Part shown: piece after piece, positions 1-64,000 of the stretch
Position numbering within the stretch: the stretch's first letter is position 1
Layout of the letters: every line of letters begins with the position of its first letter
Assembly: GCF_035084215.1 (NCBI RefSeq)
Contig: NC_090340.1
Location: 14,942,001 to 15,006,000 of the forward strand
Direction: 5' to 3'
Origin: Heptranchias perlo
Lineage: Eukaryota
Length of the DNA stretch: 64,000 nt
The notes under the pieces: model-generated
The model's database searches: none
Seen by the model: the letters and a program-made list of their open reading frames with translations, nothing else
What the model was told of the DNA's origin: nothing
Translations under genes and position numbers: made by a program

Positions 1-1545
1 CTCAGAAAACGCGCAACGTCAACATTTGTGAGTTCAGACAAGTTACAGGACTAACACTTGGGAGTTCAGACACGTCACAACAATAAAACTCCTGAGTTCA
101 GACAAGGAACAGTCCTAATACTCCCCAAGTTCTAATATTGGAGGTGGTAACGTGCAGTGCTTAGAGTAGAGGGGCCAATACTGTGATAATGCTAACACAC
201 AAATGCTCACAGAAAGCACATATCTTGTCTGGTGACTGGGACAGGCGTCATGTTTTCCTATTTTTCTTCTTTATGAGGAGGGATCTCAGTGAAGTTACGC
301 TGAAATGTGTTAAATTTGCCTCAACAGTCACTGGTCAGTATGAGCACAGTCCTGTGTTGAGAGACTATCAAAGACAGCTTTGTAACAAGCTGGACACTAC
401 CTCGTCCTGCCATCTTGTGCATTCCATGCACAGTTATTCAGAAAGCCTTAATTCAGAGAGCAACAACAACAACTTACATTTATATAGCACCTTTAACATA
501 GGAAATTGTCCCATTGCGCTTCACAGAAGTGTAATCGGATAAAAATCAACACCAAGAGAAAGAAGGAGATATCAGGATGGGGGACCAAGAACTTGATTAA
601 AGCGATAGTGTAGGGGTATGGTTCGAGCCCTATGTGAGTTCAACACTCCTGCGTTCAGACAGGGCACAAGGCTAACACTCATCAGTTAATATAATGCACA
701 ACGCTAACACCATGAGCTTGGAGAAGAGACAACACGCGTGTCTTGTCCGAACTCACGCGTGTTAGCGCTGTGCATTGTCTGAACTCGGGAGTGTTAGCGC
801 TGTGCCTTGTCTGAGCTCACTAGTGTTGAACTTACTTGTGGCTCGAACCATACTCTGACACCACCTCTTTAATCAAGCGCTTGGTCACTCATCCTGATAT
901 CTCTTTCTTTGCCTTGGTGTCAATTTTTACCCGTCTGTGTTTAGACAAGGACAGCGCAAACACTCCCGAGTTCAAACAAGGCAAAACGCTAACACTCCCG
1001 AGTTCAAACAAGGCATAGCACCAACATTCGTGAATTCAGTTAATGCACAGCGCTAATAGTCGTAAGTTCAAACAAGGCATAGCGCATCACTCGTGATTTC
1101 AGACAAAGCGTGGCATTAACACTTGTGAGTTCAGATAATGCACAGCGCGAACATTCCCGGGTTCAGACAAGGCACAGAACTAATATTCGTGAGTTCCCAC
1201 AAGACATGCCGCTACAATTAATGAGTTCAGATAACACAGAGCGCGAACACTCTTGGGTTCATTATAATGCTTACTGCTAATAGTCCTGAGTTTAGACAAG
1301 GCACAATGCGAACATTCCTAATCTGACAATTCACAGCGCTATCACTCGTACGTTCAGATAAGGCACAGCACTAACATTCCCAAGTTCAGACAAGACACAA
1401 GGTTAACAGTTGTGAGTTCAGACAAGGCACTGCGCGAACACTCGTCGGTTCAGATAAGGCACAGCACTAACATTCCCAAGTTCAGACAAGACACAAGGTT
1501 AACAGTTGTGAGTTCAGACAAGGCACTGCGCTAACACTCGTGAGC
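1..1545. repeat. Degenerate ~32-bp minisatellite (consensus ~GGCACAGCGCTAACACTCGTGAGTTCAGACAA) in blocks 1-135, 635-830 (part inverted) and 940-1545
   Basis: Recurring gcacagcgctaacac / gagttcagacaag motifs at ~32-bp period. A near-exact 3-unit (~96 bp) higher-order duplication lies at ~1352-1540. Confidence 0.9.
283..635 (+). repeat. Diverged duplicate of 1543-1885 (unique DNA + L2 3' tail + first ~25 bp of a putative LTR)
   Basis: ctcagtgaagttacgctgaaatgtgttaaatttgcctcaacag (285) matches ctcagtgaaattacgctgaaacgtgttaaatttgcctcaacag (1545), and the two stay colinear to gtatggttc(g/a)agccc. Confidence 0.85.
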
Positions 1546-1724
1546 TCAGTGAAATTACGCTGAAACGTGTTAAATTTGCCTCAACAGACACTGGCAGGAT
1601 GAGCATCTCCTGTGTTGAGATACTATCTAAGGCAGACCTGAACTTTGTAGCAAGCTGGGCAGAACCTCATCCTGGCATCTTGTGCATTCCAGGCACAGTT
1701 ATTCAGAAAGCCTTAATGTGGCAG

Positions 1725-3010
1725 CAACAACAGCTTACATTTTTATAGCACCTTTAACTAGGAAAATGTCCAATGCACTTCACAGGAGTGTAATCAGATA
1801 AAAATCGACACCAAGGCAAAGAAGCAGGTATCAGGATGGGTGACCATTATGAAAGTGAAGGTGTGGAAGTATGGTTCAAGCCCCATGAAGTCAAGTAGCC
1901 AATAAGGCGCTGCTCCGCCTGGGTCTACGTAAGAATGGGAACTGAGCTAACTAAGTTCAGGAGAACAATAACGGTCTGACGAGCTAAGGTAAGGATGGAT
2001 TGACACAGTCATGTTGACTGAGCACATCTACCATCACTGCCGATGACCATGACAGTTGGACGAGGTAATTATAGGGTCAGTACATGTATAGATAAGAAGT
2101 TGCCACATCTTGGTGACAAAATTATTGTCCAAGAAACGAGTAGAATGGGATAGCTAAAGGCTACAAAGGGAGAGCTCAGGCCACTTAGAGTTAGAACAGT
2201 TCTGATCAGTTTGCGTTCGCGGGAAAACCAGGTTTTATAAGTTCATATTAAATAACCGTAATAGTTATTATGCTATTGATGTCTATGAGGAATAATTTGT
2301 CTAAAGTCATAGATTCCTTATAGGGAGGTTTTAAGGAAGATCTTAAAGTAGGAGAGAGTAAAGAGATGGAGAGATTTAGGGAGGGAATTCCAAAGCTTAG
2401 GTTTGCGAAGGGGGTGGCGGATGCACAAGAGGCCAGATTTGGAGGAATGCAGATTTATTGGTCGGTTGTCGGGCTGCAGAATGTCACAAAGATAGGAAGG
2501 GGTGAGGCCATGGAGGGATTTGTACGTGAGAATGAGAACTTGAAACTCAAGGCATTGGTGGACTGGGAGCCAATGTAGGTGAACGAGCACAGGGGTAAAG
2601 GGTGAGTTGGACTTGTTGCGAATTAGGATTATGAGCAGCAGAGTTTTGGATGAGCTCAAGTTTATGGAGGGTGGAAGATGGAAGGCCGGCCAGGAGAACA
2701 TTAGTATTGTCGAGTCTGGAGGTAACAAAAGCATGGTTGAGGGTTTCAGCAGCCGATAAGCTGAGGCAGGCGGAGAGACTGATGATGTTACGGAGGTGGA
2801 AGTAGGCAACCATTGTATGGAGAGGCTATGGGGTCCGAAGCTCAGCTCAGGGTCATATAGCAAGTCGAGGTTGTGAATGGTATGGTTCAGCCTGAGACAG
2901 TGACCAGGAAGCGGGATGGAATGAGTAGTGAGGGAACGGAGTTTGAGGCGGGCGTCGATGACAATGGCTTTGGTCCACCCAATGTTTAATTGGAGGAACT
3001 TGCAGCTCAT
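1725..3010 (-). mobile_element. L2-clade LINE 3' fragment, split by a solo-LTR-like insert
   Basis: Minus-strand translation contains LHWLPVHQCLEFQVLILTYKSLHGLTPSYL and AETLNHAFVTSRLD, typical of the L2 ORF2 C-terminus. The L2-type tail is near 1725-1760. Confidence 0.8.
1862..2322 (+). mobile_element. Probable solo LTR (~460 bp) inserted in the L2 3' region
   Basis: Starts TGT and ends attcctta(t)a, an imperfect inverted match to the start (tgtaggggtat in the duplicated copy). Contains CCAAT (~1900), a TATA-like site (~2235) and ATTAAA (~2246). L2 sequence resumes on both sides. Confidence 0.45.
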
Positions 3011-3249
3011 GCTGCTCATTCTCCTTCCATTGCTTCTTCTCTTGCTCATTCAAAAAAAAAATCACAAGATAACTATGGATGAGCAAAGCTATTTTGCTCG
3101 CCTTGAATCAAATATTGATCCATTTGTGTGAAGAAGGAATTCTTGATATTAGTTTTAAATTTGAATGTATTTCATTTTCTCCTACACTGGCGACCCTCCT
3201 TGTGGCCCTTCTTGGGATCCACGTCAACTATGTTGAACTGCAGTTTCTG

Positions 3250-4560
3250 ATCTGTCAAGCCAATGCATGAGACTTCTACTATGGAAGCAGTAAATGTTAA
3301 CACTGCAGAAATGACAACAGCTCTTATACTCTCGTCTCGATGTCTGGCGGCTGCAGTGATCTCCTGGACTGCCACAATCACAGAGTCTTCCTCACATCAT
3401 CTCCTGGCTCCCTCATTGCATTGCAGATGCAGGTTCTGGACTTCTCCAATGGTTCCATCATCCGCACCATGAGAGAAGAGTCTTTGTTACTGCCTACAAG
3501 TGAGAGCTATGCTCATGCATCATTGATCTTTAACAGTCCAGGCTCCGGAGATCTTGGTCTTGGAATCCTTTGCTGAGGCCTCTTGTTAATGTCACCACCG
3601 AGGAGAGAGAGATGTCTCCTCAAATTTGCCCATCAGCTTCTCCCGCTCGCTGCTGCTCTATGATCCAACCAGTATTGTCTACTGTGTCAGTAATACCGCC
3701 TCCCTGAATGGGTGTATCTGAGCTGTTGCTTGAGTAAAGATCAGGTGCAGCAAGGGTCTTTCGGAGGCACCAGTCTGCTCAGATCTGTCTTTCTCTAAGC
3801 ATTCAGCACCTTTGAGGAATGCAAAGGACAACCAACTGACTTGTGCATTATGAGATATGACTGAGAAATAGATGCCGGCCCTTCCCACCATCAAAATATC
3901 AGCTGACATCAAAAACCCACAGCTCTGTAAATACTCCATCATATTATCAGCCAAAACTGAAGTCTCCCCTTCATCTTCTCCATCCAGCACCGGCTCCTCA
4001 ATGTATCTGTCCAAGAATTGACGATCTTGCTTCCTCCTTTGTCTGCTGAGGTGCCTGATACTTGTCATTCCTACACCCTTGTTTGCCCTTTGCCTCTGAT
4101 TTTGCACATGTTTCTCTGTTGGATTCACAAATGGTACAGGCTATTTTGCAATGTGGTTCCACTCAGGTGTCCGCAGACATTCCCTTGCGAAAATGCCAGG
4201 ATGACCAGTTGGAGATGAGCCATCCTTCCAACAGCATGCCAACACCTGAATGGGTGCTTGTTCATTCATTCACTTTGGCCAGCCTGCTGATGGCTTTAAA
4301 ATCTTTCCAGCACTAAGTTTCTAATTGTGGGGTTGCGGACTTGCTACTGTCCAATTCCAGATACCATCTCCTTCGAGACTGCCTACTCATCCTTTACCTG
4401 AGGCACAATTCCCTGGGTGCCAAGGAGCACCTGGCAGAGATTAGGACCTTCTGGCCCTAATCTCTGCCAGAAATTTCTCTTACCAATATTCAAGTCTCAT
4501 TTCTGCTTCTTGTTGACCCCCTGCTCTTGTGGAGACTTCAGCCTTTCAACAGCTGCATCT
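3250..4560 (-). mobile_element. Highly degenerate PIF/Harbinger Myb/SANT-like gene remnant
   Basis: Minus-strand fragments FLAEIRARR...VLLGTQG...CWKDFKAISRLAK|gtgaat resemble the Myb-like exon seen at 26.7 kb and 49.3 kb (QCRKKFNGLT.VVK|gtgagt). Confidence 0.4.
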
Positions 4561-5246
4561 TGCCCCAATTTCCCTCCTGCCCAGCTGCGGTGACACAGTC
4601 AGTGATGGGGTTCTCACTGGAATCCTCAGTGAGCACACCCCGAATGTACAACCAGCTGCTAGTGGGATGGCGTGGGCAGGCATAAGTCCCACCCTGCCAT
4701 TCAGCAGCATCGTCAGGGAAATTCCTAGAATTTTGGCACTTACATAATTCCTACAATTATGACCTGGGTTGATATGTCACCCTGATTGACAATCAATGAT
4801 GCTTCACTGACAGACCCAGCAACCAAACTGACACCTCCAGCAGGCAAAGCACCCAAATTGTCAATGCTTCAAAGGCCATATAAGCTCCCATGATCTGGAA
4901 AACTGCCTCCACTGGCTCTTGTCCAGGGGCGTACTGACCCAGCTACTCAAATGGACACCTGAAGTTCAACCAGAGCTATCAACACCCAAACTTTATTAAA
5001 CCATCCCAAGCCAACGGAAGCTGACCCCGCTCCCTGAGGATACAAAGCACTGCCGGCTGTCAGAGCTTTCTGGAATGACACTCATCGCCATCTTAAGGAA
5101 TTACAACCTTGCTCTTCCAGCACCAATTTGAACAAACTAGTCCTGCAAAACTTAGAAGGTATTCCAAAGCCATTAGCTGGAAACCACTCTCTCTCCACCA
5201 CCTTTGATGCCCTTGTCCCCAATAAAATATTTCCCCATTATCATTT

Positions 5247-5566
5247 AGCCTTGGCTCAGTGGTATCAATCTCACCTCTGAATTGGAATGTTGTGGGTTCA
5301 AGCCCCACTCCAGAAACTTAATCCCATAGGCTATGCTGTCAGCTCAATGGAGTACTAAGGGAGTGCTGCACTGTAGGAGGTGCTATCTTTTGGATGAGAC
5401 ATTAAAACGAGGCTCTGCCTATCCTTTCAGCTGGATGTAAAAGTTCCACAAGGCACGATTCAAAAAAGGGCTGGGGAGTTCTCCAAAATTTATCCTTCAA
5501 CCAACATCATGAAAAAAGGTTATCTGGCCATTATCTCACTGCTGTTTTGGGAGCTTGCTGTGCAGA
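5247..5566 (+). mobile_element. tRNA-derived Deu-domain SINE (SacSINE1/AmnSINE1-like)
   Basis: A box tggctcagtgg, B box ggttcaagccc, and Deu core gagtactaagggagtgctgcactgtaggaggtgctatcttttggatgagacattaaa. Confidence 0.75.
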
Positions 5567-6010
5567 AATCATAGAATTACCTAGAATGTGCAGCACAGAA
5601 ACAGTCCACGTAGCCCAACAGGTCTATGCCGGTGTTTACGTTCCACATGAGCCCTCTCCCACCTTACTTCATCTCAACCTATCAACATATCGTTCTATTC
5701 CTTTCTCCCTCAGGTACACATTTAACTTCCCCTTAAATGTATCTATTTTTCCTTTGTTTCCTTCCTTTTTAACTCTTTAGGGTACAAGAGGTAAGAAACA
5801 ACCAAGACTGAAATGTTTTTCTCAATAATTTTATTGACATTAGGACATGACAGGTTTCCAACCAAAGATGACACACATACGGTTTGGGAGTTTAGAAAAA
5901 AATAATGGCAGTAAAGACTCACAAATCCATAGGATCTGATGGTTTCCATCCCAAGGTTTTAAAGGAGGTAAGTGAGGAAATTGCAGATGCTTTAGCCATA
6001 ATCTTCAAGT
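5567..6010. mobile_element. CR1 LINE fragments (3' tail on -, ORF2 pieces)
   Basis: CR1-type 3' tail plus a GxDG.HPRVLKE-like motif at ~5930-5970. Confidence 0.65.
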
Positions 6011-6287
6011 GTACCATGCCCTGACCCTGTAGCCTACTAAGGCTCCAGACACATACTTTTCTCTAAACATCATAGACAGTAAGCTAAGACCATCATGCAC
6101 TCAGCCTTTGGCCAAGATCAATCAAATTCTATTCTGTTACCAAGTAATCCAGGGGATCAAGTAAATCCCTTTCGTCTTCCTTAAAAACAGGTATTGAAAG
6201 TTCATATTGAAAATTGCAAAATCCTTCACTTCCTTCCTTCCCCTGGTTTGGTGCCCATCTTCACTGCTTCAAGCCCAAGGGGCAACA

Positions 6288-8502
6288 TTTTTTTTTTTTT
6301 ATTCGTTCACGGGATGTGGGCGTCGCTGGCAAGGCCGGCATTTATTGCCCATCCCTAATTGCCCTCGAGAAGGTGGTGGTGAGCCGCCTTCTTGAACCGC
6401 TGCAGTCCCTGTGGTGACGGTTCTCCCACAGTGCTGTTAGGAAGGGAGTTCCAGGATTTTGACCCAGCGACAATGAAGGAACGGCAATATATTTCCAAGT
6501 CGGGATGGTGTGTGACTTGGAGGGGAAGGTGCAGGTGGTGTTGTTCCCATGCGCCTGCTGCCCTTGTCCTTCTAGGTGGTAGAGGTCTGTCGAAGAAGCC
6601 TTGGCGAGTTGCTGCAGTGCATCCTGTGGATGGTGCACACTGAAGCCACAGTGCGCCGGTGGTGAAGGGAGTGAATGTTTAGGGTGGTGGATGGGGTGCC
6701 AATCAAGCGGGCTGCTTTATCTTGGATGGTGTCGAGCTTCTTGAGTGTTGTTGGAGCTGCACTCATCCAGGCAAGTGGAGAGTATTCCATCACACTCCTG
6801 ACTTGTGCCTTGTAGATGGTGGAAAGGCTTTGGGGAGTCAGGAGGTCAGTCACTCGCCGCAGAATACCCAGCCTCTGACCTGCTCTTGTAGCCACAGTAT
6901 TTATATGGCTGGTCCAGTTAAGTTTCTGGTCAATGGTGACCCCCAGGATGTTGATGGTGGGGGATTCGGCGATGGTAATGCCGTTGAATGTCAAGGGGAG
7001 GTGGTTAGACTCTCGCTTGTTGGAGATGGTCATTTCCTGGCACTTATCTGGCGCGAATGTTACTTGCCACTTATCAGCCCAAGCCTGGATGTTGTCCAGG
7101 TCTTGCTGCATGCAGGCTCGGACTGCTTCATTATCTGAGGGGTTGCGAATGGAACTGAACACTGTGCAGTCATCAGCGAACATCCCCATTTCTGACCTTA
7201 TGATGGAGGGAAGGTCATTGATGAAGCAGCTGAAGATGGTTGGGCCTAGGACACTGCCCTGAGGAACTCCTGCAGCAATGTCCTGGGTCTGAGATGATTG
7301 GCCTCCAACAACCACTACCATCTTCCTTTGTGCTAGGTATGACTCCAGCCACTGGAGAGTTTTCCCCCCGATTCCCATTGACTTCAATTTTACTAGGGCT
7401 CCTTGGTGCCACACTCGGTCAAATGCTGCCTTGATGTCAAGGGCAGTCACTCTCACCTCACCTCTGGAATTCAGCTCTTTTGTCCATGTTTGGACCAAGG
7501 CTGTAATGAGGTCTGGAGCCGAGTGGTCCTGGCGGAACCCAAACTGAGCATCGGTGAGCAGGTTATTGGTGAGTAAGTGCCGCTTGATAGCACTGTCGAC
7601 GACACCTTCCATCACTTTGCTGATGATTGAGAGTAGACTGATGGGGCGGTAATTGGCCGGATTGGATTTGTCCTGCTTTTTGTGGACAGGACATACCTGG
7701 GCAATTTTCCACATTGTCGGGTGGATGCCAGTGTTGTAGCTGTACTGGAACAGCTTGGCTAGAGGCGCAGCTAGTTCTGGAGCACAAGTCTTCAGCACTA
7801 CAGCTGGGATGTTGTCAGGGCCCATAGCCTTTGCTGTATCCAGTGCACTCAGCCGTTTCTTGATATCACGTGGAGTGAATCGAATTGGCCGAAGACTGGC
7901 TTCCGTGATGGTGGGGATATCGGGAGGAGGCTGAGATGGATTATCCACTCGGCACTTCTGGCTGAAGATGGTTGCAAACGCTTCAGCCTTGTCTTTTGCA
8001 CTCACGTGCTGGACTCCGCCATCATTGAGAATGGGGATGTTTGCAGAGCCTCCTCCTCCCGTTAGTTGTTTAATTGTCCACCACCATTCACGACTGGATG
8101 TGGCAGGACTGCAGAGCTTTGATCTGATCCGTTGGTTGTGGAATCGCTTAGCTCTGTCTATAGCATGTTGCTTCCATTGTTTAGCATGCATGTCGTCCTG
8201 AGTTGTAGCTTCACCAGGTTGGCACCTCATTTTTAGGTACGCCTGGTGCTGCTCCTGGCATGCTCTTCTACACTCCTCATTGAACCAGGGTTGATCCCCT
8301 GGCTTGTTGGTAATGGTAGAGTGAGGAATATGCCGGGCCATGAGGTTACAGATTGTGCTGGAATACAATTCTGCTGCTGCTGATGGCCCACAGCGCCTCA
8401 TGGATGCCGAGTTTTGAGCTGCTCGATCTGTTCTGAATCTATCCCATTTAGCACGGTTGTAGTGCCACACAACACGTTGGATGGTGTCCTCAGTGCGAAG
8501 AC
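6288..8502 (-). mobile_element. Young 5'-truncated non-LTR retrotransposon (CR1/L2/Jockey-group LINE; clade not resolved) with an open RT ORF
   Basis: ORF 6572-8578 contains [32 protein letters not shown] and FADD. The polyA tail reads as polyT at 6288-6300. The first ~25 aa of the ORF come from flanking DNA, and a ~16-nt deletion near the C-terminus is seen relative to the copy at 55.6 kb. Confidence 0.92.
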
Positions 8503-9229
8503 ATGCACAACATGCTTCGTCATCTATCTCCATCTCATGCTGGACTACATGAAGAACCTGAATCACGTTCTCCAACACCTTCCCCCCCCACCCACCCCCT
8601 CCTCCCCACCTTAGAACTGGATCACGTTTTCCCTCCGCTAGATCCGAATCATGCTCTTGTTATTTTTTACAACACCTTTTGGGCCACATTTGAACGGCAG
8701 CTATTTGACGTCATAGGAAGACCCTTTTTGCAAGTTCTCGCAGTGATGTCATGCAATGCCGTACGCAGGGTGCCGCGCCGAGGGATGTTGTTGGATCAGA
8801 TGAAATCCGTAAATTAATACACAGTGTCACTATTCAATTCAATAATGTAATGTTACTGGAAGTGAGTACAGCAAAATACGGCGAAAACTGTTTGTAATTC
8901 TGGAGCTGCTAAACTTTGATCCTCGTCGCTTGTGACTCTTCCATCTCGTTTCATGCCATCTTCTATTGCCATGTTACTTTCTCTTCGGCCCATGGACAAA
9001 CACCATACCCCTATTCCAAAGGCTACCGATTTGTTCTCTTCAATGCGGCAGTGGAATTTTTTTCAGAAGAAGGCAAGTATTCTAGTCTCATTTTCACTGG
9101 ACCTTGAAAATCAAAATTTGGAATTAAATATTTCAGTATTGGAAATCCTTTGACTTAATTTATGTTTTTATGTTTCATCTACTCACACTGTTTCCATATA
9201 TATATCAGCAACAATATCATGAAAGTAGG

Positions 9230-10720
9230 ATACACACCCACGACTATATCAATATCATTAGACTTTCACACACCCACCACTGTATCAATAACATTAGACT
9301 TACACACACCCACCACTATATCAATATCATTAGACTTACAAACACCCACCACTGTATCAATATCATCAGACTTACACACAACCACCACTGTATCAATATC
9401 ATTAGACTTACACCCACCCAACACTAAATCAATATCATTAGACTTACAGATGCCCACCACTATATCACTATCATTAGACTTACACCCACCCATCAATATA
9501 TCAATATCATTAGACTTACAGACACTCACCACTAAATCAATATCATTAGACTCACAGACACACTCAGCACTGCATCATTAATATTAGACTTACAAACACT
9601 GAACAATACATCAATATCATTGCACTCACAGACACAATCATCACTGCATCAATATCATTACACTTACAGACACTATCACCACCACATCAATATCATTACA
9701 TCACAGACACACTCAGCACTGCATCAATATCACTAGACTCAGACACACTCAGCACTACCTCAGTATGATTACATTCACAGGCACACTCACCACTGCATCA
9801 CTATCATTAAACTCAGACGCACTCAGACTCACACAATTATAATTACACTCACAGATACACTCACCACTGCATCACTATCATTGGACTCAGAACGCTCACC
9901 ACTACATCAACATAATTACACTCACAGCCACATTCACCATTGCACCATTATCATTAGACTCAAACACACTCACCTCGACATCAATATCACTAAACTCACA
10001 GACACACTCACCACTGCAAAAATGTTATTGGACTCAGACACACTCACCACTCCATCAATATCATTACACTCACAGATCCACTCACCACCACATCAATATC
10101 ATTATACTCTCAGACACACTCACCACTGCATCAATATCGTTGGACTTACAGACACCGACCGCCACATCAATATCATTATACTCACAGACACACTCAACTC
10201 GACATCAATACCATTAGACTTACAGACACACTCTCCACCGCATCAATATGATTAGACTTACAGACACCCACCACGACATCAATAATATTACTCACAGACA
10301 CACTCACCACTACATCAAAATCGTTACACTCAAAGACACACTGACCACTGCATCAATATCATTATACTCACGGACATACTCATCACTGCATCACTATCAT
10401 TAAGCTCAGACACACTCAGCACCACATCAATATAATTACACTCACAGACATACTCACCACTGCACCACTATCATTAGACTCAAACACACTCACTTCTACA
10501 TCACTATCAGTGCACTCGCAGACACATCACTGCCTCACTATCGTTAGACTTGCAAACACAATCACCACTGTATCAATATCACTAAACTCACAGACACACT
10601 CAACACTATCAATATCATTAGACTCACAGTCGCACTCATCACTGTATCATTATCACTACACTCACAGACACACTCACCACTGCAACACTATCGTTTACTC
10701 GCAGACACACCACTGCCTCA
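9230..10720. repeat. 33-35-bp minisatellite (~CAGACACACTCACCACTGCATCAATATCATTAGACT)
   Basis: About 40 tandem copies. The first ~10 are 33 bp, which produces the repetitive 11-aa ORFs in the track. Confidence 0.92.
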
Positions 10721-11539
10721 AGGAATATGTTTTGTTACACCATCTCCGTTTTCGCAATAATTATAGAATTACTTTTTCGTAGGATGAAATTAATGTACTG
10801 ATATACTTGGATCGTTCAAAAAACTCAAGCTAAAACAATCTGATACTAAAACACGATTTTTAAAAATTCTAAATAACTATGCGATCATCCCTGGATGTCA
10901 AAAATATTACAACATACCCCTTTAATTTGTGCCTGTCAGAATTGATTCAGTGATAGCTTTTCATCCCGTTCATAGTGAGTTGACCAAATTACCTAATTTA
11001 TATTAAAATCAGTTGTTATTTTGATTAAGAAACAACCAAAGGTCGAAAGCAGAAGAATTTCTCACCACTTGGTTTTCACTGTGCTCAACGTGAAATGACA
11101 TCGAAATAAAAATGTGCTACTTTGCCATAAATATTCAACTGAAATTCTCCAAATTGTTTCGCCACTTCGAAAGAAATGCCCTCTCGAAGCCCAGAAGCTG
11201 CGAGCACTCTAATAGATATAATAATGATATTGTCATACTGAATATGCAATGCATCACCTGTAAAAATAGGCTACAGAAAGCAGAAAATCCCAGTTTTGAG
11301 CCGAGATTTGTACTGTTTGATCTGGACTATGCCGAGGTTGAGAGACTAGAAATTAGGCCAGGGAACTGGGGCACTAATTAGAATGGAGGGACATGACGTC
11401 CTATCCTTCATGGAACCATGTTTTCAGCGGAGCGAGACTGGGAACGAAATATTTCTGGTTTAAAAATTTTCAGGAGAGGAACGAATGCATCAATTGCAAC
11501 AATTATACATTCCTTTCTGGCGCAAAAACACAAAAGGAA

Positions 11540-13585
11540 AAGCGGCGCAAACATGGCTAACAAAAGAAATTAAGGATAGTATAAGATCCAAAGAGGAGTC
11601 ATATAAAGTTGCCAGAAAAAGTGGCAAGCCTGAGGATTAGGAGCAGTTTAGAATTCAGCAAAAAGGACGAAGAAATTGATTAAGAGGGGAAAATAGAGTA
11701 TTAGAGTAAACTTGCAAGGAACATAAAAGTGGACTGTAAAAGCTTCTACAAGTATGCAAAAAGAAAAAGATTAGTGAAGACAAATGCAGGTCCCTTACAC
11801 TCAGAAACGGGAGAATTTATAATGGGGAACGTGGAAATGGCAGAGCAATTAAACAAATACTTTGGTTCTGTCATCACGGAAGAGGACACAAATAACTTCC
11901 CAGAAATGTTAGGAACCAAGGGACTAGTGAGAACGAGGAATTAAAGGAAATTAGTATTCATAAAGAAATAGTGCTGGAGAAATTAATAGGACTGAAAGCT
12001 GATAAATCCGATAAAGGGCCTGATAATCTGCATTCCAGAGTACTAAAAGAGGTAGCCATGGAAATAGTGGATGCATTAGTTGTCGCCTTCCAAAATTCTA
12101 TAGATTATGGAACAGTTCCTGCAGATTGGGGAGTGGCAAATGTAAACCCACGATTCAAAAAAGGAGGGAGAAAGAAAACAGGGAACTACAGACCGGTTAG
12201 CCTAACATCAATAGTAGGGAAAATGCTAGAGCCTTTTCTAACGGATGTGATAACAGGACACTTAGAAAATATCAATGGGATTAGACAAAGTCAGCATGGA
12301 TTTATGAAAGGGAAATCTTGTTTGACAAACCGACTGGAGCTTTTTTGAGGATGTAACTGGTTGAATAGATAAGGGAGAACCGGTGGATGCGGTTTATTTG
12401 GATTTTCGGAAGGCCTTTGATAAAGTCCCACATAAGAGGTTAGTGTGCAAAATAAAAGCATATGGGATTGGTGGTAATATACTGGCATGGATTGAAAATT
12501 GGTTAAAGGACAAGAAACAGAGTGGGAATAAATGAGTCTTTATTGGGGTGGCAGGCAGCGACTAGTGGGGTACCGCAGGGATTAGTGCTTGGGGCCCAGC
12601 TATTCACAATATACATCAATGATTTTTATGAGGGAACCAAATGTAATATTTCCAAGTTTGCTGACGACACAAAACTAGGTGGGATTGTGAATTGTGAGGA
12701 GGATGCAAAGAGGCTTCAAGGCAATTTAGACAAGTTGAGTGAGTGGGCAAATACATGGCAGATGCAGTATAATGTGGATAAATGTGAAGTTATCCACTTC
12801 AGAAGGAAAAACAGAAAGGCAGAGTATTATTTACATGGTAATAGATTGGGAATGCTGATGTACAAAGGGACCTGGGTGTCCTTGTACACCAGTCAGTGAA
12901 AGCAAATATGCGGGTGCAGCAACCAGTTTGGAAGTCAAATGGTATATTGGCCTTCATTGCAAGAGGATTTGTGTATAGGAGCAAGGATGTCTTACTGCAG
13001 TTATACAGGGCCTTGGTGTGACCACACCTGGAGTATTGTGTGCAGTTTTCGTCTCCTTACCTAAGAAAGGATATACTTGCCATAGAGGGAGTGCAGCGAA
13101 TGTTCACCAGACTGATTCCTGGGATGGCAGGGCTGTCATATGAGGACAGCTTGGATCAATTCGGCATGTATTCACTCGAGTTTAGAAGAATGAGAGGTGG
13201 TCTCATTGAAACATATAAAATTCTGACAGGGCTAGACAGACTGGATGCGGGGAGGAAGTTTCCCCTGAATGGGGGGTCCGGATCAAGGGGCCACAGTCTC
13301 AGGATACGGGGTAGGACATTTAGGACGGAGATGAGGAGAAATTTTTTCACTCAGAGGGTGGTGAACCTGTGGAATTCTCTACCACAGATGGGTGTGGAAG
13401 CCAATTCACTGAATATATTTAAGATGGAGCTAGATAGATTTCTAGACACAGGGGGCATCAAGGGGTATGGGGAGAGAGCGGGAATACGGTATTAAGATAG
13501 AGGATCAGCCATGATCATATTGAATGGCGGAGCTGGTTCGAAGGGCCAACTGGCCTACTCCTGCTCCTATTTTCTATGTTTCCAT
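11540..13585 (+). mobile_element. CR1 LINE, 5'-truncated, degraded ORF2
   Basis: GPDNLHSRVLKE, GNYRPVSLTS, SQHGFMKGKSCLTN, KFADDTKL and FFTQRVVNLWNSLP, followed by a CR1 3' tail. Confidence 0.92.
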
Positions 13586-14977
13586 AAAGAGAAGGAATAA
13601 GAGGGTAAGGGAGGCAGTATTAATGAAGGGCACAGCGTTAGAAAGAATAGTTTTTCAAAACGGTGGTGCTCAGGCCGAGTCTGTTGAATTTAAATTAAGA
13701 AATAATAATGGATTTGTCAGCATATTGAGGGACATCATAGATCACCCCATCGGGGAAAAAATGATCATGAGATTAGTGGGTGATTCATCATGGGCACTTA
13801 AACTATTCTAAGGAGGTGCGGGGGCACACAAATATTTGTGGTCGAAATACAGAGGGTTTCTTAGGTTGCAACCAGGATTGTTTCTTAGTATGTTACTAGT
13901 TCCAACAAGGATAGTTGTAGTGCTGGATCTCGTTCTAGGTGTTGAAGGAAGACAAGTAATTGACCTGGAGTTAGGAGCTTCGCCGTGTAGGAAAACATAA
14001 CGGCAATCCGGCTGTATTTCTCCGATTTAATGTCCAGTCATTTTAATGGGCCAAATCCCATTGACAGCGCGTGCTCAAGCTTCTGAAAGACACTCCCCGC
14101 GGGTAAAATTCTCCACTGGGAGCAGGTATTCTGGAATTAACCCCCAAGGATCAAAAGACGTGGGTAGAGAATGGGCTTGGTTTACAAAGCAAAGAATGGG
14201 GTTAAATATATGTTTCTTTGGATGGCTGGTTGTGGATATGCACATGTGCTTCTCCGCCTTATTACTTCCTTCCTTGTTTTCAGAAACATCCTTAAGCCTT
14301 CCACGTTGACCGTGTTCTCCCCCTTCTGAATTTCATCGTTTCTCTCCTCGACCAGCACTCCACTCAAGCCCCCTCAATATTGACCATGCTGTAAAGTGTT
14401 CCGTATAATTGGCGGTGTATGAATGTACATTTCTGATGTATGGGCACAAGAAGAATGATATCAACGTTTGCTGGTAATACTAAATTGGGAGACACAGCGC
14501 ACTGAGAAACTATGCAGGGTATTTCAGGTGAACAAAGACAGATAAGCAGATTAGGCAGATAGGTGGTAGACGCAGTTGAATGAAGTGCATGTAAAGTCCG
14601 ACAGTATGGGGAAAAAGAATAAAGGCAATATACCCTGAATCGTCAGATTAACTGAGTGGACTGAGACATTTATATTTTTAGAAATATGAGTTCAGAAGGC
14701 CATTAAAAGAAAAAGAGATTCTTCATTCTATACAGATGTGTAAAAGTGAGGTTGAATTTGCACAGGAGAGTGGATAGGCCACAGCTGGAGTTCCCGTCAC
14801 CCATTATAGGGATGATATTGGAGCATTGGGAAGGGTAAAGGGAAGATTCACTGGAATTATGCCAGAAATGAATCATTTTAGTTACAAAGAAATTCACAAA
14901 TATTAAGGCTTTTCTCACTAGAACAGGGCAGGTTTAGTGCGGATCCAATAGAGTAAAAAAAAAATATATAGGCGTTA

Positions 14978-15125
14978 CCAGAATACTGTGGGAGATCATT
15001 CACCACACTGAATGCAACGGTTCAAGAAGGGGGTTCACTACCACATTCTCAAGAGCAATTCGGGATGGGCAATAAATGCCGGCCTCGCCAGCGACGCCCA
15101 CAACCCATGAATGAATAATAATAAA
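14978..15125 (+). mobile_element. 3' tail of the LINE family at 6288-8502 (or its partner SINE)
   Basis: gggatgggcaataaatgccggcctcgccagcgacgcccac followed by an A-rich tail. Confidence 0.8.
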
Positions 15126-15184
15126 ACAATTCTCTTGACAGGCCAATCGGTAAATCGGAGACATAAACTTAAAATTATATTGAG

Positions 15185-16040
15185 TTACACAGAATGTCTA
15201 GCGCAGAAACAAGCCATTTGGCACAACTGGTCTGTACCAGTGTTTATACTCCACATGAGCCTCTTCCCATCCTACTTCATCTAACCCTATCGGCATAACT
15301 TTCCATCCTTTCTCCCTCAGGTATTCAACTAGCTTCCCCTTAAATGCATCTGTGCTATTCACCTTAACTACTCCTTCTGGTCGCGAGTTCCACATTCTTA
15401 CCACTCTTTGGGTAAACAAGTTTCTCCTGAATTCCCTATTGGATTTATTGGTGATGGCCTTATATTTATGGCCCCTAGTTTTGGTCTCCCATACAAGTGG
15501 AAACTTTTTAGAATCATAGAATCATAGAATCTTAAAACACAGCCATCGTGCCTGTGCCGGCTCTTTGCAAGAGATGCCAATTTAGTCCCACACCCCAGCT
15601 TTCCCCCCATAACCCTTCAAATTAGTCCTCTTCAAGTACATGTCCAATTGCCATCTGAAAGTTCCTATGGAATCTGATTCCATCACCCTTTCAGGAAGTG
15701 CATTCCAGATCTTAACAACCCCCTGTGTGAAAAACATTCCCCTCGTTTCCCCTCTAGTTCATTTGTGAATTATTTTAAATCTATGACCTCTGGTAACTGA
15801 CCAACTTGCTAAAGGAAACAGTTTCTCCTTACTTGCTCTGTCAAAACCCTTGGTATCTTCTCCACGTCTACTCTATCAAACCCTTTCATAATTTTAAAGA
15901 CTTCTATTAGGGCACTCCTCAGCCTTCTCTTTTGTAGAGAAAAGAACTCCAGCCTGTTCAACCTTTCCTGATATGTAAATCCTCTCAGTTCGGGTAACAT
16001 CCTTGTGAATCTTTTTTGTACCTTCTCCAGTGCCTCCATA
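15185..16040 (-). mobile_element. Two adjacent CR1 3' fragments
   Basis: FTQRVVRMWNS and ALEKVQKRFTRMLP, with a (atagaatc)n tail at ~15510. Confidence 0.85.
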
Positions 16041-18842
16041 GCCGTAAAATTACCACCAGAAGAACTAAGAGAGAAGTTAAAAGATATTTTCTTACATAGA
16101 TGGTGATGAGGACATTGAATATCTTACTTCAAGTGACACGATAACACCATTTAAACCAGAAATGGTTAAGTATTTGGATGTTACGAAAATGAAAGGGTAG
16201 AGGAAAAGGGAAGGGAAGAGTTGTTCGGCGTGAAGAGGTAGCTCTGGCATAGGCGCAATAGTCTGAACCATGTTCTGCTGTGCTACAATTTCAATAAGTA
16301 TGTGAATCAGCCCTAACGCCCCTCGGTTATGTAGTGAGATATCAACCAGAGTTGCACTCTTAATCCCTATTGGAAATTGTACAGTTGATGATGTCTGCTC
16401 CAGTCACTATCAAGGCTACATCATGAAGAGAGGCCATTTGGGTGAACTTGCGAGACCTGCCAAAGGCGTCTCCACCTGTAAATTTGGCGCTTGACCGTTA
16501 GAACCCCTGACAAATGCCCTAATCAGATGGGAACGACCATTTTCGGCGTTTATCTCGGTATTCAGCCGGTCTTCCGTCGAAGTTACGGCAGAAAACTGGA
16601 AGATCTTTCGAGAAACTTCAGGGACATATTCCATATTTAGGAGCGGATTTTTTACCCAGCCCCCGCGTGGGCCAGCATTTCAATGGAGGACTGACCAGGA
16701 CGTAAATGATGCTGACGCACGGGGCTTAAAAAATCGTCTTTTCCTTCCCATTGTCAATATGTAGGAAACAATCACCGACAATATAATTTAATAAAGCTTC
16801 AAAAACTGAGGGTATTCTTTGAAAATAAACATTTACACTGTCGCCTTGATTGTACTCATCTTAGAATATAAGAACATAAGAAATGTGAGCGGGAAAAGGC
16901 CACACGCCCCTTCGAGCCTGCTCCACCATTCATGGCTGATCTTCGACCTCAACTCCACTTTCCCGTCCGATCCCCATATCCCCTGATTCCATTTGTTTCC
17001 AAAAATGTATCGATCTCGGCCTTGAAAATACTCAATGACGCAGCATCCACAGCCCTCTGCGTAAATTCCAAAGATTCACAACTCAGATTGAAAAAGTTTT
17101 TCCTTATCTCCATCCTAAATAGCCGACCCCATATCCTGCGACTATGCCACCTAGTTCTAGACTCTCCAGCCAGGGGATACAACCTCTCAGTATCTTTCCT
17201 GTCAAGCCCTCTCAGAATGTTATATGTTTCAATGCGATCACCTGTCATTTTTCTAAACTGCAGAGAGTATAGGCCCATTCTGCTCAATCTCTCCTCATAG
17301 GAATCCCATGGAATCAATCTAGTGAACCTTCATTGCACTGCCTGTAAGGCAAGTATACCCTTGCTTACATAAGGAGATCAAAACTGTACACAGTACCCCA
17401 GGTGTAGTCTCAGCAAAGCACTGTTCAGTTGCATCTAGACTTCCTTACTCTTGTGCTCCAGCCAGCCTGCAATAAAGGCCAACATACCATTTGTCTTCCC
17501 AATTGCTTGCTGTACCTGGATGATAACTTTCTGTGTTTTGTATACAAGGACACCCAAGTCCCTCTGAACACCAACCTTAAATGGTTTCTCACCATTTAAA
17601 AATATTCTGTTTTTCTATTCTTCCTACCAAAGTGAATAGCCTCACATTTCTCCACATTATACTCCATCTGCCATCTTCTTGCCCACTAACTTAAGATGTC
17701 TATATCCCGTTGCAGGCTCTTTGTGTCCTCCTCACAGCTTACTTTCCCACCTTGCTTTGAATTGTCAGCAAATTTGGATGTATTACATTCGATCCCTCCA
17801 TCTAAGTCATTAATATAAATTCCAAATAGCTGAGGCCCAAGCACTGTTTTATGCCAGTTAATCAATCCTCTATCCATGCTAGTATATTACCCCAACCCCA
17901 TGAACCCTTATCTTATGTAACAACCTTTTGTGTGGCACCTTATTGAATGCCTTTTGAAAATCCAAATATACTACATCCACTGGTTTCCCCTCATCGACCC
18001 TGCTGCTTGCATCCTCAAAAAACTCTGATAGATTTTCAAACACGATTTCCCTTTCATAAAGCCATGTTGACTCTGCCTAATCATGTTATGATCTTCTAAG
18101 TGCCCCATTACCACAACCTTATTAATGGATTCCAGCATTTCTCGACTACTGTTGTCGGGCTAACTGGCCTGTAGTTCTCTGTTCTCTTTCTCCCACCTTT
18201 CTTGAATAGAAGACTTACATTTGCTACCTTCCAATCCACGGGGACAGTTCTAGCATCTAGGTAATTTTGGAAGATCACATCAATGCATCCATTATCACTG
18301 CAGCCGCCTCTTTTAAAACCCTAGAATGTAGGCCATCAGGTCCACGGGATTTGTTGGATTTTAGTCCCAATAATTTCTCCAGTACTTTTTCTTTACTAAT
18401 ATTAATTACTTTAAGTTCCTCATTCTCATTAGACCTTTGGTTCCCCGCTATTTCTGGTATTTTTTGTGTCTTCGACTGTGAAGACAGATACAAAATATTT
18501 GTTTAACGTCTCTGCCATTTCCTTATTACCCATTAGAATTTCTCCTATCTCAGCCTCTAAGGCACTCATGATTACTTTCACAACTCTCTTCATTTTTTCA
18601 TGCTTGTAGAAGCTCTTACAATCTATTTGATATTTCTTGCTAGTTTAGTCTCATATTCTATTTTATCACTCTTCATCAATTTTTGGTCATCCTTTGCAGA
18701 TTTCTAAAACTTTCCCAATCCTTCGGCATACTACTCTTCTTGGCAACATTATAAGCCTCTTATTTTAATATAATATTATCCTTAACTTCTTTAATTAACC
18801 ATGGATGGATCACTTTTCCCGTGTAGTATTTATTCCTGAATG

Positions 18843-18845
<3 letters not shown>

Positions 18846-18883
<38 letters not shown>
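18846..18883. repeat. (TA)n microsatellite
   Basis: Direct observation. Confidence 0.95.
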
Positions 18884-18884
<1 letters not shown>

Positions 18885-19225
18885 TTGTTGAAAATTAGGA
18901 AATAATTTCTTTAAATGTCCAACATTGCTTATCTACCATCATATCTTATTATCTAATTTCCCAATCAAACTTAGCCAACCCGCCCCTCTTACCTATGTAA
19001 TTGGCTATATTTAAGTTTAAAACTCTAGTTTCGGACTTAATACATCACTTTCGAACACAATGTGAAATTCTATCATATCATGATCACTCCTCCCCAGGGG
19101 ATCCTTTTCTATGAGATTACTAATTAACCCTGTCTCATTACATCAGACAAGATCTAAAATAACCTTTTCCCTGGTTGGTTCCACGAAATATTGTTCGAGG
19201 AAACTGTCTCGAATGCATTCCATGA

Positions 19226-19520
19226 TGGGTGTTTTTGCGACTGGAAGGTTGTTTCCAGTGGTGTTGTGCAAGGCTGAGTACTAGGTCCCTTGCTTTTTGT
19301 GGGATATATTAATGATTTGGATTGAACGTGGGGGGCTTAATCAAGAAGTTTGCAGATGATACAAAAATTGGCCGTGTGGTTGATAGTGAGGGGAAAAGCT
19401 GGACTGCAGGAAGCTATCAATGGACTGGTCAGGTGGGCAGAAAAGTGGCAAATGGAATTCAATCCAGGGAAGTGTGGAGAAATGCATTTGGGGAGGGCAA
19501 AACAAGGCAAGGGAGTACTC
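19226..19520 (+). mobile_element. CR1 RT fragment nested in the minus-strand CR1
   Basis: LIKKFADDTKIG motif. Confidence 0.8.
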
Positions 19521-20234
19521 ATTTAGCTCTCTGATCTATGCCAATTTGCGCATGGCTCAGGTAGTATTCCAGAGTGTATTACATTTGAGATTCTGCTTAT
19601 TATTTTGGACCTTAGCTCCACAAACTCCCTTAGCAGAGCCTCATTCTTAGTTCTACCTATGTCGCAGATTCCTACGTGGACTACGACAACTGGATCATCC
19701 CCCTCATGCTCCAAGTTCTTCCTCAGTCAAGAGGAGATATCCTTAACCTGACACCAGGCAAGCAACACAGCCTTCAGAACTCCAGGTCTTGGCTGCAGAG
19801 AACATATCTATCCCCCTAACTATACTACCCCTTACTACTACCACATTCCATTTTACTCCCCCCTTAAATGGCCACCTGTACCATGGTGCCATGGTCAAGT
19901 TGTCCCTTCTCCCTGCAGTGTTGTACTCATCCACACAGGTATCTTGTACCTTGTACCTGTTGGACAAGGTCAAAGGCTGAGGCTCCTTCATCACTGCCTT
20001 CTGGGCCCCCATACCTGCTGTGTGTGACCACTGACCAAACCTAAAGAACCTTCTAACATAAGCGGTGTGGCTGCCTCCTGGATCGAAGTTTCCAGATAAA
20101 TCTCCGACTCAATGATGCATCACAATGTCTGCAGATCGGACATCCAGCACAACAACTCTGAGCTGAATTCCTGCAGTTGCAGACACTTACTGCAAATGCG
20201 ATTGCTCGGGATTTCGCTGATCTCCACCAAGTTT

Positions 20235-21257
20235 CGTAGTGGTGAACGGTTGTTTATCGGACTGGAGGAAGGTATACGGTGGTGTTCCCCAGGGGACGGT
20301 ACTAGGACCACTGGTTTTATATATATATATATTAATGACTTGGACTTGAGTGTGCAGGGCAAATTCAAAATTTTCAGATAACACAAAACTTGGAAGTGTA
20401 GTAAAGGGTGAGGAGCATCGTAATAGACTTCAAGAGAACATAGACAGGCTGGTGGAATGGGCGGAGACAAGGCTGATGAAATATAACGCAGAGAAGTGCG
20501 AAGGGATACATATTGGCAGGAAGAATGAGGAGAAGCAATATAAACTAAATAGAACAATTCTAAAGGGGGTGCAGGAACAGGGAAAGCCGAGGGTATATGT
20601 GCACAAATCTTTGAAGGTTGCAGGACAGTTTGAGAATATGGTTAAAAAAGCATACGGGATCCTGGGTTTTATCAATAAAATCATAGAGTACAAAAGCAAG
20701 GAAGTTATGTTGAACCTTTACAAAACACTTGTTCAGCCACAACAGGAGTATCGTGTCCAATTCTGGGCATCACACTTTAGGAAGGATGTGAAGGCCTTAG
20801 AGAGAGTGCACAAAAGATTTACTAGAATAGTTCCAGGGATGTTTTAGTTACATGGATACACTGGAGAAGCTGGGGTTGTTCTCCTTAGAGCAGAGAAGGT
20901 TGAGAGGAGACTCGATAGGAGTGTTTCAAATCATTAACGGTTTAGGTAAAGTTAATAAAGATAAACTCTTCCATTGGCGTAAGGATCGAGAACCAGAGAA
21001 CACAGAGAACTGCAGGCGACATGAGGAAAAACGTTTTTACGCAGCAAGTAGTTATGACCTGGACTGCCTGAAAGGGTGGTGGAAGCAGATACCCATGGTG
21101 GCTTTCAAAAATCAATTGGATAAAAGGGAAACATTTGCAGTGCTACAGGGAAAGAGCGGGGAATGGGACTAACTGGATTGCTCTTACAAAGAGCTGACCC
21201 AGGCTCAATGGGCCAAATGGCCTCCTTCTGTGCTGCAACCATTCTATGATTCTATGA
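20235..21257 (+). mobile_element. CR1 3' fragment nested in ORF1 of the minus-strand CR1
   Basis: RT C-terminal motifs and an attctatgattctatg tail. Host ORF1 rejoins across it (ccaccaa|ctcccac). Confidence 0.85.
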
Positions 21258-21469
21258 ACTCCCACATGCTGCAGTTCCGACACACCACCAGCCCTGCGAT
21301 CCCCATCTAAACTTGTTATATATATTTAATTAATTGAAATTAGTATTCACTCAATATTTTTTGTTTAATTAAATAATTAGTTTATCTAGTTTAAGTTATT
21401 AATTTAATGGCAATTTATAGTTTCCCAGCTCTTAGTTTAGGGACCATAAAGGAGATCTACTCATGGAGG

Positions 21470-23165
21470 TAGAGGGCATGGCCGAAGTACTAAATGAGTA
21501 CTGCATCTGTCTTTTCCAAGGAAGAAGAAGCTCCCAGGGTCTCAGTAAAGGAAGATATATTTGAGATTCTGGATGGACTAAAAATTGATAAAGAAGAGAT
21601 AATTGAAACGCTCGCTGTACTTAATGTAGATAAGTCATCCGTTCTGGATTGGATGCATCCGAGGTTGCTGAGGGAAGTAAGGGTGGAAATTTTGGAGGTA
21701 CTGGCCATAACCTTCCAAACATCCGTAGATATGGGAGTGGTGCCAGAGGAATGGAGAATTGCAAATGTTACACCCTTGTTCAAAAAAGGGTGTAAGGATA
21801 AACCCAGCAACTATAAGCCAGTCAGTTTAACCTCAGTGGTGGGGGAACTTTTAGAAACGATAATCCGGGACAGAATTAACGGTCACTTGGACGAATGTGA
21901 TTGATTAGGGAAAACCAGCACGGATTTGTTAAAGGCAAATCGTATTTAACTAAGCTGATAGTTTTTTGATGAAGTAACAGAGGGGGTAGATGAGGGCAAT
22001 GCAATTGATGTGATACATATATGGACTTTCAAAAGGCCTTTTATAAAGTGCCGCATGGTAGGCTTATCTGCAAGATTGCGGCCCAATGAATTAAAGGGGC
22101 AGTAACAACATGGATACAGAATTGGCTTCGTGACAGGAAACAGAATAGTGTTGAACGGTTGTTTTTCAGACTGGAGAGAGGTGTGCACTGGTGTACCCTA
22201 GGGGTCAGTGCTGGGACCACTGCTTTTCTTGATATATATTAATAACTTGGTGTTCAGGGCAAAATTTCAAAATTTGCAGATGACACAAAACGTGGAAGGG
22301 TAGTGAACAGTGAGAATAATAGTGACAGACTTCAAAAGGACATAGATAGGCTGGTGACATGGGCGGACACATGGCAGATGAAATATAGTGCAGAAAAATA
22401 TGAAGTGCTACATTTCGGTAGGAAGAACGAGGAGAGGCAATGTAAACTAGAGGGCACAAGTCGAAAAGGCGTACAGGAACAGAGAGATCTGCAGGTATAT
22501 GTGCACAAATTGTTGAAGGTGGCAGGGCAGGATGAGAAAGTGGTTTGAAAAGCCTACGGGATCCTAAGCTTTATAATTAGAGGTATAGATTACAAAAGTA
22601 TGGAAGACATGATGAATCTTTACAAAACACTGGTTCGGCCACAACTGAAGTATTGTGTCCAGTTCTGGGCACCGCACATTCGGAAAGATGTGAAGGCCTT
22701 AGAGAGGGTGCAGAAAAGGTTCACTAGAATGATTCCAGGGATGAAGGACTTTAGTTAAGTGGATGGGCTGGAGAAGCTGGGGTTGTTCTCCTTGGAACAG
22801 AGACGGTTGCGAAGAGATTTGATAGAGGTATTCAAAATCATGAGGGGTCTAGATATAGTAGATAGAGAGAAACTGTTCCCATTGGTGGAAGTGTGAAGAA
22901 CCAGAGGACATAGATTTAAGGTGATTGGCAAAAGAACGAAGGGTGACATGAAGAAAAACTTTTTTACACAGTGGGTGGTTGGGATCTGGAATGCAGATTC
23001 AATTATGACCTTCAAAGGGACCTGGAAAAGTACTTAAAAGGAAACAAATTGCAGCGCTACGGGGATGGGGTGGGGGAGTGGGACTTGCTGGATTGCTCTT
23101 GCACGGCACGGACTCGATGGGTCGAATGGCCTCCTTCTGTACTGTAACCGTCCTATGATTCGATG
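21470..23165 (+). mobile_element. CR1 5'-truncated copy nested in the 5'UTR of the minus-strand CR1
   Basis: MHPRLLRE and NYKPVSLTS motifs, with a 3' tail at ~23120-23165. Confidence 0.85.
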
Positions 23166-24324
23166 CTCTAGCTTAGAGAGCAAGAAAAGGTAATACTCAT
23201 CAACCAATTAACTAACTGCTGTCATGTGACGTCTCTCCTCCACGCCTTAACACCTGCCGTGGGTAGGGAGGGCGGGGGCTGTTCCGGCGCTTTTTCCGGG
23301 CCGCTGGGTTGGAGGGTCGGTGATGGGGGTTGAGTGGGGGGGAATTCACGCGAGTACTCTGCGCTGCTCTCTCTCTCTCTCTGCTGCTCCTTTACGCCGG
23401 GCCGCTGGGGGCGATTCCAGCGCTTTTTCCTCCCGGGATATCAGCAATATTGAGCTGGGCTACGATGACTTCCAACAACCTGCCAATTATCACTGCCCAA
23501 GCTCAGACATGAAGAATGGCTGAGAGAGTCCATTGTACCCCTGCATATGTCAGGGGTGAAGGGTGATTTTTTTTAAAAAAAAACGAATCTTGCCTGATTT
23601 ATTTTCCTTCATTTTCCATTTCCCTGGTACCTGGGATCACATTGATTTTCCTGCGCATCTTTCGTTCGCCTGGCTAATGCAGTCAGATGCTTGTCAGCTG
23701 TCTCTTACATAGTCTGTAAATATTTTAGTCATTAAACCATGAATCTATAAGGATGCACGATTGGGATGTAAAATGAGGAAGATTTTTTTAGCTGCGATTT
23801 ACTGCATAAAATGTTTTCTTGGACTGATTTGACCATTTTAGCAACGTTGCAGCTGGAGAGATAAATTTATCCTGAAGCATTTCAAATGGAACTGTGGAAG
23901 CTACTCGTCTGAACCGCCTCCACTTTTACATTAACCTACTCTGTCAAAATTTGTATTGTTCGCTTTTCCCATACAGTAATTTATATCAATCGCCTGGCAG
24001 TGGACTAAATGCTTGCGGCTACAAATCAAAGAGGTGTACATATATAGAAAGGAAACAACCGGTGGTTGATCTCACTATTCTCATTATGGATGCGCATCTT
24101 TAACTGCAACGTGATAAGATTCTGTTCAGAGTCGCTGCTCTTTACTCTTCGCAGCCAGAAAAGCAGCCTTCAGCTATGGAACATCAAATCCTAATGGCAA
24201 ACATGTCTCTTTGCCAATGCTTCAGATAGGACCAACTTTTTAACCAGTTGGCTCTGAGTAAGCCTGGTTAGGGCCTTTAAATTCAGCATCTGGAACATCA
24301 AAATGGATTGCGAATTATGAATCA

Positions 24325-24480
24325 GGTGCGGTAGTGTAGTTGTTATTTTACTGGACTCGTAATCCAGAGGCCTGGTTCAATATTCCACAGAACGTAAACT
24401 CAAATCCTATCATGAAGGTTTGAGAATTTGAATTCAGTTTTTTTAAAATCTGGAAATGAAAAAGAATAGCCAGCTGTCCT
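24325..24480 (+). mobile_element. tRNA-derived SINE head fragment
   Basis: ggtagtgtagt (A-box-like), actggactcgtaatccagaggc and ctcaaatcc (B-box-like). Confidence 0.55.
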
Positions 24481-24789
24481 ATGTAAGCCCTTCTATACAC
24501 TGTAGGCAGATGCCCATCAAATAGCTGACGAAGGAACTCTGAAGCTGGGAATGGCAACTGCTGGGCACCATTACCTGGATGATGAGTAGATGAACACTTT
24601 CACATGGATCCAAGACTGATGTTTACGTTCACTGGCTTGAGCGAATATACTCACGTTTAAAGTAAGTTGATTTACTTACAGCAGGAAGAGTTTCAGGTAA
24701 CTCCTAGTTGCCAAACAATGCCTCAAGTCAGAATCTGCCAGCCAGCTAATGACCGACTCGTGACTATCCTCCTGGATCAAAGGGAAGTA

Positions 24790-25200
24790 AGGGGAGACAA
24801 TGACTGACTTTGTCTCCCGGTCCTCCAACGCCTCAAATTTTAAAATACACATCCTCATGATCAAATTTCTTCATGGCCTCGACCCTCGTAATCTCTGTTA
24901 CCTCCCCCAGACCCACAGTTCCGAATCCGGCCTTTGGAGCATCCTCCTTCCTTCGCCCTACCATTCGCTGTGGTCCATCAGGCCATCGAGGTCCGACACT
25001 CTGGAATTCTCTCTCTAAATCAATCTGCCTCGCCACCTCTCTCTGCTTTAAGGCCCTGCTTAAACCCCATCTATTTGAGCAAGCTTTCAGTCATCCTTAC
25101 TGATACCTCCTTCATTGGCTCGGCCTATAGATTTGTCTGATCAGGCGTTTAATGAGCGCCTGGGGACATTTTAAAGTCGCTATCTAGAAGCAAATCGTTG
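24790..25200 (+). mobile_element. L2 LINE 3' fragment
   Basis: FKIHILMIKFLHGL and GPTLWNSL, with an L2-type tail near 25150-25200. Confidence 0.7.
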
Positions 25201-25554
25201 CGAGAGTGGAAATAAAACCCGAGTAAAGGTACTTCATAACAGTTTAAATGTATTGCTTAAAACAGCTCAATCTTTCCAGCCTGGCTGGTACTAAGTGTTT
25301 CTGCAGGCGTCACATATGCGTGACATCTCACCTCTTATTTAGAAAGCCACCTCATTTTCTGATGTATTTAAGTACATTGGAACTCTTGATCAGGTTGCGT
25401 TAATGTCAGATTTAAACCATGGAATGGATCAGCAAAATAGAGTGGCTGTGCTGGTTTAGCCGATAGCAACCCAGCAGCATCCCTATGCACAGTTGAGGTC
25501 CCTATCCCTTGTCGCTGGTTAAGTAATGGCCAGGGGATGCATTAAGCTGGGGAA

Positions 25555-26228
25555 GGGAGTTCCACAGGCTCACGACCCTCTGAGAGAAAAAAGTTCTCCT
25601 CATCTCTGTTTTACAATGGAGACCTCTTATTTTTAAACTGTTGTCCCTAGTTCTAGTATCTCCCACAAGGGGAAACCTCCTCTCAGCATCTACCCTCCCT
25701 AGTCCCCTCTGAATCTTAAACGTTTCAATAAGATCATCTCTCATTCTTCTAAACTCCAGTGTATACCGGCCCAACTTGTCCAACCTGTCCTTATAAAATA
25801 ACCCCCTCATCCCAAGAATCAATCGAGTGAACCTTCTCTGAACCGCTACAAAACAATTATTTCCTTTCTTAAATAAGGAGATCAAAATTGCACACAGTAT
25901 TGTAGATGTGGTCTCACCAATGCCCTGTACAACTGTAGCAAAACATCTCCACTTTTATATTCCATTCCCCTTGCAATAAATGACAACATTCCATTTGAAT
26001 TTCTAATCACTTGCTGTACCTGCATGCTAACATTTTGTGATTCATGTACTAGGACACCCAGATCCCCCTGTACCTCAGAGTTCTGCAATCTCTCTCCATT
26101 TAAATAATATACTGCTTTTCTATTCCTCCTGCCAAAGTGGACAAGTTCACATTTTCCCACATAACACTCTATCTGCCAAATTTTTGCCCACTCACGAAAC
26201 CTATCTCTATCCCTTTGCAGACTCCTTT
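25555..26228 (-). mobile_element. CR1 fragment
   Basis: LLQLYRALVRPHLQYCVQF and FFSQRVVSLWNSLP. Confidence 0.85.
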
Positions 26229-28093
26229 GGGGATAAAAATCGAAAGGGTCCGTTTTTGGGTGCAGGTCGCGTGATGCGCTATTACCCTGCACCCAATGGC
26301 CCCTGCGCAGGCAGGACGCACGTTTGGACCCACCCGAGGACTTACCAGCTGTCAGCGTTCCTTTCCAGTCCTTGCACGTGGAATTAATGCAATTCGCACT
26401 TTCCACCAACAGAGGGCGGTCAATCTCTTAAAAGGAGGACGTTTCTTCGAAATCTCTTAAAGGTAGCTGCTCCCTGTTATTTGGAAAATAACAGTCGACT
26501 GTCTGAACGGAGATCAGACTTTGGACACGTAAAACATAGATGTAGGTCCCCTCTCCTATGTTTACACAATGATGAGCTATTTTAAAACATTGAATAAAGG
26601 TTGCACACTACTAAATCCCACATCTTCCAATCTGCACGAGAGACCGCACCAATCCTCCATGCTGAGTTGTTACCAGGCCTGCGAGTGTGCATGCACCAAG
26701 GTTCTCTGTTGATGCACTGGAGACCTTGTGTGCAAGAGGTGGACAGAAGCAGGGACATCCTAATTTCGCAGGCAGGGGGTGGGGGTGGTGGTGGGTGGGG
26801 TTGCGGGGCAAGAGGCCCTCCGGCCATATGCTCATAAGGCAGTGGCAGGATGCGGGGGACAGTGAGCAGTGAAGTCAATGCCAAGCGCACAGCATCATGA
26901 ATATGGAGGCAGTGCAGGAAGAAGTTCAATGGTTTGACATGAGTGGTCAAGGTGAGTGAGGTCAAATATCAAGTGGCGTCTCCTAACAACTGCACCACAC
27001 ACCACACCCTCCATTCCCCACATACCAATAAACTTTTTCCATCACTACTCAACTCTTTCAATCAGAAGCTTCCTCTCACCCTTACACATTTTCACTGTTT
27101 CAAGCCACCCACCCACAACTCACAGGCCACACACACTGGCAGCTATTCAACCATGACAGGCACATCACCGAGACACATGTCCCACTTTCTTGCAGGAGAA
27201 GGTGGCACATATCAAGGCACAACAAGTGGCAGTGGAATTTAGCTCGTGGAGCCAGTCCCGCCATTCATTGAGATCATGGTGGCACTGTGACCCAACTCCA
27301 TATACCCACCTCAGCCCCATATCCATTAATACGTTTGCTTCACAGAAACCTATTAATCTCAGGTTTAACATTCACAAGTGAGCTCGCATCAACCACCTTT
27401 TGCAGAAGAGCATTCCAAATCTCCCCCACCCTTTGTGTTTAGAAACATTTCCTAACTTCACTCCTGCACATCCTGGTTCTAAATGTTAGGCTATGTCCCC
27501 GCGTCCGAGTATTGAAGTCTAGGAGACCTCCAAAAGCAGTAACAAATGTCTCAGCAGCCAGAAGCAATAATCCAGCAACTAACCTGTAAATCCTGCATGA
27601 CCCCTTTAAAAAGCGCTGGTGGGTGGTTCTCCAGGCACTCGAAGACACGTTCAGATGGTCGGGGTTAAGACCGTGCATTGATTTGGGCGTGAAGTCCCAA
27701 AATGGTGTCTATCATTTTAAATCATCGTTGCACACTAATTTTCCCTACTTTACCTGATTCCAGCGTTCCTTATCAGTGTCTGCGCTAACTCCTATACCAA
27801 GATGTCATTTGGTGCACGTCATGATGGAAACGTGTGTGCGCATCGAAGACACCATCTTGGATGTCAGAGAGTCCGTGGAGCGCTGAAGCAACGGGCGCTA
27901 CACCGCCCATTTTAACACCCAGCGAGCCCCCCACCCTTTTCTTTATCTGCGCATGCGTAATAATCTTTAACAAGATGGCGTCCCGCGCACGTCACGCTGG
28001 ACGGGCGTGCGCGCATTCCATACGCCATTGTGGGACATCAGGAGGCCGCGTTCTGCTTGAACAACGGGCGTTGTACGGCCGAATTTATAGCCC
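26229..28093 (+). mobile_element. Non-autonomous PIF/Harbinger-derived DNA transposon with Myb/SANT gene remnant and an internal CR1 3' fragment
   Basis: APRFSVDALE..VQEVDRSRDIL..WRQCRKKFNGLT.VVK|gtgagt, then ttgcag|EKVAH. Termini are ggggataaaaatcg and cgaatttatagccc. Confidence 0.7.
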
Positions 28094-28797
28094 TGTGTAT
28101 CTTGAATTCTTTAAAATAAACGTCCACGTCCAGGGATCCAAGGATTAAAAGGAAAGTTTGAATCACTTTTGCTTCCTGTATGCTTTATTTTTACAAGACA
28201 TTGCAATTGAATCATCTGCTGAAATGGAGGTATTCCTGGAAAGAGAAGGGGATTTGGATTTGCCAATCAAGAGAGGAATAAATCGATATACATCCACAGT
28301 CTGACGTGGGTTGAACCGAGCATCTCCAACCATTTGAATTAAAGACTGGATTCCAAAGATAGCCTGTTGTAAACGGTGTGGGTATTCTTTTGTAACCAGT
28401 GTCGAATGTCTACTTTCTCTCTTGAACAAGTTATAAACATTAGAACTGTGGTCAGCATTCCATGATTGTTTATGTGAAGGGAGAGGCGTGCAGCACAGAA
28501 GGTGGAAGACTGCCAAAGTAAGGATTGACGCTATTCGGTTAATTATGTTTTCTTGCTGTGACTGTCCAAATGTAAGGAGGACAAAACAATTTAAAGTTAT
28601 GGATGGAGCAACTGTGTGGGGGAATATCGTTGAGAATTACAATGAGTTTTATAAAGGCATGGACTGTTTAGGTACTAAAGGAAATGAAGCAAGTGCTTTA
28701 AAACCCGCATTGAACTTATGAGAAATATTTGGCAAAGACGTAAATTATATAATCAGCGGGGAAAAAGTAGATGAATCAATATATTTTAAGCAAGCAA

Positions 28798-29555
28798 ATC
28801 ATAGAATGATAGAAAGATTACGGCACGTAAGGAGGCCATTCAGCCCATTAAGCCTGCAAGTACCACTCCCCCCACCTTTCCCCTTAGCCCTACAATTTTT
28901 TCACCTTCAGGTACCTATCTAAATCCTTTTTGGAAGCTACAATTGAACCTGCTTCCACTACCCTTTCAGGAGTGACTTCCAGATCCTAACCACTAGCTGC
29001 GTAAAAAGGTTATTCCTCATGTCACCTTTGGTTCTTTTGCCAATCACCTTAAACCTATGTCCTCTGGTTCGCAACCCTTCCACCAATGGGAACAGTTTCT
29101 CTTTATTTACTTTGTCTCTACCCTTCATGATTTTGACCACCTCTATCAAATCTCCTCTCAACCTTCTCTGCTCTAAGGAGAACAATCCCTGCTTTTCCAG
29201 TCTAAACACATAACTGAGGTCCCTCATCCCTGGAACCATTCCAGTAAATCTTTTCTGCACCCTCTCAAAGGCCGTCACATCCTTCCTAATCTACGGTGCC
29301 CAGAATGCGACAAAATACTCCAATTGTGGCCGAACCAGTGTTTTATAAAGGTTCAACATAACATCCTCGCTTTTGTACACTTTGCCTCTATTTATAAAGC
29401 CCAGGATCCCGTATGCTTTTGTAACCACTGTCTCAACCTGCCGTGCCTCCTTCAACGACCTGTGTATATTACCACCCAGGTCTCTCTGCATCTGCACCGC
29501 CTTTAGAGTTTTACGCTTTATTTTGTAGGCCTCTCCTCGTTCTTTCTAACAAAAT
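28798..29555 (-). mobile_element. CR1 3' fragment
   Basis: LYKTLVRPQLEY and FTQLVVRIW motifs. Confidence 0.85.
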
Positions 29556-29662
29556 GTAAATACTGCAGATGCTGGAAATATGATATAAAAAAGAAACGGC
29601 TGGAGGTCAGGCAACATCTGTGGAGAAGAAAAAAAATAAGCATTACGTTTTTCGTCAGAACC
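29556..29662. mobile_element. Penelope-like element terminal-repeat fragment
   Basis: aatactgcagatgctggaaat...ggtcaggcaacatctgtggagaag resembles a common shark Penelope-associated repeat (recalled, not searched). Confidence 0.55.
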
Positions 29663-30244
29663 GCCAAAAAATTAAAGCGTTGGTGTTCATAACTAAAAAA
29701 AGGACAAAATAATCACTTAAGAAACAGTCGGGTGCTTTTCTGGGAAGCAATGGACTTTTCTAGATCAATGAGGTCGCAAGTAAATGGATGAGTCCTGGGT
29801 TATGATGCAAAGAAGAGCGTTCTATCTGTAACATAACGCAAAGAAATAAAAATTAATCCGATTGAGTTCATAAAGCGAATTATCAATCGTTATTATTATG
29901 TCCATTTATGTTAGTAAATTTGGCGCGTGCACGAGTTGGTGTGCATACTTGATTTTCCTTGTGAGGGCCATACACGAACATAATCACAAGCAGTTACAAC
30001 GCTTTCGGTTGTCTCCCATTCACCTCTTGTTATGACGTTCAACTATTGCAAACATGCAGCCTATGAGAAGATAGTGTCTGGTATTACCTCCTGTTGTGTT
30101 CCAGATGAAGCACACTTGTCTGCATCGTAACCCAGGATTCATCCAGTGTACTACCTCAACTTTCCCCCACAAACCAGAATATTTTCCAATTCATCACCCC
30201 TCATGCGCTTTTTAACCGTAATTACAATGGGAGTCCAGCCCTCC

Positions 30245-31720
30245 CGGAACAGGAGTGGGCCGTTTAGCCTCTCAAGCCAGTTCCATCCTTCATTTAGATC
30301 ACAGGTGATTTGTACCTTAACTCCATTCACCCATCTTGGTTCTGTAACCCTTGAGACCCTTACCTAACAAAAATCTATCAACATTAGTTTTGAAATTTTC
30401 ATTGACCCCCAGCTTCAACAGCTTTTTGGGCTTGAGAGTTCCAGATTTCCACGGCCCTTTGTGCGAAGAAGTGCTTCCTGGCTCCACCCCTGAACGGCCT
30501 AGCTCTAATTTTAAAGTTGTGTTCCCTTGTTCTAGACTCCCCACTGTCGGATACAGTTTCACCCTATATACCCTGTCAACTTCTTTAATCATCTTAAACA
30601 CGAAAATTAACACACCCTTAACCTTCTACACTTAAGCGGATACAAGCCTAGTGCATGGAACCAGTCATTAGAATTTAACCCTTTTAGCCCAGGTATCATT
30701 CTGGTGAATCTTGGCTGCACCCTCTCCAAGGTCAAATATCCCATCTGAGATGCAGGGCCCAAAACTGAACGCAGCACTCTAAATGGAGTCTAACCAGAGC
30801 TTTGTATAACTGTGATATAACTTCCACTCCTTTGTATTCTAGCCGCCCTGAGATAAAGGCCAACATTCCATTAACCTTTTAAATTATTTCCTGTACCTGT
30901 CTATTAGCTTTTAGTGATTTCTGTACTTGGACCCCTAAATCTCTCTGCTCCTCCACAGGTCCTAGTTTCCCACCATTTGATGACTTCATACTTCCCCGCA
31001 TTAAAATCCATCTGACACAGTTTTACCCATTCACTTTATCAATTTCTCATTGCAACTTTCTTCTCCCATCTATTATATTTAATGTGCCACCTAACTTGGT
31101 GTTGTCAGCAAACTTGTTACTGTCAGCAAACATACGGCTGTCAATTTCTTCATCGAAATCATTAATAAATATCGTGAAAAGCTGAGGCCCCAAGTACGGA
31201 TCCCTGGAGAACACCACTCGTCACATTCTGACAATTTGAATACATACCCATTGTTGCTACTCTCTGTCTCCTACCTTGTAACCAATTCCCTATGCATATC
31301 CATAGGTTGCCTCTAATTCCATTTGCTCTCACTGTTGCTAACAGTCTCTTATGTGGAACCTTGTCGAATACCTTCTGGAAGTCCATATAAATAACATCCA
31401 TGGTCACTCCCTCATCTACCACCTTAGTTACCTCCTCAAAAAATTAACTTGGTGCGTTAGACATGACGTAACTTTTTCAAATGCATGCTGGCTCTCTCTG
31501 ATCAGTTCATATTTGTCCAAGTGCTCAGTCACTCTGACCCTAATAACAGATTCTAGTAACTTCCCCACAACGGACGTTAGACTATTAGGCCCATAATTTA
31601 CTTGTTTATCTCTTCTACTCTAATAAATGATGGAATGACTTTGGCAATTTGCCAATCGAAGAGGACAATTCCTGAACCAAGAAAGTTTTGGAAGATCATC
31701 TACAATTTCCTCACCTACTT
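30245..31720 (-). mobile_element. CR1 5'-truncated copy
   Basis: IYMDFQKVFDKVPH and GVLQGSVLG motifs. Confidence 0.85.
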
Positions 31721-33244
31721 TTGCCCAGTGTCCTGTCCCTGTGGTGGTTCGAGTCGGAAGTCATGATGTCACATCAGGAGAAGAACTACGCAAAATCTTC
31801 TCCATGATCGCCTCCATCCTACAGTTCGAAGGTATAAAACACTGTAATAAGGGATAACGTTAATTAACAGCATTCCTCTTAAAATAGTTATAATTATGGG
31901 GAAATTTTATGTAAAAATCCATCACTGTTGCTAAATTCTATTTACGTTTTAACTAACTGGCCAGAAATTACATTTCGGAATCCCATGTGATCAGCGGAAC
32001 ATCGTTGCGTACATGAAGAAATTTCATGGGAGGGATTTAACCAATTCACTGCAGCAGAAATGCAGGAGAAAAAAAATAAAACGCTAGTTAATGTATTTCG
32101 AAAAACACACCTGCTGTTTGATCCACATTTAGTATAATGTCGGAAAATGTGAAGAATGGAACAGGTTTTGCGTCTTAAGGCGGCGCGATTATACATTCTA
32201 GATTTCACCACTGGAGATATTAAGAAATGTTACAGGGCAAGTAATAAAGTCGTGGTTGAATATGGACATTTCATGTTGTTGCATATGCGGCGTTTTTGCA
32301 GAATGTTGATATGAACAGAACCAAATTTAATACTTGAACTGCTGCTCTGGAGAGGCGAACTGATGAGCCATGTTCTTTATTTAGATGGGGAAAGTGGTGC
32401 GCTTGTATCACTACTAAACAACAAGTTTCAGTACTGCAAAAACCACATGGCCAAAACCTTCGCTATTTGCCTACATTTCATCAGAATACATGATAAATCG
32501 AACATACTGACATTTCACGCTTCTATATCTGGATTGCGTTATATTGCGAGTTATCTAATTAATTCATAGCCCGAATATGCATTCTCCAATTTGAAACACT
32601 ATTATTAGATAAGGAAATCGATTCTAAAAAAAACAGAATTATAGGTAAACAGTTGCTGAACATTTACGATATTTTTTCCGACTGTCTCATAGTGGAACAT
32701 TTGGTATTGTAAGCATGAGCCTGCTTGCTAATGCCTATTGTCACCCGACCCAGGTATTTAGGCGATCCACTCTGTTCACGTCATCACATTTAAATTCAGA
32801 ATAAAAACTGCTTATTCAAACGTTGCCAACGGGAACATAAGGCTATCAATCCTGAGTTCGCTTTCAGCCTGATACGTCCAAAATGATATCTGAATTATTT
32901 AGTTTATTGACGTCATTTTGCCACCAAACAAGCACACAAAATAGCATTGTCAAATCTGAAGCGATTAAAGTGGGTTTGACCTTATGCCCAGGAACAACAG
33001 CCAATTGGACTCAATTTTAGGTGTGATTTCCTCCCTAAACCTTGCCCAATTTACCTTTTGGGACGGGAAATACAGAGGACTGAATTTATACTGTGGTCTA
33101 CGATCTGCTACTGCAATTAATTTGATCGGACAGCGACCATGGGAGTGAAATTCAGCCTTGGCGGGGGCGCAGAATGGGCGATGGTGTGCACCCTGTCAGA
33201 TTTTCCTACTCGCAGAAAGTCAAAATCGACCCCAGTGTCCTATT

Positions 33245-33429
33245 GGAGTATAAATTCGCCTTGTGCATTAGCGCAAATCGGGCGCTAGCGAATCGTCATT
33301 CCGTTTTGCACTTTGCACGATTATTTTCCATTGAAGTAAATGGACAGGAAAATCAGGCCGAGTGCAAAACCGGCTGCCGATTCGCTTCGGCCCGTTTTTG
33401 CGCTACCGCTCAAAAAGAATTTATAGCCA
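33245..33429. mobile_element. Hairpin MITE with Harbinger-type termini
   Basis: gagtataaattc ... gaatttatagcc inverted ends and internal dyad symmetry centred on ccattgaagtaaatgg. The end matches the element termini at 28093 and 50492. Confidence 0.7.
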
Positions 33430-33619
33430 GTAGTGAGACCTAACTCCAATTTCAGGCTACATTTGTATTATAAGTGCAGCTTTCAAGTCGCTACAAGTGT
33501 AATGTAAATGCACCGTAAGAGATGACTTTTGATAATCTGGGCTACAAGTTTGAGATAGATCTGTAAACTTATTCCACAGTTCTGACAAGTGCAGTTCGTG
33601 TCCCATTATTCAGAAATTG

Positions 33620-35127
33620 TCTTGCGTGAGTTTTAAGGAAAACGCAAAGATGTTTGATAAATACAAAAAGAGCAAGAAGTTAACTAATGAAAGAGTAAGG
33701 CCTATTAGGGACCAAAGAGGTAACCTCTGTGTGGAGGCGAAAAACGTGGGTATGGTTCTTAATGAATATTTTGTGTCTGTCTTCACAAAAGAGAAGAAGG
33801 ATGGAGACATTGTAGGTAAGGAGGAGTATGAAATATTGGATGGGATAAAAATAGAGAGAGAGGAAATATTAGGGGGATTAGCATCTTTGAAACCTTGGAT
33901 TTGTTAAGGGATGGTCGTATCTGACTAACTTGATTGAATTTTCTGAGGAGGCAACAAGGAAGGTCGATGAGGGTAACGCATTTGTTGTAGTGTACATGGA
34001 TGTTAGCAAGGCTTTTGTCCAGGCCTCACATTGCAGACTGGTCAGAAAAGTAAAAGCCCATGAGATCCAAGGGAAAGTGGGAAGTCGGATCCAAAATTGG
34101 CTTAGTAGCAGGAAGCAAAGAGTAATGGTCCACAGGTGTTTTTGTGACTGGAAGGCTGTTTCCAGTTGGGTTCCACAGGGCTCATTACTAGGCCCCTTGC
34201 TTTTCGTGGTATATATCATTGATTTAGACTTAAATAGAGGGGGCATGATTAAGAAGTTTGCAGATGATACAAAAATATGGCAAAAGATATCAAGGACTGG
34301 TCAGGTGGGCAGAAAAGGAGCAAGTTAATTTCAATCCAGAGAAATGTGGGGTAATGCATTTGGGGAGGGCAAACAAGGTTAGGGAATACACAATAAATGG
34401 TAGGATACTGAGAAGTGTAAAGGACGAGAGGAACCTGGGAGTGCATGTCCACAAATCCCTGAAGGTAGCAGGACAGGTCGATCAGATGGTTAAGAAGGCA
34501 AATGGAATACTTTCCTTTATTAGCCAAAAAATCGAATGGAAGAGCAGGGAGGTCATACTAGAACTGTATAAAACACGATTTAGGCCAAAGTTCGAGTACT
34601 GCTTACGGTTCTGCTCACCATATTACAGGAAATATGTGATTGCACTGGAGAGGGTACAGAGGCGATTTATGAGCATGTTGTCAGGAAAGGAGAATTTTAG
34701 CTATGAGGAAAGATTGGATAGGCTTGTTTTTTTTCCTTGGAACCGAGGAGGCTGAGGGGAGATTTAATTGAGGTGTATAAAATTATATGGGGCAGAGATA
34801 GAGTTGAAAGGAAGGATCTATTTCCCTTAGCAGAGGGGTCAATAACCAGGGGGCAAAGATTTAAAAGTAATTGGTAGAAAGATTAGAGGGGAGATGAGGA
34901 TAATTCTTTTCACCCGAAGGGTAGGGGGCGGGAGGGTTCTGGATCTCACTGTCTGAAAGGATGGTAGAGGCAGAAACCTTCATCACATTTAAAAAATACT
35001 TGGATATGCACATGAAATGCGATATCCTACGGACCAAGAGCTGGGAAGTGGGATTAGGCTGGGTAGCTCTTTTTTGGCTGGCACAGAATACCCTCCTTAT
35101 GTGCCGTACATTTCTATGATTTTATGA
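33620..35127 (+). mobile_element. CR1 copy with internal deletions
   Basis: VPQGSLLGPLLF and KFADDTK motifs, with tail tttctatgattttatg. Confidence 0.85.
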
Positions 35128-35809
35128 ATTTGATTCTTCACAACTGGAACTTCCGTAACCATAATTTGGATTGGTTGCTGCAAGATAGTAACAGAATATT
35201 AAATCAAAATGCAAATGTTCGGTTTTTAATCAATCAAATTATTGCCTCTGGAGCATTGTGATTTGTTTATTTCAGAGTTTATTTTGTTAATCGCTGGAGG
35301 ACTCCCATTGGCCCTGCTCGCCGAATCGGGGGTTCTCTAAGAACAGGGATATAATGCAAAGTAATTTTAGAATGGAAATTGATTAAGCAGCATTCAGGCA
35401 GACCAGGAATCTGGGAGCATTCGGAAGATTAGAGTTTTAAAAGTATTGGGATTGTGGTCTAGCTGTTCATTGAGGATCTCGGGTCTGTCTGCATTGAGAG
35501 AGTGCCCAAGTATTCTGGCAACACTCAAGAGAGAGATAATGGCAATAAACTGCAAGGCCTGACTTACGGGATGTCAGTGAGATGGATGTTGGGTTGTGCT
35601 CAGCGTCCGGCAGCAATGGCGGCAATTCTAGAATCACGGAGCTTTCGAAATGTAGTTGAATGGTTTGGGAGCACTGGAAGGTGTGGGGGTTGGGGGGGGT
35701 GTCTCAGATCTGACAGTGCGGTCAGCAAGTCCGAGAAGGGGAGCCGCAGGACCCAGCATGACTGAGACAGTGGTTTGGGAACACCGGAGGACAGGACCCC
35801 GGCAGTATT

Positions 35810-36032
35810 CTTTTATTCGTTCATGGGATGTGGGCGTCGCTGGCGAGGCCGGCATTTATTGCCCATCCCTAATTGCCTTTCAGAAGGTGGTGGTGAGCCG
35901 CCTTCTTGAACCGCTGCAGTCCGTGTGGTGACAGTTCTCCCACAGTGCTGTTAGGAAGGGAGTTCCAGGATTTTGACCCAGCGACGATGAAGGAACGGCG
36001 ATATATTTCCAAGTCGGGATGGTGTGTGACTT
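35810..36032 (-). mobile_element. 3' tail of the LINE family at 6288-8502
   Basis: Near-identical to 6300-6520. Confidence 0.9.
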
Positions 36033-38217
36033 GGGTGCTGTTGAGATCTGGCAACAATGGGGAAGCAAGATCTTGCAACTTTGCAGTGAATTGGGGGCCC
36101 AGAAGAATAGGACCTAAACTGCCTTTGGTCCCTTTTATACCATCAGACCCCAACTTAACACTATCTTCCAGGCTCGCTCCCAAAGGTCCTCTACCATTCG
36201 TCCCGTTGGCAGCCAATCTCTGCCTTAAAGCACCTAACTATAACTTTTCTGCTTCTTGCAATTAATGGGCAGCATGGAGCGGAGGTGACATTTTCACAAT
36301 ATTCTCTTTCAGCCTATGCCAGGCGCACAAGTGTGAAGAGTTTATCCTTTAGTTCATACGCCAGCTTACTAGCCTTGACATTCCACAGCGATACTCCCAG
36401 TCTTTCAGCCATTTGTACCGTTTCTCTAATGTTTTTGCCCGTCTCCTGCCGAAGTAATAGCAGATCAGGATAACGCACACGGAATTTCATGGTACAGTCT
36501 TTCATAAGCATAACATTTTGATTGTGGAAACCACAGTCACAAGGTTGCAAATCACAGAGTCTGTCTCTCACTGGTGTTATCTAAGCAGTTCAAAACAGAG
36601 AACAGCATCTCTTAATAAATGTTGCCACTTTCATGAAATAAATATTTGAGAATTCAATCTTAATTTTATTTCAAAGTCCTTTGGAAAAAGCAAAGACATT
36701 CTGAAATCCTCACGGACTTTCTCGGGAATCAATGGAATATAATTAAGCAAATAATTGGAATGTTTACTCAATATCCATGTCCGTGATTTCAAATATTTTT
36801 TTCTTGTAAGTGGAAAGCCTTGCATCATTCGCAATGTCACATTTATCCGACAGCGTTTGGAATCCCGGCCCCTCTAACGATCTGCAATCATATGCAGCCA
36901 CTCCGGGCTTCACTCAGACGAGTTACAGCTCGCAATGGACTGATATTAAAAGTGACGACGTACGAAGGCAGATTTCACATATCAACTCCTCTAAAATGAA
37001 TATTTCTGCTCTCACTACCGAGATATTCCGACCCATTTATGAGATGATTCTGTGACGATCGCTGCACTTCAAAATGCCTAACGTATTGCTGTTTGCTGAA
37101 ATCGCCAATCGCTGATTCTGAGGCACCGGACAACGCTGCTTTCAGTTTTCAGTGATGCACCAGTTCTTCTCCCTTTGTGTCACCTGGGAACGTCTCGTTC
37201 TCCCTCTGAAGTTTTGTAAAAGAAACAACAGAAAATGTAAAGGTGTGTTTCATTATTTTTAAAAGTGGCATCGCGTCCCAGTGATGATCATAACCATTAG
37301 AAATGCGAATCTAGAAAATACACACCCAGAAACCCTGATGTAAGAAAGCATGCCGCCACAATCTACAAGACGTCAGCATCTAAATCCCGCTCCCGTTGCT
37401 TCTTTGTGAGTGAACAGTCCAAAGCTTGGTGAAATCTGTTTGTGATGTTTATCCAAGGATAAAAAGCGATTTCGCAATAAATCCTTGACTGCCAGAACCT
37501 AATTTTCCCTGTGGCAGCTTTTCAGAAATTTCCTGCGTAAATGCACCTTATGTGTTTTGTTTAACCCATTTTGTAGTCCAGTTCTGATTGAATTGTATGG
37601 AATCCATGGATCAACGCGAGAATCACATTGCTCTTGCATCGCATCACATCGGGAAATATGCAAAACAGGATTTCATCCAATGTCTTGCAGATAACGGCAC
37701 TGTGTATGACATGCGTTCGATAAAGCCTGGTTTAACCCCTTGTGGTCAGTTTCTATCTTTACTGCTTTAAATAATACACTTCCAGTGTCTTGCCGCGTCT
37801 TCCTGCTTCTTTATATTCCCTTACGCCTAAAGGAATGTATTATTGCTTTTAGCCTGAACACATTAGTCTAACGATGTGTCCTTGGAGAAAACGAGAGCAT
37901 GGATTGGGCATTCTGCATAATCTTCGATGCACCATCCTGCATTTGCAGGTAATTGCTAACCCCTACACCCTTGTGGCACAATGACTATGCAGGTTTCGAT
38001 TCATAGGGGATTTTCTTCTGCTTATGAAACCATCGTTTCTGCAGTGGGCTAAAGTTACAAGTATTGAAAGTTCAGTCTGTTACAATCTATTTCCTGAATC
38101 GGCAGCCATATGCCCAACGTCACTGCGACACAATTCGTATTACACAGTCCGCAACCACCTTTACATTACCAAATCCATGCACAGTGCGGGAGCAATCACC
38201 TTACTCCTTTGCTCAGA

Positions 38218-38880
38218 ATGTTGACGAGTTTTGTATTTCTCCTGAAGATCATTTACACAGGTACCTACAATTCTATAACCCAGCTGCCTCGATAAACAAA
38301 AACATGTGAAATGGTTTCCGCTGAATCACCATGAAATTCAAATCTCTCCCAATTTTGCTGATTTCTTTGTTTCATCCTCACGACGTATCTAATAAAATTA
38401 ACCAAACTTTGAATCTATTGCCTCACAGCCGCTTCTAATATTTCGATCAGTCACAACTTCTTGGACACGCGATTAGATTCCGAGGGACACACATCACCTA
38501 CTGTATATTCCACTCAACACAAATTCAGTGAAATTTAGTTAATCTTCGCGATGCTTCTTCACCTCTTACATTTGTAGCTAGAAGTGTGTTCCAAAGTGTT
38601 TGGTTTTGCGTCCAATGCAATTAACCACGGATATTTTCTAACATCTGCGGCGCATACTTCGATCAGAGTGGCTCAAATTCCCGAACATGTGATTGCATTA
38701 AGAGGGACAGACATCGTGTCCTACTGTGTAATCTCCCTCTCTCAGGACAACTCTTGAATAGACGTGTGTTGGTGGAAACAGGTTGAGAATGGACCTGCAA
38801 AGTGTAACGGATAACAGAAAATGATTTGGTCTGAAAGTTAAAGAAGGCGGTTTCTTTCATTTGCTGAACGCGACTTTAAG
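38218..38880 (+). pseudogene. Pseudogene paralog of the VJ-C1 receptor: leader exon (38218-38260) and truncated V exon (38645-~38880)
   Basis: Leader MLTSFVFLLKIIYT-G|gtacct parallels MSASMVFLCLTLRGIIYT-G|gtacct. V remnant reads AAHTSIRVAQIP..YCVISLSQDNS*IDVCWWKQ..FGLKVKEGGFFHLLNAT. The acceptor is mutated (ctaacat), there are stops and a frameshift, and the exon is cut by a CR1. Confidence 0.88.
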
Positions 38881-41155
38881 ATAAGAACATAAGAAATTGG
38901 AGCAGGAGTAGTCTATAAGGTTCGCTCGAGCCTGGTCCGCCATTCAATAAGATCATGGTTGATATTCTACCTCAACTCGACTTTCCCACCCTATCCCCAT
39001 TTCCCCTGATCCCCTTAGTTTACAAATATCCATCGATCTCAGCCTTAAATATACTCAAAGACACAGCATCCACAGTCCTCTGGCAAAGAGCATTCCAGAG
39101 ATTCACAATATTCTAAGTGAAGAAATTTCTCCTCATCTCGGTCCTAAATGGACGACCCCTTATCTTGACACTATGATCTCTAGTTCTAGACTCTCCAGCC
39201 AGGTGAAACAGCCGCTCAGCATCTATCCTGTCAAGCCCTCTAAGAATTTTATACGTTTCAATGAGATCACCTCTCATTCTTCCAAACTCCAGAGAATATA
39301 GGCCCATTCTACTCAATCTATCCTCATAGGACAACCCTTTTGTCCCAGGAATCAATCTGGTGAACCTTCCTTGCACCGTTTCTAAGCAAGGTACATCCTT
39401 ACGTAAGGAGACCAAAACTGTACACAATTCTTCAAATGTGGTCTCACTGGAGCCCGATATAATTGCAAGACTTCCTTACTCTTATACTCCTACCCCCTTC
39501 CAATAACATATTGTTTGCCTTCCTAATTGCTTGATTATCCTACATGTTGACTTTCTGTGATTCATGTACATGGACAGACAAATTCCCATGATTATCAATA
39601 TTTCTGGGTCTGTTTTTCTATTCTTCCTACCAAAGTGGATAATTTCACATTTATCGGCGTCATCCTCCATCTGCCACCTTCTTACGTCCTCCTTGCAGTT
39701 TACTTTCCAACCTAACCTATACATTAGACTCGGTCCCCTCATCTGAGTCATTAATATATATTGTAAACAATTGAGGCCCAAGCACTGATCCCTGTGGCAC
39801 CCCACTAGGTACAACCTGCCAACCTGAAAATTAGCCGTTCATTACTACTCTCTGATTTCTTTCCGTTAGCCAATCCTCAATCCATGCTAATCTGTTGCTC
39901 CCAATCTCATGATCCCTAATCTTGTGGTAACAACCTGTTGAGTGGTATCTTATCAAATGCCTTTTGGAAATCCAATTATTACATCCACTGATTCTCCCTT
40001 ATCTACCCTGCTAGTCACACCCTCAACAGATTCTAACAAATTTGTCAAACACGATTTCCCTTTCACACAACCGTGTTGACTCTGCCTAATCATATTATCA
40101 TTTTCTAAGTACCCTGTTACCACGTCTTTAATAATAGATTCCAGCATATTTCCGACTACTGATATCAGGCTAACTGGCCTATAGTTCCCTGTTTTCTCTC
40201 TCCCTCCTTTCATGAAAAGCGGGGCTACATTTGCCACCTTCCAATCCACGGGGACCATTCCACAATCTTGGGAAATCTGGAAGATCAAAACCAATGTATC
40301 AACTATCTCTGTAGTTACCTTTTTTAAAACCCTAGGATGTAGGCCATCAGGTCCAGGGGATTTGTTGGCTTTTAGTCCCAATAATTTATCCAATACTTTT
40401 TCTTTACTAATCTTAATTATTTTGTGTTCATCACTCTCATTGGACCCTTGTTTTTCCATTATTTCCGGTATGTTTTTTGTGTCTTCTATTGTGAAGACCG
40501 ATGCAAAATATTTGTTTAATGTCTCTGCCATTTCCTTGTTCCCCATTACAATTTCTTCTGTCTCTGCCTCAAAGGGATCCAAGTTTACTTTTGTTAACCT
40601 CTCCCTTTTTACATACTTGTAGAATCTCTTACAATCTATTTTCATATTCCTTGCTAGTTTGCTCTTATATTCAATTTTCTCCCTCTTTATCAATTCCTTG
40701 GTCACCCTTTACTGATTTCCAAAACCCTCCCAATCCTCAGGTTTACTACTATTTTTTGGCAACATTGTGAGCCTCTTCTTTTAATCTAATACTATCCTTA
40801 AATTTTCTAGTTAGCGACGGTTGGATCACTTTTCCCATGGGATTTTTATTTCTTAAGGGAATGTATACTTATTGAGAATTATGAATTATTGCTTTAAATG
40901 TTCGTCATTGCTTATATACCATCATATCTTTTAATGTCATGTCACAATCTACCTTATTCAACTTGCCCCTCATACCGATGTAAAAGGCTTTGTTTAAATT
41001 TAAGACCCGAGTTTCAGACTTAACCAGATCATTCTCGAACTCAATATGAAGTTCTGTTATATCATGACCACGCTCCCCCAGAGGATCCTTAACTATATGA
41101 TTGCTAATTAAACTTGTCTTATTACACAATACTAGATCTAAAATAGCCTGTGCCC
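38881..41155 (-). mobile_element. CR1 LINE (3' tail to mid-endonuclease) truncating the V pseudo-exon
   Basis: ORF 39953-40705 contains KSPGPDGLHPRVLK and NYRPVSL. The tail taagaacataagaa is at 38882. Confidence 0.9.
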
Positions 41156-41159
41156 TAAT

Positions 41160-41575
41160 TCTCCAACCATCCCTGTGCTCGCTGATCTACATTGTCTCCC
41201 AGTCCCGGAAGGCCTCGTTTTTAATTTTCTCATCCTTGTTTTCAAATACCTCCATGGCCTCGATCCTCCCTATCTCTGTAACCTCCTCCAGCTCTTCGAC
41301 ATCTCTGCTCTCCTTCAATTCTTGCCTCTTGCGCAGACCCGATTTTAATCGCTCCGCAATTGGCTGTCGAGTCTTCAGCTGCCTAGACCCTAAGCTCGGT
41401 AATTCCCTCCCTAAACCTCTCCGCCTTTCTATCTCTCCTCCTTAAGACGCTCCTTAAAACCCAACTCTTTGTCCAAGCTTTAGATCACCTGCCCTAATAC
41501 CTCCTTATGTGGCTGCTGTGATGCGCCTTGGGATGTTTAGCTACATTAAAGGCGGTGTATAAATGCAAGTCTTTT
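41160..41575 (+). mobile_element. L2 LINE 3' fragment
   Basis: LILVFKYLHGL-like coding and tail gcgccttgggatg...ggcggtgtataaatgcaagt. Confidence 0.7.
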
Positions 41576-41939
41576 TCTCACCAACGTTTTTCAGAAAACA
41601 TTGCCGCTTATTATCCAAAACCTGATTATGAACGATCTCTGATGGACCCCACTTTGTATTGATTTAGCATTAGGTCACGTTAAAGTAGTGGGCAGAGGAT
41701 GGCCAGTGTACACATCAACGTCCTGCGAAATTCATCTCGAGATGATCGCACTCGCACCTCCATTCCGGCATCTTAACTCATCACGAAACAACACTGACTG
41801 CACGAGTTTTAGTAAATTCTGCACTTGGAAAGAAAATATTTTCCCTTACTCTTTGCTGTACGTGACACATTCAACAGTCGAATAAGTGCAGAAATTAGCA
41901 TATTGCTCTGAACAAACGAAGCATCTGTTCTAAAGCCGC

Positions 41940-42055
41940 AGTTACAGGATGTCAAACGACGTTGCGACGCATCTCAAGAAAAACAACCACAAACTATTCT
42001 TAACAGTGGCAAACTCGTAATTAGTGCAGTGCGTCAGTTTAATCTGTTGCTCAGA
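41940..42055 (+). promoter_or_regulatory. Candidate proximal promoter with ETS-like (ACAGGATGT, 41944) and RUNX (AACCACA, 41985) sites
   Basis: Motif matches 65-110 bp upstream of the ATG. The paralog has aaccacc at the equivalent position (~38153). Confidence 0.35.
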
Positions 42056-42110
42056 ATGTCGGCGAGTATGGTGTTTCTGTGCTTGACGCTCCGGGGGATT
42101 ATTTACACAG
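42056..42110 (+). CDS. Exon 1, leader peptide MSASMVFLCLTLRGIIYT
   Basis: ATG at 42056, donor ACAG|gtacct, phase 1. Confidence 0.85.
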
Positions 42111-45100
42111 GTACCTCTTTATTCACAAGAACAGCTACTTTAATTTATAAAATGTTTCCGAAGTAATTTCCACATAAACGAAGTGAAAGTAATTCCTCTC
42201 TCTCGATTCATTTTCTCTCTCTTCCATCTCCATGTCGTATCCAATAAAACTAACCCGTACTTGACTAAATTTTCTGACAGCTGCGGACCACAGTTCGTTC
42301 AGAGTGACTCAAACGCCCAAACAGGCGACTGTATCCATAGGGGGAAATATCACCTTCTACTGCATATTCCCCATCTCTCAAACCCATTCCTGGGTAAGAG
42401 TGTATTGGTCGAAACAGGGTGAGGATGAATACCTGCACAGAAGGGGCGATAAGAGAAAACGATTTGGTCTGGAAGGTAAAGCGAGCGGTTTCTTTCAGTT
42501 ACGGAACGCGACTTTCCAAGACTCTGGAGTCTATCACTGCGCAGTGATCCGACAGGGAACAGTTGGAGAAGATGGAAACGGATCGCATCTAATTGTGCAT
42601 GGCAAGTGTGAAACACCGGAGAGCGGGACTGTCGTAAACATATCAAACATAACAAACGGGAATTTTTTTGTGATTTGCTTTATTGTACAGTTTCTGACAG
42701 TATAAACATTTCTATGAACACTTTTTGCGAGATAGATAAGTTTTATGTTCGTGTTCTCTGCATAGAACTGCCAATTAGGTAGTACAATATAACCCTCCAC
42801 ACGCAGGGTACTGTAAAATGTATCAATGTTAAGCAATTGGACTGTAACTCCAAATAAATTTATACACCAGAGGTTTGATAGCGGAATTTCGGAAAAAAAA
42901 TTCAAGCTGAATGAAAATTGTTTATATTAATGCGCTTTCCCCACTATAGACACGGTTGTTAGCCCATTTTGGCTGCTCTGTCTGCCCCCATCGCTGCCTC
43001 TGGGGTTTGACATTCTTGAAATTAATTCTCACATGATGATTGGCTCGTTAGCGTCACGGATTTGAAAGCCAGCGTCCAACTAACTGTTGATCAACCGATT
43101 CACTCAACAAAGTGGAGCTCGGAATTCACAACGTTGTCACCTCACTAACCTCCAATAATTACAATAATACGCAGGAACTGTGTTGCTGAAATCTCCTGAT
43201 ATAGTTTCTTTCACCAATCGTCATGCTTCGGCTGTGAGATCTGTCCGATACCGACTAATGCCCTGGTTTTATCATCGGCAATGTGTAGATTACTCGATTA
43301 CTCGTCACTGTCTAACTGAGTAAAAAAATGGAGGACTGGGCGCGCCAACTTTACCCAGGGTTTATTTCTTTAATTCTTTGGACTATGAAACGCGACATTG
43401 ATTAGCGATTGTTGCGACGTGTCTGCCGTGTAACTCAAAGTTTTGGACTCGATGGTGCATGTAAAATTGAACAGATACCGGTGACGATGAATGATATGGA
43501 TGAGGTGTGTGTTGACGATGTGCCGAACTTTAACAGGACAGGCGGCCGTGTTTTGGAATGGTGCTGTTTTAATAAAATGGACCGAAGGTAAAGAATCATA
43601 TTTAATTTCTCCCAATGGTGCCAAGTAACTCGACTTTGTTCATTGTCTGTTCCGCAGCTCCCCCAACTCCACTGAAGATTGCCTCCAGGACAGCTGAGGG
43701 GAATCCATCTGCGTCTCTGACTCTTGTGTGTGAAACGGCAAAGTTTTTTCCGGAGAATTTCACCCTCGCTTGGTGTAAAAACGGCGTTGTAATTGCAACA
43801 GGAATAAATACCATTAAACGGCAGAACACTGAGGGGCTGTATGAAGTTTCCAGCTCTTTGGAAGAGACGCAGCCTGTCCCGATCGGCGCCAATTATACCT
43901 GTTTGGTATCTCATATCTCCCTCCAGACTCCTGCTGTTGTGACCTATACTGTTACGAAATCTAAACAAGGTACGAGGCCAACAGTCCAAAAGGGCAGTTA
44001 AAATCGCAAACAGCTATTTCGTAGAATTTGTACATATTGAAAATCATGAAGATAGTTCACGGGAAACTCATGGGAAATATCAACGAATACATAAAATTCT
44101 TGTTTTATTGTATAATATAATTGAACTCGATGTGTTGTAAAACACGGTTATATCGTCCGGTACACAAATATTCTCAGTCAAATCTTATTTGCCTTCAACT
44201 TCCTCTATTTCAGGAATAACAAATATAAACAGGAGTTTATCTTTTGTATCCCATTATATTTCCTCTCCTGCTTATTATTAATACTTTTACGGTTTTTTTT
44301 TCTATGTTAAACTGGTTTTATTCTTTACCACTGCCGGCTTTCCCTGTATCAGGACAATTACCAGGAGCTGCAGTGGACGTGTTTGCTCTTTGGCTTCTTC
44401 CAATGCAGTTCTCAATCCTGTGAACCCCCCTTCCCCTTCCGGCTACGTCTGGTGCACAGTTCTGAACTGAAATCTCTGTCCAACTTCTACCCCACATCTC
44501 TTCATGCCACAGCGGGTTCGATTGGGACCTCTCTCATAAATCTCATGTAAACTGTACCCTCAACTTGGTTACAGTGCAGCCGGTTCACTATATCATTTGA
44601 TTAACAATTCTTAGCTTTGCCAGACAATAATTAATAAACCGTCGCCCGTTGATCTCCTTTACTCGTCAATGACATTTTTACTTTAATAAATACAGTGCGG
44701 ATAATTGAATGAGGGTTATTAACCAATTGCTGCAATCCCGAATTTTGTTCGGGCAGCGAGTAAACCCGTGAGAACAAATTCCCCCCACCGATTTTCTCAA
44801 ACTATATGTTAATGAATAAGAATGGTCAAGGACATGGACAAGTCATTCGGTCCAGGGAAATTTATCCCCTTCATTTTCTAATTTTCCTAAAACATTGTTT
44901 TGTGATCCCTAAACGGTAGTCACCTTCGCAGATTAATCCAGAACGTCTCATCTATTCGATGAAGGAGTTACTTCAAATGTTATATCTAAAAAAATAACGT
45001 TTTTTTATTTACACTTTCTTATTTTTGTTCTGTACAGCGGAATGACTGAAAGCATCAATAGTTTAACCAATACACTATCGTGCGGCCTCTTTTTAGCAAA

Positions 45101-46730
45101 CGCCCGTCACAACTTAATGTTCCTATTAATCTTACAGCTAGTGTCATTTACTTCTGGGCTCTTGGGTGTGCGATGGGTGGATTGGCGTTTCTCGTGCTGA
45201 TGATCGTCATTGGGAAGCGGTGCCGTCTGCAGAATAAAGAAGGTAAGATCTACTGTAAAAGCTTGATTTTAGACGAAACCTCAGGGTGAGAGTCTCCGGG
45301 TAACAGAGAGGAAGCAGAACTCGATTTTAACTTAAAGTTGAAGGCAATGGTTTCTGTTTTCAGGGAGCGCAGATTGTTCCAACTACACGTTAAAACGCAG
45401 AAATCCTCACATAATTGTATTAAAATTTGCGATCATTATCTGGATGTTTGCAACAGAAATTGACAATATACAGCAAGTGATAAATTAACTGTATCCTGGC
45501 ACACAGTCACTTTCCAACCCATTACTTTGTAGGTGCGTAATGAGTTTGAGTGAAACCGTGTGAGGCCCCGGTCCTGGAATGGTTGTGCACCGTTGTTAAT
45601 CGCTACAGGGGTTGGGATTCAAACATTGTCAGCACAAACTGAAATTGAAAATTATGTTCGCTTTCTACCGAATCTAGAAATTTCTTTGATATCGCTGAAT
45701 GGAAACTGAGTAAATTTGTCAATCTTTCAATTTAATTTAATTGGTTTGCAGGTGAAGAGGGGCGTGTAATGGGACCGACCCGCCATGAAGAGCTGGTACG
45801 TTCATTCATTCATGCTCTGCAGAGGGTTCAAATGTGAAGAAAGATTGCTTTCATGGAGAGATGTTATCACAATCATGTCAGTACGTTAGGTGGCGGACAA
45901 GAAAACTGCCAGTTTCGTTTAAAATGTACCTATGTTTTAACGGTTTATAGATTAATCTATTCCTTTAATTTGAAAAAATTACTTTTATGTTCTAAAGCGG
46001 CCTTTCATTCAAACATTTCTGTAACACAGTGTTGTAGAGCGTATACTGACAGGTTTAAATATTAGTTATAGTGACCACAGCACTCATTGGTCTCAATATT
46101 CTTACTTATGCCAATATATTAATTATGCTTTGTGCACTTGATCTCTAGCCCAGGTCATTCTGCTCAATGTTTGGTAAGCAGTTCTTAACCTGGTGAAGGC
46201 AATGAACTAGGTACGTAATCAATCATTTGCTTTGTGGCCCATGCAGGGAACAGAGGCTGAGATCGTGCATTATGCTGCATTAGATTTGAGCAAAGCCAGG
46301 AAAACTCCAAGACGTAAAGATGAAGAGGAGAGGACCGTGTACGCTCAGGTAGGGATGAGTAACAGATCAGAGAAACATAGATCATGAGTGTAACACCAAC
46401 ATTCATGCGATAGTGGAGTATTTCGGGTTGTGCTGACTTTGATCGTGTGATGTATCTAAAGCTATTTGTGTATTATGCTGATGACTGTTTAGAGCAGCAG
46501 TCCACAAAACTTGCAAAACGACCAATCAACAATATTTCCAAACATTGGCTTTACAGAACAAACAAGGGGCAGCCCGTGACAAGCTGACATACGCAACGCT
46601 AGCATTGACTGGCTCAGGGAAAAGGGCGCAATACAAAAATGACGAAAGAAGCACCGACTATGCCGAGCTACAAACGCAAAACCAAAGAAGAGTAACAGAG
46701 GCTGTTTACTCCGAAGCAAGAATCAAATAG
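42056..46730 (+). CDS. Ig-superfamily inhibitory receptor, germline VJ-type V + C1 + TM + ITIM/ITSM tail (SIRP-like), 7 exons, ~370 aa
   Basis: Exons 42056-42110, 42281-42601, 43658-43969, 45138-45242, 45752-45795, 46247-46348 and 46557-46730 join in one open frame (1113 nt) with intron phases 1,1,1,1,0,0. Confidence 0.88.
42281..42601 (+). CDS. Exon 2, V-set domain with J-like G strand
   Basis: VTQTP..ITFYC..VYW..DSGVYHC..GNGSHLIVH. Acceptor tttctgacag, donor G|gcaagt (GC). Confidence 0.9.
43658..43969 (+). CDS. Exon 3, C1-set domain
   Basis: LTLVCETAKFFPENFTLAW..GLYEVSSSL..YTCLVSHISL. Acceptor ttccgcag, donor CAAG|gtacga. Confidence 0.92.
45138..45242 (+). CDS. Exon 4, transmembrane
   Basis: SVIYFWALGCAMGGLAFLVLMIVIG-KRCR with no charged TM residue. 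Acceptor cttacag, donor G|gtaaga. Confidence 0.88.
45752..45795 (+). CDS. Exon 5, cytoplasmic spacer GEEGRVMGPTRHEEL
   Basis: Acceptor tttgcag, donor CTG|gtacgt. Converts phase 1 to phase 0 as required. Confidence 0.75.
46247..46348 (+). CDS. Exon 6, cytoplasmic, ITIM VHYAAL and TVYAQ (missed by the ORF track)
   Basis: GTEAEIVHYAALDLSKARKTPRRKDEEERTVYAQ. Acceptor atgcag, donor CAG|gtaggg, phase 0/0. Confidence 0.82.
46557..46730 (+). CDS. Exon 7, cytoplasmic, ITIM LTYATL, TDYAEL, AVYSEA, stop
   Basis: Acceptor ctttacag, TAG at 46728-46730. Confidence 0.85.
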   Translation, partial: NKQGAARDKLTYATLALTGSGKRAQYKNDERSTDYAELQTQNQRRVTEAVYSEARIK

Positions 46731-47066
46731 CGATAGAATTTTAGATGTAGAATTCATTTTTTTTGGTGTCCACTGATCGGCTTCCGCTGCGGTATCAACT
46801 AAATGCCTGTGTGTACACCGTGTGATACCATACCACCGAGAGGTAACCCATTTCAGCGTGATATTAGAGAATGCAGCCTCTAGTCTTTACTTACTGTTTA
46901 ACTGTTTCCTGAAATTTCATTTTGTTGATTTTAAGAAAAAACGAACTTTCCTGACATACTTTCATATTAAATCTTTATTGTTTAACTAAAGACAAATCTC
47001 TACACTTTCAATTACAATGATTCGCTAATAGTCTTGGTATACCTAATTATCTTCACACCTAAATTC

Positions 47067-47072
47067 AATAAA
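47067..47072 (+). terminator. Candidate polyadenylation signal of the receptor gene
   Basis: AATAAA ~340 bp after the stop codon. Confidence 0.55.
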
Positions 47073-47309
47073 AATAGATTATTTACGATCTCTTACAAAT
47101 CAACGATTCGCGCTCCTTTTTTGGGAGATAAACTACTAAACCTGTGTGTTGATTTATGTGTAACGTTACTGCGTTCTGACTTCCTGTCCTGGTGGCGCTC
47201 CTGATATGGAATGCAGGAATTTCCAGGCTATGGACTCGTCCACAAACCGACCGAACGTAGCTTTCAGTTGTTTTATGTCCTCCAAACATCTATTAACCCA
47301 TGTGGCCAG

Positions 47310-48885
47310 GTAGAATCATATATTCGTACAGAACAGAAGGAGTCCATGCGCCTGTTGTGCCTGTGCCTGCTCTTTGAAAGAGCTATCCAATTAGTCTCAA
47401 CCCCTGCACTTTCCCCAAAGCCCTGCAATGTTTTCCTTTTCAAGTATATATCCAATTCCGTTTTGAAAGTTCCCATTGGACCTGCTTCCACCACTGTTGC
47501 CCTTACTTCCAAGATTCATTATCTTGTGATGTTACCTTGTCATTTTTTTGAATATCCATGTAAACGACATCTGCTGCATTTTCTATAACTAGTCTCTCTG
47601 CTGTTTTTCCAAAGCATCCTGAACTCGAATTCAAGCATGATCTGCCTTTTCGAAATCCGTGCTGACTTGCCTTGATCAGCTCAGGTTTCGACAGGAAGAC
47701 AGCAGTTTTATCCCGAAAGACACAGGGCCTGGAAAATGCAAGGAAATGTGCAACTGTTTACCTGCCATCATGTTTCAGTTTACTTCACATTTGATGTTCT
47801 TATCTAATAACAATTCATTACTTCAAAATGGAGTCGAAGTGCTGCAGATTATTTTGATAATTAATTAACCGAAAAAAGTGACACATCTATGTGCAGGAAT
47901 GAAAAGGTCAATGCGTGGGCGTCCTGTGTTCTGATAAAGTTTAAGCGATTAGCTGGGAGTTTTACCGTCTGATGTTAGCTACACTGATGTGTTGCTAAAT
48001 ATTGACACGGGCGAATCGCTTTGTCGACCTAAGTAAATGACATGGATCAGTCGCTCAGCTCGAAGCACCAACACTTCTTGTTCTAAATTTAACTCTGTTA
48101 ATTGCAACATACTGAAAACGTATCTAGTGTCAAATAGCGGCAGTTATTGCTCATCGCATGTTTCAGTGTAATTATAACCACACTTGATGTTCACATTCAA
48201 CTGATATTTTATTTCACGTTTGCCATTGACGCTTCCATAAGAACATAAGAAATGGGAGCAGGAGTAGGCCATATGGCCCCTCGAGACTGTTCCGCCATTC
48301 AATAAGATCATTACTGATCTTCGACCTCAACTCCACTTTCCCGTCCGATCCCCATATCCCTTGATTCATTTAGAGTCCAAAAATATATCGATCTCAATCT
48401 TGAATATACTCAACGACTGAGGATCCAGCTCTGGGGTAAAGAATTCCAAATATTCAGGCCCTCTGAGTGAACAAAATCCTCCTTATCTCTGTCCTAAATG
48501 TCCGACCCCTTATCTTGAGACTATGTCCCCTAGTTCTAGATTCTCCAACCATTGGAAACATCCTCTCAGCATTTAAGCTGTCAAGTCCTCTTAGAATTTT
48601 ATATGATCCAATGAGATTATTTCACATTCTTCTTAACTCCAGAGAGTATATGATCACTCTACTCAATCCTTCCTTATAGGACAACCCTCTCATCCCAGGA
48701 GTCAATCCAGTGAACCTTCGTTGTACTGCCTCGAACACAAGTATATCCTTCCTTAGGTAAGGAGACAAAATTTGCACACAGTTCTCTGGGGGCAGTCTCA
48801 CCAAAGCCCCGTACAATTGCAGCAAGTCTTCTTTACTCTTGTACTCCAACCCGCTTGCAATAAATGCCAAAATACCATTTGCCTT
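47310..48885 (-). mobile_element. CR1 fragments (47310-47680 and 48236-48885)
   Basis: CR1 3' tails and LLQLYGALVRL/VQRRFT motifs. Confidence 0.8.
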
Positions 48886-50492
48886 CATTAACCTGCGCCC
48901 AATCATTGCGATGCAGGCAGCACATGATATTTGTGCTGCCCAGTTATTTAATTGATTCTTGCCAACAGCCAGCCCTAGTTGCTCTGTTGAGTGGCTGCTC
49001 ACCAACAGGGGGACCCAGATATCGCGTGAGTGGCTCGCATCACGTCAAGGCAGCCTGCACCTCTTAAAGGCAGCCTGCACCTCTTGCAAAATATATGATA
49101 CAGGTCTGCACGGTGTCTGAACGGAGAACGCAGATACCGGTCCCATACCTATGTTTACAAGCTGTTGAGTTATGTTGAAACATTGAATAAAGGTTGCATA
49201 GTACTAAATCCCACATCCTCCAATCTACATGGCAGACCTCACCAATTTGCCGATCTGAGTTTGTATCAGGTCTGTATGAGAACATGCCCCTACGTCCTCT
49301 GCTGATGCACTAGAGGCCTGGTTCAAGAGGTGGACAGATGAAGGGGCATCATATATCCGCGTTTCGGGGGGGGGGGGGGGGTGGGGGTGGTGCGTGGCAA
49401 GAGGCCCTCTGGAGATATGCTCAAAAAGCAGTGGGAGTCAGTCGGAGACAAAATCAATGGCAGACCTATAGCACCATGCACATGGATGCAGTGCAGGACG
49501 AAGTTCAATCCTTTGACACGAATGGTCAAGGTGATTGAGGTCAAATGTCAAGTAGCATCTCCTACCAATTGCACCACTAGCCGCATCAACTGCTCCATGC
49601 ACTTCACCCCCCCCCCCCCATCACCCACCTACCAACAAACACTTTCAATCAGTACTCAACTCTTCCAATCAGGTGCTTCCTCTCACCCTCACACATTACC
49701 ACTATTGCAAGCCACACACTCACAACTCACAGGCCACAGGCAGGCAGCTGTTGAACCATGAAAGGCACATCACCCATATATCATGCAAGACACTCACTGA
49801 CAAGCATCCCACTTTCTTGCAGGAGAAGGTGGTGCATGACAGGTGGCAGCAAGTGGCAGTGGCTCCAGGGAACACAAACCTGCTGTCCTGTCTCAGGATG
49901 CCAGCATTTCTGCCCGTGCCCTTGCTGTTGCCTGTCAGCTAGCCAGCCCACTCTCTGTAGAGTATTGTAACTTTATTATCGGAACATAGGAAGTATGCTA
50001 TTTAGCCCCTCGAGCCTCTTCCAATATTCAATGCGATAGAGGTTGATCTGTGACCTAACTCCATACATCCTCCTTAGCCCCATATTCTTTAATACCTTCA
50101 GTTAACAAAAATCTATCAATCTTAGCTTTAAAATTAACAATTGAATGAGCATCAACTGCCATTTGCAGAAGAGCGTTCCAAACTTCTACCACCCTTCCTG
50201 TGTAGAAGCATTTACTAACTTCACCCCTGCAAGTCTTGGCTCTAATTTTTAGTCTACGCCCCATGTTCCAAGTGTTCAAGTATAGGAGACCACCAAAAAA
50301 AGTGCACATGCATCAGCAGCCAGAAGCAATAATACTTTACATGCTGCCTGGGTTCAGGCCGCGCAAACGCTTTCACCAAGGTAACGTCAAGTGCACGTCA
50401 TGCTAGCACGTGGATTCCGGAAGACATTTTGGGTCCTTCAGAGTCCCTGTCGCTCCTGCACAACCAGTACTATGTGGTCCGTTTTATAGCCC
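48886..50492 (+). mobile_element. Second copy of the non-autonomous Harbinger-derived element (Myb remnant + CR1 3' fragment)
   Basis: RPSGDMLKKQWESVGDKINGRPIAPCTWMQCRTKFNPLTRMVK|gtgatt, then ttgcag|EKVVH. Ends gttttatagccc and is colinear with 26400-28093. Confidence 0.72.
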
Positions 50493-51419
50493 TATATTCG
50501 GTTGATCCTTAGGAGGTTGGCAAAACTGTTTCTGCGAACATTTAACTTATTGGAGATTAGTAAGGTGACAATATTGTGAGTTCCAAGATCCAGTTTGTTG
50601 GGTGAATCCATTGATCAGCACGCTGGCTTTCCAGTCTGTGAGAGGAATGGGGGCAGACGGAGCATCTAAAATGGGCAATGTGCCGTGAATATGGCGGGGC
50701 AGGCGTGTACAGATTTACAGCATGTTTTAAAATTATATTTGGAATTTGTTGCGAAGCTTTCGCCATCAGACATCAATTTTAAGTTGAATCCAGGAGCGGG
50801 TTGTATAGCAATGATTATATTTACATTAAGCCACCAGCAAAATACTAATCTACAAGTCTACCGGGACGGAGAGAGCCAAGATGTGCTCCCATTGACATTC
50901 CGAGTTGGATACTTTATCAATAAGTATTCACAGCCACGATTAATTTGCCATGCATGTTTTGGTCTGTATCCTTGCATCTATGTATATATCTGCGCATTTT
51001 CTTTTCAACCGTCTTGTGCATAATCATAGACAGTGTATTCCTTAAGGGGAATGCAAACATGTCGACGCTTCAGCACTGTCTTATCTCCCTTCAGTGTTGT
51101 AACCGGAAATACCTCTCCACTTACTATTGTTGCCTAGCTTCCCCTTGTTATAATGCAGAACTGCTGGTTGGAGGCAGTGTGGTAGCAGGAATTCCGAATG
51201 CAAGTGCCTCTCCTGTGACTTCACGAATGGGGGTGGCTTGCCTCTGCTCAGTGTCCCGATGTGGTTGAAGCGAGATTGCAAGGAGGCACATTGGAAATTC
51301 TTTGCAAAATCTGTCCCTTAATCACCTCCAAACTGCAGTTCTATTGTGTAAAACATTATGATTGGAATAACCTGAATGAGTAATATTCCTCACAAAATTT
51401 TTACAATTATGGAGAAATT

Positions 51420-52320
51420 GAAAAAAGATAGGTGAGAAAGTAAACTGTCAGGAGGATGCAAAGAGTCTACAAAGGAACATGGACACCTAAGGTGAGTGGG
51501 CAAGTAAGTGGCAGTTGGAGTATAATTTGGGAAAATGTGAGGTTATTCACTTTGATAGGAAAAATAGAAAAATTGAATATTTTTCAACGGTGAGAAAGGA
51601 TTAAATGTTGGTGCTCAGAGAGATTTGGGTGTCCTTGTACACGAAACACAAAAAAAAGTTAACATGCAGGCACAGCAAGCAATTTGGAAAGGAAGTGGTA
51701 TGTTTTGCCTATCTTTTCTAAAAGTCAAGTACCCTGGAATATTTAGTTCCCAACCTTGGTCACCCTGCAACCACGTCTCAGTAATGGCTACTCGATCAAA
51801 CCCATTGATCTCTATTTGTGCCATTAATTCATCTAGCTTGTTATGAATGCTTTATGCATTCAGATGCGGCACCTTTAAGTTAAACATTTTAATTTTCCCG
51901 CTGATGTCAATAATATCTTATTATCTTTGTTAAACTCTCTGTCCCTTCCTGACGCACTCTGCTTGTTTGTACTCAAATCGCTACTCTGCTCGACAGCCTT
52001 GACTTTTCTTTCTGGACTTATAACATTAAAATTACCCTTACCTGACCCCCACCACCCTTTATACGTTTATAGCCCTATCTACCACCCTATTTATTCAATT
52101 CGCTCGGGCACTGGTCCCAGCACAGTTTAAGTGGAACCTGTTCCAACGGAACAGCTCCCTTCTTCCCCAGTACTGGGGGCAGTGCCCAATGAATTGAAAA
52201 CCCTACTTCACACACCACTCTTTCAGCCACGTATTTAACCCTCTAATCTGTGTGTCCCTATGCCAATTTACTGATGGCTCAGGTAGTAATCCTGAGATTA
52301 TTATCTTTGAGGTTCTGCGC
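51420..52320. mobile_element. CR1 fragments: RT piece (+, 51420-51690) and endonuclease N-terminus/ORF1 piece (-, 51700-52320)
   Basis: VAITETWL and IIISGLLPEP...LNTWLKEWC on the minus strand. Confidence 0.8.
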
Positions 52321-52369
52321 CCAGATTCGGGGGTTATCGAATATAACTCCCGTAGTTTCTTACAGCAGA

Positions 52370-53220
52370 TGTCATGTTTAAGCTGTGAGATCTGTCCGAT
52401 ACCTACTAATGCCCTATTTTTATTGTCGATAATGTGTAGATTACTCGTCACTGTCTATCTGTATGTATCAACCGTGGAAAAACTAGGCGCGTCATCTTTC
52501 CCCAGTGTTCAATCATTGAATTCTTATTGGAATATGTAGCGCAGATATTTATCAGAAATGATGTAATGGGTCTGTTTGAAAATTGCGATTAAAGTTGAAT
52601 AATTTAAAGGATTGGGCTCAATAATAACACAAGGTATACCACAGGTGTAATTGAACAGAGGCCTTAGCCATGAGTGATATTGGTGAGGTTTGCGTAGATG
52701 ACGTGTGTAACATTAAAAAGACAGGTTAATGGCTTTCTAATGGTGCTGCTACAATAAAATAGTTCGAAGATAAATCTAAATGATGTTTGGTATCTCCCAA
52801 TGCTACTCAGTAATCAGATTTTGTTCCATTCTCTGTTCCGCAACTGCACCAACCGCGCTGAAGATTCTCTCCAGGACATCTGTATCTCTGACTTGTGTGT
52901 GAAACGGCTGAGGTCTATCCGAGAAATTCCACCCTCCCTCGGTATGAAAATGGCGTAGTAACTGCGATAGGAATACAAAACATTCAATGGCAGATAACTG
53001 AAGTGCTGTATGACGTTTCCTGCTCTTTGGAAGAGACGCAGCCTGTGCCGAGCGGTGCCAGTTACACCTGTTTGGTATCTCACATGCCGCTCGAGACTCC
53101 ACCTGTGGTCATCTACACGGTTACCAATTCTAACACAGGTACGAGGCCAACAGTCCAAGAAGGAGAGCCAGCTACTGTTAAATTCTTAAACAGATATTTC
53201 ATAAAGTTCGCTCATATTAA
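52370..53220 (+). pseudogene. Pseudogene paralog of the receptor: distal V-C1 intron homolog and C1 exon (52844-53138)
   Basis: Colinear with 43220-44040. Acceptor mutated (ttccgcaa), 2-nt deletion before the first Cys, W->R in the C strand. LEETQPVPSGASYTCLVSH and the donor are retained. Confidence 0.9.
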
Positions 53221-54297
53221 TAATAAGACCATAAGGCCACAAGAGATTGGAGCAGGAGTAGGCCATTCGGTTCCTCAAGCCTGCTCCGCCATTTAATGAT
53301 ATCATGGCTGATCTGATTTTTACCTCAACTCCACTTTCCCGCCCTTTCCCCATATCCTTCGACTGCCTTGCTAATCAAAAATTTGTCTAACTCAGCATTG
53401 AATACATTCAATGACTCAGCCTCCACAACTTTTTGGGGTAAAGAATTTCAAAAATTCACGATCCTCTGGGAGAAGAAATTCCCCCTCATTTCCGTCTTAA
53501 ACAGGCGACTCCTTATTCTGAGACTATTCCCCCTAGTTTTAGATTCCCCCAAGAGGGGTAACATCCTTTCAGTATCTACCTATCGAGTCCCCTCAGAATC
53601 TTATATGTTTCAATAAGATCTCCTCTCATTCTTCTAAACTCCAAAGAGTACAGACCCAGCCTGTTCAATCTTTCCTCATCAGACAACCCTTCCATACCCA
53701 GAATCAACCTAGTGTACCTTCTCTGAATTGCCTCCAATGCAAGTATGTCCTTCCTAAAATAAGGGCACCAGGACTGTATGCAGTACTGCAGGTATGGTCT
53801 CACCAGCACCCTGTATAGTTGTAGCATGACATCCCTGCTTTTATGCTCCATCCCCCTAGAAATAAAGACCAATATTCCGTTTGCCTTCCAGATAACCTGC
53901 TGTACCTGTATGTTGACTTTTTGTTTTCATGTACGAGGACACCCAGATCCCTCTGTACCAAAGCATTTTGTGGTATTTCTGCATTCAAATAATATTTTGT
54001 TTTTTTAAATTTTCCTCCCATAGTCGATGACTTCACATTTTCGCACATTATATTCCATCTGCCAAATTTTCGACCATTCGCTTCACCTGTCAATATCCCT
54101 TTGCAAACAGTTTGTGTCCTCACCACAACTTGCTTTTCAACCTATCCTTGTATCATCAGCAAATTTGGCTACAAGGCACTCTGTTACTTCATCCAATCCA
54201 TTGATATATATCGTAAATAGTTAAGGCCCCAGCACTGATCCCTGCGGCACTCCAATAGTTACAGATTGTCATTTGAAAATGAACCTTTTATCCCGAC

Positions 54298-55043
54298 TGT
54301 TGGCCGGAGGTCACCGGTTACGGTTACTGGCTTAGTACACAGAGGAGAAGAGTCAATTTTCTCTTAATTCTCAATTCGCTTTATTAACGTTGTTAGATCA
54401 TGTACATACCACTTATACATCTGGTTAGATACAGGCATGCAGTTTACAGCAGGTTATACAGTTTTAAACTCAAACTAGGATTTAAACGCACACCCACTAG
54501 GTTTCTCTGACTAACATTCCCTGAGAGGTCACAGAATAGAAAGGATATTTTATTACCCGGAAAGGAGAGCTGACGCTGGCCAGGCATTCCGTTCTCTTTC
54601 TCTTGACGTAGTCTCTATGTACCTGGCGTAGTCTCTACATCCCTGACGTAGGTTCTCCCACTTTCGCGATGGTTAGTCTCCGGAGTCTCGCACACAAACT
54701 GGCACCAAGCCTGCAATTCTTCAGTCTTATTCCTAAGTCTGTCTTTTCGAATGATGCTGTCTTCTCCTGTTGGCTCAGATTTGCTGGAGTGGTCGGTGTC
54801 ATCCCCTGATTGGCTCTGTTCCAAGAGATTAGGTAGCATCACCTCATTACTCCTTTTCTAAACAAGGACTGGTGTCTCATCACAGCTCCTTTGTGCTTAG
54901 AATCGTAACTAATTCAAACCGGTTCCGGCCAGCTCAGACCAGTGACTGAACTTCAGGTCACTTCAGTTCAAAAGTTAGTCTCTTTGCCTGGGTGTCAGCA
55001 ATTCGAAATAAACTCAGTAGTTTTCTGCAGCCCCTGGCCAACA
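54298..55043 (-). repeat. 3' LTR (746 bp)
   Basis: Direct repeat of 62376-63122, roughly 9 in 10 bases identical by eye. Confidence 0.95.
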
Positions 55044-55057
55044 TCTCCCCCCTTTTG
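55044..55057 (-). other. Polypurine tract
   Basis: A purine-only run (AAAAGG...GGAGA) on the minus strand abuts the 3' LTR. Confidence 0.85.
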
Positions 55058-55304
55058 ATCCAAATATGCTTATCTTAGGATCATTACTCTCCCTTTCTGT
55101 GTACCACTCCTGAGGTTGTCATTGTCTCCCAATGGGCACGTTACATCTGCGATAGTATATGTTCATAGAAAAAATATAAAAGGTTATTGGAAAAATATAA
55201 ATGGTTATAGAAAAAATATTTAAAAAACATATAAAATACACTTCACACAGTGTCCTTATATTGATAATCGCTTCATCTGTTTCATTATAGCACCAACACT
55301 CAAT

Positions 55305-57518
55305 TATTGCAAAATTTCATTTTTCCACGTTCTAAGCTGATATACATTGAATATTTTATTTATTCGTTCACGGGATGTGGGCGTCGCCGGCGAGGCCAGC
55401 ATTTATTGCCCATCCCTAATTGCCCTTGAGAAGCTGGTGGTGAGCCGCCTTCTTGAACCGCTGCAGTCCGTGTGGTGACGGTTCTCCCCCAGTGCTGTTC
55501 GGAAGGGAGTTCCAGAATTTTGACCCAGCGACAATGAAGGAACAGCGATATATTTCCAAGTCGGGATGGTGTGTGACTTGGAGGGGAACGTGCAGGTGGT
55601 GTTGTTCCCATGTGCCTGCTGCTCTTTTCCTTCTAGATGATAGAGGTCGCGGGTTTGGCAGGTGCTGTCGAAGAAGCCTTGGCGAGTTGCTGCAGTGCAT
55701 TCTGTGGATGGTACACACTGTAGCCACAGTTCGCCGGTGGTGAAAGGAGTGAATGTTTAGGGTGGTGGATGGGGTGCCAATCAAGCGGGCTGCTTTATCT
55801 TGGATGGTGTCGAGCTTCTTGAGTGTTGTTGGAGCTACACTCATCCAAGCAAGTGGAGAGTGTTCCATCACACTCCTGACTTGTGCCTTGGAGATGGTTG
55901 AAAGGCTTTGGGGAGTCAGGAGGTGAGTCACTCGCCGCAGAATACCCAGCCTCTGACCTGCTGTCGTTGCCACAGTATTTATATGGCTGGTCCAGTTAAG
56001 TTTCTGGTCAATGGTGACCCCCAGGATGTTGATGGTGCGGGATTCGGCGATGGTAATGCCGTTGAATGTCAAGGGGAGGTGGTTAGACTCTCTCTTGTTG
56101 GAGATAGTCATTGCCTGGCACTTATCTGGCGCGAATGTTACTTGCCACTTATTAGCCCAAGCCTGGATGTTGTCCAGGTCTTGCTGCATGCGGGCTCGGA
56201 CTGCTTCATTATTTGAGGGGTTGCGAATGGAACTGAACAATGTGCAGTCATCAGCGAACATTTCCATTTCTGACCTTGTGATGGAGGGAAGGTCATTGAT
56301 GAAGCAGCTGAAGATGGTTGGGCCTCGGACACTGCCCTGACGAACTCAATGTCCTCAATGTCCCAGCAGTGTCCTGGGGCTGAGATGATTGGCCTCCAAC
56401 AACCACTACCATCTTCCTTTGTGCTAGGTATGACTCCAGCCATTGGAGAGTTTTCCCCCTGATTCCCATTGACTTCAATTTTACTTGGGCTCCTTGGTGC
56501 CACACACAGTCAAACGCTGCCTTGATGTCAAGGGCAGTCACTCTCACCTCACCTCTGGAATTCAGCTCTTTCGTCCATGTTTGGACCATGTTTGGACCAT
56601 TGAATATGACAAGTGTTAACGCACATAAAATCGCAACTGCAGCAGCATGTGATAAAATCCTGACCCATGGATGTATTTGAACATTAGATTCCCAATGCCA
56701 AAACTTATCCCAGAACCCGGGGTCCCGTAGCAGTTCATCTGCTTTATCAGCATGAGTTTTAATTATTTTAGTTTGTTTCGTCCATTGATGAATTATCTCT
56801 TTGGCTTCCTCCGCTATTTGCGTCCAATCTGCAGTCAGGTGTGGAATGGGTGGTAGTTCGGGAGGAACATATTTCCGCAGATCTTGGTCTATATCTTTAC
56901 GTTGGACTGTGAGGTTTTCGTTTATTACCATCCTCTTTATTGGCTTAGGCAGAACTTGTCCACCGACAACCAGGTCTGCGGTCACATTGTGTCCTTCCAG
57001 AGGGCACTGTTTCCATCCTTTATTATAGTTCATAGCCGCTGTGGCTATGTAATACGTTTGTCCCACAAGGGAGTATTGTCACTACCCCAGTCAATATTTA
57101 CATCGGTGTGGTCCCAGTGGACCACAATTTTACCTCGACCGTCGCTCCCCGATTGTCGCTCCATAAATGGACCCACAAATTGATTGATGAATTTTCCCTC
57201 TGGGATTACCGACTATGTCACCTCTAGAACTATGTTACATGAAAACTGTACTGCCACTCCCTCCGGTATACCCAAAGTCTTTCCCACGCACGCTAACCCA
57301 TCCACTCCCGTATAATACAAATTTAAATCCTCTCTTTTCCCTTTGTTGTTTCGGACTGTCTTATTCTGCAGAGTAAAGTTGTCCCTGGTCTCGGGATATC
57401 CCTCCTTCATCGACACTGCTTCAGGCACGTTCATTCGGCGTGACGGCTCTGAGGCAGTTTCAACCGCAGTTCTGATGATGGTCAATCCGATAGCAACAAA
57501 ATGCATTATCCCCTTCAT
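55305..57518 (-). pseudogene. env: env-like glycoprotein gene, internally deleted and LINE-interrupted
   Basis: Splice acceptor ttgtttattacag| at 57531 just before the ATG (57518). Signal-like MKGIMHFVAIGLTII, heptad-like segment, Trp-rich FWDKFWHW, TM ILSHAAAVAILCALTLVIF, and tail NVYQLRTWKNEILQ after the LINE. Confidence 0.7.
55355..56597 (-). mobile_element. 5'-truncated LINE (family of 6288-8502) inserted at the end of the env TM segment
   Basis: 10-bp TSD CATTGAATAT (55345-55354 and 56598-56607) and an FADD-containing ORF at 55416-56267. Confidence 0.92.
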
Positions 57519-57579
57519 TCTAGGCTGGACCTGTAATAAACAAGTGTAATTTCTGCTCTTATTTACTGTTTCTTTTAAG

Positions 57580-60295
57580 TACTATCATAAGTCCAGTCTC
57601 TCCATATACTGAGCCAGACCGTCCATATCCTGTTCCCAATTTGTTTCAGATTCTGACCGTCCATTTCTTCTAATCCACTTATTCCCTCTTTTTGTTTTAT
57701 GTTCCTTTCGTTTTTTTCCTGGATTCGCTTCTGCATGGGAACGGACAGTATCAAATTTGTTTTCAATCACCTCCTCATCGGCCTGTAGCTGGTCCTGTTC
57801 TTGATCTCCCTGACCTTCAGAATTAGGTTTTTTAATTCTCCGTCTTTCTTTTGCTCCTCCGTTAAATCCATTTCTTTGACCTGCTTCTCTTTCTGGCCCC
57901 CGATTTCCCCAACCGGTGGCTGCCATTCCTGTCCACGTACAGCACCTCGTTTGGCTAGTTCATCAGCTTTACTGTTCCCTTTGGGGGAGAGTTTTGAATG
58001 AGCTTTCACTTTTGTGACCCCATATCCTTACCCCTGTGCTTCTTCAAAGATGTACCGTAATAGCGGGGCTGATGGAAGGGGCCTTCCATCCACTGAGACA
58101 AATCCCCTCACTTCCCATCGGGGCAAATGTTCTGTGAGGCTATTACAAACATACATGCTATCAGAATATATGACTGATCTGGGCGGAAAATTTCCGGGTG
58201 ACCAACCACATATGCGACGGCTGCTAGTTCTGCTATCTGCGCACTCATCGTGTTAGGTAATTTCAGAGCCGCACTAAAGCTTTCCTGTCCGTGGTCATAC
58301 TCCATGTGTTTCCCACAGCCAGTTCTCCTTTCCCCATCCTGTACTGATGAAGAGCCATCCTCAAAAATGTAAAAATAGGGTTCTTCCTTTCCTGTTTCCT
58401 TTGTCTTTCTGCTTTCAGGCCCCGTCTTACCCCCACCCTTTTGTTTTGATACAAATGGGCCCTTGGGCTCATTTGCTATCATTAATTGACACTCATGTTT
58501 TTCTCCCTGATAAACTAAGTTGTCTGCTGACATAGTAGTGGTTTTTACCCCCTTTACAGTTATATTTCTCCCTTGCAGCAACAATGTCCATCTAGCGATT
58601 CTATTTTGGCTAACTGAACCATCCTTAATCCTTCCATCTAACAGTAGCTGTACTGGGGTGTGTTCTGTTAATACTGTAAGTGGGTTTAGTCCCACTATAT
58701 AGGTAAAATGCTGCACTGCCCAAAAGACAGCTAGCAAGTGCCTTTCGCATAATGTATACCCCTGCTCTACTGGTGAGAGCATACGTGAGGCGTACGCTAC
58801 TGGTCGTAATTTTCCGTGTGTCTCCTGTAATAGAACTGCCGAGAGGGTGGTGTCTGTGGTAGCCACCTCCAATGAAAATGGCTCCGTTGGATTTGGGGGT
58901 TTTAGAGCAGGCGCAGCAGCTTGTACTTGCTTTAGATCAGTCATGGCCTGGGTGTGTTTTGTTTTCCACTCCCAGGCCACATTCTTTTTTAATAATTCCA
59001 TCAGCGGGCCGCCTTTGTGGCAAATCCATCAATATGGTCCCTGCAATATCCCACCAACCCCAAGAAGGGCCTTAACCCTTTAACATCCCGCGGCACAGGG
59101 ATTCTGCCAACCGTCTCTACCCTTCGCTTTTCAATGTCCCTTTGTTCCGGCGTCCGAATCATTCCCATGTAAGTAACTTTTTGTTTCATGGTCTTCGCTT
59201 CTTTAGGGTTAATCTTTAATCCCAAGTCATGTAACTACTGCAGTAATTGACTTAGCAGTTGATAATGTTTCTTCTTGGTTTCAGTTTGTAGGAGGCCTCG
59301 AGAATCCTTTTAACCCTTCCCTCAGCCATTGGTGAAATATGGACGGGGAATTGTGAAACCCCTGCGGCAGGGCAGTCCATGTACATTGCTGTCCTTGGAA
59401 AGTAAATGAGAATTTATATTGACATTCCTTCTCCAGTGGAATAGTCCAAAAACCGTTACTTATGTCCAAAACCGTAAACCACTGTGCATCCTCATTTTGT
59501 CGAACTACTGTCTCTGGGCTAGTTGCTACAGTAGGAGCTGTTAGCTGGTGACTTTATTTAATTCTCTGTAGTCTATCGTTAGTCGCCAGCTACCGTCGGG
59601 TTTCCTCACTGGCAAAATAGGTGAGTTATTAGTAGAAGCTATTGGTCTTAATATCCCTTGCTGCAGCAGACTCTGTATCACCTTCTCTATCTCTTCTTCT
59701 GCTTGCTTTGGGAAACCATACTGCTTCTGTGGTTTGGGGTCTGGACCTTGTACACACACTCCCGGTCATTTTCCCACAATCATGTTTATGTCGGGCAATT
59801 ACTATTGAGTTTTGTACAATAATTTGTTGTACTTCACGATAGTTACTCATTTCTCCTGGTTCTATCCACATTTCCCCGATCGCGCATATACTATCCTGAT
59901 ATTCCCCCATCGGGACGAATGTGTGATTCATACTGCCCATGCCCAAAGGCATTTGCCAAATCATACAATTAACAGGGTCGAAGCAAAATCCCGCTTTGGC
60001 CAAAAAGCCACTCCCTAATATATGTTCTTGTTCTCTAGGTAATTTAATAAGGACCACTGAATGCTCTATTACTATGTCTCCCACTCACTTGTGAATGCCC
60101 TGTGAATCCGCTTCGAATAATTTTGTTTTGAATTTTCCAATCTTTGTCATTGATCTGAGTGGTGTTAACGGTGGTTCGGGATCCCCCTGTGTCCCAAAGG
60201 AATGTAAGAGGGCGGCCTCCGACCCTACCATTCACTAGGGGTCTCCCCGTGTCATCCAACTGCAGGTCACACACCCATAACGGAGAGGGCTGAGA
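57580..60295 (-). pseudogene. pol: pro-pol remnant: protease, RT (YxDD deleted), degenerate RNase H/tether, second RNase H, integrase largely deleted
   Basis: FLWDTGGSRT; NSPILPVRKPDGSWRLTIDYRELN; FTFQGQQCTWTALPQGFHNSP; RPVAYASRMLS..CERHLLA; IFEDGSS..SAQIAELAAV..YSDS..KAHS..GNSKADELAK. Confidence 0.9.
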
Positions 60296-60298
60296 CCG

Positions 60299-62064
60299 TC
60301 ACTGCAGTTCGGGGTACAACCCGGAACTTGGTGATATTGCTATCGTATCACACTGAGGACTTGGTCTATTCAGCCCTTCCACGGGTAGGCTCTGATTTCT
60401 TCCCCGACCTGCATTCTCTCGTCTCGGGTTTGGGCAGTCTCTTGCGAAGTGTCCCTCTTGGCCACAGTTATAGCATTTGGACACCTCGCCTTGAGTTCTC
60501 CCCGTTCCCGAGGAGTTTCCTCTTCCTCTGCCTCTACCTCTTCCCACTGTCTGATAAGCTGGAGGGGGTCCCCCTGAGTAGGTCCCCTCCCTTCATTTCT
60601 CCAGGTTATCGTCTGATCTTTAACAGGCATTGCTCTGTCCCCGGATGCCTTGGATCGTTTTGGTATTTCCCTTTCCCATACTCTAACCATCTTCCTACTT
60701 ATCCAGGGTTCCGTATGTGTGTCATCAGCGGATTCAAACTGATCTAGTGCCCTCCTCGACTCCTCAGTGCCATGCGACACTAGTGTTCTCAGCCATCGGT
60801 TCCTAACCTCCTGCTGTAAATTGTTCCTGTCTAAGTATGTGCCATAGACCACCTGAAACACCGCCCAAATGCGGGCTGAAAATACAGTGGGGTGTTCACC
60901 TTTTCTTTGATAGCATTTCATTAGCGCCTCCACTGGATCCCCTCTGTTATCGCCCATGACAGATAATACCTGGTCCTTTAAGGCCTCATTCGTGCTTCTA
61001 CCAAGTTTTTGTTCCTCCGGGATGGCGGAGTGTATATGTGGGTGTAGGCACATTAGGATTAATTTTCTTTCCTCAGCATCGTCTAAGCCGTGTATCGCTC
61101 TCTGTTGCCTGACTGCTAGGAATAACTCCCTAGGATCATCCCCAGGCGCACACATTCCAATATCTTTTGCAATAACCCTCAGTTCTTGTACCCCAAGTGG
61201 GGTGGAATATGTCATATCCTGGCCATCTTCCCCCATCTGTGCTCTAGTGGTTACAAGGGGGGCCATTGGGGCAGACGGTTTTTTTGGCTCTGGAATATGC
61301 TGGCGGTGGGTCCCCTCGTGGAGGTTCCCCATCAGTGCTGCTGTATCTATCCGCCTCGTCTGCTAAATCGTCCCAATCTACATCCCCTTGACCACTTTCT
61401 TCACCTCTTCCGGGTGTGAAAGCGCACAATATGCTCCTCTGTGCGGCTAGCTGATCTTGCAGCCTCCCTATCAGTTTCTGAAACTTTGTGTGATCGCCGG
61501 TACTACTCCTCTTCTCCTGAGCTGATCTGTGAATCACATTCATGCAGTTTTTAAATCACTACATTGTTGTTTCCATCTCTCCACCTCAGCTTTAGCTGCT
61601 TGGGCTTCTCCCTCTCTCTTACTCTTTTCATTCGTCAATTTTTCGCACTGTAACTGATATTGGTTCATGTGCATCAAATCTGCACTTCTCTGTTCATGTA
61701 GATCAGTTACCTTCTTACTAAGGCGGTCTATCTCCTAACGGAATTTTTTATTCTCTTCCCCTAATCCGTCTCGGATTTTCTGTTGTTCCTCCCTCTCTCT
61801 CCTAGCCTGTTGTCGGCATTCTATCCATTCGTCAAGTAAACATCCGATTGCTACGGACTTCTGTATCTTTTAAAATTTCCTATCTGACATCTTTGTTTGC
61901 GCAATTCTCCAAAGGACCTCCCCAACAGGCGTTCCCTTGTCTCCAATGTGACCCGCATACTCCCCGTATTGCAGCCACTTCCCTATTACGTATTTTTGGA
62001 GGAGTCCCTTCCAGTCAAAACAGTCCAAGACCCCAGGGCTTGGAGATTTCCCTTTATTCGTCAT
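60299..62064 (-). pseudogene. gag: gag remnant with coiled-coil region and one CCHC knuckle
   Basis: CYNCGQEGHFARDC, capsid-like ORF 60370-61332, and an E/K/Q/R-rich helix at ~61430-61830. Frameshifts and stops are present. Confidence 0.85.
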
Positions 62065-62116
62065 CTTATGTTATTAGCTATGAATTAACCCAAACTCCTG
62101 TCCTCTGTGTACTTTG

Positions 62117-62375
62117 CCAATTCGGTTCGGCTCGAGTCTCCCGCTGACTCAACTGAGAGAATTATCCTCAGAGCCCCCTTGCCAAATTCGGTTCAACTCG
62201 AGTCTCCCGCTGACTCCACGGAGAGATTTATCCTCAGAGCCGACCCAAATTCGGTTCGACTCGAGTCTCCCGCTGACTCAATGGAGAGATTTATGCTCAT
62301 AGCCCACCCAAATTCGGTTTGACTCGAGTCTCCCGCTGACGCAACCGAGGGATTTATATCGAGTCTACCCAAATC
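62117..62375 (-). repeat. Four tandem 61-65-bp units at the primer-binding-site position
   Basis: Units start at 62117, 62182, 62245 and 62308, with a partial fifth at 62369. Invariant core ctcgagtctcccgctgac. Confidence 0.92.
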
Positions 62376-63122
62376 TGTTGACCGGAGGTCACTGGTTACG
62401 GTTACTGGCTTAGTACACAGAGGAGAAGATTCAATTCTCTCTTTATTCTCAATTCACTTTATTAACGTTATTAGATCATGTACATACAGCTTATATGTCT
62501 GGTTAGATCTAGGCATGCAGTTTACAGCAGGTTATACAGTTTTATACTCATACTAGGATTTAAACGCACACCCACTACGTTTCTCTGACGAACACTCCCT
62601 GAGTGGTCACAGAGTAGAAAGGATATTATATTACCCGGAAAGGAGAGCTGACGCTGGCCAGGCGTTCCGTTCTCTCTCTCTCGACGTGGTCTCTACGTCC
62701 CTGACATAGCCTCTACGTCCCAGACGTCGGGTCTCCCACTTTCGCGATGGTTAGTCAACGGAGTTTCGCGCACAAACTGGCACCAAGCCTGCAATTCTTC
62801 AATCTTATTTCCAAGTCTCTCTTTTCAAATGATGCTGTCTTCTCCTGTTGGCTCAGATTTGCTGGAGTGGTCGGTGTCATCCCCTGATTGGCTCTGTTCC
62901 AAGGGGTTAGGTAGTATTAACTCATTACTCCTTTTCTAAATAAGGACTGGTGTCTCATCACAGCTCTTTTGTCCCTTAGAAGCGCAAATAATTCAAACCG
63001 GTTCTGGCCAGCTCAGACCAGTGACTGAACTCCCTGTCATTTCAGTTCAAAAGTTAGTCTCTTTGCCTGGGTGTCAGCAATTCGAAATAAACTCAGTAGT
63101 TTTCTGCAGCACCTGGCCAACA
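62376..63122 (-). repeat. 5' LTR (747 bp)
   Basis: Minus-strand TATAAAA (~62540-62546) and AATAAA (~62458-62463), with TG...CA ends. Confidence 0.95.
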
Positions 63123-63689
63123 CCGACTCTTTATTTTCTGTTAGTTAGCCAATCCTCTATCCTTGCCAGTAAATTACACCCAACACCATGAGCTCTTATC
63201 TTTTGCAGTAATCATTATGTGGCACCTTATCGAATGCCTTTTGGAAATCCAAATATACTGCATCCATTGGTTCCCCTTCCTCAAAGAACTCTAATAAATT
63301 TGTCAGACATGATTTCCCCTTCATAAAACCATGTGGACTCTCTTGATTGTTTACGAGTCTCCAAATGTCCTGCTACTACTTCCTTAATAATGGATTCTAG
63401 CATTTTCCCAATGACAGATGTTAGGCGAACTGGTCTATAGTTACTTGCTTTCTGTCTCACTCCCTTCTTGAATAGGGCTGTTACGTTTGCGGTTTTCCAA
63501 TCCACTGGGACGTTTCCAGAATCAATGAATTTTGGAAGATTACAACCAATGCATCCACTATCTCTGTAGCCACTTCCTTTAAGACCCTCGGATGCAAGCC
63601 ATCAGGTCCAGGAGAATTGTTAGCCTTTAGACCCATTAGTTTACCTGGTTTTTTTTCTCTAGTGATAATGACAGTGATAGTAACAATCA

Positions 63690-64000
63690 TTAAGATAGTT
63701 CACGGAAAACTCCTGGAAAATATCAACAAAAACATAAAATTCATATTTTAATGTGAAATATAATTGAGAACCGATAGTAAAACCTGAAGTTATATCATCC
63801 GCTGCACAAATATTCTCAGCCAAACCTTATTTGCCTTCAAATTCCTGTATTTGATGTAAAAGCAAGAGGTTTATCTTTGTTATCTGATTATATTCCATAT
63901 TGTGCTTAATATTAATCACTTTATTTTTTGTTCCCATCATCAAATGGTTTTATTCGTTATTATTATCTAGCTTTCCTACAACACAACGATTACCAAGAGC
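63690..64000 (+). pseudogene. Continuation of the pseudogene's C1-TM intron homolog
   Basis: aagatagttcacggaaaactcctggaaaatatcaac matches 44048-44085 and stays colinear to ~44365. Confidence 0.85.

What the first reader, a model, noticed from the sequence alone, without database searches (positions are those of the whole stretch)
42056..46730. Non-rearranging antigen-receptor-like VJ-C1 receptor with a SIRP-alpha-like inhibitory tail
Seen: one exon encodes V plus a J-like strand (YHC..GNGSHLIVH) with no RSS, followed by a true C1 domain, an uncharged TM and five cytoplasmic tyrosine motifs (VHYAAL, TVYAQ, LTYATL, TDYAEL, AVYSEA). The C1 carries an extra Cys (AWCKNG). Known: C1-set domains are largely confined to Ig, TCR, MHC, tapasin and SIRP, and SIRP-alpha has alternating ITIM/ITSM motifs but is V-C1-C1. 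Inference: this is a light-chain/TCR-shaped innate inhibitory receptor of the kind proposed to resemble the pre-RAG antigen-receptor ancestor, possibly from a poorly described shark family.
Basis: partly seen in the sequence, partly recalled or inferred. Interest (0 to 1): 0.75.

Follow-up and report, generated by a model that had tools for sequence, protein, structure and literature searches.

The report
Shark inhibitory VJ-C1 paired immune receptor
This shark gene encodes a predicted cell-surface protein shaped like one antibody chain but lacking rearrangement signals, with a tail that likely switches immune cells off; it is one of dozens of look-alike genes, some likely switching cells on, in a little-described receptor family of sharks, rays and chimaeras.

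Summary
The gene is real: seven exons, 370 aa, with leader, single-exon VJ, C1, uncharged TM and a tyrosine tail, and no RSS. Contigs from one sample show introns 3-6 spliced. The V-C1 intron is GC-AG with weaker support, and the discriminating contigs match a 99.76% twin 300 kb away.

Corrections: only three of the five motifs fit ITIM/ITSM consensus, and the extra Cys is private to this copy and its twin.

It is an inhibitory-type member of a clustered family of about 80 V-C1 pairs on one chromosome. Some paralogues have an Arg in the TM, one with a 99% identical V. The family spans chimaera, sharks and rays. It lies beside NUDT21-AMFR-BBS2, away from the SIRP-marker, NCR3/UrIg and Ig/TCR loci. 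Its V is short and lacks the F/W-GxG J motif, and trees cannot place it. It likely works like SIRP-alpha but fails SIRP membership; the pre-RAG-ancestor link is unsupported. Lead: turtle tandem-VJ paired receptors are the best outside V match.

The scan found this family earlier on other windows of this genome.

The parts
42056..42110 (+). Exon 1, leader peptide; GT donor, phase 1
   Evidence: same N-terminus as paralogue model P0001; not covered by the laid contigs
42281..42601 (+). Exon 2, single-exon short V domain with J-like G strand; GC donor; no RSS
   Evidence: model pLDDT 89
42602..43657 (+). Intron 2, GC-AG
   Evidence: joint seen in one contig with only 28 letters on the V side, under the tool's bar of 31
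43658..43969 (+). Exon 3, C1-set domain with private Tyr-to-Cys change
45138..45242 (+). Exon 4, uncharged transmembrane helix with GxxxG and Cys
   Evidence: spliced joints
45752..45795 (+). Exon 5, cytoplasmic spacer
46247..46348 (+). Exon 6, ITIM (Y288) plus degenerate ITSM-like site (Y311), 23 residues apart
46557..46730 (+). Exon 7, ITIM (Y325) plus ITSM (Y348), 23 residues apart, further Y339 and Y364, stop
38629..38881 (+). Broken V-exon relic of the same family (stops, frame change)
52886..53140 (+). Broken C1-exon relic of the same family

Best explanation
The gene encodes a leader-VJ-C1-TM protein with ITIM and ITSM motifs and no recombination signals, one of a clustered cartilaginous-fish family in which other members carry a transmembrane arginine, and it likely acts as the inhibitory half of a paired innate immune receptor system. 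Inferred steps: the V domain binds a self or microbial ligand (unknown); Src-family kinases phosphorylate Y288, Y325 and Y348; the tandem SH2 domains of SHP-1/SHP-2 dock on the ITIM/ITSM pair 23 residues apart and damp activation. Arg-TM paralogues with near-identical V domains would couple to an FcR-gamma/CD3-zeta-type adaptor and activate, as a counter to pathogens that exploit the inhibitory form. It works like SIRP-alpha or LILRB but is its own lineage at its own locus.
For: Shown: intact 370-aa frame and domains. Spliced joints for introns 3-6 with 40 or more letters on the short side. 91 of 93 V matches and 105 of 105 C1 matches on contig C18; 82 of 89 V entries have a C1 within 15 kb downstream (2 off-chromosome rows and 2 split fragments dropped, one C1 used twice, duplicated blocks included). 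Of 60 fetched 10-kb stretches (60 of the 82 pairs), 7 have an Arg...DH TM, 6 an SGFR-type Arg TM, 2 a Gln variant, 8 a strict ITIM+ITSM last exon, and 37 are unclassified by these motifs. The copy at L003/L048 has a V 99% identical to this one and an Arg-type TM exon. 34 of 81 TM-bearing database members carry two or more ITIM/ITSM-like motifs. 59 of 60 profile hits are named from chimaera, sharks or rays, 1 unnamed. The family is one side of a starred branch in V (98/99) and C1 (100/100) trees. A zeta/FcR-gamma-family TM exon exists in the genome. Known principle: Arg-TM receptors pair with FcR-gamma, and SIRP-alpha signals through SHP-1/2 (PMC3533184, passages).
Against: No ligand, cell type, phosphorylation or phosphatase binding was tested. 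The runs are one sample, contigs only, and RNA by guess. Spliced contigs across the C1-TM joint carry the twin's base, not this copy's. This copy has a GC donor, Trp-to-Ser in the V C strand and a free Cys, so it may be weakened. dN/dS near 1 among close copies holds for C1 as well as V and rests on few changes, so diversifying selection is not shown. Two of the five quoted motifs are off-consensus.
Confidence: 0.7

Rival explanations
1. The family is the cartilaginous-fish branch of the SIRP family (one C1 fewer, moved locus), and this gene is a SIRP-alpha co-orthologue that reads CD47 or a like self marker.
For: Family profile against PDB: SIRP-alpha first at 90.9 bits. Two ITIM-ITSM-type pairs in the tail. 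Many members are auto-named SIRP-like. AU tests do not reject family+SIRP-like (V p 0.32, C1 p 0.45). No V or C1 hit in 190 kb around the p47/SEP-FAM110 locus on C22, so no other SIRP candidate was found there.
Against: SIRP-alpha's lead is a tie with UrIg2 (90.6) and IgA (88.4), and summed scores favour multi-domain chains. Per domain the lizard SIRP-like protein scores low: V 21-28 bits against 42-61 for turtle VJ and 39-46 for NCR3-like; C1 37-38 against up to 63. One C1 instead of two (PMC12975943, passages). The flanks are NUDT21-AMFR-BBS2 on the FTO chromosome, not the NSFL1C block (human positions recalled). Only one SIRP-like protein was in the trees.
Confidence: 0.2
2. The family is a surviving sister of the VJ-C1 gene that the RAG transposon split, a membrane-bound counterpart of UrIg.
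For: VJ in one exon followed by C1 is the layout proposed for the precursor (PMC12227049 and PMC10751288, passages). The C1 tree leans to the Ig/TCR/UrIg side (90/72). AU does not reject V family+AgR+UrIg (p 0.33). UrIg2 is the top PDB hit of the C1 exon alone. The family predates the chimaera-shark split.
Against: Short V, no F/W-GxG, no post-C1 Cys. The free V tree separates it from AgR+UrIg (94/87). None of the best 150 V-set or C1-set matches lies on C18; Ig, TCR, UrIg-like and NCR3-like genes are on other contigs. The literature candidates are tied to the MHC or the Ig/TCR complex.
Confidence: 0.1
3. This particular copy is a decaying or weakly expressed recent duplicate, or an uncollapsed haplotype of the twin 300 kb upstream; the function rests with the twin and with GT-donor paralogues.
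For: 99.76% identity to the twin over 10 kb; the neighbouring gene pair is 99.8% identical, and a second block of about 0.5 Mb is 99.7-99.9% duplicated. Spliced contigs match the twin with 0 differences. GC donor, W-to-S, Y-to-C and a shortened TM exon. The public model P0007 lacks leader and V. Relics surround the gene.
Against: The frame is intact and all other splice sites are canonical. The oddities are shared with the twin, for which a V-C1-TM contig exists. One intronic contig matches this copy's base, not the twin's. Contigs drop rare variants.
Confidence: 0.25

Closest known systems
SIRP family (SIRP-alpha inhibitory, SIRP-beta activating)
   Same: V plus C1 ectodomain without rearrangement; tail with paired tyrosine motifs; charged-TM activating relatives; ties for best PDB profile match.
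   Different: One C1, not two; shorter V; dozens of genes; different flanking genes; low per-domain scores; Arg near the outer face of the TM rather than SIRP-beta's DAP12-binding Lys (Lys recalled).
UrIg/UrIg2 and PRARP/VJC1-type non-rearranging VJ-C1 genes
   Same: Single-exon VJ followed by C1, no RSS.
   Different: UrIg is a secreted homodimer with three or more C1 domains, linked to the MHC or the Ig/TCR complex. This is a membrane receptor with a signalling tail, multigene, on another chromosome, with a V about 15 residues shorter between the cysteines.
Teleost NITRs
   Same: Clustered, diversified VJ-type receptors with activating and inhibitory forms (PMC7916673, passages).
   Different: NITR second domain is I-type, not C1 (recalled); the NITR-like goby protein does not group with the family (label inferred).
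NKp30/NCR3 and B7-H6
   Same: NCR3: single-exon VJ with a GxGT strand, second-best outside V score. B7-H6: V-C1 ectodomain, top fold match Z 15.7, rmsd 2.9, 193 aligned, tied within 1 with 9lme and 4of8.
   Different: NCR3 has no C1, and the NCR3-like genes here are on C42. B7-H6 is a ligand, and B7-H6-like V domains form a separate branch (label inferred).
Turtle tandem-VJ proteins (auto-named FcRL5/pIgR/titin-like; P0143, P0193, P0109)
   Same: Best outside V scores (42-61 bits; hhalign probability 97.7); short V; NGTG strand; an Arg-TM pattern shared with shark members; a tyrosine-tailed form too.
   Different: Four to six V domains, no C1; locus unknown; the tree neither shows nor rejects the grouping (p 0.47); picked by the same profile search.

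Membership tests
Paired IgSF immune receptors | Clustered genes with similar ectodomains and either ITIM tails or charged TMs | tested here: met
Paired IgSF immune receptors | Opposite signalling through SHP-1/2 versus an ITAM adaptor | not testable with these tools
   needs cell assays; an adaptor-family exon is present
SIRP | V plus two C1 domains | tested here: not met
   one C1; definition from PMC12975943
SIRP | ITIM-bearing tail in the inhibitory member | tested here: met
   2 ITIM + 1 ITSM by consensus
SIRP | Locus beside NSFL1C (human 20p13, recalled) | tested here: not met
   SEP matches on C22 and C3, none on C18; cluster flanked by NUDT21, AMFR, BBS2
SIRP | V and C1 group with SIRP in trees | tested here: inconclusive
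   not grouped in free trees; AU p 0.32 and 0.45; one lizard SIRP-like protein only
SIRP | CD47 binding | not testable with these tools
   CD47 Pfam search gave no match and was flagged uninformative
Rearranging Ig/TCR | V and J split, with RSS | tested here: not met
   no RSS in the gene; 1 loose hit in 45 family V exons, at the exon start, against 17 of 30 control V loci
Rearranging Ig/TCR | F/W-G-x-G J motif and full-length V | tested here: not met
   N 24, D 2, K 1, S 1 before GxG; Cys spacing 54-59
Rearranging Ig/TCR | C1-set constant domain | tested here: met
UrIg-type non-rearranging VJ-C1 | Single-exon VJ followed by C1 | tested here: met
UrIg-type non-rearranging VJ-C1 | Secreted, three or more C1 domains, linked to MHC or Ig/TCR complex | tested here: not met
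   TM and tail, one C1, contig C18; many Ig/MHC contigs are unplaced, so linkage is judged on placed ones
NCR3/NKp30 | VJ directly followed by a charged TM, no C1, MHC-linked | tested here: not met
   C1 present and TM uncharged; NCR3-like genes on C42
NITR | Second domain of I-type with extra cysteines (recalled) | tested here: not met
   second domain scores as C1-set

The most novel reading that the evidence does not exclude
This is the main germline-encoded recognition repertoire of shark NK-like or myeloid cells: an old jawed-vertebrate lineage of short-VJ paired receptors, independent of SIRP, that kept an antigen-receptor-type C1 in cartilaginous fish and survives without C1 as tandem-VJ paired receptors in turtles. 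It would be a second VJ-C1 lineage, outside the MHC paralogons, close to the substrate of the RAG insertion.
Probability: 0.2. Interest if true: 0.8.

Novelty: new variant of a known kind. Interest (0 to 1): 0.52.

Why it matters
Few innate or NK-type receptor families are known in cartilaginous fish (own knowledge). A family of dozens of VJ-C1 receptors with on and off forms, kept from chimaera to rays, is a concrete candidate for that layer of recognition. It comes with a defined locus (beside NUDT21-AMFR-BBS2) and a natural test pair whose V domains are 99% identical but whose membrane ends are opposite. It also shows that the VJ-C1 layout was used for innate signalling. The principle of paired receptors is well known, members sit in public databases under automatic names, and this one copy is an ordinary, possibly weakened member.

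Tried and rejected
Homodimer prediction of paralogue P0001 residues 20-262: no verdict (score 0.11, alignment not used); not evidence either way. Fold searches do not discriminate: Foldseek lists light chains for V-C1 and NCAM/VNAR/PD-L1 for V; VIA rows for V are tied at Z 13-14 (NCAM, VNAR, NKp30); SIRP was not listed, which excludes nothing. V-only and C1-only profiles against PDB were swamped by multi-domain chains. The Atlas search gave generic Ig clusters. CD47 and MHC class II beta searches of the genome gave no match and are uninformative. No proteasome-subunit match on C18. No run was on record as RNA. Exon 1 and intron 1 were not covered by contigs. The extra Cys as an interchain bridge was rejected as a family trait. 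Read-through of intron 2 gives a V with a hydrophobic end, but the open frame is shorter in the nearest paralogue, so I treat it as chance. One search's tail search printed nothing through a script error and was redone; one search crashed part-way and was finished. The crude Arg class was not used; tighter motifs were. Literature: ten searches and a term search of the one held supplement of PMC3964593 found no description of this family. Ohta 2019, Flajnik 2023 and a shark NCR3 paper were not held, and they or other subscription papers and their supplements may mention it.
Full report
Observation. Seven exons join in frame to 370 aa: leader, V with J-like strand in one exon, C1, uncharged TM, and three tail exons. 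Pfam confirms V-set and C1-set above cut-off. No RSS lies in the gene. The same loose RSS pattern hits 1 of 45 family V exons, at the exon start, and 17 of 30 control V loci. By consensus the tail holds two ITIMs (Y288, Y325) and one ITSM (Y348); Y311 and Y364 are off-consensus. Exons 6 and 7 each carry a tyrosine pair 23 residues apart, which suggests a duplicated ITIM-ITSM cassette (inference). The V-exon donor is GC (1 of 45 distinct V sequences) and the extra Cys occurs in 1 of 54 distinct C1 sequences; both are shared only with a twin copy.

Transcription. Three runs from one sample and one study, kept as contigs and RNA only by guess, show GT-AG joints for introns 3-6. The V-C1 joint that needs the GC donor is in one contig of depth 4.9 with 28 letters on the V side, below the tool's 31-letter bar; a second V-C1 contig has 23 differences and belongs to a paralogue. 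A twin 299,915 bases upstream is 99.76% identical over 10 kb and differs at one exonic base, 43963. Laid on the twin, the spliced contigs across the C1-TM joint have no difference; on the window they have one. One intronic contig matches the window's base. So the model is supported for the pair, but spliced mRNA from this copy is not shown. The public model P0007 matches the twin's C1 and tail and lacks leader and V, probably because of the GC donor (inference).

Family. The window lies at G000:C18:14.94-15.01 Mb. 91 of 93 V matches and all 105 C1 matches are on C18, nearly all in two clusters (2.7-6.0 and 14.5-15.65 Mb) (lower bounds). 82 of 89 V entries have a C1 downstream. This count includes broken copies and blocks duplicated at 99.7-99.9%, which may be haplotypes. 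I fetched 60 of the 82. By motif, 7 have an Arg...DH TM, 6 an SGFR-type Arg TM, 2 a Gln variant and 8 a strict ITIM+ITSM last exon; 37 stay unclassified, many of them with uncharged Gly-rich TMs. The nearest non-twin copy (L003/L048) has a 99% identical V, a GT donor and an Arg-type TM exon: the signature of a receptor pair. Homologues: 59 of 60 profile hits are named from chimaera, sharks or rays; the closest are from the sevengill shark. Automatic names vary (SIRP-like, tapasin-like, B7-H6-like, light-chain-like). 34 of 81 TM-bearing members have two or more tyrosine motifs.

Place. Downstream of the cluster lie exons matching NUDIX_2, RING/G2BR and five BBS2 families, read as NUDT21, AMFR and BBS2 (150 selected frames). 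Upstream lies a double helix-hairpin-helix exon, EEPD1-like (name recalled). FTO is on the same contig. These are human 16q12-13 genes (recalled). SEP/p47 matches are on C22, next to a FAM110 gene, and on C3; 190 kb around the C22 one gave no V or C1 hit with family or generic profiles. None of the best 150 Pfam V-set or C1-set matches is on C18; Ig, TCR, UrIg-like and NCR3-like genes are on other contigs.

Relationships. A full HMMER search of 1.84 billion representatives (30 of the best 150 looked up by name) returned family members, long multi-Ig proteins, and a few informative outsiders. Against the family V profile the best outsiders are turtle tandem-VJ proteins (42-61 bits), then shark NCR3-like V (39-46); a lizard SIRP-like protein scores 21-28. 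Against the C1 profile, B7-H6-like and Ig domains reach 53-63 and SIRP-like 37-38. Outgroup labels: NCR3-like was tested against PDB; SIRP-like rests on likeness to the SIRP-alpha stretch printed; UrIg-, B7-H6-, NITR-, Ig- and TCR-like are my inference from layout, RSS and recall. The family V is short (Cys spacing 54-59; turtle 61, SIRP-like 64, Ig/TCR/NCR3/UrIg-like 69-74) and has N, D, K or S, never F/W, before GxG. Careful trees (52 of 95 V rows; 56 C1 rows) give a starred family branch on a long stem. V falls away from antigen receptors and SIRP (94/87); C1 falls on the Ig/TCR side (90/72); neither is starred. AU tests reject none of five groupings: SIRP-like (V 0.32, C1 0.45), antigen receptors plus UrIg (0.33), turtle (0.47), NCR3-like (0.27). 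Folds are confident but fold matches are ties. The turtle proteins have the same short V, an NGTG strand, a tyrosine-tailed form and an Arg-TM form that fits the pattern drawn from shark members; they were picked by this profile, so this is a lead.

Mechanism. Shown: architecture, motifs, clustering, opposite TM types, partial splicing. From established knowledge (PMC3533184 and PMC12975943, passages): ITIM receptors recruit SHP-1/2, and Arg-TM receptors pair with FcR-gamma. Inferred: ligand binding by V, phosphorylation, SHP docking and inhibition, with Arg-TM paralogues as activating counterparts; a zeta/FcR-gamma-family exon is present. dN/dS near 1 among six close copies, in both domains and on few changes, does not establish positive selection.

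Literature. I saw passages of PMC12227049, PMC10751288, PMC7916673, PMC12975943 and PMC3533184, and a term search of one supplement of PMC3964593; other papers only as search listings. Non-rearranging VJ-C1 genes (UrIg, UrIg2, PRARP, tetrapod VJC1) are known, and the favoured precursor candidates are tied to the MHC or the Ig/TCR complex. Ten searches found no description of this family; three key papers were not held. Earlier notes of this scan describe the same family on other windows of this genome; they are not independent support.

Verdict. A real inhibitory-type member of a large, apparently undescribed cartilaginous-fish family of VJ-C1 paired receptors. It likely works like SIRP-alpha, is not filed as SIRP, and is not shown to be near the pre-RAG ancestor. 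New variant of a known kind; interest 0.52.

Noticed in passing
G000:C18 14.68-14.76 versus 14.98-15.06 Mb, and 3.49-4.02 versus 4.28-4.85 Mb: Two blocks duplicated at 99.7-99.9% identity with offsets close to 300 kb and 800 kb; recent segmental duplications or uncollapsed haplotypes.
   Followed up: partly
P0143, P0146, P0193, P0109: Turtle receptors with four to six tandem short VJ domains, in Arg-TM and tyrosine-tailed forms, under misleading automatic names.
   Followed up: partly
L179 (G000:C11:54.37 Mb): Another single-exon VJ followed by a C1 exon, unrelated to this family, about 2 Mb from the zeta/FcR-gamma-family exon; may be a PRARP/VJC1-type gene (recalled name).
   Followed up: no
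L142, L144, L149, L150, L154, L157, L168, L170 (G000:C8 1.2-1.95 Mb): A cluster of non-rearranging VJ exons, some tandem, that group with Ig/UrIg V domains in the tree (96/76, unstarred); closer to antigen receptors than the family studied here.
   Followed up: no
window 37268-37327 (-), 9026-9109 (-), 63677-64000 (+): Further family debris: a weak TM-exon relic, a tail-exon match to P0047, and sequence like intron 3 at the window end.
   Followed up: no
P0097, P0136, P0138, P0160, P0163, P0166: Database models of the family with V but no C1 match; exon skipping, V-only genes or annotation gaps.
   Followed up: no
window 6572-8659 (-), 55416-61366: Long open frames; those near 7000-7600 and 56100-56200 match reverse-transcriptase-like text, likely LINE repeats.
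   Followed up: no
L056 (G000:C18:19.02-19.03 Mb) and L054: A divergent single family member 3.4 Mb beyond the cluster, with a Cys-rich juxtamembrane segment like that of L054.
   Followed up: no

Follow-up and report, generated by a model that had tools for sequence, protein, structure and literature searches.

A dead provirus of a multi-copy SnRV-like retrovirus family with a predicted F-type envelope in Heptranchias perlo

The provirus in the window and its decay

Examination of the window (the whole stretch of 64,000 nucleotides of Heptranchias perlo contig NC_090340.1 analysed here) revealed a provirus at 54298..63122, on the minus strand as are all of its parts given below. The 5' LTR of 747 nt (62376..63122) pairs with a 3' LTR of 746 nt (54298..55043) at 92% identity (686 matches in 747 columns, K2P distance 0.086); the LTRs have TG...CA termini, and the target-site duplication CCGAC stands on both flanks (54293..54297, repeated at 63123-63127). 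Next to the 5' LTR lie a primer-binding site (62358..62375), damaged in this copy and of tRNA-Asn type in sister copies, and a leader with four direct repeat units of 63-66 nt in tandem (62116..62370). Sister copies carry fewer of these units, which are possibly packaging or dimerisation hairpins. The provirus is itself enclosed by an older LINE copy, with LINE-type frames at window 53500-54297 and 63123-63640.

The gag region (60299..62064) is broken by stops and frameshifts. It has a charged, heptad-like N-terminus, coiled-coil-like by a crude score only, and a single CCHC near 60430-60480 (zf-CCHC, E 2e-10), and it terminates at a TGA, with CGG next to it, in the same frame as pol. The pol remnant (57585..60298), delimited by Pfam and by comparison with sister copies, retains a protease domain (PR, detected by Pfam), reverse transcriptase (RT), tether, RNase H and the C-terminal tail of the integrase. 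The RT motif TWTALPQGFHNSP lies at 59344..59382 (RVT_1 match, E 5e-15), and the tether, a degenerate gypsy-type RNase H, at 58573..58968 (PF17919, RT_RNaseH_2, E 1.7e-24; RT_RNaseH, E 6e-24). The second RNase H (57935..58375) is split over frames: DGSS, AELAA, SDS and GNSKAD are distributed over frameshifted frames and yield weak RNase_H pieces, the domain being matched by PF00075 at E 1e-17 in a sister copy. The 5' part of env and its C-terminal ectodomain to the transmembrane segment (TM) occupy 56598..57581, in a frame that begins at 57581 downward, past the pol stop. This env is interrupted by a 1.24-kb 3' fragment of a LINE (RT region, 55355..56597), flanked by a 10-nt duplication and 93% identical to a LINE copy at window 6293-7497, beyond which lies a remnant of the cytoplasmic tail (55256..55354). 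About 200 nt separate the end of env from the polypurine tract (55044..55059), which adjoins the 3' LTR. All the provirus features listed in an earlier note on this DNA are present; the env-like ORF is indeed a separate frame, and the splice acceptor ascribed to it is a candidate AG at 57531-57532 with a short pyrimidine run before it, recognised from the sequence only.

Losses in this copy were called against sister copies, with the sister C28a as reference for the YxDD motif, PR, primer-binding site and integrase. Compared with C28a, 32 nt are missing at the YxDD motif, 29 nt from PR and 9 nt from the primer-binding site, as is the integrase core (about 1.2 kb, at about 57827); relative to sister copies, the window copy has also lost about 1.25 kb of env near 57080, furin site and fusion peptide included, and has acquired many frameshifts. 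Because of these frameshifts, the loss of YxDD, the deletion of the integrase core and of the env middle, and the LINE insertion, the window copy is dead and unable to encode working proteins. The provirus and both its flanks (window 50409-64000) are repeated about 300 kb away, at G000:C18:14692500-14708500 (G000 being the host genome), with 99.4-99.9% identity. Since the flanks are duplicated too at that identity, the second copy appears to be a recent segmental duplication or an uncollapsed assembly haplotype, not a new insertion. The window copy would have decayed, received the LINE, and later been duplicated together with its flanks. The LTR divergence of 0.086 corresponds to about 19 My with the mammalian rate used in PMC7947760 or to about 190 My with the rate assumed in PMC4422223, the age depending on the rate chosen.

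The family in the host genome

At least 40 loci retain the middle part of the family env (87 candidates scored, 40 with this part), and in their internal regions sister copies share 90-95% identity with the window copy. Among six other copies, the distance between the two LTRs is 0.017-0.030 for five and 0.099 for one. Target-site duplications of 4 nt were found in all six sister copies checked for them, a tRNA-Asn-type primer site is visible in five of six, and the three host loci matching this primer site are all tRNA-Asn-GTT, which suggests that reverse transcription is primed by tRNA-Asn. The genome also holds 176 exact matches to the tRNA-Asn 3' end, many of them spaced along C23 and others on several small contigs; these represent a large tRNA gene array or a tRNA-derived repeat.

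Complete integrase and RNase H domains are present in sister copies (Pfam). In all nine sister copies that cover the junction, a TGA separates gag from pol in frame, the next base being C in eight. As the same frame continues from gag into pol through the TGA, Gag-Pol would arise when ribosomes read through this UGA, which stands in a C-rich context, and Env would be translated from a spliced RNA. The interval from LTR to gag contains no extra ORF, hence no separate smc gene, in the window copy or in ten fetched copies, the latter chosen by score and not at random.

An open env frame of 776-777 codons occurs in 3 of the 20 env loci examined. In eight of the ten fetched copies (L015, L019, L021, L023, L025, L027, L029, L031), env is about 0.93 kb shorter than full length; one such copy, once translated, lacks the furin site and fusion peptide and still has an open frame. 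Such copies point to a subfamily with deleted env that multiplied without an entry protein of its own; part of the family's expansion in the germ line may have come from them.

Polymerase, envelope and rival readings

Lokiretroviruses are defined by their RT (Wang and Han, PMC7947760). Placement of the family was examined in a tree of 40 RT rows and a tree of 29 RT+tether rows, with a gypsy outgroup. The trees held only three natural lokiretrovirus rows, taken from metagenome contig copies labelled by near-identity to published rows, and no Odin, ERV-L or fish foamy-like rows; the reference for snakehead retrovirus (SnRV; 10,688 nt, in agreement with PMC12193657) has an RT matching the published row, and the foamy, gamma, epsilon and class II reference genomes were labelled by motif. 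In the RT tree the lokiretroviruses form a clade (100/99) that is sister to the canonical retroviruses, and the latter include the family (100/99); the RT+tether tree shows the same split. The family clusters with frog and coelacanth Pols in one clade (87/92 for RT, 93/95 for RT+tether) within a deep class III grade, and in the RT+tether tree it lies below the 94/98 branch of SnRV, foamy, gamma and epsilon retroviruses. A clade uniting it with SnRV is absent from the best trees, with AU p values of 0.44 (RT) and 0.16 (RT+tether) that leave it unrejected. By identity, the 90-aa RT piece of the window copy is nearest to SnRV (61%), followed by epsilon (46-48%), foamy (42-46%) and lokiretroviruses (39%).

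In the full-length Env of 777 aa, which a sister copy encodes, a signal-like stretch at the N-terminus is followed by RKKR at residues 320-323, then by a glycine/alanine-rich peptide and a heptad, and by a TM near 729-750. The protein would be cleaved at RKKR, the fusion peptide and heptad acting behind the cut, and its N-terminal extension of about 240 residues may be a receptor-binding module. A motif and Pfam search found neither a CX6CC motif nor a TLV_coat-type TM, in line with an envelope that is not gamma-type. An AlphaFold model from 38 rows (mean pLDDT 62, pTM 0.44) reaches confident values for most of residues 242-637 and has low confidence for residues 1-241. Compared with the PDB by Foldseek, it matched paramyxovirus or pneumovirus F in 43 of the 43 matches listed (best E 3.1e-10), with low TM-scores of 0.20-0.27 by query length. 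Against predicted viral structures it matched, among others, baculovirus F, lispivirus G, feline foamy Env and the Envs of the walleye epsilonretroviruses WEHV-1 (E 8.1e-10) and WDSV (E 9.6e-10).

Sequence profiles gave a concordant but uneven picture. The family Env profile matched natural lokiretrovirus Env (E 1.4e-7 and 4.3e-7 among 283 ORFs; 22-24 bits against at most 3.7 bits for shuffles) and, more weakly, foamy Env (best E 2e-5), which had been the top match of an earlier, rougher profile. With the HMMER profile SnRV Env scored no better than shuffles; by hhalign it aligned in register over 195 columns (81%, E 1.2e-5). PF00523 had no match to the family Env, foamy Pfam families had none to Gag or Env, and a profile search of PDB sequences with the family Env found nothing. 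Of the nine homologues that were named, among 42 matches, eight come from five shark species (best identity 77%) and one from a frog. The best matches of an alpha-globin exon of the host were two fish haemoglobin entries, of a ray and a shark; two further globin exons were uninformative. A cartilaginous-fish host, as had been supposed, is most likely, and a shark is likely. The family Env is predicted to work like an F-type class Ib fusogen and, judged by these alignments, is homologous to lokiretrovirus, foamy and SnRV Env. The F-like fold anticipated by the earlier note is thus supported by the predicted structure of an intact family Env. It is not specific to lokiretroviruses, because the Envs of foamy viruses and, by prediction, of walleye epsilonretroviruses and SnRV also match.

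Taken together, we consider it very probable that the provirus in the window is a dead member of an endogenous retrovirus family present in many copies, with a Pol among the deep-branching canonical (class III, SnRV-like) retroviruses, a likely shark host and an Env predicted to be a paramyxovirus-F-type fusogen. The identification originally put forward, a chondrichthyan lokiretrovirus, draws on the dual RNase H, the F-like Env with sequence homology to lokiretrovirus Env, the UGA-C junction, and a tether and integrase closer to lokiretroviruses than to SnRV. We regard it as highly improbable. The RT of the window copy and of sister copies carries LPQG, against xPFG in all 20 lokiretrovirus RT rows examined (19 of 19 named supplement rows plus Loki-Xla, 20 of the 24 in PMC7947760); a clade of the family with lokiretroviruses is rejected by the AU test for RT (p 0.011) and for RT+tether (p 1.2e-5); and a natural lokiretrovirus RT used as query gives the family at most 157 bits among the matches listed, against 245 bits for a relic described below. 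On its RT motif and trees, the window provirus is therefore not a lokiretrovirus. The characters that had pointed there are real and of wider distribution. The RT motif is retroviral, and the RT does not fall among Ty3/gypsy elements (Metaviridae), yet its LPQG argues against lokiretroviruses; two RNase H domains are present, not one, and such a pair is common to all retroviruses according to PMC7947760; and the coil of the single-CCHC Gag is not the smc feature of lokiretroviruses, described there as a separate gene in some genomes.

Slightly less remote, but still improbable in our judgement, is a recombinant in which a canonical class III RT was joined to a lokiretrovirus-derived integrase and env. 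The tether scores 105-110 bits against lokiretroviruses and 66 bits against SnRV, and the integrase 221-227 against 131 bits; the best Env-profile matches are those of lokiretroviruses, and exchange between Pol and Env is described as common in anamniote ERVs (10.1101/2021.11.23.469661). Against this, the frog and coelacanth relatives outscore lokiretroviruses in both tether and integrase, so that any exchange would predate the whole clade. Adding the tether to the RT strengthens the exclusion from lokiretroviruses, and the Env matches foamy, SnRV and epsilon Envs too, for which shared ancestry is the simpler explanation. The integrase tree, in which CGIN1 was unsampled, has no resolution at its base. 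We infer that the lokiretrovirus-like tether, integrase and TGA-C are retained ancestral states, combined with fast change in SnRV. A divergent foamy-like ERV would account for the F-like Env, a type known from foamy viruses (PMC11468914), for the top match of the rougher profile, and for an AU p of 0.062 for the family with foamy viruses on RT, fish foamy-like ERVs being unsampled. The family nevertheless falls outside foamy viruses in all best trees, where foamy rows keep their own long branch (100/100); its RT identity is 33-39% to foamy viruses against 49% to SnRV, and the foamy Pfam families are without a match. A CCHC Gag and an in-frame gag-pol are likewise unlike foamy viruses, and we give this reading hardly any credence.

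The placement among canonical retroviruses bears on envelope evolution. In PMC9040795, canonical and lokiretrovirus Envs are described as without detectable similarity and independent acquisitions of Env are weighed, and in PMC11468914 orthoretrovirus Env is placed outside the F-type class. An Env that matches lokiretroviruses by profile and F by predicted fold, in a family with a canonical RT, favours an ancestral F-type Env. No statement of an F-type Env in SnRV-like or epsilon viruses was found in the portions available of the open-access literature (e.g. PMC9040795, PMC13524379, PMC12583693, PMC12440569, PMC12287698, PMC10435555, PMC11521997, 10.1101/2021.11.23.469661, 10.1101/2024.03.17.585361). 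Tentatively, and with rather less than even confidence, we propose that the family belongs to a canonical retrovirus lineage that was among the first to branch off, before SnRV and the foamy, gamma and epsilon retroviruses. It would keep an ancestral F-type Env, a little-decayed tether, a lokiretrovirus-like integrase and UGA-C read-through, all shared with lokiretroviruses; F-type Env would be ancestral to lokiretroviruses and canonical retroviruses, with gamma- and beta-type Envs as later replacements, and true lokiretroviruses would also have invaded a cartilaginous fish.

Known relatives and a separate lokiretrovirus relic

The closest known group is the SnRV clade, or clade Huo, including CmiERV lineage I (PMC4422223, PMC6001957, PMC12193657), the latter likened to the family by description. 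Lineage I of Callorhinchus milii (elephant shark) was reported in 2015 to cluster with SnRV (PMC4422223), the SnRV-related clade Huo to infect all major vertebrate lineages (PMC6001957), and most chondrichthyan ERV RTs to belong to clade III (PMC11089739); this branch had been recorded in cartilaginous fish before, and the window provirus is an unexceptional member of it. Among named viruses SnRV itself comes closest in RT (49% identity over 266 aa, 61% for the core piece); it shares with the family a stop codon that separates gag from pol in frame, a Gag combining a coiled coil with a single CCHC, a similar length of Pol before RT (190 aa, about 200 in the family) and an Env homologous from the furin site onward. 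It differs in its junction (TAG-G, against TGA-C in the family), its Env (about 1,130 aa, of which 136 form the tail, against 777 aa with a short tail), and in its tether and integrase (28% and 35% identity); the family has no room for accessory ORFs behind env. The family primer site is of tRNA-Asn type, whereas the primer of SnRV is tRNA-Arg. The closest Pol relatives, at 55-59% over RT, are the frog and coelacanth proteins annotated 'NYNRIN-like' (P0027, P0029, P0080) and the Logan protein P0001, the frog and coelacanth hosts differing from that of the window. In a protein model of Mustelus asterias (P0096), a transporter is joined to a stretch of RT with 64% identity to the family, probably because the gene model was wrongly assembled across a related ERV.

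With lokiretroviruses as described in PMC7947760 the family shares the tether plus second RNase H and an F-like Env with detectable homology, along with a fairly similar tether and integrase. The natural lokiretroviruses L060 and L061 have a TGA-CTA gag-pol junction, comparable to TGA-C in the family; this in-frame TGA-CTA is a likely read-through signal, of which no mention was found in the available text of PMC7947760. Apart from its RT, which lies outside the lokiretrovirus clade with LPQG in place of xPFG, and its lack of a separate smc gene, the family has a CCHC and a short PR region, whereas L061 has no CCHC and 637 aa before RT. Foamy viruses share the F-type (class Ib) Env, solved for them (PMC11468914) and predicted in the family, and walleye epsilonretroviruses (WDSV, WEHV-1) share it in predicted models only; the RTs of both stand on separate well-supported branches.

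A search of the host genome with a natural lokiretrovirus RT also recovered, on a chromosome other than that of the window, a lone, degraded fragment of lokiretrovirus-type RT on the minus strand at G000:C6:98784697-98785293 (L127:8156-8806). It matches at 56% and 245 bits, the other 149 matches listed (of 2,062 candidates) reaching at most 157 bits, and it carries the motif WNQCPFGYTNSP and two stops. In a tree without Odin it nests inside the lokiretroviruses (100/99), with two of their three rows (96/81), on a long branch. Neither gag, tether, integrase, env nor LTR was found within about 8 kb of it, and it is independent of the window provirus. A 2021 screen had recorded lokiretroviruses in none of six chondrichthyan genomes, and no statement of a lokiretrovirus in cartilaginous fish was found in the available parts of the open-access literature. 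The fragment is thus a candidate for the first such record, on the evidence of its RT, and would extend lokiretroviruses to a host class with no positive genome among the six of 2021. The earlier suggestion of lokiretroviruses in cartilaginous fish, which fails for the window provirus, gains support from this relic in its wider form. Contamination is argued against by the large contig (112 Mb) on which the relic sits, by the surrounding repeats, which are shared with other loci of the genome, and by diverged relatives of 65-78% identity on C5, C7 and C6, located by sequence match at C5:87752045-87752601 (78%) and at C7:26844442-26845020 and C7:26901643-26902139 (65%).
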